Part shown: positions 1 to 64,000 of the stretch, in pieces
How the letters are laid out: each line of letters opens with the position of its first letter
Position numbering within the stretch: position 1 is the stretch's first letter
Assembly (NCBI GenBank): GCA_951406725.2
Contig: OX597826.1
Location: 55,800,001-55,864,000, forward strand
Source: Octopus vulgaris
Lineage: Eukaryota
DNA: 64,000 nucleotides
Direction of reading: 5' to 3'
The notes under the pieces: model-generated
The model's input: the letters and a program-made list of their open reading frames with translations, nothing else
Database searches by the model: none
What the model was told of the DNA's origin: nothing
Translations under genes and position numbers: made by a program

Positions 1-399
1 CAACCTCAAGCAGTCGAAGTATATCGTAGTAAACTTGGATATGAAACAGAAAGAGAAAGCTTTTCTTTTTATCTGCTACAGAAAATATGAGTTTCTAAAC
101 TAGACTAACATGCTTTTGATATATTACACAGCTAAACAAGTATTTTAACACTACTTTTATGCTCTCAAAACGTTACAGTAGGTAAGATCATAGAAGAGTT
201 TGGTCAATTCAACCATTATGATGTGTGAAGAAGTTAAATTTTCAAGCTTTTGTCACGAAAAGTGAGAATGAGTGAAGATGGCGTTATTGCTGGGTGGTGA
301 ACAAGTAAATGTTACAGGTACTGCACACTGTATATTGAAAGCAAAGGAAATATATAAAATTTAGAATCCTCCTCGACTGAAAAGCGTCTTTTCATTTAT

Positions 400-742
400 T
401 CTTTTATTTGTTTCAGTCATTTGACTACGGCTATGCGGGAGCACCGCCTTTAGTCAAGCAAATCGACCACCAGGACGAACCGCTAAGTGACGGGAACGCA
501 AGCACACCAGCATCGGTTGTCAATCGATGTTTGGGGGACAAACACTGACACACATATACACACACACATATATATATACATATATACGACGGGCTTCTTT
601 TAGTTTCCAAATCCACTCACAAGGCTTTGGTCGGCCTGTGGCAATAGAATAAGACACTTGCCCAAGGTACCACGCAGTAGGACTGAACCCAGAACCATGT
701 GGTTGGTAAGCAAGCTACTTACAACACAGCCACTCCTGCGCC
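400..742 (-). mobile_element. SINE family A (tRNA-derived head, CORE-like block, internal microsatellite), internally deleted copy
   Basis: Minus-strand head GGCGCAGGAGTGGCTGTGT..GTAAG (A box) and GGTTCAGTCC (B-box-like), then CCTTGGGCAAGT (CORE-like). The same body recurs more than 12 times in the window. Confidence 0.9.
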
Positions 743-794
743 TTGTTCATATTTTTGATAAATAATATATTAATTCTTTTTTGTACCCATATAT

Positions 795-961
795 ATATAT
801 ATACGACGGACTTCTTTCAGTTTCTGTCTACCAAATCCACTCACAAGGCTTTGGTCGGCCCGAGGCTATAGTAGAAGACACTTGCCCAAGGTGCCACGCA
901 GTGGGACTGAACCCGGAACCATGTGCTTGGTAAGCAAGCTACTTACCACACAGTCACTCCT
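795..961 (-). mobile_element. SINE family A, 5' half
   Basis: Second copy of the head-to-microsatellite segment seen at about 587-742. Confidence 0.85.
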
Positions 962-1247
962 GTTCCTTTCAAACTGCACCCGCATTCAACATATGAGCTA
1001 TATCAGCCGGTATATAAGAAGGACCTGATACTGGAGGCAAATGTCTGGTGGAACACAGGAATCAACGCAGAGTTTGAGATTCTCAGCAAGTATTAGATCA
1101 GCAATACGTGCATTCATCTGTGTGCTTGAGCAATGCGAAAGTCCTTGTGCAGTTATCGACTAGGTAGAAATAACGGCGAAATTATCCTCAAATCAGGGAA
1201 TATTGTCTTCGAAAGAAAAAAATGACGAATTGGACAGTGTAGTTTCA

Positions 1248-1650
1248 TATTTCTTTACTACCTACAGGGGGCTACACACAGAGGGGACAAACAAGGACAG
1301 ACAAACGGATTAAGTCGATTATATCGACCCCAATGCGTAAACGAACCCGAAAGGATGAAAGGCAAAGTCGACCTCGGCGAAATTTGAACTCAGAATGTAA
1401 AAACAGACGCAATGCCTGTTTCCTTACTACCCACAAGGGGCTAAACACAGAGGAGACAAACAAGGACAGACAAACGGATCAAGTCGATTATATCGAACCC
1501 AGTTCGTAACTGGTACTTATTTAATCGACCCCGAAAGGATGAAAGCAAAGTCGACCACGGCGGAATTTGAACTCAGAACGTAACGGCAGACGATATACGG
1601 CTACGCATTTCGCCCGACGTGCTAACGATTCTGCCAGCTCAATGCCTTAT
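1248..1650 (-). mobile_element. SINE family B (tRNA-like head, Meta-like domain), dimeric, with 12-bp TSD
   Basis: Carries the GCCTTTCATCCTTTCGGG(GTCGAT..AAGTACCAG) block in two units on the minus strand. AGTGTAGTTTCA is duplicated at 1236-1247 and 1651-1662. It interrupts an older family D copy. Confidence 0.9.
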
Positions 1651-2277
1651 AGTGTAGTTTCAGACACACAAATCGACGGGATGTTCACGGCTGGAACGTT
1701 GCTGATCATAGACCTGCTTAATCGGAAAGGATTCAGGTTTATACAACATTACGAATGATAACAATATAAGGTGGTCAATATTTCTAAATGTATACGCGTC
1801 TAGCCGCCCACTCTATGAATTTTCCATTGTAGCTAACTCTGCGTCCACCACATATACACGTTGTATTTACATCTAGCGATGAATGCGGATCCTCCGGCTA
1901 CAATCAGAAAATACGAAAGAATATTGCATCAATAAATAGCCATCGGTAAATGACAAATACATTATATTACATAACACCAGTAAATTACTCGTGCATACAA
2001 TGATGTCGACAGCCGTAGGGGAGCTCGGGACTTCACCGAAATTCGTAATATTATTAAATTATTAAATGTTGATGAATAGAAGATGGAAGGTGGAGAAAAT
2101 GTTTGACCACCTGCAGCGGGTGACCTTAATGACATTAGACTCACGTTATTATTATCGTTGTTATTGTTGTTACCTTTATGTTTCAGTTTTTGTTGTTGTT
2201 GTCATTGTTTTGTCCAGTTCATCCTGGATTGTACATTCCTCCTACGATCAAAGAGGCTGCAGTTATGATTACCTCAT

Positions 2278-2278
2278 A

Positions 2279-2349
<71 letters not shown>

Positions 2350-2404
2350 CATTCTCCTTCTTCTTCTTCTTCTTCTTCTTCTTCTTCTTCTTCTTCTTCG
2401 TCTT

Positions 2405-2490
<86 letters not shown>

Positions 2491-2634
2491 CATTATTGTC
2501 GTGTTCTTCTTATTATTATTGTTTTGTTTTTTTTCTTCTTCTTTTCTTCTTCTTCTTCTTCCTTATTCTTCTTCTTCTTATTATTATTATTATTATTATT
2601 ATCATTATTATTATTATTATTAATATTATTATTA

Positions 2635-2684
<50 letters not shown>

Positions 2685-2715
2685 GTCGTCGTCGTCATTA
2701 TCGTTATTATTATTG
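2278..2715. repeat. Compound triplet microsatellite (ATT)n-(CTT)n-(ATT)n
   Basis: Read directly; source of the poly-I/L/R pseudo-ORFs. Confidence 0.97.
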
Positions 2716-2727
2716 TTTTGTTGTGGT

Positions 2728-3300
2728 TAAGCGAGCTGGAAGAATCCTTCGCAATCCGGGCAAATATTTAGCCGCACTTCGTCCGTCCTTGCGTTCTGAG
2801 TTCAAATTCCGCCGAGGTCGACTTTGCCTTTCATCCTTTCGGAGTCGATAAAATTAAGTACCAGTTTCGCACTGGGGTCGATATAATCTACTTAATCCGT
2901 TTGTCTGTCCTTGTTTGTCCTCTCTGTGTTTAGCCATCTGTGGGTAGTAAAGAAATAGGTATTTCGTCTGCCGCTACATTCTGAGTTCAAATTTCGCCGA
3001 GGTCAACTTTGCCTTTCATCCTTTCGGGGTCGATTAAATAAGTACCAGTTACGCACTAGGGTCGATATAATCGACTTAATCTGTTTGTCTATCCTTGTTT
3101 GTCCTCTCCGTGTTTAGCCCCTTGTGGGTAGTAAAGAAATAGGTATTTCGTCTGCCGCTACATTCTGAGTTTAAATTCCGCTGAGGTCAACTTTGCCTTT
3201 CATCCTTTCGGGGTCGATGAAATAAGTACCATTTTGAACACTAAGATCGATGTGGTGGACTTATCCCATTCAGCAGAATTGCTGGCTTTGTACTAATATT
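2728..3300 (+). mobile_element. SINE family B, trimeric
   Basis: Head GCGAGCTGG..GAATC, then three Meta-like units joined at AAAGAAATAG|GTATTTCGTC. Confidence 0.9.
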
Positions 3301-3956
3301 TAAAATCATCATTTTTATTGTTGGTGGTGGTGGTGATGATGGTTGTTGGTGGTGGACTTCCTCGTCGTCGTCGTCTTGATGGTAGTATTTGCTGTGATGA
3401 GGGTGTTGTTTGTCAAGCAAAACCTGCACACAATCCCCTACACAGGCTCTCATTCCAGCCACCTATCACTAACGCACAACCTATCACCTCCTCGTTGCAA
3501 TAACGCCACTAAATACACACATACGCATGTTTACAAATACATACACATGCATCCACCGCATACGTCAAAATCACCCCTTTATATACCCACTACCAAGCGC
3601 ATACATGCACTTACACACCTACTCTCAGATATGCACTGTCTTACCCCACCCCCTTTCTTGGCTTCTCATAGAACGGTATTCCTCTAGTGTTACAATCGTA
3701 CATATATTTTATAACCTTTTCTTCATCCAGACACACTCACACACACACATGCGAGCTCTATCAATCTCTTTCTCTCCAAATAGTCATCGACTTCTCTTTA
3801 TGATGAAGGATTCATGTTCAAAACGCCAAGGCACTTCGTTTACTTTCAAGCGGGAAACTAACATCTTAGCACTTTACTTTGTCGTGAGGAAATTGTCTTT
3901 TTCTTACTACTTTAGAGTCTTAATTAAAAATATATATGTATATGCATGTTGCGCGC

Positions 3957-4023
<67 letters not shown>

Positions 4024-4994
4024 TACGATGAGAGTAAACAAAAAAAAACCAAGTTTGCTTTAGAAGCGTCTTAGAAAGTTAAAGTGTTTTTTTTTTAATT
4101 CTCAAACGCAGGATAGTACTAATACTATAGCCTGAACAGGAAAACCAACCCCTATACACACACACACACATTTATATATATATATATTTATAATATTTGA
4201 GGGAATATAAATCCAAACTTACAGGGAAAAAATTCAATTTAGAAATACTAAATCAAATTTCACACACTATAATATATATATAAAAAAATTCGAAAAACGA
4301 ACACTATTTATCAATTCATAATGAACAATTAAATTACACCATCTAGAAAAGTACATATAATAAAAATATTAAAATTAAAATAACAATAAAATGTCAATGA
4401 TTAAGTAGACGTCTATAATTGGTAGTATATATGTATGTATGTATGTATATATATATATATATACACAACACACATACATGCATGTATGTATGTATGTATG
4501 TATGTATGTATGTATGTATGTATGTATGTATGTATGTATGTATGTATGTATGTATGTATGTATGTATGTATGTATGTACGTGTGTGTGTATGAATGTATG
4601 TATGAATGTATACATGTATACATACAGATATATGTTTATGCACATACAAAAATCGACAAAAAGAGACCAGTGGACTTGCCGAGCTGTAAGGAAGTTTCGT
4701 TGTTTTAGACGCAAACCTTCTCAAGTAGAAATTTACAGGGGAGATATTGATTGAGAGACTGCAGAGTTTTACATTCTCTACGTTAGAAACACTGTCTGTT
4801 ATAGGTCTTTCTAATTTAGAAGGTGTAAAGCTTTGCTGCCATTTTTATCAGTTTCCCTCCTCTCAACTTTTCTCTGAAGAAAAAAAAACCAGTCCGCATG
4901 GCTACTTTACTGAAAACCGTTTGTCGATTTGTCTAAACATGCCATACACACACACACTGACACACACACAGACACACACATATATGTACTCTCT

Positions 4995-5399
4995 TTTACT
5001 CTCTTTCACTTTTTTCAGTCATTTGACTGCGGCAATGCTGGAGCACCGCTTTTAATCGAGCAACTCGACCCCGAGACTTATTCTTTGTAAGCCCAGTACT
5101 TATTCTATCGGTCTCTTTTGCCGAACCGATAAGTGACGGGGGCATAAACACACCAGCATCGGTTGTCAAGCAATGTTGCGGGGACAAACACAGACATACA
5201 AACACACACGCACACATATATATACATATACATATATACAACGGGCTTCTTTCAGTTTCCGTCTACCAAATCCACTCACAAGGCTTTGGTCGGCCCGAGG
5301 CTATAGTAGAAGACACTTGCCCAAGGTGCCACGCAGTGGGACTGAACCCGGAACCATGTGGTTGGTAAGCAAGCTACTTACCACACAGCCACTCCTGCG
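4995..5399 (-). mobile_element. SINE family A, full length
   Basis: Complete head, internal (CA)/(TA) tract and 3' tail (plus-strand CTTTTACTCTCTTT). Confidence 0.92.
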
Positions 5400-6158
5400 T
5401 ATATAATTGGTATATATAATATATATATGCACACACACACACACATATCCATCGATGTAATATATATTGGTCTATCTATCTGCCTATCTGTCTATCTAAC
5501 AAAACGCCTGTTTTCGAGTACTTTGTCTCCATTTCATTATCTTCATTGAACCATCGGCCATTCCGGTCTTTTTACTTCCCACTCTGACTTTTCTGTCTCA
5601 AATACACCACCACAAACACATAACAACACACAACACACAAATACACATACACTTCATGAAACACACACAAACACACACACACAAACACACACACACACAC
5701 ACACATATATATAAACATACATATCTCTACAAACTATGTAGGACACATTAAAATAGATACATTTACACCCACACTTTCACAGCCACGTACACATATTGAT
5801 GTATGTGGTGAATGATGTGTATGTTTGCATGTGCGAATGTAACTATGTATGAATTGGGGTATTCAGATGATATTCAAAGCAGATGCATGCCTACACTTAA
5901 ATATGCATATAAAAATGACGAGCGGCAGTATATATGAATATATAAACTTATTTATATTTCGCTGTTAACACAGAATCATTCACTCAAATTCTTTCTCTCT
6001 CTCCCTCTGTATGTGTGTTTGTGTGTGTGTGTTTGTGTGTGAGTCTGTTTATGTGTATGTGTGTATGAGCTTTGTGTCTATGTATGTTTGCCTGTCAGCC
6101 TCTCTGTCTTTCTCTCTCTCTCTTTATATCCGTCGTTGAACACACACACGCACACATG

Positions 6159-6274
<116 letters not shown>

Positions 6275-6499
6275 TGAAAAGTGGTTAGGAGTCCCTACAA
6301 ACCAAAAATTGTAGTTATTTACCTTTCTAGTTACACACACACACACACACACAATATGGAGGTTTGTTGAATGGTGTTCTAAACGAATAGGTACGCAGGG
6401 TAACTGCTGTAACGAATTATCAGGGTTCTAAGCCCCTAGCTGAGACGGGAGCTATGGATCCATTCTAGGTTTTCGATTTAACATACATACATACATACA

Positions 6500-6532
<33 letters not shown>

Positions 6533-6645
6533 GTGTTTGTGAGTGTGTGTGTGTGTGTGCGTGTAATTGCTAATGAGGACATCAAACGTTAAGGCAAAGT
6601 GAACATCCTAAGTCATATAAATTGTTATTATTGGAAAAAATTCAA

Positions 6646-6686
6646 AGTCTTACAGCCGTTTCTGGGATATCCCGTCATCAGAGACT
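6646..6686 (-). ncRNA. Minimal type I hammerhead ribozyme motif (Penelope-like element remnant)
   Basis: Minus strand AGTCT-CTGATGA-C-GGG ATAT CCC-A-GAAA-C GGCT G-TA-AGACT: stem I AGTCT/AGACT, core CUGAUGA and GAAA, GUA cleavage triplet. The stem II closing pair is a C-A mismatch. Confidence 0.7.
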
Positions 6687-7084
6687 AATATAGAAAATGA
6701 AATAACGACAAGCAGGAAAGGTGTAAATGAATAAGGAGATTAAGAGACTGACGAAAAAAGAAGCATAAAATTCACTGTTCAACTTTTCGTTATTGGTGTG
6801 TGCTTGTAGTATGTATATATGTATGTTTGTGTGTGCGTCTGTGTGTGTGTGTCTTTGTGTCCATGTTTTTCATCCACCACCACTTCACAATTGGGGTGGC
6901 GTGATTACGTCCCTGTAACTTAACAGTTTGGCAAAATAACCGACAAAATACGTGCCTGGCTAAAGAAAAGAACATACAAGTACTGGTATTGATTCGTTCG
7001 ACAAAAATTTTTCCAAGCAATACCACACTATGACCATCGCTGAATGACTAAAACAAGTAAAAGATAAGGATTGTATTTATTTGT

Positions 7085-7288
7085 TACTCATCTACTTGTT
7101 TCAGTCATTTGACTGTGGCTATGCTCTAGCACCGCCTTTTAGTCGAGCAAATCGACCCCAGGACTTATTCTTTGTAAGCCTAGTACTTATTCTATCGGTC
7201 TCTTTTGCCAAACCGCTAAGTGACGGGGACATAAACACACCAGCATCGGTTATCAAGCGATGTTAGGAGGATAAACATGGAAACACAA

Positions 7289-7337
<49 letters not shown>

Positions 7338-7720
7338 CAGATAAAAAGTGAAATATAATTAATTTAATAAAATCAACAAATTTCACCAAGTAGTATTTCG
7401 ATATGGAAAAGGACCATATTCGGTAAAAGTTTATATAATTATAACAAAGAGGGTCTTTACAACAAGTTGCTAGACCACATACCGAAAGTATTAGAAATAG
7501 CAGCCAGAGGACTGTTATTTCTTTTACTACATATATATATATATATATACATATATACGACGGGCTTCTTTCAGTTTCCGTCTACCAAAGCTACTCACAG
7601 GGCTTAGGTAGGCCTGAGGCTATAGTAGAAGACACTTGTTCAAGGTGCCACGCAGTGGGACTGAACCCGGAATCATGTGGTTGATAAGCAAGCGACTTAC
7701 CACACAGCCACTCCTACGCC
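7085..7720 (-). mobile_element. SINE family A with about 190 bp of foreign sequence in its internal (TA)n
   Basis: Tail half at 7085-7290 and head half at 7555-7720, separated by (TA)n plus unrelated 7340-7530. Confidence 0.85.
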
Positions 7721-8386
7721 TACTTACAACACAGCCACTTAATGAGTAGGTTCCCCACTTTTAGCATCTCACCACTATTTTGTGTCTAATAATTTCTTCC
7801 CATGATATTTTTGTCTCTGTATTCCTTTGAAACAGTAACAACACCGACAATATTGGCATCAACAACAATAATAATATCATTGGTACTAAAATAAATTTCT
7901 ACTTCTAAACACTAAAGTAGATAGAAAACATCCGTGAGGCCATAGATGTATAAACATAAATACATACTTAGAGAGCAATAGGCGAATATAAGTGAGGTGA
8001 GTGTTAACGCACATACCTCTGTAGAAGTACATGTGTGTTTGTGTGTTTTGTGGGTGTATGTCTGTGTGTGTATGTATACATGTAGGTATATGTACGTCGA
8101 CATGGATGTATATATTCATAAAGTTACGTAAGAAAAATATCCTAACGTATGTAAAAGATAAAAGACATATGTAAAAGAAATGCATGGGACTGTAAAATAC
8201 TCGTATATGTACCAGTGTGTGTGTGTGTATGTGCGTGTGTATGTAAATATATGAATATATATGAATATGTATGCATGTGATTTACATGTATTCATATGCG
8301 TGAGCATGTATCATACATATGTACATATACCATGCCCATGTTTATATATCTAAAGATATGAATGTATGTATTCATGCATGTACTCA

Positions 8387-8428
<42 letters not shown>

Positions 8429-8477
8429 TATATATATATATACATATATGTTTGTGTGTATGTATATATGTATATGT

Positions 8478-8596
<119 letters not shown>

Positions 8597-9171
8597 AATG
8601 TATATATATGCATCTATCTGTATATATTTATGTATGTTTACATGGATGAAAGTATGTATATATGTATATATAGGAATTCATTTTCAAAACAAAATGGTTG
8701 TATTGTAAATAAAATACGTAAATAACTTTGCTACTACAATCATCTTTGCCACATCAAATTACAATACATGATTTATTCAAATATTACGGAATAATTCAAT
8801 TGTCAAAACAGATCACAGTAAAAGCCCCAGACAGCAGACGGTCGGCGGCCATATTGTAGTTTTTGTTGTACCCACTTTAAATTTTCTAGTTTTCTAACTG
8901 TTATTTCCTTACCGCTATTCATAATTTCAGTGAGAGTCTCTCATTTTCACCCTCTCTCTCACCCTGCGTTTCTCTCTCTCTCCCCTTTCTCACCCTGTGT
9001 TTCCCTCTCTCTCTATTTCTGTCTTTGGATGCGTGTATGTGTACTTATGTATGTAAGTGTGTTGTGTAAGTGTTAGTATGTAAATGTGTTGTGTAGTTAT
9101 ATATGTGTGTGCCTTTACATTTCCATGTAGCATTGTGTAGGTGTACAATCAAACACGTACACACACACACG

Positions 9172-9202
<31 letters not shown>

Positions 9203-9353
9203 TCGTGCATTCATACCTGCACACATATACACATAATTCCATATTTTTAAACGCAGTGCTTTGTTCAGTGCACTCATGCATATCTACACATATTCACATA
9301 TGCACAAATATCCGCATATATCTTCATATATATATATATATATATATAATGTG

Positions 9354-9461
<108 letters not shown>

Positions 9462-10041
9462 TGTATTTATATACAAACGTAGAAAAGTTTGATGCAATTA
9501 TTTGCCTCCACGCATGCGGGATGCTTTGTTTCTCATACCTATATATATTCATACGAATATACGCTCATATTTTGCTTGTATATACATATAAATATGCGTG
9601 CTTGTCTGTCTGTAGGTGTATGTGCATGCATCAATTTATTTATATGTTGGTGTTTGTAAGTGTTTCCGGGTGAAGGTATGCGTTCTTGGAGATATTTATG
9701 AATATTTATTCTTACTTCGTTGAGGATGGGTAAAAAAAATTATACCTACCCACACACATTTATGTGCACACATTTGATACATCATTAAATATCCGTGTGT
9801 TTGTGTATAAATATGTGTATTCATGTATGTATGTGTGTGTGTGATATACAAAAATATGTTTCTATATTTATATATATTTTTTGTACATATATATATATAT
9901 ACATACGTATATATACATACATTATACATATATGTATATATATATATAGATAGATAGATAGATATATACATATATACATATATATACATATATACATATA
10001 GATACATAGATATGTTGTGTTTGTGTATGTTTATTATATAT

Positions 10042-10080
<39 letters not shown>

Positions 10081-10133
10081 ACGCATACATACGAATACTT
10101 ACATACACACACACACAAACACACACGCACACA

Positions 10134-10194
<61 letters not shown>

Positions 10195-10723
10195 GGCTTA
10201 CATATACTCATACTTACATCAACACATACGTGCATGTATTCCATACATATATACTTACATGCAGAGTAGACACATACACAGAAACATATATACACATACA
10301 TACATACATACATACATACATACATACATACATACATACATACATACATACATACATACATAACAGACACTTTTGTATTTGCTGTATATTTGATCTTGTT
10401 TTAACCACTTTCCAACCATAATGACTTCGATAAGAAAGATTGTATTGTTCCTGCTCGTTTCTTATAGAAAGGAGTACATCTTTTTACATCTCCGTGTGGA
10501 GACAGAATGTCTGATCTGGTACCATTTGATTCTATCACATATTCGAAGTGAAAGCCGTCATTCTGGAGAAAATCTTCTTGACTTGTGATTCCAGTGAATC
10601 GTACTCGCAGATGGTAGAGTGATCTTCCATATTTGCTTTTTTTTTTTTCATTTTATTTTATGTTATTTTATGATATTTTATTTATTTATTTATTAATGCT
10701 TTTTTTTTTTTTTGCTTGAGCAG

Positions 10724-10743
10724 CACAGGAAACTATTCTTGCT
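10724..10743 (+). other. Candidate microexon (20 nt, or 23 nt with the upstream AG)
   Basis: Poly-T tract, TGCTTGAGCAG | CACAGGAAACTATTCTTGCT | GTAAGT. Confidence 0.3.
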
Positions 10744-11283
10744 GTAAGTTAATATTTGTTGAACTTAGATGTAATTAGGTGGGAAGGCGAGGTCTATTTA
10801 TTTGCTTTTGTTCTTTTACCAACAGCACCAAACAACCAGCCGAACCAACCAACCAACCAACCAACCAGCCAGCCAACCAGTCAACCAACCCATCCAATGC
10901 AGGATCTGTCCGCCATGAGGGTTCCATATTGTATGCTTTCTATGTTATAGCAATGTCCCCCATTAGCATTGCTAAACCAACATCACGCTGACGCTCCCCT
11001 CCACCGTAACTTTCCGAAACGCACACTCATAGACACATACCTACACACTCACAGCCACGTATGTACACACTTGCTCGGGTATGAACACACAAGCACACAG
11101 ATGCACATATTTAAATACACAAACATCCAATGACTTGAAGTATAATTCTTTGAGTAGTAAGTAGAAAAATAACCAAATTTCGATAAGGATTTGTGTGAAT
11201 TTTTACAGAATACTCCCACGCAAACATATGTGTACACGCACACACACACGCGCGCACAAACATACATATATGTATATATACAT

Positions 11284-11323
<40 letters not shown>

Positions 11324-11338
11324 GTGTGTGTGTGTTTA

Positions 11339-11421
<83 letters not shown>

Positions 11422-11449
11422 GTGTGCGCGTGTGTGTGTGTATGTATAT

Positions 11450-11783
11450 ATGAAGGAAGGAACACTCCCTCGGTTACGACGACGAGGGTCCTAGCTGATA
11501 CGATCAACGGAACAGTTTGCTCGTGAAATTAACGTGCAAGTGGCTGAGCACTCCACAAACACGTGTACCCCTAAAGTAGTTCTCAGGGAGATTCAGCGCG
11601 ACACAGAGTATGACAAAGCTGACCCTTCGAAATACAGGTACAACTCATTTTTGCCAACTGAGTGGACTAGAGCGACGTGAAATAAAATGTCTTGCTCAAG
11701 GACATAACACGTCGCAGGGAATTGAATTCACGACCTTAAAATCGTGAGCCGAATGCCCTAACCACTAAGCCACGCGCCTTCAC
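11450..11783 (-). mobile_element. SINE family C (tRNA head + CORE-like domain), tail type 1
   Basis: Minus-strand head GAAGGCGCGTGGCTTAGTGGTTAGG, then GTCCTTGAGCAAGAC..CAC..CTCAG..AAAATGAG. Same tail as 16357-16750. Confidence 0.85.
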
Positions 11784-11979
11784 ATATATGTATATATACT
11801 TTTTTTTTTTATTACATCTGCAAAATCATCGCATTCATCGGACAGTTGCGATCAAGAATGGAATAAAATGGCACATGGTAAATATGATTTGATATAATCC
11901 AATTTGACGAGTAAGCATTTCAATATGATTGGGTAACTTGTGTATATATATATATATATATATATGTATACGAATATAT

Positions 11980-12116
<137 letters not shown>

Positions 12117-12528
12117 CACATATATACTTTTAATAAAGCTACAAGTTCTTCCAAAACTGTTACTCAGAGTTTCACCCACCCGTTCATGGGTAAGTTGTGA
12201 TCATACTATCTAAGCATAATCTTTCAGCTTTAAAAAAGCATACTACTCTACCTTTGGTATTCGAGTACAATTTTCGAGTACAATATATATATATATATAT
12301 AAACGACGGAATTCTTTCAGTTTCTGTCTACCAAATCCACTCACAAGGTAGCTAAATGTTGCTTAAGTTTCCCAGGATTTAATTCCAGGATAGTAAGTCA
12401 TATTTAGTAGAAAATAGGAAAATTGAAAGCTCGGGATGTTGTTAAACCATTTATATAAAATATAAATACGTTAGAAATATTAAATTTCTAAATCTCTCAT
12501 AGAGATATGTACGGTGGTGGGGCGATAA

Positions 12529-12741
12529 GATGGTTGTATACTGTCAATCTAACGTGAACGTGACAGTCGGGGGTTACACCACCGCTGTTTAGCCCTAGGC
12601 AGCATCGACGCTTCCTGCTGGCTTCGACACATTTTTCCTGTGTCGAAGCCAGCAGAAAGCGTCGATGCTTCCTAGGGCTAAACAGCGGTGGTGTAACCCC
12701 CTACTGTCACGTTCACGTTAGATTGACAGTATACAACCATC
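12529..12741. repeat. Near-perfect palindrome: 103-bp arms, 7-nt loop, 3 mismatches
   Basis: GATGGTTGTATACTGTC...GACACA TTTTTCC TGTGTC...GACAGTATACAACCATC, aligned by eye. Confidence 0.95.
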
Positions 12742-12814
12742 CCATAAATACGTTAGATTTTATAGGAATTTCTATTTTTGTTTACATGTCTGTTTGTTGA
12801 GTTTGTTATTTATA

Positions 12815-12902
12815 TCCTTTCTGATGAGGCGGATGCGTAGCTGACCAGAAGTTATCTTTTGGGACATTTTTGAAGCGCATACGTCGAAACATATGAAAAA
12901 GA
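12815..12902 (+). ncRNA. Degenerate type I hammerhead ribozyme motif with extended stem II
   Basis: TCCTTT-CTGATGA-GGCGGATGCG...CGCATACGTC-GAAA-CATATG-AAAAAGA. Stem II pairs 9 of 10 and stem III is palindromic, but the GUH triplet lacks its U. Confidence 0.55.
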
Positions 12903-13069
12903 CTTTAAGATATAAATGGTTTAACAAAATCTCGAGCGTTCGTCTCCTTATTCAATTTTCCTATGCATTAGATCATAAGATTCATTCGCAGGTAAGAATT
13001 CAGGCAGCTGGGCAGGTAGGTAGGTGGGTATGTGGATAGGTAGCTCGTTAGCTAGTTAGTTAGGTAGGT

Positions 13070-13367
13070 TTGTTCCTTCTCGAGCCATGCCTGGCTCATA
13101 AGGGCCGGTTTCCCGATTTCCTTGGCGTATAGGTTCCCCACCTGGACGGGACGCCGGTCCATCGCAGTGAGCTGCAAGATGCAGGAGGAAAGAGTGAGAG
13201 AAAGTTGTGGCGAAAGACTCAGCAGAAGTTCGCCATTACCTTCTGCCCGAGCCGCGTTGAGCTTAGGTGTTTCGTTCATAAACACACACATCGCCCGGTC
13301 TGAGATTCGAACCCCCGATCCCTCAACCGCTAGTCTGCTGCTCTAAACACTAGACCATGTGCCTCCA
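13070..13367 (-). mobile_element. tRNA-derived SINE, family C variant (tail type 2)
   Basis: Head GGAGGCACATGGTCTAGTG..GGTTCGAATC; near-identical to 25040-25338. Confidence 0.88.
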
Positions 13368-14159
13368 CACACGTTGGTAGGTAAGTATGTATATATGTAC
13401 GTTTAACAATCACATCCATATCTTCAGATGCATACAAAATACATTAAATTTTCTTTGCCCTTATTGGACACCATCAGACAAAATAAAACATCCATACACA
13501 TGTTTATATGTACACATTCACAGACATACACACACACGCACGCACGCACGCACACACACACATACATATATTATATAATACATATTTGCGTGTCCCCTTA
13601 ATACATTGATACACACACACACACACATATATATATATTATATATGTTATACATGTGTGTGTGAATATATTAGGGACTATATGTGTGTCTCTGTGTATGT
13701 GCAAGTATGCATGAACGGCGGAATAAACATGGTGAGATGATGAATGATACAGGTGTAGTGTATAAGAAGAGAGAAAGAGGGAGAGGGAGGGAGAGAGAGA
13801 TGGAGAGGAAGAGAAATAGGGGGCGAGATCGAGAGAGAGAGGGGGAGAGGGAGAGAGAGAGGCGGATAAAGCATATAATATCTATGACATTGGGTAACTC
13901 GAGTGATAAGGAAATGGAGAATGTTATAGCAAATATTATTACATTGAGAGAGAAAAAGACAGACAGAGAAAGAGAAGAAATTGGAAAGATGGAGTGGGGT
14001 GTATATATTTATATATGGAGTTGAAGGATTAAGAAAGATACATATAAGGAGAGTAGGAGATAAAAGAATAATGCCGAAAGTAACAAAGTTGATTTAAGTC
14101 GAGGAGTGGAAGTCACCACGAAAGAGACAGGTGTGTTTTATGTGCAGGTGAAACTATAA

Positions 14160-14216
<57 letters not shown>

Positions 14217-14255
14217 CAGACAGACAGACAGACAGACAGAGAGTTAAGTAGACAG

Positions 14256-14322
<67 letters not shown>

Positions 14323-14368
14323 CAGACAGACAGATAATAGACAGATAGATAGATTGATAGACAGAAAA

Positions 14369-14424
<56 letters not shown>

Positions 14425-14903
14425 GTAGATAGATAGATAGATAGATAGATACATACATACATACATACATACATACATACATACATACATACATACATAC
14501 ATACATACATACATACATGCATACATACATACATACATACATACATACATACATACATACATACATACATACATACATACATACATACATACATACATAC
14601 GTACGTACATACATACATACATACATACATACGTACATACATACATAAATACATACATATTAGTTTTTCGAATTTCCTAATGCAAATCTTCCAAAGACAT
14701 TGGTAAGTAACTTTTTGAAAACTCGTAAATTACTTAGTTATAATAAATATGCCACAGCACTAGAATTTTCTAACTTTGTTTATTGAGTCCTTCATCTTAT
14801 CCGAAGTTCTTTGTTCTAGCGAACGAAACGCACATATAAACATACATACACCCACCCACGCATATACACACGTACATATAGATTTAATACATATATAAAT
14901 GCG

Positions 14904-15145
14904 CCTTTTTAAAGCCTAGCCAGGCTCATGTTCCCGCGTTCCCGGTTTCAATGGCGTATGTGTTCCCCAGCTGGACGGGACACCAGTCCATTGCAGCATT
15001 ACTCATTTTTGCCAGCTGAGTGGACTGGATCAACGTGAAACGAAGTGTTTTGCTCAAGAACACAACGCGTCGCCCGGTCCAAGAATCGAAACCACAATCT
15101 TACGATGATGTTGCTGACACCCTAACCACTAAGCCACACGCCTCC
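14904..15145 (-). mobile_element. SINE family C (tRNA + CORE-like, short tail)
   Basis: Head GGAGGCGTGTGGCTTAGTGGTTAGG, TTCTTGAGCAAAACACTT, tail GAAACCGGGAA..ATGAGCCTGGC. Paralogous to 25919-26165. Confidence 0.85.
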
Positions 15146-15167
15146 ACACACACACACACACACACAT

Positions 15168-15199
<32 letters not shown>

Positions 15200-15204
15200 G
15201 TATG

Positions 15205-15238
<34 letters not shown>

Positions 15239-15364
15239 TGTATGTATGTATGTATGTATGTATGTATGTATGTATGTACTAAACCACGCGACACCACACA
15301 TACATTTAAACGCACACCTATACGCATAATTACACATATATTTACATATATATGTATATATGAT

Positions 15365-15410
<46 letters not shown>

Positions 15411-16012
15411 CACACACACACAATTATATATGTACACATACGTACTCACACTTGCACACGCAAACGCCCCAAACTAACAGTCTGACACGCTGAGGAATTT
15501 ATGAAATACCGTAATTGGTGAGGAAAGTAATGGAAAATAGAGAGGGGAAGCGATAAAGAGATCGAGAGAAGGGAGCTAAATGCACTTGTAAATAAACAGT
15601 ATGTGCGTATTGATGTGGTTTCATCGTACATGATTGTATATATATATATATGTAATGTGTAGATATATGTAATGTGTAGATGACATAAATGAGACGAATG
15701 CATGAGCACAATATGTTAGAGGTGAGAAAAAAAAATTAGGTTTTTTTTTTTTTTTTTTTTTTTCTAAAATGTGAAAAACATGGCAAGAACCGGAAGAATA
15801 TTCCTTTAAAAAAAAAAACGTCTGAATATAAAAAAAAAATTGAAGGCAATTTTCCAAATTGGGTTAGACAGCTGATTTCTTGTAAATGGTCCTTTTATTT
15901 AACTCTTACCAATTACAGTCGGTTTGAACATTACAGATAGGGGGAGTGTGGGGTGATTAAATAATCGTCATGTCTGATATTGTTATAGTCACTATTACTG
16001 CTGCTGCTGCTT

Positions 16013-16054
<42 letters not shown>

Positions 16055-16356
16055 TACTTGCTAGTGATGGTGGTTGCGATATTGCTCCAAGTGTTGATGT
16101 GCATTGCCGCTGATAGTTATATGATGTGGATAATTTTGTTGTGGTTGGTGTTGTCGGTGGAGGTAGTCGGAATGTTTATTCTTGTTATCTCCTGTTATTT
16201 TGCTGGAGCAGTGGTGGTGGTGATGGTGGTGGTGGTGGTGTTGACGACGGCGGTGGCGATAGTGTTGACGGCGGTGGTGGTGGTGGTGGCGTCGGTGGTA
16301 GTGAAGGTGATGGTGATAATCTAATTTTTCTTGACACTATCGATATTGTTGTTCGT

Positions 16357-16750
16357 GAAGGTGCGAGGCTCAGTGGTTAGGGCATTTGGCTCACGATCCT
16401 AACGTCGTGAGTTCAATTCCTGGCGAGCATTGTGTCCTTGAGCAAGACACTTTATTTCAGGTTGCTCCAGACCACTCAGCTAGCAAAATGAGTTGCACCT
16501 GTATTTCAGGTACCTTGTCACATTCAGCTAGCAAAATGAGTTGCACCTGTATTTCAGGTACCTTGTCACATTCAGCTAACAAAATGAGTTGCACCTGCAT
16601 TTCAGGTACCTTGTTACATTCTTCTTGGGAACTGCGTTAAAGTTACGACTGTATGTGGAGTACTCAGCCACATACACGTTAATTTCACGAGCAGGCTGTT
16701 CCGTTGATTGAATCAACTGGAACGGTCGTCTTCGTAACCGACGGAGGACC
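16357..16750 (+). mobile_element. SINE family C with an internal 48-bp triplication (16477-16620)
   Basis: Head GAAGGTGCGAGGCTCAGTGGTTAGG; CAGCTAGCAAAATGAGTTGCACCTGTATTTCAGGTACCTTGTCACATT three times. Confidence 0.88.
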
Positions 16751-16951
16751 ATTTCTATTGTTATTGGTGTTGGTGACTGTAGTATTGTTTTAGTCGATAT
16801 TTGTATTGCTCGTTCTAATAACGTTGATGATGTGAGATTTGTTTGTGACGGCGATAATAGAGTGTAAATAGTATTAGTGTTCTTGTTGTTGTTGTTGGTG
16901 GTGGTGGTGTTTTTTGTTTTCCTGTTGTTGCTTCTGATGGTGGTATTGATG

Positions 16952-17180
16952 GTTGGCAGAATCGTTAGCACGTCGGGCGTAATGCTTAGCGGTATTTCGG
17001 CTGCCGTTACGTTGTGAGTTCGAATTCCGCCGAGGTCGACTTTGCCTTTCATCCTTTTGGGGTCGATAAATTAAGTACCAGTTACGCACTGGGGTCGATG
17101 TAATCGACTTAATACCTATGTCTGTCTATGTTTGTCCCCTCTATGTTTAGCCCCTTGTGGGTAATAAAGAAATAGGTATT
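16952..17180 (+). mobile_element. SINE family B monomer
   Basis: TGGCAGAATCGTTAGCAC head, Meta-like block, tail ending AAAGAAATAGGTATT. Confidence 0.9.
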
Positions 17181-17397
17181 GACGGTTGGTTTTGTTGTTA
17201 CTGCTACAGGTAGTGTAATTGGAGTAAAGGTAGTGATATTTGCGATGTTACTGGTGGTAATGGTGTTGTTTGTTCTTATTTTTTTAGTTTTTTTACCTAC
17301 CCACAGCTTGTCAGTTTTGGGTAGGTAAACCTATATTCAAAAATGTAACCACCCATGGTTAAGTTCAGTGTATTTAGAATTACATAATTATATTTAA

Positions 17398-17628
17398 TCC
17401 TTTATTGCCTACAAGAAGCCAAACATAGAGAGGACATACAAGGACAGACAAACGGATTAAGTCGATTATATCGACCCCCGTGCGTAACTGGTACTTATTT
17501 AATCGACCCCGAAAGGATGAAAGGCAAAGTCGACCTCGGAGGAATTTGAACTCAGAACGTAGCGGCAGACCAAATACTGCTAAGCATTTCGCCCAGCGTG
17601 CTAACGTTTCTACCAGCTCGCCGCCTTT
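17398..17628 (-). mobile_element. SINE family B monomer, inverted relative to 16952-17180
   Basis: Reverse complement of the family B consensus. Confidence 0.9.
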
Positions 17629-18163
17629 ACATAATTATATGTTTAACTTTCTCACGCTGTATTCCTGTTATAACGGAAATAGCTTCAACGTCGTCTCTGC
17701 CGGATTCCCGGTAAAGCGGTTATGGGCAACACACGAAGAGAAAAGAAAATGCAGGCAATTGTGTCCATTAATGGCCCGTAATCGTTATCTCAACCTATAT
17801 ACAACTATTTTTTTTGAGGAACCCGGGTGGGGGGTAAAGTTAGACACAGTTGCTCAGATCTCAGAGGGTTAATTAAGATAGAGTGTAATTTTAACGAGAT
17901 TTCGCTGCTATTTCTGCCATATGCAGCCACCACATAGAGACTGTAGTTTTGCAATAAAATGTAGCTGTTTTATTGTTGTGAGTGATATTTCTATCACTAG
18001 ATAGAGTATTCGTGGGTAATCAGACCAGACTAGAAGTCAGGGCTTTCTTCATATTATATAATGTTACTATAGTTAGAGATACTTCGTTTTCAAAACCACG
18101 TACACTGTGTCCAGTTTTCCCTCTAAGCTGTGTGCAAAGTGGGAGAATGTGCGCCCTGAAGGT

Positions 18164-18316
18164 AGGCGTAGGAGTGGCTGTGTGGTAAGTAGCTTGCAAA
18201 CCAGCCACATGGTTCCGGGTTCAGTCTCACTGCGTGGGCAAGTGTCTTCTACTATAGCTTCAGGCCAACCAAAGCCTTGAGTGGATTTGGCAGACGGAAA
18301 CTGAAAGAAGTCCGTC

Positions 18317-18375
<59 letters not shown>

Positions 18376-18615
18376 TGTATGTATGTATGTATGTGCGTAT
18401 GTGCGTATATGTTTGTGTGTCTGTGTTTCTCCTCCCAACATCGCTTGACAATCGATGCTGGTGTGTTTACGTCCCTGTAACTTAGTGGTTCGGCAAAAAA
18501 GACCGATAGAATAAGTACTAGGCTTACAAAGAATAAGTCCTGGGGTCGATTTGCTCGACTAAAGGCGGTACTCCAGCATGGCCACAGTCAAATGACTGAA
18601 ACAAGTAAAAGAGTA
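18164..18615 (+). mobile_element. SINE family A, full length
   Basis: GGCGTAGGAGTGGCTGTGTGGTAAG head, internal (TA)n/(TATG)n, tail AAGTAAAAGAGTAAA. Confidence 0.92.
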
Positions 18616-19262
18616 AACGTGTAAAGATGGAAATGAATTCTTATAATTTAAGAAATTCGAGTGATGATTGATGGCATGGATGTACATAATGTTTTGCAGA
18701 AAAAAGCATAAAACTTGCACACAAAAAATTTTCTTTTTCTATTCAGGAACTAGGTGGATGAAAAAAAAATCAAGGAAAACATTGGCAAGCCAACGAGGAT
18801 ACTTCCTTTGCGGGTAACCCCGACTCACATGAAATAATTAATCAAACCCATTTCAAACTATACAATAGTGTCATAAGCCAAGGAATTATAAACTGGACAC
18901 CAACGTTACAGGTTAATTAAACATTCATCAAAGATATATATTCTACACTGAAATCACTGGTTATATGCTTGAAAATAAACAATATTGAACATCCCATTTC
19001 TTTTATCTTCAGATAGCCAGGACTTGGCTAACAAGTGCATCCAACAGCGTTTAAGACTTTAGTATATAATTTTGCTGTTATTTCTAACATGTCGCACACC
19101 CACTGGGAGTTTTCCCACGTACGTTTATTATTTTTGTTTGTAGTTTGTCTAATTGTAGTTCACTGTTTATTTTTATTGGTCTCGGTATGTGTGTAAGTTT
19201 CTGATTATTTGCCCATCTGCCTGTGTGTTACTGCATGTCTATAAGTTTGTGTGTGTTTGTGT

Positions 19263-19314
<52 letters not shown>

Positions 19315-19814
19315 GTACGTGTGCGTGTGTCTTTGTATTATTTATACATTCATTTATTTATTCATAACACACCACACACTGCAGAAAAAGAATCACATGA
19401 AAGTTAGTCTTCGTTTTCAATATAATTTCTTTGGTCACTCACCTCCACCACCGTCACCTCACCTCCTACCTTTCTCTTCACATACAGAAGCACTCACACA
19501 CATATAACAATATATCGTACATAACCATGATACACGCATATACGTACATACACACACATATTTGACATATACGTATATACTTACAATCATAAACGTAGAC
19601 AAGCACTCATTGAACGCATATAAATACACATATAAAAAGAGAGGAGAGCTCAAATTAACGTAATAATAAACTCACACGTATACACAAACAATATATACAC
19701 ATGTATTTTTATATATATATTTATACATACACATATAGACATATCTATACATAGATATATATAAATATATGTGTGTGTATACATACGTATATATATATAC
19801 ATACACACATATGT

Positions 19815-19866
<52 letters not shown>

Positions 19867-20104
19867 ATATATATATATAAATATTTATATATATAAATAC
19901 ATATACATATATATACATATATATTTATATATATATATATGCATTTATATACATGTTTGTGTATACATGTACATTCACACAAACACACACGTATTGATAC
20001 AGACATATACACGAAAACTGGACACACTCATTCCTCAAGCCATGTCCACGCTCATGGCCAAACTCACAAATACAAATACTATTACTCAGTAAAATCGACA
20101 CACA

Positions 20105-20157
<53 letters not shown>

Positions 20158-20648
20158 ACAAACACACACACAGACATGCACACATACTTTTAAACCGACA
20201 CAGACGCACAAAAGCAAACGCATTCAGAATTACATACATTAACACATACTCATTCATTAACAAACCAACCGAATATGGACAGACATACACCACACACACA
20301 CGGTGATATTTATGCAGCAACATTCATATAGGTATAACATCATATCAAAAGCTTTATAAGTACTTTTTACTCGCTCTACATTATATTGTGGGAAGCTATC
20401 AAAAGAGCACACGAATCATTAACGCCGTGTGCATTGAAGGTACCCGAGACTTTGGTAGGAAATAAACAAACAAATAAATATAGAGATAAATAAATAAATA
20501 AAAACGGTCAAACATGTTTGGTTTATCATTAGGCAATCCATTTATTTTGGCTTTTGAGATCAAATAGCGTCTATGCTAATTCCAGAAGCCACATTGCGGT
20601 CTAATTTATGTTTGTTTGTAGTTAGTTTGTAGTATGTGAGTGTATATA

Positions 20649-20691
<43 letters not shown>

Positions 20692-20734
20692 TCACACATG
20701 CATATATGTATGTGCATATGTATATATGTATATA

Positions 20735-20781
<47 letters not shown>

Positions 20782-21319
20782 ATATATATATATATAGGTA
20801 AGTAGGTATATATGTATATACATATATATGCACATATATACACATATATAAGCATTTATATATATGTACATATATGTATATATATATATATATATTTGTA
20901 TATATATTATTTTCGCATTATTACATGAGCCAAATTTTGGCATGATTCCAAGCAAAAATCTCTAATTCAGCATTGTGTTTGTGTCTTTGTGCTTACGTCT
21001 GTAAGTGTGTACACCCGTGCGTTCCCGTATGTATGTGCATCTATGTGTGTACTTGTGTGTGCCCGAGCGTATGTGTTAATATTTTGGCGTGTGTTAGTAT
21101 ACGTTAGAGTGTATATGTGTCTGTATATGGTTTACATTATTTCCTTCGGCACGAACATCAGTAGCTATTATGTAATAATTAGTATTCATAGTAAGAAATT
21201 TCTCAGGGAAATACAATACGCGCATAAGTATACGTACATACATTTACGTTTATATTTATGTACATGCTTATGCTCTCACACGAATACAATCAGCACACAC
21301 ACATACATGAAAGTATGCG

Positions 21320-21370
21320 TGTGTATGAATATATATATGTGTATATATATGTGTGTGTGTATATATATAG

Positions 21371-21437
<67 letters not shown>

Positions 21438-22125
21438 GTGTGTGTATGCTTACAGATATGTATATAAATACATATATATGCATGTATATATGTGTATATA
21501 TACATATGCACATGTATATACATATATATATGTATGTGTATACATATACTGCATGCATATATATATATATATATATGTCTAAATCTATATACACAGTTAT
21601 ATGTATATACATGTATATATTTATATTAATGTATATACATATATATATATATATATTTGTTTATATATATATATCTATCTATATATACATGTATATGCAT
21701 ATATATATATATACATATATATGTATATATATGTAAGTATATACATATATATATACATGTATATGTATATATATATATGTATGTATATACATATGTATAT
21801 ATATGTATGTATATACATATATATACATATACATACATATATATGTATATATATATATGTATGTATATACATATGTATATATATGTATGTATATACATAA
21901 ATATATACATATATATGTATGTATATATATATATACGTATATATGTATTTATATACATATATATATATATGTACATACATATATATGTATATATATATGT
22001 ATGTATATTTTTATATATGTATATAAATACATGTATATGTATGTATACATATGTATGTATATATTCATAGATATCTTTACATACACACACACACGCACAC
22101 ACATATACATATTTATACTTATACA
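21320..22125. repeat. Long degenerate (TA)/(CA)/(TG) low-complexity tract; representative of dozens of similar tracts
   Basis: Read directly; explains the YIYI/HTHT/CVCV ORFs. Confidence 0.95.
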
Positions 22126-22950
22126 CGCACGTAATTCTCGGTTAATTAGAATGTGATGCGGTATAGATATTTGCTGTTAGTTACTTAGTCAGAACCTCAA
22201 AAGCTTCAGTAGTCATTAGTCTCGTTAAACCTAAACCGATGAAAATCTAGGAAAACGAAGTATTGTTTGTTTTTGTGGTTGCCAGATCTTACTGGAATAG
22301 GAGTTCAAGATGACTAATAAAGCCTGTTGACTAACGGAAGCATGATGTGTTCTAAGATCACTTCTTTGGCCATTATATTCATTGTATCCCACCGAAAAAA
22401 ATTCTAGTCTAAGAGCTCGATACGTCATGGAATACTAATACCTCAATGAAAGCCGGGATTTGATATTAAATTTCAAACATTTAAGGCTATGTGCTTCTCC
22501 ATCCCCACCTCAGATTCTACGACCTTGATCTTGAAATGAAATACGAACTTGCTCTCAACCCCAAACCAAAATTTTAGGCCTCAGCTCAGAGCTCAGTTCT
22601 TGCTATTCTTTCGTCCAAATCAACCCTAACGACGTTAAAAAGACGAGAATTAATCTTGTGTACTTCGTTGTTGTACTCTATCTCTTGATGTTTTCTAGTT
22701 TTTCGGCCCTAATGCTCAAATTTTTATCGTTTCTCACATTTTATACGTTACTTTCTCGTGTATTCTCAAAGTGACATTTTCCGGTCATCTTTACTTTCTC
22801 TCGGTTGTCTCCCTTACTTGTCATACATCTCTGTCATACTGGCTTTTGTTTGTTGCTTTCTTTCCTTCTTTAATTTTTAATTTTTAATTTTATCATTAAA
22901 AACAAATTGTCATTTCTTTCTCTGACTGATGCTTCCCTTTCTGTTACACT

Positions 22951-23077
22951 TTACTCGTTCGGGCGAGGTTCTGGAGAGATGCATCGACACAGAATGCTCC
23001 AAGTAGCCAGTTTCTTCAGAGTTAAGCTGATGGGTCTTGCTTTCCTAATGACGTGTGCAAGGGTTTCTATGGATGTA
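22951..23077 (-). CDS. Candidate terminal coding exon (x)TSIETLAHVIRKARPISLTLKKLATWSILCRCISPEPRPNE*
   Basis: Minus-strand acceptor ATGTTTTTAG|, 41 open codons of unique sequence, then TAA and about 700 bp of SINE-free unique sequence. No homolog recognised. Confidence 0.35.
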
Positions 23078-23194
23078 CTAAAAACATAATGAAAATATTA
23101 AAGAAATATAATCATGTGTGAGTCTTTCAGTATGGATGTGTGTTTGTATATGTATATACATATATGCATATATACATATATATGTACACATATA

Positions 23195-23233
<39 letters not shown>

Positions 23234-23268
23234 GAATATATATGCATATGCACATGTATATAAATAGC

Positions 23269-23309
<41 letters not shown>

Positions 23310-23314
<5 letters not shown>

Positions 23315-23600
23315 GTGATCACCGTGACCGACCAGGCTATCAGATGTTGCTACACATCGCTGGTCACAATACGCTTCGCATTGTTTTAGCCTTCAAATGA
23401 TGCCATCCCGCTGGCTAAGCGAGCAGGCCAACAGAAGAAAGAGTGAGAGAAAGTTGTGGCGAAAGAGTACAGCAGGGATCGCCACCATCCCCTGCCGGAG
23501 CCTCGTGGAGCTTTAGGTGTTTTCGCTCAATAAACACTCACAACGCCCGGTCTGGGAATCGAAACCGCGATTCTACAACCGCGAGTCCGCTGCGCTAACC
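23310..23600 (-). mobile_element. tRNA-derived SINE, family C variant (tail type 3), inserted in (TA)n
   Basis: Head GGAGACGCAATGGCCTAGTGGTTAG..GGTTTCGATTCC. Shares TTTCGCCACAACTTTCTCTCACTCTTTC with the 13070 and 25040 copies but has a different 3' end. Confidence 0.85.
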
Positions 23601-23773
23601 ACTAGGCCATTGCGTCTCCATAAATATATTTATATATATATTTTATATATATATATGTATATACATTTATATATTTATATATATGTATACATACTGTAAA
23701 TACTTACACTACATGCACACACAGACACACATACACACATACAGACACACACACACACACACACATACACACA

Positions 23774-23842
<69 letters not shown>

Positions 23843-24672
23843 TTACAAACACGTAATACATATAGATATAGCATAAATATAGCATAAATATTCAATAAAA
23901 GAACAGAAAGATTATTTCGCAAACGCAGTCGGACATTATTGTAATATTTTAAGACAGAAATATTCATACATTTGTAAGTCGGCAGACATACACTTGTTAG
24001 TCTACAACAATCATTCCTGAAATTAGGCAGATTGTTCATCGCCAGAGATGAAGCGTTACTACCTCCGTTCGACAGTATATAAGAATAAAATATGATTATT
24101 ATTTTTTTTTGAATATTCATTTTTGCCTTAATATTCAAATTTACCGAGACACAATTCTGCATAGATACACACACAGACATATGTATATGTCCATAATATA
24201 TATTATATATGTGGATACATGTATACAAAAATATATATATTTATATATATATATATAGGATGTATGTGTGCTTTCGTTTCGAAGCTGATGATTCATCTTC
24301 TTGTCGCCTTAATGAAGGCACAAAGCGAGGAATTCAGTGTAGAGACAGAGAGAATTATCAGCTTCAAAGGAATAAATAAACTAATTCATGTACTGAATGC
24401 TCTTTTTTCCTGTTTCTACATCCAAACGTGTATACGTATGCGTGTGCGTCTGTGTGTGTGTGTGTGTATGTATGTGTGTGTGTGTGTGTTAGTGTGTGTG
24501 CGTGTGTACGTATATATATTTACATAGATGTATAAATATAGATAGAAATATGCATATCCACACATGTACACAGATATATATATGTGTGTGTGTGTGTGTA
24601 TGGACATGAATAAAGATGTAGCTATAGATACACACACACGCACATATATATATGTATATATATATATGTATG

Positions 24673-24759
<87 letters not shown>

Positions 24760-25039
24760 ATATGTGCGTTACGTGTCTGTGTGTGTACGTGTGTTTGAGC
24801 GTGTGCATGTATGTGTGTGTGTGTGTGTGTGCGCACGCTTGCACGCAAATGTAAATATATGTGCATATAAGTATGTATAGAAGCAATGTTTTCAAATGGC
24901 TAAGGAAATTCACCTCGCAGCAGCGCGGTGCCAGTTTCGATCCTTCTGCATGGATTCACGAGTGAATATTTTCCAGCCCTAAACATAGGGAGTGAAAATG
25001 GGGTAGAGGAAAACACCATAGAAGTCCATTTTTTGTTTG

Positions 25040-25338
25040 TTTGTTCCTTTTCGACCCATGTCTGGCTCATAGGGCGGGTTTCCCGTTTCTTTGGTGTATA
25101 GGTTCCCCACCTGGATGGGACGCCGGTCCGTTGCAGGTGAGCTGCAAGAAACAGGAGGAAAGAGTGAGAGAAAGTTGTGGCAAAAGAGTCAGCAGAATTT
25201 CGCCATTACCTTCTGCCGGAGCCGCGTGGGGCTTAGGTGTTTCGCTCATAAACACACACATCGCCTGGTCTGAGATTCGAACCCGCGATCTCTCCACCGC
25301 GAGTCCGCTGCTCTAACCACTAGGCCATGTGCCTCCAC
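25040..25338 (-). mobile_element. tRNA-derived SINE, family C variant (tail type 2)
   Basis: Paralog of 13070-13367. Confidence 0.88.
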
Positions 25339-25728
25339 ATAGAAGCCCATGAGAGGGATTGTAACTGTAATTCTTTTCTACTCTAGGCACAAGGCCCGAA
25401 GTTTTGGGGGAGGGTGCCAGTCGATTAGATCGACCCCAGTACGCAACTGGTACTTAATTTATCGACCCCGAAAGTATGAAGGGCAAAGTAGATTGTAATT
25501 GGAAATATACAGCATTGACACACCCTATATCACGCTGATTCTGTCCGAGAATTATATTACGAAGGATACACCTTTCTATGGAATATTCAGGCACTTGCAC
25601 GTTGATACACGAAGTAACTCAGTTGATCAAGCAATAACTGAGTTCTCATTGTCAAACCTAATGGCGATCCAATGAAAAGAGTTAAGTACTGTAAGTTCTG
25701 ATTAGTTTCTAGTTTGCTTTATCCCTAG

Positions 25729-25734
25729 ATCAGG
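25729..25734 (+). other. Candidate 6-nt microexon ATCAGG
   Basis: TTTGCTTTATCCCTAG | ATCAGG | GTAAGT, with TGC upstream of the acceptor. Confidence 0.3.
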
Positions 25735-25918
25735 GTAAGTCTATCTTGGCGTACGTCGACGACTATAACAAAAATGATGACCGCAAATGAATCTCGTCTT
25801 TAGTAGCACGCTTCAATTTTACGATAAGTTTTAGAACAGTACAAAGACACATACATCTGACGAGGAATGAGCATCGTTCGCTGTCATGTGTAAATTTAGT
25901 GTTACTCCTTTGTTGTAG

Positions 25919-26165
25919 TGGAGGCGCGTGGCTTAATGGTTAGAATGTTGGACTCGTGATTGTAAGATTGTGGTTTCGATTCCTGGATCGGGCGAGGCGT
26001 TGTGTTCTTGAGCAAAATACTTCATTTCACGTTGCTCCAGTTCACTCAGCTGGCAAAAAGGAGTAATCCTGCGACAGACCAGCCACCCGACCAGGTGGGG
26101 TATTTCTACGCCACTGAAACCGGGAAACCGGCCCTTATGAGCCTGGCATTGCACGAGGAGGAACA
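25919..26165 (+). mobile_element. SINE family C (short tail)
   Basis: tRNA head, TTCTTGAGCAAAATACTT CORE-like block, tail GAAACCGGGAAACCGGCCCTTATGAGCC. Confidence 0.87.
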
Positions 26166-26314
26166 TTTGTTTTCCTTTGTAGTGGTTCTGTTTAAATTTC
26201 GGAATTGATTATTTAAAGTAACGCTACGTACCGTTCTTATTTTTACTTGCGTGTGTGTGTGTGTGTGTGTGCATGTGTGTTTGTGTGTGTGTGCATGTGT
26301 GTGTTTGTGTGTGT

Positions 26315-26392
<78 letters not shown>

Positions 26393-26830
26393 AGATAAAT
26401 GAGAAACATAACCAGATGGTCAAAGGATCAGAAAGTTACACATGTATTGAAAACAGTAAAAATAAACAGTAAACCACAATTAAACAAAATTATCGACAAA
26501 AATAATAAGCATACGAGGAAGAACTCCCAGTGGGTGAGCGACATGTTAGAAATAACTGCCAAATTATATGCTAAACACCTAATTATTCTTTCAGGAGAGG
26601 AATAATTAGACAATATATTCTATGATGTACAGGACCTGTAAAAGACATCGAGTATCTATGTTCAATAACTCTTATTCTAAGAAGACAAAATTTAGAATAA
26701 CCAACAAAAATAAACAATATACGGGTACAAAATTATCAAGAACAATCCCGTTTATCTTCAGCCATTTTATTGTTCGCTTTCTCTCTCTTTCACATACACA
26801 CACTCACTCCCTCTCTCCCTCTATTGTCTG

Positions 26831-26902
26831 TATTATACTTTCTCCGTTGGTTCCGTTGACGTGCGATCAGTTGTTCGGCTAACTGCACGTATAACTTAAT
26901 TT
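26831..26902. repeat. Left arm of a 72-bp long-range inverted repeat (partner 28816-28887)
   Basis: Ungapped 63/72 match to the reverse complement of the partner. Confidence 0.9.
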
Positions 26903-26909
26903 AACGTAT

Positions 26910-27144
26910 TCTCTTTTACTCTTTTAACTGTTTCAGTCATTTGACTGCGGCCATGCTGGAGCACCGCCTTTAGTCGAGCAAATCGACCCCAGGACTTATT
27001 CTTTTTTAAGCCTAGTACTTATTTTATCGGTCTCTTTTGCCGAACCGCTAAGTTACGGGGACGTAAACGCACCAGCATCGGTTGTCAAGTGATGTTGGGA
27101 GGACACAAACACAGACACACAAACATACACACACACACACGTAC

Positions 27145-27198
<54 letters not shown>

Positions 27199-27422
27199 GT
27201 ATATATATATACATATATAAATATACATATATATATATATAATAGACATAAATATATACGACGGGCTTCTTTCAGTTTCCGTCTACCAAATCCACTCACA
27301 TGTCTTTGGTCGGCCCGAGTCTATAGTAGAAGACAGTTGCCCAAGGTGCCACGCAGTGTGACTGAACCCGGAACCATGTGGTTCGTAAGCAAGCTACTTT
27401 CCATACAGCCACTCCTACGCCT
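26910..27422 (-). mobile_element. SINE family A, full length
   Basis: Consensus body with internal (CA)n(TA)n. Confidence 0.92.
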
Positions 27423-27494
27423 ATGTATAGTTAAATATTCCATAGACTCATGTAAGCTTCACGTAATATTGATCAAGTCGAAAAAAGTGACGTG

Positions 27495-27930
27495 CACGCA
27501 GAATCGATAGCACGCTGGGCAATAAAAGGCTTAGCAGTATTGTGTACGTCTGAACGTTCTGAGTTAAAATTTCGCCGAGGTCGACTTTACATTTCATTAT
27601 TTTGGGGTCCATAAAATAAGTACCACTTAATAACTGTTGTCGATGTAACCGACTTTACCCTCCTTCGAAATGTATGGCTTTGTGACAAAAGTTGTAACTA
27701 ATATTTATCGAGTCAAAAGCAGCGAGCTAACATAGTCGTTAGCATGCCAGGCAAAACGCTTAGCAGTATTTCGTCTGTCTTTACGTTCTGGGTTCAAATT
27801 CCAACGAGTTCGACTTTGTCTTTCATTCTTTCAGGGTCGATAAATTAAGTACCAGTTTGGCACTGGGGTCGATATAATCGACTAACCCTCCCCCGAAATT
27901 ACTGGCTTTATACCGAAATTTGAAAATCAA
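27495..27930 (+). mobile_element. Two older family B copies in tandem
   Basis: Diverged head plus Meta-like block, twice. Confidence 0.75.
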
Positions 27931-28429
27931 TATTTTCCAAACCGAACCAGCTTTACACGATATATGACGAGTTTGAATCATTCAATCACAAGGCTTGCAT
28001 AAAGTTTCTGCCAACAAAATCTCATTCATATCATTTATGTCGACCCGAGGAAATGGTAAAAGCTCTTGATCCGAAATACCATGAAATCCGATCGAACCCT
28101 CGAACTCCTAATTACAAAATGGACCTTTTTTTTTACCACTCAGCCATGTCTCACTTTATAGTCAATAAAATAACCACAGACTTCCATAGATTTTCCATCA
28201 AGAGAACATCATTCACAACACTTGTGTCTACCCAATATTAAAGTAAAACCACTTGATATCAATTACCATGAATGGGATCGATGCTGGTGCCATCGTGATT
28301 GCGATGCGAACTTTTGTACTTATCAAACACGTCTATAAGCAATAAGAAAGACCACAGGCTTCTAAATACTTTCCGTCTGCAGAATTTTATTCCCAACATT
28401 TATGTCGATCCGAGACAATGATAAAACTC

Positions 28430-28600
28430 TTGATTTATCTCCCTGCTAGCGATATAAACAAGAGTGCATAAAGTACCAAAAGCAAATATGAGAGTTTCTC
28501 TCATGGTATCTACCGCAGTATATATTGTTCTAATACACCACTACGTTAAAGTGGGGATAAATAATACCTCATGGCATTAATACAGCCTCTTTCACTTATG
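28430..28600. mobile_element. Fragment of the repeat also seen at 29150-29295 and 56138-56285 (distal part of the Tc1/mariner remnant)
   Basis: Shared AGC(G/A)ATATAAA..GTGCA..ACCAAAA..ATGAGA..TCATGGT.TCTACCGCAGTA. Confidence 0.6.
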
Positions 28601-28815
28601 CATATTTTTTTAACAAGTTCACTTACTAATCGCGACGCCAGTGCCTGTTCTGGCACTGTTATTCTATATCTGCTACCTCTCGAACGTTCTTCACAATACT
28701 GCTAAGCCTTTTGCCACCCAGCGTGCTATCAATTGTACCAGCATGCCTCTTTTGACTTGATAAATATTACGGGAAGTTTACATGAGTCTATGGACTATTT
28801 AACCACACATGCATA

Positions 28816-28887
28816 AAATTAAGTTATACGTGTAGTTAGCCGAACAACTGGTTGCACGTCGACGAAACCAATAGAGAATGCATAATA
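28816..28887. repeat. Right arm of the 72-bp long-range inverted repeat
   Basis: See 26831-26902. Confidence 0.9.
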
Positions 28888-28892
28888 TTAGT

Positions 28893-28938
<46 letters not shown>

Positions 28939-29082
28939 GAGAGAGCAAAGAGATGGCTGAAGACAAACGAGTGTGGTCTTCGTAATTTTGTACCCATTAA
29001 TTATTTATTTTTGTTGGTTATTTTATATTTCGTCTTCTCAGAACAAAAGTTATTAAACGTAAATACTTGATGTTTTTTACAG

Positions 29083-29109
29083 GTCCTGTACAACGAATGT
29101 CAAAATCAG
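29083..29109 (+). other. Candidate 27-nt frame-preserving microexon (VLYNECQNQ in phase 0, or GPVQRMSKS in phase 1)
   Basis: TGTTTTTTACAG | GTCCTGTACAACGAATGTCAAAATCAG | GTAGGT. Confidence 0.4.
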
Positions 29110-29604
29110 GTAGGTGGATGGTCTCATTGCTGGAGGTGGTAAGGATTTACCTCGCCACCAGCAATATAAAGAAGAGTGCATTTTGCACCAAAAGTCAATA
29201 TGAGAGATTCTCTCATGCTATTTACGGCAGTATAGTTTGTTCCGACAGAACATCCACGTTTAAGCGGAGATAAGTATTACCTCATGGTATTTAGTAGAAG
29301 AACATCAATTTTGGGGAGGGGATGAGGTGTTCAGATCGTACTTATTTTATCGACCCAAGAAGGATGAAATTTGAACAAAGAACATTTTGCCCAAAGAACA
29401 TTTCGCCGCCCTAAGGTGGGTCCAAATACTGATTTCAAATTTTGGTACAAGGCCAGCAATTTCGTAGGAAGGAATGAGTCGATAATATCGACACCAGTGT
29501 TGAACTGGCACTTATTTTATCGACTCCGAGAGGATAAAAGGTAAAGTCGACTACGGGAATACGGATGAAAAATGTCGCTAAAAATTTTGCCCGGGGTGCT
29601 TACG

Positions 29605-30032
29605 TTTCTTATTTCTTTACTGCCCACAAGGGGATACATATAGAGGGGACAAACAAGAAGAGACAAACAGATTAAGTCGATTACATCGACCCCAGTGCGT
29701 AACTGGTACTTATTTAATCGACCCCGAAAGGATGAAAGGCAAAGTCGACCTCGGCGGAATTTGAACTCAGAACATAGCAGTAGACGAAATACCTATGTCT
29801 ATTTCTTTACTACCCACAAGGGGCTAAACACAGAGGAGACAAACAAGGAGAGACGGACGGATTAAGTCGATTACATCGACCCCAGTGCGTAACTGGTGCT
29901 TATTTAATCGACCCCGAAAGGATGAAAGGCAAAGTCGACCTCGGCGGAATTTGAACTCAGAACGTAACGGCAGACGAAATACGGCTACGCATTTCGCCCG
30001 GCGTGCTAACGTTTCTGCCAGCTCGCCGCCTT
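29605..30032 (-). mobile_element. SINE family B dimer, with older B fragments at 29300-29605
   Basis: Head GGCGGCGAGCTGGCAGAAACGTTAGCACGCCGGGCG and two Meta-like units. Confidence 0.92.
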
Positions 30033-30518
30033 TAGTCGGGGAGGGGGGATAAATATTACCATTCGATTCCAGATAGCATGCACTGCGATCGAACCCTGGA
30101 ACTCCTGATTGCAAAGCCACCGTCTTTGCCCCTCACCCACGTCTATCTATATATGCAATAAAATAACCTTTCTCATTCTTTGTTGTTTTTGCTTCTTTTT
30201 TTTTTATCTCCCTCCTGATGTCTGCTCCGGTACGTTCATTATTGCTACTGTTAGTGTGCTCTCTGTACGATTATTGATAGCTATGGCTTCTCTCTCTTTT
30301 ATTGACCGGAACTGGTCTGCAGCGTCAACAAACAAACAAACAAACAAGGAACCCTTTGCCCACTGACGACAATCAAGCTGCAATTTATATACAATAACAA
30401 ATGTCAAAATCAACCAAAAAAAAAAAGCCTAATAATAATAATGATAATAATATTAATAACACATTACAACCGAGAGAAAAAAAAAAACCTTCACATCTTC
30501 ATGGACTGCTAATGACTT

Positions 30519-31085
<567 letters not shown>

Positions 31086-31951
31086 CGTTCGCTCTCTCAT
31101 GGCTGTCTCTTGTCTCTCGCCTACTCTGTCATTTTCTTGCTTTCATTCTTTCTTTCCTTCTCGCATTTATTCTTTTATTTGTTTGGAGGTTTTTTTTTTC
31201 TTATGATATTCTTATTTTTATTTCTATTATTTTTATGTTCTTTTATTATCAATGTGCTGATCATTGATTATTGATTTCTGCTGATCACGAGGCAATCCTG
31301 ATTTGCATTCGCTGTCCGTAGCGCTCAGGAAACAATTTCCTCTTCACCCAAAATGTTACCATCGATTCCTCTGTAACTCTCTTATTCCTGTATTTGTTTA
31401 TTTATTCGTTTTTTTTTTCTTTCTATATTTATCATTATATATATTTTTTTTGCCTTTAGCTTTTCCATTTCTTTTTTGTATTTTTATTTTGTTTTTATTT
31501 TATTTCGTTTCGGCATTCATGCTGTGTATTTATTTATTTATTTTCGAGAAAAACAAGAAAAAATGTATTCAGAGACATGTTTTGATATAGAAATTTGCAT
31601 TTTTAACCGAAAAAAAAAAAATATCATAATACTTTTGTTTTGAGTGTTGCTTGTTGTTTGTGTTGGTTGCCTGCTTGGTTGGTTCGTAGGTTGGTTTTGG
31701 TAGAATTTTTATTTTATTTTGTATTTTGTTTTTCTTTTTATTATTTTTGTTTTGGTTGGCTTTGTACTTTTTGCATTTTTTTTTCAAAGAATTCTATTAG
31801 TTTAATTCTTGCGTGCAGCTAATGTCTAATTCATTGTTGGAACATCATTAGTTCTTGGTGATCTTCGTGTGATGCAGGGGTTAAAACAAATACTGAAGTA
31901 TGTATGTATATATGTATGGATGTATATATATGTATACATACATATATATAA

Positions 31952-31982
<31 letters not shown>

Positions 31983-32096
31983 CTGACATCCATATATAAA
32001 CATATATACATAATATATGTGTATACATAAATATATATACATATATATATATCGATATCCATACACAAATATATATATATGTATGTATGTGTATAT

Positions 32097-32133
<37 letters not shown>

Positions 32134-32980
32134 TAAAAATTATATATGATATATGTACATATATAAAATATGTATACACAAAATCTATCTATATATATTA
32201 TATATATACATGCATTTATATTATATTATATTATATATATATATATATATATATGTAAATATATGTGCATACATCGCACATGCGTGTATATATAAATATA
32301 TGTGAGTGTTTGTGTGTCTGTTTGCCTTTTGTATGTAAATATGGATGAGGACAGACAGAAAAATATACATAAATATATAAAATAACTGAATAAGCAGTGT
32401 CATTGGTCATACACAAAAACACATGCTAAAAAGCAACCCATAATAGGAAGTGGCTTAAGGATGAGACGTAATGAGCACTTGAGTCTTTTGAGGTTATATA
32501 CTTGGATGTTAATCTCTGACTTAGGACGCTCAGAACTCGCCACCTTTAATAAGGGCATCTACATCGATGGGTGTGTCTGAATGAATGCTTAAGAGTGGGT
32601 AGGCGTGTGATAATTGCCTGAAGTCATAAGAAAAATTCATTAATATAGAGAAAAGAAGGCGAAGGAAGGATTACACGGAGAAAATATCTTCCATTATGAT
32701 TATACTTCCTGGTTAACGAAAGTGATATGGCGGTGTCGAAATATCTAGTTTTAGAATAATTATTGAGTATATATACTCCTGCACTTGTTTCAGTCATTTT
32801 GACTGCGGCCATGCTGGAGCACCACCTTTAGTCGAGCAAATCAACCCCTGGACCCATTCTTTGAAAGTCCAGCACCCATTCCATCGACCTCCTTTGCTGA
32901 ACCGCCAGGCTACAGGGATGTAAACACACCAGCATTGGTTGTCAAGCTTTGGGGGTGGGACAAACACAGATTCAAAGACA

Positions 32981-33018
<38 letters not shown>

Positions 33019-33356
33019 TGAGTTTGGTGGGATATATTATCCGGGCAAATACCGTATTAGCTGTCAGTTTAGTTCCAGTAAAGTGTTAACTACCACGATC
33101 ACTGTTTAACGTCTGGGACTACAAGTTGTTGGTAGTCACTTCGTGAATTCTTCCGATGGGTAATTCCATGTACGCTTCATTGACCGGTAAAAATTATGTG
33201 GAGTATATAATATTATTAATAATAAAGTGTATGGAGACTCGTACATCCACATAATTTATCTTATAGTTACATACAACTTATTATAATGACCTATAAGGAT
33301 ATGCTGTATAAGTCCCCACACTCTTCATCATTATACATATATATATATATATAAAT

Positions 33357-33454
<98 letters not shown>

Positions 33455-33596
33455 AGGAACAAGTAATTGTGTTAACGTAAATAGAGCTGGCTAGCTTACA
33501 CTGGCAGAGAGTCATATTACTTGATTTCATTTCATTATATACATATATATAATTTTTTCCTTCTGTGTTGGTATTATTATTATTATTATTATTATA

Positions 33597-33662
<66 letters not shown>

Positions 33663-33989
33663 GTTGTTGTTGTATATATATTATTGTTTTAGCGTATCTT
33701 TGTTTTTGTCCTTGAATACATTCATTAGCTTTTCCCTGAAGCATAATGCTTTGGTCCTGCCAAGATTGAGCAATGCCAATAGTAAAAAGCGCGAAGCCAC
33801 TATGATAATTTGGGTCCACAAATCAGCTACGAATGTTCCGTGTATCGTGCTTTTGCTTAGTTTTCCGTCTGTTAAGTTTTCGTCTAGTTTTCCGTATGTT
33901 CGGCTTTCGTGTAATTTTTCTCTTCTTTTTTCGCTTTGTTGTTTTCTTTCTGTTCAACTCATGAGATATTCTTTTATTTTTTTTTTTTA

Positions 33990-34195
33990 TTCGTTTCAGT
34001 CATTTGACTGCGGCCATTCTGGAGCACCGCCTTTAGTCGAACAGATCGACACCAGGATTTATTCTTTGTAAGCCTAATACTTATTCTATCGTTCTCTTTT
34101 GCCGAACCGCTAAGTTACGGGGACAAGAACATACCAACACCGGTTGTCAAGCGATGGTGAGGGGACAAAAACACTGACACACAGAAATTCATACG

Positions 34196-34262
<67 letters not shown>

Positions 34263-34276
34263 ATATATGCATATAG

Positions 34277-34322
<46 letters not shown>

Positions 34323-34481
34323 CGGCCGACATCTTTCAGTTTCCGTCTACCAAATCCACTCACAAGGCTTTGGTCGGCCCAAGGCTACAGTAGAAGACAC
34401 TTGCCGAAGGTCCCACGCAGTGGGACTGAACCCGAAACCCTGTGGTTGGTAAGCAAGCTACTTACCACACACCCACTCCTG

Positions 34482-34483
<2 letters not shown>
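33990..34483 (-). mobile_element. SINE family A, full length
   Basis: Consensus body with internal (TA)/(TG) tract. Confidence 0.9.
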
Positions 34484-34512
<29 letters not shown>

Positions 34513-36116
34513 TTCAGCAACGATGTAGGTTGGATGTACCGATGTTATCTTCAATCAGAACGTCACGTGTTCACACATAAAAAATTATGCGTCACACACA
34601 AAATTAAAGTATACAAACTTGTCAATAAAATGAAGAAATTCTGAAATACACCATTAAAAACATTAAAAACACCTTTATGGAGGTAAACATCTTGACATTT
34701 TATAGTCACATGGAAAGTATGTTAGAAAATATCATTATGACATTAATTTGAAATGTTCAGTGTTCAAATTGTACTTAAATCAATCGAGGAAGGCCCATTA
34801 ATAACGGAAATGGAGTTATTTACTTACACTTCGATGTGTTTCAAATATGTAGGTCCTGCAAAAACATTCGCATACTAATAGCAAACGGCACTATTTTAGA
34901 AATGAAGTATTTCGAAATAAAATCAGTAGAACGAGGCAAATCGATATAAACACGTGCGTGTGTCTGTTTGAAGGCTTGGAATATGAAGTGTGAGAAAGAC
35001 GAGAAGACATGCTGTAGAAAGCAAAACATAAGTAAAGCGCGATGACGAAAAATGAAGATTTAAGGACGAATAGTGGCGGAGAAGAGGGAAGTCTCACGAA
35101 AAGAATGTACACGGAAAATAGGACAGAACAAGTAGAAATTACAAACGAGATGGTAAAAGAAACCATCGTCAGGCCTTAACTGAGTAGTATGGTGACCAAC
35201 ATTTGTGAGGTACAATACTGCGTTCAGCGGTATTTAGTAGCTACAGTTGCATGCTGTAGAGCAATACGATGAAATATAAAGAGAATCGGAATGAAAAAAA
35301 TATGACAAGTGAATGGTCTTTCGAGTACAAAAGGGAATAGACGAGAGAATGTAAATAGTTTTAAGCCTCAGAGAGAATAAAACTGTGCAAGAATTTAAAG
35401 TAAAAAAATATATAGATATAGAAAAGTCTTTCCTATGAACAGAGTGTGGAAATGTCAGCCGGACAGTTCAAGTGAGGAATTAGAATTACAGAAAAATCGA
35501 GCGAGGGAGGAAGAAGAGAGAGAAGTAAACATTTTTCTGGAAAGGAAAAAAAACCCAGTAGTGGCAAGCAGAAAAGGAAAAGAAAAAGAAAAGAGAGAGA
35601 CAGAGAGAGTAAGAGAAAGACAGAGAAATAAGATCGCTGACTGAATAAACAAGTGAAGAAACAGTGCTACGTTAGCCCTCAGCTAAACGCTAGCAACAAA
35701 ATGGCCAACAGCCACACGTAATTATAAATCTCAACTTCAAAATTCTATCTCTCAAAATCACCAAACATTGGGGAAGACTTCAATACAATCAGCATCTCTT
35801 CCTCAAATAATACAGAAAATAAAAAGTATAATGCAATAATTTCACAGCTAAACTTCCTTTATATCATAAACAATCTATACCCATTCACGCAATTCATGCG
35901 TCAACAAACCAACTACAACTTTTCCTGTTGCACATATTTAAGATATTACAAATACTTGCCAAGAAATTTCCCAACTTTCCTCGGAAAACCGTTCAATTAC
36001 CGTTACAAAATACCCGAACATCAAATACTCAAAATAAAATCACTTTTAAAATCTTCAATAAGAAAAAAAAAGACCAGATTAGAATAAATTCTACTAAGAG
36101 AGAACCAAAATTTTTT

Positions 36117-36360
36117 ATAGACGCTAAAGTATATACATTTACTGACATAGACACTAAAATGGGTATATATATTTACTGTCGTAGACTCTAACGTATATAT
36201 ATTCACCAACTTAGACACTGCAGTTTATATAATCACCAATATAAACACTACAGTGTATACAATAAACAACACAAACACTGTGGTATATGCATTCAACGAT
36301 ATGAATGCTGTAATATATACATTCTACATAGATATTGCAATATATACATACAACAACATA
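36117..36360. repeat. Degenerate 30-bp minisatellite, about 8 units
   Basis: Consensus approximately ATAGACACTGCAGTATATACATTCACCAAC, 30-bp period. Confidence 0.8.
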
Positions 36361-36413
36361 ATAATAGATGCATCCAAAAGACGTATCCCACAAGGCAACA
36401 TAAATATATATAC

Positions 36414-36455
<42 letters not shown>

Positions 36456-37024
36456 CCATCATTACACGCCAGAAATAGCCAATCTCATAAATAGAGTCGA
36501 CTTCAAACACAATGCACAAAAACCACATACAACTGAAATAAAAGTCAGCATCAAACAAATAAAGATGGAAATGTCAAAATAAATATATAAACCTAAGGAA
36601 AACAGAAAAACTGGTAAAGTTTCGGATCCAACGTAAGCCACAAAAACTTACAGGAAAATGCTATGAAGAGTAATTAGCAGTAACAACAACGACAATATCA
36701 ACAATTACATCGCTGTACAGTAACAACATCAGATAACGTACCCACGTAGCAACACCAAGGAAACGCTCTCTTATCAGATATTTCTGAAAAAAAAAAAAAA
36801 ACAGAAAGAAAAGCAGACTACTAAAAGCGGTAGAAAGATGAAAGGAATGTAAAGCGAAAATTACGTACCATCTACTTAGACAACGATTTTGATCAATACC
36901 TTCCACCATACATCTAAAAAGTAATAGAGAAACGAAGCAAAAACCTCAAAACTCAACGCCGAGGAGAATTACGAAGTCATGCCAAAACGTCATACGGCCT
37001 GCAGTTACCAATGTCTACAACTAT

Positions 37025-37144
37025 ATGCGTGGCACCTTGGGCAGGTGTCTTCAGCTATAGACTCTGGCTGACCAAAGTCTTCTGAGTGGATTTGGTAGAC
37101 GGAAACCAAAATAAGCCCATCGTAAATATATGTATATATATATT

Positions 37145-37203
<59 letters not shown>

Positions 37204-37615
37204 TTGTGTTTGCGTGTGTCCATTAGATCAAGTGTCGCTTGCATTGTAGTTCATGAAAGAAATCTGTAAAAGAGTCAGTCTTAGAACTAGTCTAGTTACC
37301 GTGTGTGTGTGTGTGTGTGTGTGTATTTCTGTGTCTGTGTTCGTCACCCTACCATTGATTGGCTACCGATATTTGTATGTTTACGCCCCCGTAACACAGG
37401 TTTGGCAAAAGAGACCCATAGACGTGTCCCACAAGGTAACATAATATACATATATATATATATATAAATATCCATCATTACACACCAGGTGTAGATTTGT
37501 TCGACTAAAGGCGTTGCTCCGGCATGACTACAGTAATTTATCGACCCCCAAAGGATGAACGGCAAAGTCACCTCGGTGGAATTTGAACTCATAAACAAGT
37601 AAAAGAGTAGAAGAG
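37025..37615 (+). mobile_element. SINE family A (5'-truncated) carrying a captured 98-bp segment and a family B fragment
   Basis: TGCGTGGCACCTTGGGCAGG..; internal (GT)n interrupted at 37205-37302; inverted B fragment at 37535-37590. Confidence 0.8.
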
Positions 37616-37697
<82 letters not shown>

Positions 37698-37999
37698 TAT
37701 GTATGTATGTATACATATATATACACTCACACACACACACACATATAAAAGAAAAAGTGGGATTTAAAAGTCCTGTTAATGCAATTGAAACAATTGTAGG
37801 ATTTTTAAAGTGTAATCTAAAATGAAAATATGATTTTCTTCGTACATATCATTTGTTACATATATATATATATATATATATATATACTTATATGTATATA
37901 CCTATATTGTCAAAAACCAGGGATAAATATAAGACGTACACAGAATACAAAGGAAGGTCGCAACTCCTCCACAACGTTCACAATATATGAAGAAAACAA

Positions 38000-38232
38000 A
38001 GGTGGCGAGCTGGCACAAACCTTAGCACGCCGAGCGAAATGCGTAGCCGTATTTCGTCTGCTGTTACGTTCTGAGTTCAAATTCCACCGAGGTCGACTTT
38101 GCCTTTCATCCTTTCGGGGTCGATAAATTAAGTACCAGTTATGCACTGGGGTCGATATAATCGACTTAATCCGTTTGTCTGTCCTTGTTTGTCTCCTCAG
38201 TGTTTAGCCTCTTGTGGGTAGTAAAGAAATAT
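38000..38232 (+). mobile_element. SINE family B monomer
   Basis: Consensus head, Meta-like block and tail. Confidence 0.92.
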
Positions 38233-39174
38233 ATGGTGGCCAATTGTAGAACGTGTGAGTAATATGGTTCTGTGTTCTTTTCACATTTGGGAAAGATGGA
38301 GTATATATGGTTGGAAAGTTTTTGGTCCTAAAAATTTTAATCACGGCTGACTTGGGAGGGAACAAAAGTCCAACAGCAGAGGATTTATCGAACAAAAGCG
38401 GGCTCTGTACAGAGATTGCTGTACGTCCAAAGTATCATGTTGTGTACCCTAAGCGATTCAGCCCTGAATATCCAAGAGTTCAGGGTCGTTCTCAGCAACA
38501 TAGATAGATACTGGAAGAAGAACGATGGGTCTATGTATTGCTCTTTATCTTTTTTTCCGACGACGTGTGCCATAGGATAGCTTAATCAGGATGGAAGCAA
38601 CAAAAGCATCACGAGCCAATGTGAGAATCTACACGCTTGTATTACATGCTAGAAATAGCAACAAATCTTTAAAATTACTATGTTTTGTTTTTAAAATAGA
38701 CAGGTAAAACAGTGTCTATTGTCAGATATACAAAATGGCCGATTTGTGTCAGCTGGAACACATCTCGTCATAGTTCCTTTCGACAGGTATTGACATAGAG
38801 CGAAACAACTACAACCACAACAATAACAAATGTAGAAATACTGACTATAGTGGTGCGGTGGTAGTTATGGTTGTAGTGGTGGTGGGGATCACAGTGGTGA
38901 TTGTGGCGGCGATGGCGGTAGCAATGGCGTTAGTGTTGGTCGTGGAAGTGTTTGAGGAATATATCAGGAATTCAATTTGTCACCTACACCTATTGACACC
39001 CATATTTCAAATTCCCCTCTCCGCAAACTTAGTTAATCCTTCTTAAACATTTCCCCCGACACCTGCCCCATGCTGTATACACGATAATCACCGTCACGTG
39101 ATATTAAGCGGCAAAAATAACTTCAAAATTTATTTTTCCTTTTCTTCTTTTCAAAATTGATTTTTCTTTTATTC

Positions 39175-39610
39175 TTTTCCTCATTTCAGTGATTTGACTG
39201 CGGCCATGCTGGAGCACCGCCTTTTTTGTCGAACAAATCTACCACACGACTTATTCTTTGTAAGCCTGGTACTTATTTTATCGGTTCCTTTTGCTGAATC
39301 GCTAAGTTACAGGGATGTAAATACACAAGCATCGGTTGTCAAGTGATGGTGGGGAGACACAGACACACAAATATATATATATACATACAGAGAGAGAGAT
39401 GTATATACGACGGGCTTCTTCCAGTTTCCGTTCACCAAATCCACTCACAACGCTTGGGTCGGCCCGAGGCTATAGTAGATGACACTTGCCCTAAGTGCCA
39501 TGAAGTGGGACTTAACGTGAAACCATGTGGTTGGGAAGCAAGCTTCTCGCCACACGGCCACGCCTGCGCCTACGATAAACACAACGGCCACACAGCCACA
39601 CCTGCGCCTA
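39175..39610 (-). mobile_element. SINE family A with duplicated 5' tip
   Basis: Consensus body; GCCAC.CCTGCGCCTAC occurs twice. Confidence 0.85.
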
Positions 39611-39746
39611 CCGATATACACATATCGTGTGTCTTGCTCAAATAGCTATCTTTAAGTTCTCGTGTTAACGCTATTACGCAAATACAAATATATATATTTG
39701 CACACGTAGGCATACACACAAACATACACACACACACGTATGTATG

Positions 39747-39781
<35 letters not shown>

Positions 39782-41016
39782 GCATACTTACATATACATA
39801 CGTACATAAATCTATTTTTTGTATACATATATATGTATATATGTCAAAGCATATACACATACATAGAACATACATTTTTATATACATTCCACCGTTCTTT
39901 CGTACACATGGGAAAACATTTCCATCCTTCTTTTTTTCCAAATATATTTAATCCAATCAATATTTGTCTGACATTTAAAATCTAATCTTTATTAAATGTA
40001 AACCAACTCCTAGAAAGATATTTATCAATGTACGTTATCAACGCCATGTTATATCGTTTACCAAATGATATATATTTCATTTATGGGGGTGGTTTTCTTT
40101 TTTAACATGTGTTTGCGTGTGTATTATTGTGTAGTAGTGTGCGGTTACGTGCGTTTTTGTTTGTGTTTTGTCTTTGTGTGTGCTTAAGGTTTACCTTTAG
40201 TAGGTGGCAGGGTGTCGTGTATTAATAACAAAGATATTTACACTTTAAAGACGAATGGTTTATATTGTAAACCATACAGAGTATGAATGCTTTGAATGCT
40301 TGGAAAAGAAAACTGAAAGAGTGAAGGAGGGGGGAAATAGAGACGGAGTGAGGATGGGAAAGAGACACAGAAAGGGAAGGAGAGTGAAAGAGAGACAAGG
40401 AGAGGGAACGAAAGAGAAATAAAAAAGGGGGATTTACAGTGAAGGTGGAACGAGAGGTAAGGTTTTAAAAAAATATTTACCAAATGCGATAAAAAATTGT
40501 TACTGGATGAGATAAAAACTTGTTTACTGGTTGTAAAATGTTTACTGAACGAGATAAAAAAAAAGATGTTGAAAAAGAGAAAGGGAGAAGGAGGGAGAGA
40601 GGGAGAGAAAGAATGTGAGAGATAGATAGATGGGAGTAAATGAGTAAAATGAGAGGGAGAGCAAGGGAGAGTGAGGAAGAGAGGGAGAGTAAAATAAACA
40701 TCAAGGAGGTGGTGTGTTTTTTAAAATTTGTTTATTCTTTCAGTTGTTGTTTAGCCCCAGGCCAGCACACACTGAGCAGAATTTTAGTCGAGACCATTAC
40801 GCTTATCTTTTATCTTTCATTATTGTTTTATTCAAGACTTCATGTATGTCAGGGAACTCCATTATCTTATATGTCACTACTTTATTTAAGACTGTAGCGC
40901 TTGACTTGGCTTCAGAGGTACTTGGTTGCTATTTCTAACAAGGCGAGTGCTTGTAATGACGGACCATCGTTAGATCCCTTCACGAGTTGACAGGTCAATA
41001 TTTATATAACAGAATA

Positions 41017-42000
41017 AGGCGGCGAGCTGGCAGAAACGTTAGCACACCGGGCGAAATGCGTAGCCGTATTTCGACTGCCGTTACGTTCTGAGTTCGAATT
41101 CCGCCGAGGTCGACTAAGCTTTTCATCCTTTCGGGGTCGATAAATTAAGTACCAGTTGCGCACAGTTGTCGATGTAATCGACTTAATCCGTTTGTCTGTC
41201 CTTGTTTTTTCTTTCTTTGTTTAGCCCCTTGTGAATAGTAAAGAAATAGGTATTTCGTCTGTCTTTACATTCTGTGTTCAAATTTCACCGAGATCGACTT
41301 TCCCTTTCATCATTTCGGGATCGACAAATTAACTACAAGTTTCGTAGTGAGAACGTTCTAGTTGACTAGCCCCAACTCCCCAACATTTCGGGCCTTGTGC
41401 CTAAAGTAGGAAACAATATTTACATAGCACAATAAGGCGGCGTGCTGGCAGAATCGTTAGCACGTCGGGCGAAATGGGGTAGCTGTATTTCGTCTGCCGT
41501 TACGTTCTGAGTTCAAATTCCGCCGAGGTCGACTTTGCCTTTCATCCTTTCGGAGTCGGTTAAATAAGTACCAGTTACGCACTGGGATCGATATAATCGA
41601 CTTAATCAGTTTGTCTGTCCTTGTTTGTCACCTCTGTGTTTAGCCCCTTGTAAAGAAATAGGTATTTCGTTCGCCGCTGCGTTCTGAGTTCAAATTCCGC
41701 CGAGGTCGACTTTGCATTTCATCCTTTGGGGGTCGATAATTTAAGTACCAGTCACGCACTGCGGTCGATGGAATCGACTTAATCCCTTTGTCTGTCCTTG
41801 TTTGTCCTCTCTGTTTGGCCTCTTGTGAGTAGTAAAGAAAACGGTATTTCGTCTGTCTTTGCGTTCTGAGTTCGAATTCCACCGACGTCGACTTTGCTTT
41901 TCTTCCTTTCGGTGTCGATAAATTGTGTACTGGGGTCAATGTAATTGACTGGGCAACTCTCCGAAAATTTCGGGCCTTGTGTCTAGAGTAGAGAAGAAAA
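41017..42000 (+). mobile_element. Two adjacent family B multimers (dimer 41017-41415, trimer 41435-42000)
   Basis: Two heads AATAAGGCGGCG.GCTGGCAGAA and five Meta-like units. Confidence 0.9.
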
Positions 42001-42204
42001 TTTATATAACACAATAAATCTGCTCATCACATTTTTCATTACGCTTTAATCGAATGATCTATCTATGTGTGTCTATATGAGTGTATGTGTATGTGCCTTT
42101 CCGCATCAATGTTTACGTGAGTGCGCACAGGCGTACTTCTACGTATGTTTGTACGGATATGTGAACCAATTATATCGCACATTCGAAAATTCGCTACTAT
42201 CTAA

Positions 42205-42345
<141 letters not shown>

Positions 42346-42444
42346 TCTGCATATATGTATACAGATATACATATTAATACGCACATTCATCCATAGGACA
42401 GACAAGCGTACATGCATTTATGCATACATACACACATAGATGCA

Positions 42445-42504
<60 letters not shown>

Positions 42505-42671
42505 CACACACATCATTTTCATGCATGCTGTTATACAAACATACACGTTTTCAGTTACACAAGCATGCGCACTTTCATAGAAACACGCATACATACATAC
42601 ATTCAATAAATACAAGCGTACTTTCATGCGTGCATACAGACATGCTACCATTCGTATATATATATGTATAT

Positions 42672-42718
<47 letters not shown>

Positions 42719-42991
42719 CATATATATATACATATATATATATATTCATGCATACATACATACATACATACATACATTCATACATACATACATAAATATG
42801 CAATGCTTTTCTTAAAGTTCACTCTCCTAATATCTTCACCTATATTTCAATAGAGTGAGGAGAGGGTATTTGTTTGTTAGAAAGAAGTTCTCTTTTTTAT
42901 AGCAAGAATTCAAATATTTAACAATGGAAGGTAATATAGAATTATTGCTTCTTCTACTTTCTCCCTTTTTCCACATACACACCTACACACA

Positions 42992-43042
<51 letters not shown>

Positions 43043-43076
43043 GTGCATATATATATATATGTTTATAATGTTCATA

Positions 43077-43118
<42 letters not shown>

Positions 43119-43894
43119 TGTAATTATATATGTGGGTGTGTGTGTATGTGTGTGTGTGCAAGTGTGCGTGTTATGTGTGTGTGTGTCTGCGCGTGTGTAC
43201 ATCTCTCGATATGGCATAATGAAATCTCTAGGATGCATTACGAATTGCTTCGTGATATAACGTAATAGTTACGTAATTAACTTTTCTTGTGTGAACCCGG
43301 CCTAGAAGTGTATTAAGTGTGGCAGTAGTAGCTCAATACACAGTATCCACACTCACGCACACATATCTATCTATCTACATATATATATATATATATATAT
43401 ATCTTTCAGCGACCTCGTTGCATTAAACTTGCATATGGAGACATTTCTTATTCTTCATATGTTATGCGTTAACTGCAAAAGTATTTCACCTCTGACGAGT
43501 TGGTCTCTTTTAACAGATTATCATTATTGCTCATTATACATATATTTCTTTATTGTTCACAGGGTGATAAACACAGAGGGGACAAACAAGGACAGACAAA
43601 AGCGTGACTGATACTTTTTAAATCGACCCCGAAAGCATGAAGGGCAAAGTCGACCTCGGCGGAATGTGAACTCAAGACGTAACTACTTGTCCAATCCTTC
43701 CCTTCCGATTACATTAATTTTCTGAAATTTCCTCCCGTCGATATATATGTATTTGTTTCGTGAAGGTGTCGCTTTTTAAGCTGAACATAAGCCACACACA
43801 TTTACGGGAGAATCTGTACATGGCAATGGTGCCTGCTTCAGCTTCCGGCAGTGTAATGGATTTATTATAGTATTCGCTGATTTACGGACCGAAG

Positions 43895-44460
43895 TTCTAT
43901 TGAACTGGCGAATTAACAGATTAATGTTGTAGTGAAACGAACACTTAGAAGTCTGATTTACTTTTGAACCGACAGACTAACTGGCCGATGCACTAACAGA
44001 CAGACCAACTGATTAGTGTTTCATTTAAATGACAGGTTAATACACTGTACAAATTAACTTTCTATTGAACCGATAAATTAACAAATTGTCATGCTATCGA
44101 ACCGACTGATTAACAGATTAACAGATTAACATTTTATTAAATGAAGGATTAACAAACTGATATTGCCTATATGACTACAAATTTACAATCGGACGAACTG
44201 ATGAATATTCAAGTTAACGGATTGACAAATCACCATTCTATTGCATCAGCAGATCAACAGACTGGCATATTATCTAACCGATTGGTTAACAAAGTGATAT
44301 GCTATTCATCTGACGGATTAACAGATTAACATTCCGTCAATCGACGTATTAACAGACTGACGTTGGTATGGATCACAGATTAACAAATGCATGTACTAAC
44401 GTACTACTAAACTGATATATTAGCAGATTAACGTTTTACTAAACGGCTGGAATAATATAT
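43895..44460. repeat. Degenerate 31-32-bp minisatellite rich in ATTAACAGA
   Basis: TTAACA(G/A)A-like cores at 44079, 44110, 44255, 44287, 44318, 44349, 44380. Confidence 0.75.
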
Positions 44461-44517
44461 TGTTATACTAATAAATTAGTGGATTAACAATCAGTCATCA
44501 ATAAAATGTGTGTATAT

Positions 44518-44590
<73 letters not shown>

Positions 44591-44724
44591 TGTAGGTAGG
44601 TAGGTAGGTAGGTAGGTTGGTAGGTAGGTGGGTAGGTAGGTACGTAGGTAGGTAGGTAGGTAGGTAGGTAGGTAGGTAGGTAGGTATACGAATGAAAACG
44701 TAGTAGAACAAAGAACGTACAAAC

Positions 44725-44945
44725 AAGGGGAGCAGCCTGTTGATATCACATGATCTGCATGAAATAGCAGTCGAATCTCTCTTAAATCACCCACCCTACG
44801 ATCTCAAAGGCTGAAAAACTGGGTAATAAATCTGGTCCTTCAAGTTACATACACAGTGCCTGAATAAATGACGTCGAGGTTGTGGACGGGAAATCCTCTT
44901 GGTCGTAGGTCTTAATAGATTAGCATAAACCTGAAGCTAAGTATT

Positions 44946-44978
<33 letters not shown>

Positions 44979-44980
44979 AA
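44725..44980 (+). mobile_element. Old repeat family D (probable SINE with (AAC)n tail). Other copies near 1130-1765, 26520-26710, 38620-38825, 40740-40960(-), 46410-46600(-), 47090-47630
   Basis: Shared C(T)GCTAGAAATAGCAGCCAAATCTC..AAATCAC core and GCTAAACAACAAC-like tail. Confidence 0.6.
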
Positions 44981-45489
44981 CAACAACAATAGTCACAAAA
45001 GCAACAACTGCAACAAGACTAACAAAAGCAAAGTCAAGGCAGAGTAAGGCCGTACTACCATACGGAATTTCTGTAGGACAGCTACATGAAGGCGTGGATT
45101 GTGTAGCGGGACAAAGAGATTTAGAGATCAAGTTTAGAGGATAGAGGCGGGAAATGTTGAACGGAAGATAGAAGTGCACTTCCGTTGTAGATATCATAAA
45201 TTTACTAATCTTTTTGTATCCACTTTATCTTGGTAGTTGGGAGACGTAAACATTTAAAGATGGTTTATTATTTAATGGGGCAAAATGTCAAAATGATTTC
45301 GCAGACACTCTGACTCGGTTTCGTGTACAGATACATCACATGAGCTGCATACGTGTATACATATGTATACACACATACACACACACACACATGGGCATAT
45401 ACGCACACACACACACACACACTCACATATATGTATACCAGATCTGTATTTAAATAAGCGTGTATGTATGTATATGTATATATATACAT

Positions 45490-45563
<74 letters not shown>

Positions 45564-45618
45564 ACGTATATATACATTTACATATATATAGACATATTTA
45601 TACAAATGTAGATATAGC

Positions 45619-45743
<125 letters not shown>

Positions 45744-45801
45744 CACAGATATATAAATATCTATACATTTTTATATATATATAAACACGCATATACATAC
45801 A

Positions 45802-45847
<46 letters not shown>

Positions 45848-45948
45848 CACCCATATATGTACGTGTGTGTGTGTGTGCGCGTGTGTGAGTATAGGTGAAT
45901 GAATTGTACGCGTGCATGCGCGTAGATTTAGGTACATAAAAGAAAGAC

Positions 45949-45987
<39 letters not shown>

Positions 45988-47922
45988 AGCAGCGTGGATT
46001 GATATTTTCTTAAGAAAAGAAAATTTGACCTATCAAAGTAGGATGTAAATATTTCTGTAGAGGTTGTTGTATTTATGGTGGTGGTCGGTCGTCGTCGTAG
46101 TCGTCGTGGCAGCGACGACGGCGGTGTTAGTGGTAGTAGTAATGGTGTGCTGGCGGTGGTGATGGTGGTAGTAGGATTATGGACGATGTAGTATTGGCTA
46201 GGATGATGATGATGGTGTTTATAGTGGGTAGTAGTGGTGTGTATGTAATGAGAATGGTAAAGATTCTGGTTATAGACGTGTAGGCAGCGATGGTGGAGGC
46301 AGTGGTGGAAGTTTTGGTAATGGTGGTGGTAGTGATGAGGATGAAAGTGAAGTGATGGTTGCGTTGGTGATGGTGATGGTATTGGTGGAGAAATTATTGT
46401 TATTGGTTTCATTGTTGTTAGTTTGCCCAGGTCGGCACCGATCGAACAGATCTTTGATCAAACGCATTCCTGTCGTGACCAACACATCTTTTTAATACAT
46501 TATGAACTATATTGTTTAATATAAATTTTTAAAGAAGCCCTGAAAAGGATTTGAGAGTATTCGGCTGCTATTTCTAACAAGATCTAGCTACAACTTAGAG
46601 CCCTCTGTCATGGCTTGTTACTATTGGTGATAGAGATGGTTGTGATGATGATGATGGTGATACTGGCGGCGTTGATGGTTGAGGAAACTGTGATATGGAA
46701 GGTATTCAAAAAAGAGGAGAGGTAGAGGAGAAGGCACAGGAGATTGGAGGTTGAGGAGGCGGATGAAGGGGAGGAAGATGAAGTGAAGGAGGATTTATTG
46801 TTATTGCACTGAAAAGGTCAAAACTTGCTGAGTAAAAGAGGCGGAAACAGTTGTGAATAAACGGTAGGTGAAGGTCTGGTAATTGAGTTAAATGTTGCAA
46901 TGATGCACCTATTGTTTGGTTTGGGCGGTTGATACCTTGCACTCGCAAGATCGCCTCTGTGGCTCAACTACAAAGGGAAAAGTATCTTCGCCAGTCATGA
47001 GTAAACTGCGGGCCGCGAGAGGTTCTGAATGGCACGCCTGATTGCACGAGGAAAATAAACGTTTATTAAAAGTTGTTAGTAATGCGACCCGTTTCTCGCT
47101 TGACTTGCTAGAAATAGCGGCCGACAATATTCATATCATTAAAGCAATGGACGAGCTAGAGGAGCAGCTAGGAGGTGATCACCTGATCTGCTAGAAATAA
47201 CTCTTAAATCTCCCTTATATTTCACCCACCCTGCAGTCTCAAAGTAAGAACACATTGGATAAGTATACTTCAAGACACATTATGCCAGAATAAAAGACTC
47301 CAAGGTCATGAGGGAGGCATCCAGAAGGTAATCACGTGATCTGCTGGAAGTAGTTGCAAAATCTCCCTTACACCAGCCTTTGTTGTCTCATAGTAAGAAT
47401 GTATTGGATAATACATTTAGTCCAAGATACTCTATGCCTGAATAAAAGATAATGAGGTCATGACCTCTCTTAATTCACAACTTATCGTCTTCAAAAATGT
47501 AGACGAAACATAGGGTGATGCACACCAAGAGGTATAATGGCTTTAAAAAAGACAGGTAGGTCACGGTTTGAACGCATTTGGTCATAACTATAGGATTAAA
47601 CATGGCGAAGCAATAGCGAGTTATCCAGTTCAAGGTTTACCTTGGCCAAAAATACTTTTTTATAAACAAAGCACAAGTGAATATAATGAGCCAATCTTTT
47701 ATAATATTATGGCTTCAAAGTTCGGCACCAGGAGAAAACATTTGAGGGGACGAGTCTACAACACCGACGAGAGTACTTGAATGGCACTTTATTTTATCGA
47801 CCCTGTAATGGTTAACGGCAAAGTCTACCTCGGCCGAATTCGAACTCAGAATGTAAAAAGTGATAAAAAAAACTGTTAAGCATCTTGTTCGACTCATTAA
47901 GCTTTCCTGCTTGTTCGCCGCC

Positions 47923-47945
47923 TAATAATAATAATAATAATAATG

Positions 47946-48034
<89 letters not shown>

Positions 48035-48060
48035 AATAATAATAATAATGATGATGATGA
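47923..48060. repeat. (AAT)n-(AAC)n-(GAT)n microsatellite; similar triplet arrays at 33572-33670, 48545-48810, 49790-50035
   Basis: Read directly. Confidence 0.95.
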
Positions 48061-48618
48061 TTCTTTTATTCTTTTATTTGTTTCGGTCATTTGACTGCAG
48101 CCATGCTGGAGCACTGCCTTTAGTCAAACAAATCGACCCCAGGCCAAAGACATCTGGAAATTATCCACAATAGTTTCCGGCCAGAAAATCCTCCGGAACA
48201 GACTAACCAGTTCGTTCTTGTCGGCGCCCAGAGGCTCCTCGAGAACATCGTCGCACTTCCCCGTCATTAATCCTCTATAATTTTTATAAATCCTTAAAAT
48301 TCTAAAGCATCCAGGACTAATAATAATAATAATAAAAAAGTAATAATAATAATAATCCTTTCCACTATAGGCACAAGGCCTGGAATTTGAGGGGTGGGGG
48401 AATAATCGATTGACTGGTTCTTTATTTACCGATCCCGAAAAAATGAAAGGCAAAGTCGACCTCGGCAAAATTTGAACACAGAATATGATGAGAGACGATA
48501 TGCTGCTAACTATTTCGCTCGGCGTGCTAACGATTCTGCCAGATGATAATGATGATGCTAGTAATAATGATGAAGATGATGATGATGATGTGATGATGAT
48601 GAGGAGGAAGACAACGAC

Positions 48619-48673
<55 letters not shown>

Positions 48674-48851
48674 GTGGTGATGATATTGATGACGCCGACA
48701 ACGACGACGATGATGATGACAACAATGATGATGATGACGACGACGACGATGATGATGATGACGACGACAATGATGATGACGATAAAGATGATGACGATGA
48801 TGATGATGATTTCTTCTATTTGCCATTAGGGCGGCGTGCAAGGAGGACAAT

Positions 48852-49246
48852 ATATATTTCTTTACTACCCAGAAGGAGCTAAACAGAAGAGACAAACAAG
48901 GACAGACAAACGGATTAAGTCGATTACATCGAACCCAGTGAACTGTTACTTAATTTATCGACTCCGAAAGGATGAAAGGCAAAGTCAACCTCGGCGGAAT
49001 TTGAACTCAGAACGTAACGGCAGACGAAATACGTATTCCTTTATTACCCGCAAGGGGTTAAACATAGAGGGGACAAACAAGGACAGACATAGGTATTAAG
49101 TCGATTACATCGACCCCAGTGCGTAACTGGTTCTTAATTTATCGGCCCCGAAAGAATGAAAAGTCAACCACGGCGGAATTTGAACTCAGAACGTAACGGC
49201 AGACGAAATACGGCTACGCATTTCACCCGGCGTGCTAACGTTTCTG
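48852..49246 (-). mobile_element. SINE family B dimer
   Basis: Two Meta-like units on the minus strand. Confidence 0.88.
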
Positions 49247-49877
49247 ACTTGTGGGAATCTACATAGAAGGATTATCGTAATTGCTATATTTATTGTTGAT
49301 GCTGTTTCTGCCGTTTTGCTAAAAAAAAAAAAAATGGGGTGAGGGTATATACGAAAGTGTTTTTTGCATTATAGTTGTAGCGATCCCGAGTGATCACAGT
49401 TTAGTTGGCAAGGATCACGAAACCTAATCGACAGGAACACTCAGCCCCGTTCAGAAATCTCAAGAATGTTTAACCCCACGAAGTAATTAGAAATTATCTC
49501 CCTTGGGTCCAATTACCGAAGAGTTTGCAACAACATCAAAGGATTAAATATAAGATCTAATGTCCTAACATTACAAACAAAGAGGCACACCAGAATCTAA
49601 ATACATAGGCACATGAGTGCGTGCGTGCGTGTGTGTGTGTGTGTGTGTGAGGTAAATACTGATTAACTGTTTTGAGACTGACAACACCTTGAGAAAAGAA
49701 GCTCTCCGCTTTAGGTCATACTGAAATTCATGCAGGATATCTCCTACTATGTATCGGGCCAAGAGCTAAAGCCGTGCCAATGAAAGAAAAATTACTACTA
49801 CAACTACAACTACAACAACTACTACAACTACTACAACAACTACTACTACTACTACTACTACTATCACCACCACCACC

Positions 49878-49914
<37 letters not shown>

Positions 49915-50029
49915 ATAATAATAATAATAACAACAGCAACAACAATAATAATAATAATAAAAACAACAACAACGACTACTACTACTACTACTATTACTAC
50001 TACTACTACGAATACTACAATAATAATAA

Positions 50030-50153
50030 TAATAAATGCCTTGATGCAGTACCAGGCAGTTACCCTCATGGCTTCTCATCTTAACTGATTGGAAGTGTTA
50101 TCATGTACATTGTTTTTTCTTGGTATAAAAGATGGGCTACAGCAAATATTCTG
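50030..50153 (-). mobile_element. Probable 3' end of a non-LTR element with a (TAT)n tail
   Basis: A unique segment runs directly into (TTA)n on the minus strand. No protein motif visible. Confidence 0.3.
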
Positions 50154-50486
50154 GGTTTTGTCGAACTTCTATCGAAAATTCCCCATGACAGACAGCTGAT
50201 AAAAACTGATACAAACACATATGTAGAACTCTTTTAAAATTCCCAAAAGTCTAAAGCCGGATAAAGGACTTTAGGAAGGCTTTTCATTAATTATAAAGCA
50301 TCAGACGAGGCGCCTGAATAAGCCGAGCCTCTCAAAATCCAAGGTAAGTGACCTAATTCCATTTTGTTTTCGAATAAACATGGTCGCTTTCAGAGTGAGG
50401 TGTGTGAATATTTGTAGCCTGATGTCAGCATGGAAGCAAGTTCACTTGCTAAATGACCCCAGGCCGCTCGATTTAGATGTGGCAGC

Positions 50487-50541
<55 letters not shown>

Positions 50542-51068
50542 GTCCTCTCTACTATAGGCACGGGGCCTGAAATTTTGTGGAGAGGGAACAAGTCAATTAC
50601 ATTGACCCTTGTATTTCACTGGTACATGATATATCGATTCCGAAAGGATGAAAGGCAAAGTCGACCACGGCGGAATTTGAACACAGAACGTAAAAGCGGA
50701 GGAAATGCCGTGAAAAACATTTCGCTTGGCGTGCTAACGATTCTAACAGCTCGCCTGATAAATAGGACAGGATTTAACCAATCTAATTAAGAATAAAAAA
50801 AATTAGACCCCGAAAAAAGAGCTGTTAAATATCATCTGATGAAAATCGGTTATCTGATCAAGATTCCGGAATTCTTGTCCACGCGAATAAGACTGGCAAA
50901 ATACATAATGAACCACTGGATAGGTAGCGAAAACTTATACTTAAGCAGCTGCATAAGCATTATCTGCTAGCTAGGAAACATATGTAGCCTGGGTTTTACC
51001 TGTTACACTCCCTCAATCTGGACATATATACATATACATACATACATACACATATATACATACATATG

Positions 51069-51140
<72 letters not shown>

Positions 51141-51201
51141 TTAAATCGAGTAATGATGATTTCGAAGTATATAATAAGAACGTTTTAGACCGTTGCGTAA
51201 A

Positions 51202-51246
<45 letters not shown>

Positions 51247-51296
51247 CATACATATATATATGTATACGTACATATAGATATATATACATAGTTGTG

Positions 51297-51327
<31 letters not shown>

Positions 51328-51911
51328 TTGTATATACATATATATATATGTATGTGTGTATATATCTGTATTTGTATAAGTATATGTATGTACACACACA
51401 CACACACTCATAATATACGAACCTCGAAATAACGTTTATTCAACTTTCTAAGAAAAGATAAGTGTATACAAGAACAAGATCAACAACAACAAAAACTGCA
51501 CCAGCAGCAGCAGCAACAACAACAAGAATCAGTAACAACAATAAGCAAATAGCAAAGACTTTGTGTCTTAGAAGACGTCCGGCTGATAAATATATGATGT
51601 GTGAAGCGATAAATCATAATTTTCTGACATATGTAAACAATAAATCATAATTTTATAATGGATGAAATGATAAATTGTAATTTTCTTACATTAAACGTAT
51701 AATGATAAATCGTAAATTTATGATATATACATACGTACACTATACAGGTGTTTGTGTGTGCTTATGCGTTTGGGTGTGTGCGCATGTGGGGGATTCAAGG
51801 GGTTTTGTTGTCATATATATATGTATATATATATATATATATAGATATATAAATATATATATATTAACATGTATACATATATATATATATCCATGTATAT
51901 GTGTATATATA

Positions 51912-51950
<39 letters not shown>

Positions 51951-52054
51951 CGATATGTGTGCGGGTGCAGTCGTTTGTAAGCACACACTCACCTGTACAT
52001 TATACGATTATATGCATATGTGTGTGTATATATATATATGTGTGTGTGTCTGTG

Positions 52055-52091
<37 letters not shown>

Positions 52092-52379
52092 GTGTGTGTG
52101 TGTGTGTGTGTTTGTGTGTATGTATATATATATACGTATGTATGTGTGTACTATATATATACATATATATATGTAATTTGTATGTATATAAGCATATACA
52201 TATATATGCATATATATCTATGTATAAATATGTATACATATGCACATATACGTGCATGTATATCTATATATATCTCTATATATTATATATATATACATAC
52301 ATACAAACATGCATACGTGCATACATACACACACATACATACAAACAAACATACATACATACATACATACATACATACA

Positions 52380-52412
<33 letters not shown>

Positions 52413-52692
52413 TCATACGTACTTACGTACGTATCTATATATATTCTATGTGAATGCTTCCGTACGTGTGTATGCATCTGTGTACGAATCTCTGTAGTAT
52501 TAAGGTTCGTTTGTGAAGTGATAAATCATATATTTGCTGTCATTCAAGTTGATATTTTCGTAGCTGATGTAATATGTATGCTTGTATCGTTTCGTATACG
52601 TGTTTTTGTATATATGCTAAAATGCGTGCATATGCGTATATGTACATACATACGCACGCAAACGCACACGCATATATATATATGCGTGTATT

Positions 52693-52731
<39 letters not shown>

Positions 52732-52842
52732 TTGTATTTGTATGTGTGTATGCATGTATATGTATGTGTAAATAGGTTTCTAAATGTCTATTATTTGTGT
52801 GTCCAATATGTCTTATCTCGAGGCGAGTTCATTTGCTTAAGA

Positions 52843-52931
52843 ACGGTAACTAGACTAGTTCTAAGACTGACTCTTTTACAGATTTCTTTCATGAACTACA
52901 ATGCAAGCGACACTTGATCTAATGGACACAC

Positions 52932-52940
<9 letters not shown>
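52843..52940. repeat. Probable donor copy of the 98-bp exact inverted duplication at 37205-37302
   Basis: Base-for-base reverse complement; both copies give the MQATLDLMDTRKH ORF start in the track. Confidence 0.95.
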
Positions 52941-52990
<50 letters not shown>

Positions 52991-54110
52991 TATGCACACG
53001 CGCACAAACTTACGCTGATACATAGAGGTATACGTAGTCAAGCCAAAATCCAGATACATAATTATATATGTGCACGTTTGTGCATATGATTTAGGTAAAT
53101 ACTGATTAACTGTTCTTTGGCTTCTAAGTGTTTATTTATAGAAACAAATCTGATACTCGCATTTGAGCACTGCTTTTTTTCTTTTTTACTTTTTTCTTTT
53201 CTTTTTTCTTCCAAATGCATTTCATTTATGAAAAATGGAAACTGATCACGTTTAAAGCTAAATTAAATATTATTACCCACTCTTTAAAACCACAGACCCT
53301 TTCAGTCGATTTTCTCTTTATTTCGTGACCTACATGTGTTAATAGAAAAATCGAAATTGCTAGATTTCTTTTGATATGCCCTGAATATTTTGTAAATATA
53401 TTGATTTCAAATTTTAGCACATTGTCAAGAATTGCTGGGGGAGAGGGGTAGTGTGTAAGATGATTACATCGACCCCTGTGCTCAACTGGTATTTATTCTA
53501 TCGGCCCAGAAGGGCAAATTCGTCCTCGGTTTAGACACAAAAATGGATGAAATGCCGCAAAGTATTTTAGCCGATGGGCTAACGGGTCTGCCAAATCGCC
53601 ACCTTATTTTGTAAGAATATCGATTTCAAATTTTGGCACAAGGCCAGCAAGACTTGTTTAAACGGTCCTTTTTGGCCGAACCGCTAAGTTACGGGGACGA
53701 AACACACCAACATCCGTTATCAAGCAGTGCTGGAGGGGACTAACAGAGACACAACAATGACACAAACACACACATATAGATATGTGTGTGTGCGTGCGAG
53801 TGTGTATTTTTCTGACATTTTTCAGCTGTTGGGGCGTAGGTGGGGCATTAATTTCATTGGTTTAATTGGCATAGACGTATGTTCATAGCACCGGCTACCT
53901 GTTGAGTTCTTGTGCATTGTCAGTAATGAAATACGGAATATAATCAGGAGCAAAACTTACAGCTCTTCGGTTGTACACGCGTGTCTCATATTCTCTGTCA
54001 CTCTTTCTCCCTTTCTACACCCTCACTCTCTCTGCAGATGTACTCATGTGTGTGAGTTCTTGCGTGTATGAGTGTGTGTGTATATATATATATATATGTT
54101 TCTGTATATG

Positions 54111-54236
<126 letters not shown>

Positions 54237-54343
54237 CATATATGTGGGTGTGTATGCATACACACACGCACATACGTAACGTGAGTATATGTCCGTGTTG
54301 GCATATTTGTATACGCATGTTTGTGTTGACGTGTGTATGTGTT

Positions 54344-54454
<111 letters not shown>

Positions 54455-54959
54455 TAAAAGCTAAACCCAATAAAATTAAATAAAAATTTCATTTTATTAT
54501 TTCTCTTTTTCTCATTTCTTCTTAAGATTTCAACCAGAAAAATAAAATACAAAAAAGTTGTTTTCTAAAGTTAAACGATGTTCAAATAAAAAAAAAATGA
54601 AACAAAAATGCAAAAGCAGGAAAAACAAAAGAAAAAAAATCATCTGTCTTTACCGAGTCCCAGGGGCCGAGTGAAAAACATTTAGTAGCTACAGCTTGTC
54701 AAAACTTTCTGCCAATCAGACGGAGAATTGGTTTTCTCCGGCAATCTTGAAAAAAAAAAAATTAAATAAATAAAGACCGCCCGTTAGCAGAATAATTTTG
54801 TTTTTAAATCATGTATTTTTTTTTTGTTTTTGTTTGTGAGATTTTCAAAATCATCAGTTGAATAAAATAAATATATCACATCAAATCATTTGGTTCCATG
54901 TAATACGCATTTATTTTTAATTTTTAATTTCATTATTTATTTGTGTATTTTATTTTCAG

Positions 54960-55045
54960 TTGGACTTCGGGCCACAGCAGAGACAGTTGATTTTCTGCAA
55001 CAACATTCAACGCATGAAAAAGACTTTTTGTGGTCGGAAATTTAA
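54960..55045 (+). CDS. Candidate terminal coding exon (x)GLRATAETVDFLQQHSTHEKDFLWSEI*
   Basis: Long T-rich tract plus TTTTCAG| acceptor, 27 open codons in phase 1, TAA, then AATAAA near 55152 and 55279. The C-terminus fits a class I PDZ-ligand pattern. No homolog recognised. Confidence 0.35.
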
Positions 55046-55467
55046 TAAGAAAAGAGAGAAACAGAAAAATAACACTATTTTATTTAACCCCCCTCTCTCC
55101 CTCTCTCTCTTCATTTTTTTTTTACTTTTAGCTTTTCTTCAATATATATTTAATAAATTACTTCAACATACCTCATAATACGTTTTAAATGCAAAGTGTC
55201 CAAAACAAAAAAATGTATACACACATTGAATGATTATAAAGTCAGTGTTTATCAAAATACATTTCATTTTCAAAATTGAATAAAATCGATAGACAGACGT
55301 TTTTAAAAGCTTGTTTTCAAACTGATTACCGTTCTGATCCGGGCACAGTCGATAACGCGAAGCAATGGAGTCGTAAATATCAAGAAATATTGTGTTCGGT
55401 ATTTGTGCACGTTTTCATTCAATGGCTGCTCTCAATTCGTCGATTGTTTCTGATTTTGAACTGTAAA

Positions 55468-56083
55468 TAATCTTTTCTACTCTAGACAGAAGGCCCGAAA
55501 TTTTAGAGGAGGGTGGGCCAGTCGATTAGATCGACCCTAGTACGCAACAGGTACTTAATTTATCGACCCCGAAAGGACAAAAAGGCAAAGTCGACCTCGG
55601 CGAAATTTGAACTCAGAACATAAAGACAGACGAAATACGGCTAAGCATTTTGCCGGCGTGCTAACGCTTATTATTTATTTATTGCCCACAAGGAGCTAAA
55701 CATAGTGGGGACAAACAAGGACAGACAAAGGGATTAAGTCGATTAGATCGACCCCAGTGCGTAAGTGGTACTTAATTTATCGGCCCCGAAAGGATAAAAG
55801 GCAAAGGCGACATCGGCGAATTTGAACTCGGAACGTAGCGACAGACGAAATACCTATTTCTTTACTACCCACAAAGGGCTAAACACAGAGGAGATAAACA
55901 AGGACAGACAGACGGATTAAGTCGATTATATCGATCCCAGTGCGTAACTTGTACTTTATTTGTCGACCCCGAAAGGATGAAAGGCAAAGTCGGCCTCGGC
56001 AGAATTTTAACTCAGGAGATACCGGCGGGCGAAATGCGAAGCACTTCGCCCGGCGTGCTAAGGTCTCTGCCAGCTCGCCGCCT
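55468..56083 (-). mobile_element. Family B cluster (dimer plus monomer)
   Basis: Three Meta-like units on the minus strand. Confidence 0.88.
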
Positions 56084-56139
56084 TTTTGTACGGTAAAAAA
56101 CTGTCGCTGGTCTTGGCGCTGGAGATGGCGGGAGTTATC

Positions 56140-56860
56140 TCCCCGTTAGCAATATAAAAAAGCGTACATTTTGCACCAAAAACCTACATGAGACTTCCTT
56201 TCATGGTGTCTACCGCAGTAAAGTTTGTTCTAACAGAACAACGACGTTTCAGTGCGGATATTAAACCTAGGTATTAAAACTGCTTCTGTCTCTAGTAAAT
56301 ATTATCTTTCAAGTATCCTCATAACAAGTCTGATGGTGTGAGGTCCGCTGAACACAAAATGTATTCTACTGAACCTGTGTCTCCACACAACCTGTTTTTT
56401 AATATCTCATTAAAGTAGGCACTTTCATTACTTTGGTAGAGCTAGTGATCCAAAAATACTGGAAATAAAATTCAACATTTTCTAATTCCGTTGAATGCAT
56501 GACATAAATAGTTGTTACAGCAATTTCAAGTAAATTGAGCCAGTCACACTGCCGTAAAAAAAGAATGGTCCGACTTAATTTTCTGATAAACCGCATCATG
56601 GGAAACCAATACGATGTCTCTCTGTAATATGCGGACTCTCAGATGCCCAGTGGATGCGACTGTAGCGGATAACTGCGCTATTCTACACATCTTGCCAAGT
56701 GCTACTCACGAAATTCCACTTTTCGGTCCCAGTCATCGTTATTGACATTATGGAATATTCTTGGAATGTGGCCGACCAACAGGTCGCTGGAACAATAAAT
56801 GTATTTCGCCTCAAAGAAACGAACGCAAATTTCGTGTACCGGTTGCATCTGGTTAGACAC
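56140..56860 (-). pseudogene. Decayed Tc1/mariner-superfamily transposase
   Basis: Minus-strand peptides across frameshifts: IHWASESPH, GPFFFYGSVTGSIYLKLL, EFYFQ, TGSVEY..SADLTPSDLL*GYLKDNIY. These match the WxxxNPH, GPFFF, FQQD and SPDLTPxDFFLWGYLK motifs. Confidence 0.75.
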
Positions 56861-57053
56861 CACATAGGTGGATAATTATTTTGCGGCGAGAAGTTTATTG
56901 CTAATGCTTTTGCAGTATTGATGCTATCTGAACGAGTTTACATCCATTCATCCATCCATCTATCTATATACATACATACATACATACATACATACATACA
57001 TACATACATACATACATACATACATACATACATACATACATACATACATACAT

Positions 57054-58309
57054 CAGAGCCATTGATCTGAAAACCAGAAAAATACTAACAAGCACACACA
57101 ATCTCCATATGAACAGTGACGTAAATCGCCTCTACTTAAAACGAAAACAAGGCGGCAGAGGCTTAACATCGATCAAAAATGCCTTTGAATGTCGCATCAT
57201 ATCCCTTCGGCAACATCTTTTAAACACCAAGTGTCGAAGTGCATCCCTTGACCAAGTTTACATACATGAGGCTGATAACATCATAAGACTAGGAAGGCAG
57301 CTCCTTGAGCAACACTCTTTGTCTGATAACCTAGAACACATGCCCAAAGAAGTCGCACGACTCTACCGCAATGTGTCATCAGACGAAAAGATGATCCAAA
57401 ATGAGCAGAATCCTATACATGGGTATGTTAGTAGAAAGCTCTATGATGATAGTAACATCGATCATCAAAACAGTTTATCACGGACCAATAGCCGGATTAC
57501 TACCTCCCACTTTGAAGGGTATTCGTTTGCATTCCAGGAGCAGGAAATATCAACCAAGTGCTTGATGCACAAAAGGGATATAGATGCAGGAAAAGCCGTG
57601 AAATGTGACGACCGATGCAGACTTTGTGGAGTTCACACTAAAGATATCACACACATCATAAGCAGTTGTCCGAAAATGTTATCACTGAGGAAACATGACG
57701 TCGCTAGGGTACTCTATAATGACATCCGTCGGAAGGATAATCCCGTGGACAACGAAATAAGAACCCACAATATGGTAGAAGCCATAGCTACTCATAATAA
57801 AAAGGAATACTGGTGAAATGTACCAGTGAAGACCTCAATAAAATATAAGCACAACAGACCTGATATAATGATTTGGGATGGAGAGGGGAAGCCGTCAACG
57901 TTTGGAGAAATTACCTGCCCAGCAAATGTTAATATAAAGCTGAAAAAGAGAAAGCCTGTGTTGAACTATTGAGAAATCTGCAATTACTCTAACCAGATTA
58001 CAAGTTCGGGTTTATACATGTAATTATTGGGGCCCTGGGATATAAAACACACTGCCTAAATACCAATCTTCAGAAATTAGGCTTCTCGAAACCAGAAAGG
58101 AGAAAGCTAATCCGAAGAGTATAGATCCAATCCATCACTGGAACTGTAAAAATCTGGAAAACTTTCCAGAAGTTTATCATTTAAATATGTATAAACATGA
58201 CAAGATATGCAACTATAGGCATGAGAATACATATATAAAGCAAAACATACAAATCTGCACATACATACATACATACATACATACATACATACATACATAC
58301 ATACATACA

Positions 58310-58342
<33 letters not shown>

Positions 58343-58454
58343 GCAAGCAAAAATAACCTGTTGTTGATTGTGAAATTCCAGTGAAGGAGCCTTGGATCTA
58401 GGTTAGAAACTGCTTCTTTCTCTGCAAGAAATCTTGAAATAAACTGAATAATGA
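57054..58454 (+). mobile_element. R4/Dong-clade non-LTR retrotransposon (RLE type), 5'-truncated copy 1, in (TACA)n
   Basis: IDLKTRKILT..H.NSDVNRLYLKRKQGGRGL (post-RT thumb region), CCHC knuckle CRLC..DITHIISSC, KHD, and after an in-frame stop the RLE motif HNRPDIMIWD. The 3' UTR has internal (TACA)n and a terminal segment of about 108 bp. Confidence 0.9.
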
Positions 58455-58591
58455 CATACATACATACACACACACATACATACATACATACATGCATACA
58501 TACATACATACATACATACATACATACATACATACATACATACATACATACATACATACATACATACATGCATACATACATACATACATAC

Positions 58592-59655
58592 ATAAAGCTG
58601 AAGATCAGTGAAAAAGAGAATACCTACGCTGAACTATTGGGAAATCTACAGTTACTCTATCCAAATTACAAGTTCAGGTTTATACCTGTAATTATTGAGG
58701 CACTGGGGCATGTAACACACTGCTGAAATACCAAACTCGAGAAATTGTGCTTCTCAAACCCAGAAAGGAGAAAACTGATTCAAAAACTACAGATCCAATC
58801 CATCACTGGAACTGTAAAAATTTGTACAACTTTCCATCATTTAAGTATATATGAGCATGTCGAGGTATGCAAATATAAGCATGAGAAGACATGCATAAAA
58901 CAAAACTTACAAATCTGCACACATACATACATACATACATACATACATACATACATACATACATACATACATGCATGCATACATACATACATAAATACAT
59001 ACATACATGCATACATACATACATACATACATACATACATACATACATACATACATACATACATACATACATACATGCATACATACATATAATAATAATA
59101 GCTGCACCCTCGTTACACGAGAAAAGCCATTGCCAAGAAGACTTACTGAAATTATTCATTGTTGTTGCTATTTGATACCCTTATATGACTTTTAAGCCTA
59201 GCCAAGCTTTTACACAATTGTGCTGGCTGGTAGGAGAAACAGGTGCCACCATATGCACTCTCTTAACATGTCTTTTTAGACCTCCAACTGAGAGGCACAC
59301 CCTTTCACGTTTTACACATGTTCTGTTGTGAATTTTAAAAACCACATCGTTGTTTATCAAGGATAGATTTCTGTGAAATTTCTGATGGCTCACCAGGCCT
59401 GCACGACTCAAACACCTCTTCCCACAAACCGCACACACACAAAAAGCAACATACATACATACAAAAATACATACATACATACATACATACATACATACAT
59501 ACATACATACATACATACATACATACATACATACATACATACATGCAAAAATACCGTTGTTGATGTCGAAATTCCAATGGAGTAGCCTTGGATATAGATT
59601 AGAAACTGGCTCTTTCTATATTGGTAAGAAATCTTGAAATAAAACTGAATAATGA
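58592..59655 (+). mobile_element. R4/Dong-clade copy 2, more 5'-truncated, head-to-tail with copy 1
   Basis: KLKISEKENTYAELL..FIPVIIEALG (RLE C-terminus); same 3' UTR, internal (TACA)n and terminal segment (59545-59655). Confidence 0.88.
59091..59450 (-). mobile_element. RTE-type LINE 3' fragment nested in copy 2
   Basis: Minus-strand CAVCGKRCLSRAGLVSHQKFH plus a second degenerate finger (RVCLSVGGLKRHVKRVH), typical of RTE C-termini; (TAT)n tail. Confidence 0.7.
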
Positions 59656-60409
59656 CATACATACATGCATACATACATATATATGTTCATATGCATACAC
59701 ATATAAATACGTACATTTATAGATGCGTGTGTGTGAAAATATACGGTATTTATACGTATCCCCTAAACATTAGCAATATCGATGCCTAATTCTTTCATAA
59801 AACCACCATGTTCATCAGTATCAACGCAGCTTATGCTTAAACGCGTAACTCTAAGTAGCTTAAAAGGGAATATATAAGTCATCATAGATTATAAGCAAGT
59901 CTATCTATCACCATTAAATTTGCTATTGAAACAATCAATTTCAGCATTATATGAAAATAAACATCGTGTGTTTTATTGAACTAATTTTACTGCATATGCC
60001 ATGAAGTAGATCTATATTCATTAATAATTAGGTTGAATGCAGCATCGTGAATAAAATCCAGTGGCAACATACACTACATATCAACAGTTTAATTTTAGTT
60101 TCCTCTATAATCTTGAAGGGGAATCTACATAATAGTATTAGCAGAAACATTTATTTCTTCTTTGCCGTATTAGCCTTTTTTCTTTACATTATGTATGGAT
60201 TCACCAGGACACATCAGCAATGGTATTCATGAAGTCAGCAGGTCTTTCCAAGTCAGTTACCTTTTCCCAGAAGACCCAGGAAACCCAGAGGAGCCATGCG
60301 ACCCACGCGATCAAGCCGGGATACACGAAGCCCTAACTTGTGTACATTTAGGATTGTCTTTCCTGGGCTCGTAATGATAATTTGTTTCTTCTTTTCAGCA
60401 TACACTTAA

Positions 60410-60660
60410 TTATTCTTTTACATGTTTCAGTTATTAGACTACAGCTATGCTGGGGTACCGCGTCAAAGAATTTTAATCAAAAGAATAAACCCCACAGTAC
60501 CTATGCATTTTTTAAACCTGGTACTTATTCTATCGAACTCTTTTACCGAACTGCTCTCATACGGGGACGTAAACATACCAACACCGGGTGTTGAGTGGTG
60601 AAAGTGGACTGACATAAATGCACACACAAACAGATACACACACACACATACATACATACA

Positions 60661-60691
<31 letters not shown>

Positions 60692-60875
60692 GTATATATA
60701 TATATACATACATATATACATATATACATACATACACACACACACACATATATATATATACACACACACACACGACGTGCTTTCAGTTTCCGCTTACAAA
60801 ATTCATTCACAAGACTTTGGTCAGTCCGATGCTATTATGGAAGACACCTGCCCAAGGGGCCCTGCAGTGGGGCTG
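60410..60875 (-). mobile_element. SINE family A, diverged
   Basis: Body plus internal (TACA)/(CA)/(TA) tract. Confidence 0.8.
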
Positions 60876-60975
60876 CATACGCCTAATTACCTTATAGTCT
60901 TTGATTCTGTTGGAGTTCTATAACCTCATTTCTTTTTGTCTTGTTTTTTTGTTTGCTTATGATTTTATTTTCCAG

Positions 60976-60984
60976 ATATCTCCA
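60976..60984 (+). other. Candidate 9-nt microexon ATATCTCCA
   Basis: Long pyrimidine tract containing TGC, TTTTCCAG | ATATCTCCA | GTAAGT. Confidence 0.4.
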
Positions 60985-61480
60985 GTAAGTAGATACGATC
61001 CGCTAAACTCCTCTTGTATCTATAGTCTGCAAACTGCAACAATACACAAATAATGTTGACACGATCAAACGACTTAATGAATGAATCACTATATGCGTTA
61101 TAATGAACTTTTACATAACTTTCAGTTAAGGTGGGCGTGAAATGCCGATGGTTATTGACATTTTTTTCCAGCCACGCCTAGTCATCTCCTCCTCATCCTT
61201 CCTTTCTAACAATGTAATAAAGCGCAAACATATTAATCAATGAATATACTGGGGCCACATCTATTTTCTTTAGACCCAACAAGTAAAAACAGGAATATTT
61301 TACAATCGGAAATAACGCTTCCGGTTGTTGGGAAATTTATATTCATAGTTGTTCTTGTTGCTGTGGTGGTATCGGTGTCACTAACAGTCTAGTTATAGGG
61401 GTTTTTTTTTTCATTTAATTTCTTGGTGTTGTTATTCTTGTTGTTTTTGATAATCCAGTTCTTATTTTTATTGACGTTGA

Positions 61481-62015
61481 AAGGCAGGAAGCTGGCAGAA
61501 TCGTTTAGCACGCTAGGCAAAGTGCTTAGCGGCATTTCATCCGTCTGTATGCTCTGACTCCAAATTCCGCTGAGGCCGCCTTTGCTTTTCATCCTTTCAG
61601 GATCGATCTTTAAAAAAAGGGCAGCGAACTAGCATAACTGTCAGCACGCAAAGGAAAAATACTTAGCGGTAGTTCGTCCGTCCTTACATTCTAAGTTAAA
61701 ATTCCACCGAGGACGACTTTGCCTTTCATCCTTTCGGGGTCGATTAAATAAGTACCAGTTACGTACTGGGATCGATATAACCGACTTAATCCATTTGTCT
61801 GTCCTTGTTTGTCCTCTCTGTGTTTAGCCCCTTGTGGGTAGTAAAGAAATAGGTATTTCGTCCGTCCTTACGCTCTAAGTTCAAATTCCACCGAGGTCGA
61901 CTTTGTCCTTCATCCTTTCAGGAACGATGAAATAAGTATTAGCTACGTACTGGGGTAGGTGTAATCGACTAGCCACTTCCCCCGAAGTTTCAGGCCTTGC
62001 GCCTATAATAGAAAG
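61481..62015 (+). mobile_element. Family B cluster (truncated monomer plus dimer)
   Basis: Heads near 61481 and 61619; Meta-like units. Confidence 0.85.
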
Positions 62016-62056
62016 ACTTCTTGTTGACATTCTTAATGTTGCTGGTATTCATTATG

Positions 62057-62105
62057 GGCCCCTACGCAAGGATGACACGCAAATTCGTGAAGCGTTCCAT
62101 ATTTT
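62057..62105 (+). pseudogene. RNU6: U6 snRNA 3'-half retrocopy (equivalent to nt 58-106)
   Basis: GGCCCCTACGCAAGGATGACACGCAAATTCGTGAAGCGTTCCATATTTT matches the conserved metazoan U6 3' half at 48 of 49 positions (reference recalled from memory). No 5' half and no ACAGAGA box. Confidence 0.95.
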
Positions 62106-62109
62106 CTAT

Positions 62110-62448
62110 GAAGGCGCATGGCCCAGTGGTTAGAGCGTCGATCTTATGACCATGAGATTGCGAGTTCGAATCCCGGACCGGGCTGCGAGTTGTGTTCTTG
62201 AGCAAGACTCTTTATTTCACGTTGCTCCAGTTGACTCAGCTGTAGAAATGAGTTGCGACGTGTTACTGGTGCCAAGCTGTATCTGTCTTTGCCTTTCCCT
62301 TGGATAACATCGGTGGCGAGGAGAGGCCGGTATGCATGAGCGATTGCTGGTCTTCCATAAACAACCTTTCCCGGACTTGTGCCTAGGAGGGTGTCTTTCT
62401 AAGTGCAATCCCATGGTCATTCGTGACCGAAGGGGGTCACCGACTTCG
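62110..62448 (+). mobile_element. SINE family C (tail type 4) fused downstream of the U6 fragment
   Basis: Head GAAGGCGCATGGCCCAGTGGTTAGAGC..GAGTTCGAATCC; CORE-like TTCTTGAGCAAGACTCTT..CTCAGCTGTAGAAATGAG. Confidence 0.9.
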
Positions 62449-62996
62449 ATTCATTATGTTGCTGTTGTTGTTGTTGCTGCTGCTATGTTAATGTTGTCCC
62501 AATCTGTCTAAATCGAGTAAACCTATAATGAAACTTTTTTCCAGATATGACCTTCACGTATGTCTTTTTTTTTTATCCTAAACACATTATTTATTATTCA
62601 ATCTAAAGGCGATAAACAGGACATCATTAGAAACAGATTTAGCTTCAACTTCTTGCAGCTGAAACAACCACGTCGAACTATCGTCCTTGGTTCACTTCTA
62701 CCATTTTACTGTTGTACTTTAATCTGAAGTCACCTCTGCTTGAGCAGCCCTATAATCATAGAAAACCTGGTCATGCACATTGCGACGGAGCCACCAACTA
62801 CCTTATCGATTAATTCTTAAATTTGTCGGTGTGATTTGGGGTACTTGATCAGGATGGTCACGAATTGGATGTATAAAAACCTTCGTCATTGGTTCATCTC
62901 CAGGTATTTGCAGTCGTTACCCATATTTCTATCGTTGTGACTTCAACTGCGGGTCAGCCCCAATCAAGTAGATCTTTGTATATAAAAATAACGAAT

Positions 62997-63375
62997 AGGC
63001 GCAAGCATGGCTGTGTGGTTAAGAAGCTTCCTTTGCAGCCATAAGCTTCTGGGTTCAGTCCCACTCTGCGGAAACTTGAGCAAGTGTCTTCTACTATAGC
63101 CCTGGGCTGACCAATGCCTTGTAAGTGAATTCAGTAGACAGAAAACGTGCGGAAGCCCGTCGTATGTGTATGGAAGTGACGTGTGTATATGTGTTTGCGT
63201 CGCTTGACAACCGGTGTTGGTTTGCTTACGTTCCTGTAACTTAGCGGTTCAGCAAATGCTTATGGAAGAAAAAGTAGCAAGCTTTAAAATAATTTCTAAG
63301 ATTAGACTCTTCAAGGCGTTGCCTCAGCATGGCCTCAGTCCAATGAATGAAACTGGTAAAATATAAAAGATAAAG
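62997..63375 (+). mobile_element. SINE family A, diverged, short internal tract
   Basis: GGCGCAAGCATGGCTGTGTGGTTAAG head. Confidence 0.82.
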
Positions 63376-63607
63376 AAGAAAGAGTCATAGCCTCTTGAGC
63401 GTCATCCAACCTTTGTTTCAGTCATAGTATACCTTGGACTATACCTAGAAATGAACAATATTTTATTTCTATTTTTGTTGTTCCTTGTTCTATACCAATT
63501 CTGCCTTAGCAATCCATTCATAAAAAGAACTAGATTTTAGCTGTGATCATTTCACTTCGGTTTCAGCCATTGTCTGCCTAGGCGTCCACATTTTCATAGG
63601 AACATAT

Positions 63608-63825
63608 TCTTTACTCTCATTTACACTTTTACTTGTTTCAGTCACCTCACTGTGGCCATGCTGGAGCACCGCCTGTAGTGGAGCAAATCGACCCCAGGAC
63701 TTATTCTTTGTAAGACTAGTACTTATTCTATCAGTCTCTTTTTGCCGAACCGATAAGTTACGAGGACGTAAACACACCAGCATTGGGTGTCAAGCGATGT
63801 TGGGGGGACAAACACAGACACAAAA

Positions 63826-63858
<33 letters not shown>

Positions 63859-63965
63859 CATATATATATACATATATATACGACGGACTTCTTTTAGTTT
63901 CCGTCCGCCAAATCTACTCACAAGGCTTTGATCGGCCCGAGGGTTTAGTAGAAGACACTTGCCCA
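63608..63965 (-). mobile_element. SINE family A, 5'-truncated
   Basis: Consensus tail, internal tract and part of the CORE-like block. Confidence 0.88.
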
Positions 63966-64000
63966 CTTACGTAGCAGAAAAAATTTAGAAATATTCTGTT

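Follow-up and report, generated by a model that had tools for sequence, protein, structure and literature searches.

A likely (TACA)n-targeting R4/Dong-type LINE in Octopus vulgaris with a probable TACA tract carried in its 3′ UTR

Retrotransposons that code for a restriction-like endonuclease (RLE) are a model for site-specific insertion and are under development as gene-writing tools. R2, which targets 28S rDNA and possesses N-terminal zinc fingers and a Myb domain, moves by target-primed reverse transcription with a protein that binds its structured 3′ UTR, and it serves as the mechanistic model here. The family of the octopus element described below shares reverse transcriptase (RT) and RLE homology with R2, for which the R2Bm and R2Tg structures are solved, but its full-length relatives show no N-terminal zinc-finger match. 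Dong of Bombyx mori, DongAg, DongBg, and Darwinula Dong1/2 are RLE LINEs of the R4 clade that have in common with this family a single ORF with RT, a CCHC knuckle, and a C-terminal RLE, as well as insertion into microsatellites and 5′ truncation. An R4/Dong-like B. mori protein also shares the N-terminal W..Y..G..L..W..P motif of the full-length relatives. In contrast to Dong, the octopus family has (TACA)n as its likely target, with (TACT)n also found among its relatives, belongs to a separate well-supported clade, and has an inner target-like tract in its UTR. Waldo elements belong to the R1 clade, and a target common to them and to the octopus element would be convergent.

WaldoAg1, WaldoAg2, and WaldoFs1 are described in passages of PMC3812793 as insect elements with an APE endonuclease that target ACAY microsatellites, including the same (ACAT)n, whereas the octopus element carries an RLE. 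For Dong elements, passages of PMC7998251 and PMC3812793 give (TAA)n as the target, and a passage of PMC4640811 presents R4-clade elements as mostly target specific. The R4/Dong clade is further characterized, in a passage of PMC7998251, by the absence of N-terminal zinc fingers and by a divergent Myb/SANT-like N-terminal motif. Microsatellites carried or generated by retroelements are known, for example from RTE elements and from Alu/L1 seeding (passage of PMC3812793), and an octopus RTE has a microsatellite in its 3′ UTR (passage of PMC9115989); the repeat carried in RTE and in Alu/L1 seeding is not described there as the element's own endonuclease target.

In O. vulgaris, Dong-R4 elements account for 92.7 Mb in 51 families, five of them recently active (passage of PMC13282606), and a full-ORF Dong is reported in an O. 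bimaculoides repeat library (passage of PMC9115989). The element studied here is very probably among the annotated octopus Dong-R4 families. The relevant passages of PMC13282606, PMC8967140, and PMC9115989 mention no target, those of PMC13282606 and PMC9115989 mention no 3′ structure or inner tract either, and the words "target" and "TACA" each occur 0 times in PMC13282606. In our literature search, neither an R4/Dong element aimed at TACA or TACT nor the hairpin described below turned up; Repbase and Dfam, which may record the target, lay outside its scope. The R4/Dong clade and the abundance of Dong-R4 in octopus are known, and what is new is the likely TACA/TACT target together with a probable carried target tract.

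Two truncated R4/Dong-type copies

The window, meaning the whole 64-kb stretch of O. vulgaris DNA analyzed here, contains two 5′-truncated, decayed 3′ ends of an R4/Dong-type LINE between 57052 and 59655 (Table 1). An initial annotation of this DNA had described two copies in which TACA, body, UTR, TACA, terminal segment, and TACA follow one another, and this layout was confirmed in the letters. The terminal segment that it had placed at 58347-58454 is present, but we move its start to about 58349, as TACA continues up to and including 58347 in the majority letters of public contigs. The inner tract of copy 2 is likewise present, but is broken by a 359-bp reverse-strand insert (59090-59448) that was absent from the annotation. 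The ATA microhomology noted at the 5′ junction of copy 2 (58592-58594) was also recovered by comparison with copy 1 (AATATAAAGCTG / TACATAAAGCTG), and as three AT-rich bases it is weak junction evidence.

The ORF remnant of copy 1 measures 1.13 kb, ends with a TAA stop at 58182-58184, and spans the region behind the RT core, the CCHC knuckle (CRLC..H....C), and the RLE motifs RPD..EITCP and VIIGALG. RKHD, RPD, and EITCP can all be read in this copy, and its second acidic residue is N, consistent with decay. The body of copy 2 starts at 58592/58595, with an ORF part of 250 bp. No other body or terminal segment was detectable across the 64-kb window. A weak terminal-segment look-alike at 56267-56295 (blastn E 0.019, nhmmer E 1.1) had no adjoining TACA and was taken as chance, and an RLE-like end picked by eye at about 48140-48260 found no confirmation. 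The insert at 59090-59448, the sole one found inside an inner tract in the window, belongs to a different family; it is probably the 3′ end of an RTE-type LINE, and its zf-C2H2_4 match (E 0.0025) lies below the curated cut-off.

Table 1. Features of the two-copy locus (positions within the window)
Feature	Positions	Strand	Basis or remark
5′-flanking (TACA)n tract of copy 1, inferred target	56968..57053	+	sequence
Copy 1, decayed ORF end of 5′-truncated R4/Dong-type LINE	57052..58184	+	stops and frameshift
Copy 1, proximal 3′ UTR, 74 nt	58185..58258	+	without the clade's 3′ hairpin motif
Copy 1, inner (TACA)n tract, likely the element's own	58259..58348	+	clean to 58339, degenerate to 58348
Copy 1, terminal segment, 106 bp, likely true 3′ end	58349..58454	+	ends GAATAATGA; very high-copy family
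Copy 1, decayed match to clade hairpin motif CC-TTG-N15-C-Y-GG	58389..58414	+	public-contig majority CCGG
(TACA)n tract between the copies, flanking copy 1 on its 3′ side and copy 2 on its 5′ side	58455..58594	+	sequence
Copy 2, shorter 5′-truncated ORF end, last ~83 codons	58592..58844	+	RLE EK..Y, PVII.ALG
Copy 2, proximal 3′ UTR, 76 nt	58845..58920	+	without the clade's hairpin motif
Copy 2, inner (TACA)n tract, split by foreign insert	58921..59546	+	TACA at 58921-59089 and 59449-59546
Unrelated 5′-truncated insert, 359 bp	59090..59448	-	C2H2-finger-like ORF end with (TAT)n tail
Copy 2, terminal segment	59547..59655	+	ends GAATAATGA, then CATACATAC; exact hairpin-motif match 59586-59609
Short (CATA)n 3′ flank of copy 2	59656..59680	+	sequence

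The R4/Dong-like identity that had been proposed for the element was supported both by similarity and by RLE LINE anatomy, the window copies showing a C-terminal CCHC knuckle followed by a PD-(D/E)xK restriction-like endonuclease. For the body, the best of 1.84 billion representative proteins was O. bimaculoides XP_052833275.1 (74%), and the nearest named long homologues were from Argonauta hians (55%) and insects (31-35%). With a C-terminal profile of 199 positions, R2 proteins came top among solved structures (E 0.001-0.03; R2 RLE, E 0.001). In both window copies, truncation falls behind the RT core, and the RT and N-terminus were read from relatives alone. RVT_1 was found in nine of nine long homologues, which carry RT and zf-RVT, and single ORFs of 1,150-1,220 codons occur in the metagenome relatives L001, L004, L006, and L008; it is only in relatives that a single ORF with a non-LTR RT upstream of the RLE, and no APE, can be seen. 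No N-terminal C2H2 or Myb Pfam match was obtained in the long homologues at E<=0.5. Three N-terminal residues (W21, P57, and L67) are invariant between the full-length relatives and a Bombyx R4/Dong-like protein, which we infer to be Dong-like.

Both trees unite the window copy and the O. bimaculoides protein as a pair within a 100/100 clade (14-15 rows), which is made up of metagenome and Argonauta proteins, includes the TACA- and TACT-flanked relatives, and stands apart from the R4/Dong-like proteins of Bombyx, Diaphorina, and Coccinella. The window row fills only 38% of columns in one of the two trees. As the trees hold neither verified Dong, R4, or Rex6 references nor an outgroup, the R4/Dong placement rests on domain layout and similarity. 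In a run search, the words of the body were found at a share of 0.23-0.49 in five organism labels, and an RNA run was not among the matches listed.

Flanking repeats, 3′ hairpin, and terminal segment

Targeting of TACA, as put forward in the initial annotation, gained support from relatives with TACA at both ends and from TACA-bordered copies in public runs. The same-strand repeat lies on both sides of independent insertions, namely two of two window copies and the relatives L004, L006, and L008, which are three full-length families from a metagenome. Outside the locus, same-strand TACA arrays of at least five units cover 448 of 61,200 bp (0.7%), so that two 5′ junctions in TACA would be unexpected from random insertion, a comparison to be read knowing that the locus was chosen for its TACA appearance. 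Target-site duplications are unreadable inside a repeat.

The relatives comprise 14 loci in metagenome contigs from about three data sets, most of these contigs stopping inside the tract. In eleven of the 14, the sequence continues for 150 nt or more beyond the ORF; of these, four close with (CATA)n (L004, L006, L008, and L013), three with (CTTA)n (L002, L003, and L005, with L002 and L003 being one family), four without a tract, and none with TAA. Since (CTTA)n is equivalent to (TACT)n, the target of the latter relatives differs from TACA by one base. A 5′ flank is visible in five relatives, with TACA in L004, L006, and L008, TACT in L001, and TAA in L005; sense-strand TACA or TACT is thus present on the 5′ side in four of five, and the (TAA)n at the truncated 5′ end of L005 is a counter-example to TAC[A/T]. 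The 3′ flank begins with C-W-T-A in both window copies and in six of seven relatives (in L006, TATA precedes the first CATA). At the window junctions and in all seven 3′ tracts of relatives, the repeat is TACA or TACT rather than the (TAA)n of Dong sensu stricto. Judged from these flanks, the sequence read across the entire clade appears to be (TAC[A/T])n, not the TAA usual for Dong, and the octopus family likely inserts into (TACA)n.

Five related families fold alike into a hairpin, NCC-UU-G[stem-loop]C-Y-GGN, which is the minimum-energy fold in each of them and lies 37-49 nt before the 3′ tract, compared with a motif-to-junction distance of 41-46 nt in the window segments. In a seven-row alignment of the five relatives and the two window copies, 88.9% of cells pair (29-44% in slid controls), five of nine pairs change on both sides, and none of 500 shuffles reaches the covariation score; these controls lean in favor of the hairpin, because the structure was first spotted by eye on the same sequences. 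The exact motif CCTTG-N15-CYGG has one match in the whole window, in the terminal segment of copy 2, where 0.24 would be expected, and a looser form matches both terminal segments and nothing else in the window. In the segment of copy 1, CTGC stands in place of the CCGG that most public contigs show. In both copies, the motif is absent from the proximal UTR, that is, before the inner tract. Within the window's clade, the hairpin is present in all five families whose 3′ end is visible, and L008, which falls outside this clade, ends in TACA without it.

A covariance model built from the five relatives alone reported neither window segment and returned 14 other matches (best, 14.1 bits). The octopus inner stem has only about four of six pairs, and the decayed window segments show no folding advantage over shuffles (z 0.13 and -0.02). 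A sequence matrix ranks them 265 and 325 of 127,940 (top 0.25%), and their local alignment is notable for L002 and L005 only (top 0.3-13.5% of tiles). The top matches of this matrix (50437, 47556, and 51646) are not R4/Dong ends according to tblastn. Homology of the hairpin in the window terminal segments is thus suggestive, and by analogy the hairpin is likely an RNA signal bound by the element's protein.

A 145-bp terminal stretch whose TACA flanks measure 16 and 15 nt was aligned to three DNA runs with three organism labels, and fitted 6,471 contigs in X1, 5,858 in X5, and 5,999 in X9. The share of contigs running on into sequence unlike the terminal stretch was 0.01 in each run, 1,096-1,181 contigs per run extended over its ends, and 43-87 per listed row left TACA after about 12 nt; the contigs are mostly short, and these flank findings hold among the matches listed. 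At 58340, about 85% of the depth reads C, meaning that TACA directly abuts the terminal segment. Head-to-tail terminal-TACA-terminal joints were found at least four times in X9 and at least three times in X5, each in a single contig. Summed depth on the terminal stretch peaked at 1.8-2.1 million, versus 34-86 for the long pieces listed; depth is no copy number, and at best it points to an order of magnitude, namely tens of thousands of copies. By the evidence of the DNA-run contigs, the terminal segment forms a family that is dispersed, very high in copy number, and nearly always bordered by TACA.

Among RNA reads, 32 derive from a (CATG)n-flanked copy of the terminal segment. RNA run X22 has 326 reads on the segment, in similar numbers in both directions; 72% run on into sequence unlike the terminal stretch and 241 are <90% alike, and these reads, which do not show expression, were rejected as proof that the element is expressed. 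Exact terminal-segment patterns had no match in metagenome, prokaryote-genome, or viral contigs, blastn of 58200-58460 had none against plasmids, and no relatives came up when viral and genome contigs were scanned by protein alignment. Rfam gave only microRNA-family matches below gathering scores, nearly all on repeats. A reading of the segment as a MITE was rejected by eye, terminal inverted repeats being absent.

Alternative readings of the locus

We read the locus as decayed, separate copies of a high-copy R4/Dong-type LINE that inserts into (TACA)n and whose UTR consists of a proximal stretch, a carried tract, and a terminus of about 105 nt, and we place the probability of this reading at roughly 0.74. 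The two copies are adjacent, in the same orientation, and of the same layout, as would be left by one old local duplication. However, they have different 5′ break points and are only 81-87% identical (189/226 in the ORF part, 60/74 in the UTR, and 90/103 in the terminal segment). Copy 2 also keeps the majority letter at six of the seven strongest departures of copy 1 from the public contigs (scored by eye), which favors separate insertions; the single departure common to both falls at a CpG. Because the terminal segment, carried by about 6,000 contigs per run, appears dispersed, very high-copy, and nearly always TACA-bordered, a local duplication of the window copies is unlikely, and descent of both from one such event seems hardly credible. 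There is, in addition, a slim chance that TACA represents only a tail and its slippage products, with insertion not being sequence specific and copies persisting passively in repeat-rich DNA. With TACA on the 3′ side alone, tail and target are indistinguishable, about 12 nt of it is all that some copies possess, and passive build-up near CA repeats has been proposed for Drosophila Waldo-A/B (passage of PMC3812793), which we counted for this possibility. What argues against it is the 5′ side, where same-strand TACA or TACT is present in both window copies and in four of five relatives, including the three full-length families; same-strand TACA arrays make up 0.7% of the rest of the window.

It is also conceivable, though rather unlikely, that the LINE ends with ...TCTGCA and a TACA tail, and that the terminal segment belongs to something else, a very abundant unit that seeks TACA (a non-autonomous element of tiny size or a sister Dong family's 3′ end), both piling up in the same arrays. 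The extreme abundance of the segment and the existence of terminal-TACA-terminal joints are in line with such a unit, as are the TACA end without hairpin of L008 and the linkage of body to terminus, seen in the two window copies only; a search of gene calls for a chance ORF across terminus, tract, and UTR gave no candidate for this linkage elsewhere. We also counted in its favor GGTTAGAAAC, which we take to resemble a Pol III B box. However, ARAGORN found no tRNA-like head in the terminal segment, which, with only a partial B-box look-alike seen by eye, does not bear out a tRNA-derived SINE, and TACA abuts the 5′ edge of the segment in most contigs. The same order is found in two of two copies, versus none of the 11 other arrays adjoining a terminal segment; by our own arithmetic, the 95% upper bound of about 0.24 per array would leave less than about 0.06 for two. 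Moreover, the hairpin occurs in five of five window-clade families with a visible 3′ end, and the UTR of the body has none. Because the hairpin motif sits in the segment and not before the tract, the segment is probably the true 3′ end of the LINE, and the inner TACA tract is probably carried by the element as a derived feature, an inner tract being absent in seven of seven relatives with a visible 3′ tract. The claim of a target inside the 3′ UTR can thus be kept as likely, given two of two window copies and the conserved 3′ motif, for which the window gives suggestive homology. Terminal segments without a body, which the initial annotation would have accepted as a refutation, set too strict a standard: they are no proof of a separate element, since 5′ truncation inside the inner tract would yield them as well.

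Proposed insertion route and its meaning

For the preferred reading of a TACA-inserting LINE with a carried tract, R2 and R4 biology offers, by analogy, a route of target-primed reverse transcription into (TACA)n. The restriction-like endonuclease would nick the strand that reads (TGTA)n, which would put CATA at the start of the 3′ flank. Reverse transcription would begin at the terminal segment, where the hairpin likely serves as binding signal, before proceeding through the inner tract. Synthesis would often be cut short, the cDNA end annealing to upstream TACA by microhomology, and the ATA at copy 2 is suggestive of such premature joining. Truncation at the inner tract would be favored, because the cDNA of this tract is fully complementary to the upstream target. 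The terminal-TACA-terminal joints fit terminus-only inserts and nesting into the inner tract equally. With each insertion that continues beyond the terminal segment, one further TACA tract would be gained, a contribution that would be minor in the window relative to arrays of other origin.

More tentatively, and with the odds rather against it, we propose that there is an R4/Dong clade, not described before, that targets (TAC[A/T])n, and that its octopus family carries its own endonuclease target in its 3′ UTR, such that longer insertions plant landing sites. If so, annealing of the inner tract would favor truncation and lead to tens of thousands of terminus-only inserts of about 105 bp and to nested stacks, and the TACA content of octopus would be measurably fed. 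A feedback loop behind the many TACA arrays of this window, as previously suggested, found no support, as none of the 11 other merged arrays adjoins a recognizable remnant. Many of the other arrays border runs of TA or CA, and mutation of such runs can produce TACA. By rough arithmetic, 30,000 inner tracts of 100 bp would amount to 3 Mb, versus about 28 Mb of TACA when the roughly 1% in the window, if typical, is scaled to a 2.8-Gb genome; inner tracts would then be a tenth at most of TACA. That the element accounts for the microsatellite richness of octopus is not demonstrated by the window.

The target pair differing by one base (TACA and TACT), together with the TAA of Dong and the common hairpin, offers natural pairs for the study of target and template choice by RLE elements. 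For cephalopod genomics, a likely target is assigned to part of the abundant Dong-R4 content, and a high-copy unit of about 105 bp, which repeat pipelines could misfile as a SINE, is named. Should the inner tract serve as a target, this family would be a direct case of a transposon making its own safe sites.

Insert and possible second structure in copy 2

Within copy 2, one of two decayed R4/Dong-type LINE 3' ends, the inner TACA tract contains a 5'-truncated insert whose ORF finishes with two C2H2-like fingers and which carries a (TAT)n tail. These features would fit the octopus RTE bearing a C2H2 finger that PMC9115989 describes. In the same tract, CATACAAAAATAC (window 59451-59470) resembles the start of the terminal segment and is perhaps a slippage duplication. 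The proximal UTR of copy 2 (58845-58920) folded better than its shuffles (z -3.0), so a further structure may lie ahead of the inner tract; for copy 1, z was -1.0.

Other features in the window

A 177-190 bp repeat, probably a common octopus SINE-type family, forms short tandem runs in many places. Elsewhere, short non-repetitive pieces lie directly beside tracts of (TAA)n or (TAC)n and resemble the 3' ends of other LINEs. For 48140-48260, tblastn did not confirm an RLE-like reading.

Positions of features in the window and in related R4/Dong-type loci on metagenome contigs (L numbers, own coordinates)
Feature	Sequence	Position	Strand
Insert	window	59090-59448	(-)
177-190 bp repeat	window	2794-3231, 29610-29982, 41485-41922, 48855-49212, 55500-56060	
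Pieces beside (TAA)n or (TAC)n	window	48140-48320, 50020-50240, 50250-50540	
5' UTR motif	L004	about 138-160	
5' UTR motif	L006	about 124-146	
3' hairpin	L002	2694-2728	
3' hairpin	L004	3945-3978	
3' hairpin	L005	4056-4089	
3' hairpin	L006	4405-4438	
3' hairpin	L013	1052-1085	
(TACT)n flank	L001	401-476	
(TACT)n flank	L002	2770-2853	
(TACT)n flank	L003	3748-3824	
(TACT)n flank	L005	4134-4161	

UTRs and flanks of related families

Two full-length families (L004 and L006) share the 5' UTR motif GGACGTGTGGATTAYCGCT, possibly part of a promoter or ribozyme, which L001 matches partially. The L006 3' UTR also carries several imperfect direct repeats (4100-4400; blocks GCTACCTAGCTTG / AGTCGTGGTTTAGTT). 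At the 3' terminus, a covarying hairpin is conserved across five loci of the subclade, and a comparison with Rfam returned no matching family for it. Sister families at four loci are flanked by (TACT)n rather than (TACA)n, and, judging from these flanking sequences, the target would have shifted by one base within the clade.

Follow-up and report, generated by a model that had tools for sequence, protein, structure and literature searches.

The DNA analysed here, called the window throughout, is a 64-kb stretch of the Octopus vulgaris genome with a GC content of 35.7% and many simple repeats. Towards its right end, on the forward strand, a fragment of U6 snRNA, a short spacer and a tRNA-headed SINE follow each other directly, and a 10-bp direct repeat encloses them. 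The U6 fragment (62057..62105, +, 49 nt) is the 3' half of the snRNA, truncated on its 5' side, and corresponds to Rfam positions 56-104. The Rfam U6 model (RF00026) matched 62056-62106 with an E value of 6.3e-08 and 39.4 bits (the alignment shown covers model positions 56-105). This score is lower than the 44-bit gathering score because only half a gene is present, and an Rfam search of the window at the gathering score returned nothing. Within positions 56-104 there is a single mismatch at a conserved position (62064). The piece contains the internal stem-loop of U6 and reaches the natural 3' oligo-U end of the RNA, a four-T tract whose last T is at 62105. In U6 itself, the bases immediately ahead of the break may be similar to the last bases of the duplication; this would be ordinary junction microhomology. 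No other U6 match with E below 0.3 was found in the window; separately, an Rfam match to eiav_FSE (E 0.37) was rejected as chance.

The SINE lies directly downstream of U6 on the same strand. As its head aligned with seven other full heads in the window, its first base could be set at 62109, 3 nt past U6, which makes the spacer 3 nt long (62106..62108, +). This start is supported by the copy at 25337, whose own duplication stops directly before the base equivalent to 62109. That copy (25017-25350, minus strand) carries a clean 13-bp duplication with one mismatch, ending right before its first base. An earlier description, made from the letters of the window and here called the sequence-only reading, had placed the 3' half of U6, a linker and a full-length SINE within one bracket; this layout is the one we found, but the linker, which it gave as at most 4 nt (CTAT), is 3 nt. 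The spacer bases are likely to be untemplated additions, or else a short piece of flank that was carried by the SINE RNA.

The enclosing repeat, ATTCATTATG, is present at 62047..62056 (+), where it adjoins U6, and at 62449..62458 (+), immediately after the SINE tail, and has no third site on either strand of the 64-kb window. The two copies are identical (10/10, the best bracket at the outer boundary) and the match can be extended by 0 bases on either side. To gauge chance, we counted exact 10-mer brackets, letting the left copy end at any of seven positions and the right copy lie anywhere in a 30-nt window. Such a bracket was obtained at 229 of 54,961 non-simple window positions (0.42%), or at 729 of 63,300 when all window positions were used (1.15%), and the observed bracket is tighter on both sides than the test permitted. 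Because the flanks of the insert are a degenerate low-complexity TTG/CTG/ATG tract, such a bracket is somewhat more probable here than 0.42%. The exact 10-bp duplication that the sequence-only reading had claimed around U6 and the SINE together was thus borne out. Its further argument, that removal of the insert restores a continuous tract, adds little, the flanks being of low complexity.

The neighbourhood of the insert holds other repeats. Just left of it, at about 61480-61990, approximately three more diverged units (identified by eye) of a ~180-bp repeat can be recognized; this repeat forms short head-to-tail arrays at 2794-3231, 29610-29982, 41485-41922 and 48855-49212. A decayed SINE-like head (62998-63090, +, E 0.19) lies ~550 bp to the right.

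Anatomy of the SINE and its relatives in the window

The SINE spans 340 nt (62109..62448, +) and is probably complete, as its head is in line with the seven other full heads and its tail end is in register with those of the copies at 16356 and 11782. A profile of the head identified eight full heads in the window, and five weaker matches (E of at least 0.047) were set aside. The eight SINEs, with first bases at 11782, 13367, 15146, 16356, 23620, 25337, 25919 and 62109, have one tRNA-like head in common. In all eight, a Pol III A box is found at position 11 or 12 and a B box at position 56 or 57, each with at most one mismatch. In the SINE next to U6 the A box is a motif match at 62119..62129 (+) and the B box is the exact GTTCGAATC at 62164..62172 (+). 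With both boxes spaced as in a tRNA in each of the repeated heads (8/8), these elements are tRNA-derived SINEs; ARAGORN called no tRNA gene in the window.

Downstream of the head lies a central domain (62185..62256, +) which is common to four other SINE copies in the window (nhmmer E values of 1e-11 to 8e-10 against the copies at 16429, 25997, 15069 and 11711). We call it CORE-like by resemblance only: the CORE-SINE superfamily is marked by a central domain of about 65 bp, and five of the seven letters of the CORE motif CCTTGGG (PMC5786205) match at 62196-62202, a comparison limited to this motif. A pattern made from the central domain gave hits at 3 + 8 loci, all 11 of which matched only 21-28 bases, the eight named ones being bacterial, and these were rejected as chance. 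When viral, metagenome and prokaryote contigs were searched with a pattern of the SINE tail, 0 matches were obtained.

The 3' tail (62365..62448, +), presumably the end recognized by a LINE, was placed by local alignment. The score against the tail of the copy at 16356 was matched by 1 of 2000 random window pieces and by 7 of 1000 shuffles, and the score against the tail of the copy at 11782 by 8 of 2000 pieces and 19 of 1000 shuffles; the tails of the five remaining copies gave no alignment above chance with 62365..62448. As the middle and tail of the SINE have no close second copy within the 64-kb window, its 3' end rests on these related families. The eight SINEs of the window draw on two central domains and three or more tails, which makes them modular families with swapped parts, and the copy at 16356 contains a 48-bp unit in triplicate (16476-16621, 96% matches). 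Neither the tail nor the head of the SINE next to U6 folded significantly better than shuffled sequences (z -1.0 and -0.8, respectively), and the CpG ratio (0.88 versus 0.93) was uninformative for age.

No LINE sharing the SINE tail was found in the window. A retroelement ORF remnant is present at 56932-57816 (+); it begins in an ATAC repeat and is followed by more ACAT arrays. In the protein comparison (57061-57813), its best match is Octopus bimaculoides LOC106878562 (71% identity), so that this one mobile-element protein points to an octopus as the host, and the other six of its seven matches have 33-45% identity; a reverse transcriptase domain is present in two of the seven, and the remnant itself has a weak zf-RVT match (E 0.02). 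By resemblance, it may be Dong/R4-like.

Origin of the U6-SINE junction

We then considered whether the U6 fragment and the SINE arrived together. The duplication encloses both parts (10/10). For the SINE without U6, no exact bracket exceeds 4 bp, and with one mismatch allowed the best is 6 bp. Since a 10-bp outer bracket is rare by chance and the SINE alone is bracketed by 4 bp at best, U6, spacer and SINE were probably inserted in one event, as judged from this one sequence. Among the seven other SINE copies, for which the tail windows were set by eye, four have brackets of 9-15 bp with 0-2 mismatches, one lies in a TA repeat and two have none. The last base of the outer duplication is G, as is the base preceding six of the seven other SINE heads, while the base before 62109 is not G; this is a weak sign that the SINE machinery chose the outer site.

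We infer that the chimera was made by a template jump of a LINE reverse transcriptase during one target-primed event, a reading to which we assign a probability of about 55%. In LINE-SINE pairs, target-primed reverse transcription begins at the SINE tail. The reverse transcriptase of the partner LINE would have copied the SINE RNA through to its 5' end, added a few untemplated bases there, and switched to a U6 RNA at its oligo-U end. About 49 nt of U6 would then have been copied, after which the cDNA would have been attached to the target, with 10 bp being duplicated. This course of events fits best because the SINE is whole and a short spacer is present at the junction. For the non-LTR reverse transcriptase of R2, template jumping has been reported to require untemplated addition (PMC8857657), a result that was obtained in vitro and with another LINE clade. 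Of the human U6/L1 chimeras, 98.3% have U6 in the sense orientation with its natural 3' end at the junction (PMC11838501), and the octopus locus is alike in both respects, U6 having the orientation of the SINE. The internal stem-loop of human U6 lies between about nt 54 and 82 (PMC11734702). If Rfam positions are treated as about the same as those of human U6, a reverse transcriptase coming from the 3' end meets the loop near nt 80, and the copy continues to ~nt 56. The proposal of the sequence-only reading that the enzyme stalled at this stem-loop therefore fails: as the copy extends to about nt 56, the stem-loop would have been read through.

A full-length Pol III transcript of a SINE carries a 5' triphosphate, and this bears on a second route, in which the RNAs were joined before they were copied. 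RtcB would first have joined the 2',3'-cyclic phosphate of U6 to a SINE-containing RNA with a 5'-OH, possibly a host transcript that had been cleaved 3 nt before the SINE, and a LINE would then have copied the joint RNA and truncated it on the 5' side. In humans, the direct biochemical support is for RNA ligation and not for template switching, and RtcB ligates U6 to L1 as well as to further RNAs, both in vitro and in extracts, with U6 then ending in 4-5 T (PMC6789731), as compared with four T here; in addition, three bases of donor flank would account for the spacer. However, RtcB is poor on a 5' triphosphate, so that ligation to a full-length Pol III SINE RNA would be strongly lowered, and it joins U6 precisely, with no extra bases (PMC6789731). 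Moreover, it would be a coincidence if the cut had fallen no more than 3 nt from the first base of the SINE, and human U6/L1 chimeras typically combine a full-length U6 with a truncated partner (PMC11838501), which is the opposite of the octopus locus. Because the SINE is full length, ligation by RtcB fits less well than a template jump, and we regard it as rather unlikely. A whole SINE, a spacer and a halved U6 form a layout that separates template jumping by reverse transcriptase from RtcB ligation; therefore, a genome-wide set of octopus junctions could test both.

We also weighed two independent insertions, in which the SINE would have made the 10-bp duplication and the U6 fragment would have been added by an event of its own next to the head of the SINE, inside the left repeat, or the order would have been the reverse. 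The three spacer bases are in favour of this reading, as is the 4-bp match around the SINE alone, and low-complexity tracts do attract these SINEs (the copies at 16356, 11782, 15146 and 23620 are in or beside simple repeats). Yet the second insertion must then have landed at most 3 bp from the edge of the first one, in the same orientation and with a duplication of at most 4 bp, and the U6 piece lacks its own poly(A) or LINE tail at which priming could occur. Against a single event, Doucet et al. (PMC4476161) read an extra base at a U6atac/Alu junction, together with a missing duplication, as a sign of two events; at the octopus locus there are three extra bases, although the duplication is present. 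Two insertions appear unlikely to us.

An allele with an empty site would bear on the same question, and we searched sequencing runs with the region 61960-63010. Part of it was present in 20 of the 24 runs listed, among which there was no RNA run. Eight of the 20 runs, from five studies and with four organism labels, contained 0.50-0.63 of the 108 sampled words, and none was near 1. The words of the flanks alone make up 0.587 of the region (599/1021). The range of 0.50-0.63 would fit an empty allele, but no better than a uniform divergence of 1.5-2.2% or the loss of repeat words in assembly, and it was given no weight as evidence.

Spread of the junction and comparison with known chimeras

The sequence-only reading had further raised the possibility of a U6-headed SINE subfamily. 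The promoter of a U6 gene lies upstream of it, and a copy of the chimera would lack this promoter, so that only a source gene could make a U6-SINE RNA. The A and B boxes of the SINE would start transcription at about 62109 and leave U6 out. The junction was found at none of the seven other full SINE heads (0/7), the 64-kb window being a very small sample of the genome. Because transcription from the SINE promoter would start downstream of the U6 piece and none of the seven other heads in the window carries U6, such a subfamily is unlikely, and the idea found no support here. Most likely, the octopus chimera is a dead-end, non-functional retrocopy which, if transcribed, gives ordinary SINE RNA without U6. 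Human U6/L1 chimeras are each unique and do not propagate (PMC11838501), and U6 promoters are described as external and upstream of the gene (PMC4494074).

A four-T tract can be a leaky Pol III terminator, and the SINE contains no internal four-T run. These points would suit a source gene with a complete U6, a four-T terminator and, after three more bases, the SINE. RNA made by Pol III read-through of this gene would be retrotransposed repeatedly, and the octopus copy would be a 5'-truncated member of a small U6-headed subfamily. The full-length SINE, the short spacer and the four-T tract would be explained in one step; moreover, an O. vulgaris annotation has one 'U' and one 'U-L1' SINE family, with the sequences not given (PMC13282606), and U1- and U2-headed SINE families exist in crocodilians (PMC4494074). 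Nevertheless, we consider read-through very unlikely, as it requires a rare source arrangement, no second junction is present in the window (0/7 other heads) and the human U6 chimeras are unique and non-propagating (PMC11838501). The O. vulgaris repeat library (PMC13282606) may already hold such junctions. If read-through were true, a cephalopod would have its own equivalent of SINEU, built on U6 and driven by an external promoter, and SINEs could acquire new heads in this way.

By itself, a single locus matters little, and only recurrence of the junction would give it more weight. The locus suggests that the capture of U6 during retrotransposition, which has so far been surveyed in vertebrates, also occurs with the LINE-SINE pairs of cephalopods. 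Among the titles and abstracts listed by our searches, none dealt with a mollusc U6-SINE chimera or with a SINE family headed by U6, but the searches covered few subscription papers and do not prove absence; the accessible part of PMC9115989 does not mention snRNA. The pairing of U6 with a SINE is already known in vertebrates, so that only the host lineage, octopus, may be new. The sequence-only reading had proposed that the vertebrate process operates in a mollusc with a SINE as partner; a single chimeric insertion by a similar process agrees with our results, but a SINE partner is not novel.

Finally, we compared the octopus locus with known systems. The survey of Doucet et al. (2015, PMC4476161) was restricted to vertebrates. 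In platypus, they described U6 joined to L2 or to the SINE Mon-1, with U6 truncated on its 5' side in almost all U6-L2 chimeras; in Anolis, U6 was found with L1, L2, RTEX-2 and AnolisSINE2 (six U6-AnolisSINE2 chimeras), and in opossum, 5'-truncated U6 was found with RTE_Mdo and RTESINE1, both without clear duplications. The octopus locus resembles this class in that the 3' end of U6 is joined head-to-tail with a retroelement within one duplication, and in the class a tRNA-type SINE is a possible partner. As in the platypus U6-L2 and both opossum cases, U6 is truncated on its 5' side. It differs from platypus in that its partner is full length, while the platypus L2 partners are short, and in its duplication of 10 bp, compared to 1-9 bp in 72.5% of 40 platypus chimeras (PMC4476161). 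With human U6/L1 and U6/Alu chimeras (PMC6789731, PMC11838501, PMC4476161) it shares the sense orientation, the oligo-U junction and one duplication. The human chimeras usually have a full-length U6, a truncated L1, a poly(A) and a precise join (PMC6789731, PMC11838501, PMC4476161), whereas the octopus locus has a halved U6, a whole SINE, a 3-nt spacer and no poly(A).

The SINEU elements of crocodilians (Kojima 2015, PMC4494074), for which template switching was proposed as the way in which the snRNA heads were added, are similar to the octopus locus in having an snRNA piece at the 5' end of a retroposed unit. However, SINEU elements, which carry U1 or U2, are multi-copy families with common junctions and master copies (PMC4494074), while at the octopus locus one copy was seen, with a U6 piece and a tRNA head that has its own promoter downstream; judged from this 64-kb window, it does not appear to be a SINEU-type family. 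In its SINE part, the locus is like the CORE and Ceph SINEs of molluscs, including Octopus OR2 (PMC4758252, PMC5786205): the head is tRNA-like with A and B boxes, the central domain is common across families and the tails are swapped (PMC4758252, PMC5786205), and CORE SINEs have been reported from Octopus (PMC4758252). Judged by three features at the level of sequence, the octopus locus is most likely a single member of the class of chimeric retrocopies formed by U6 and a retroelement.
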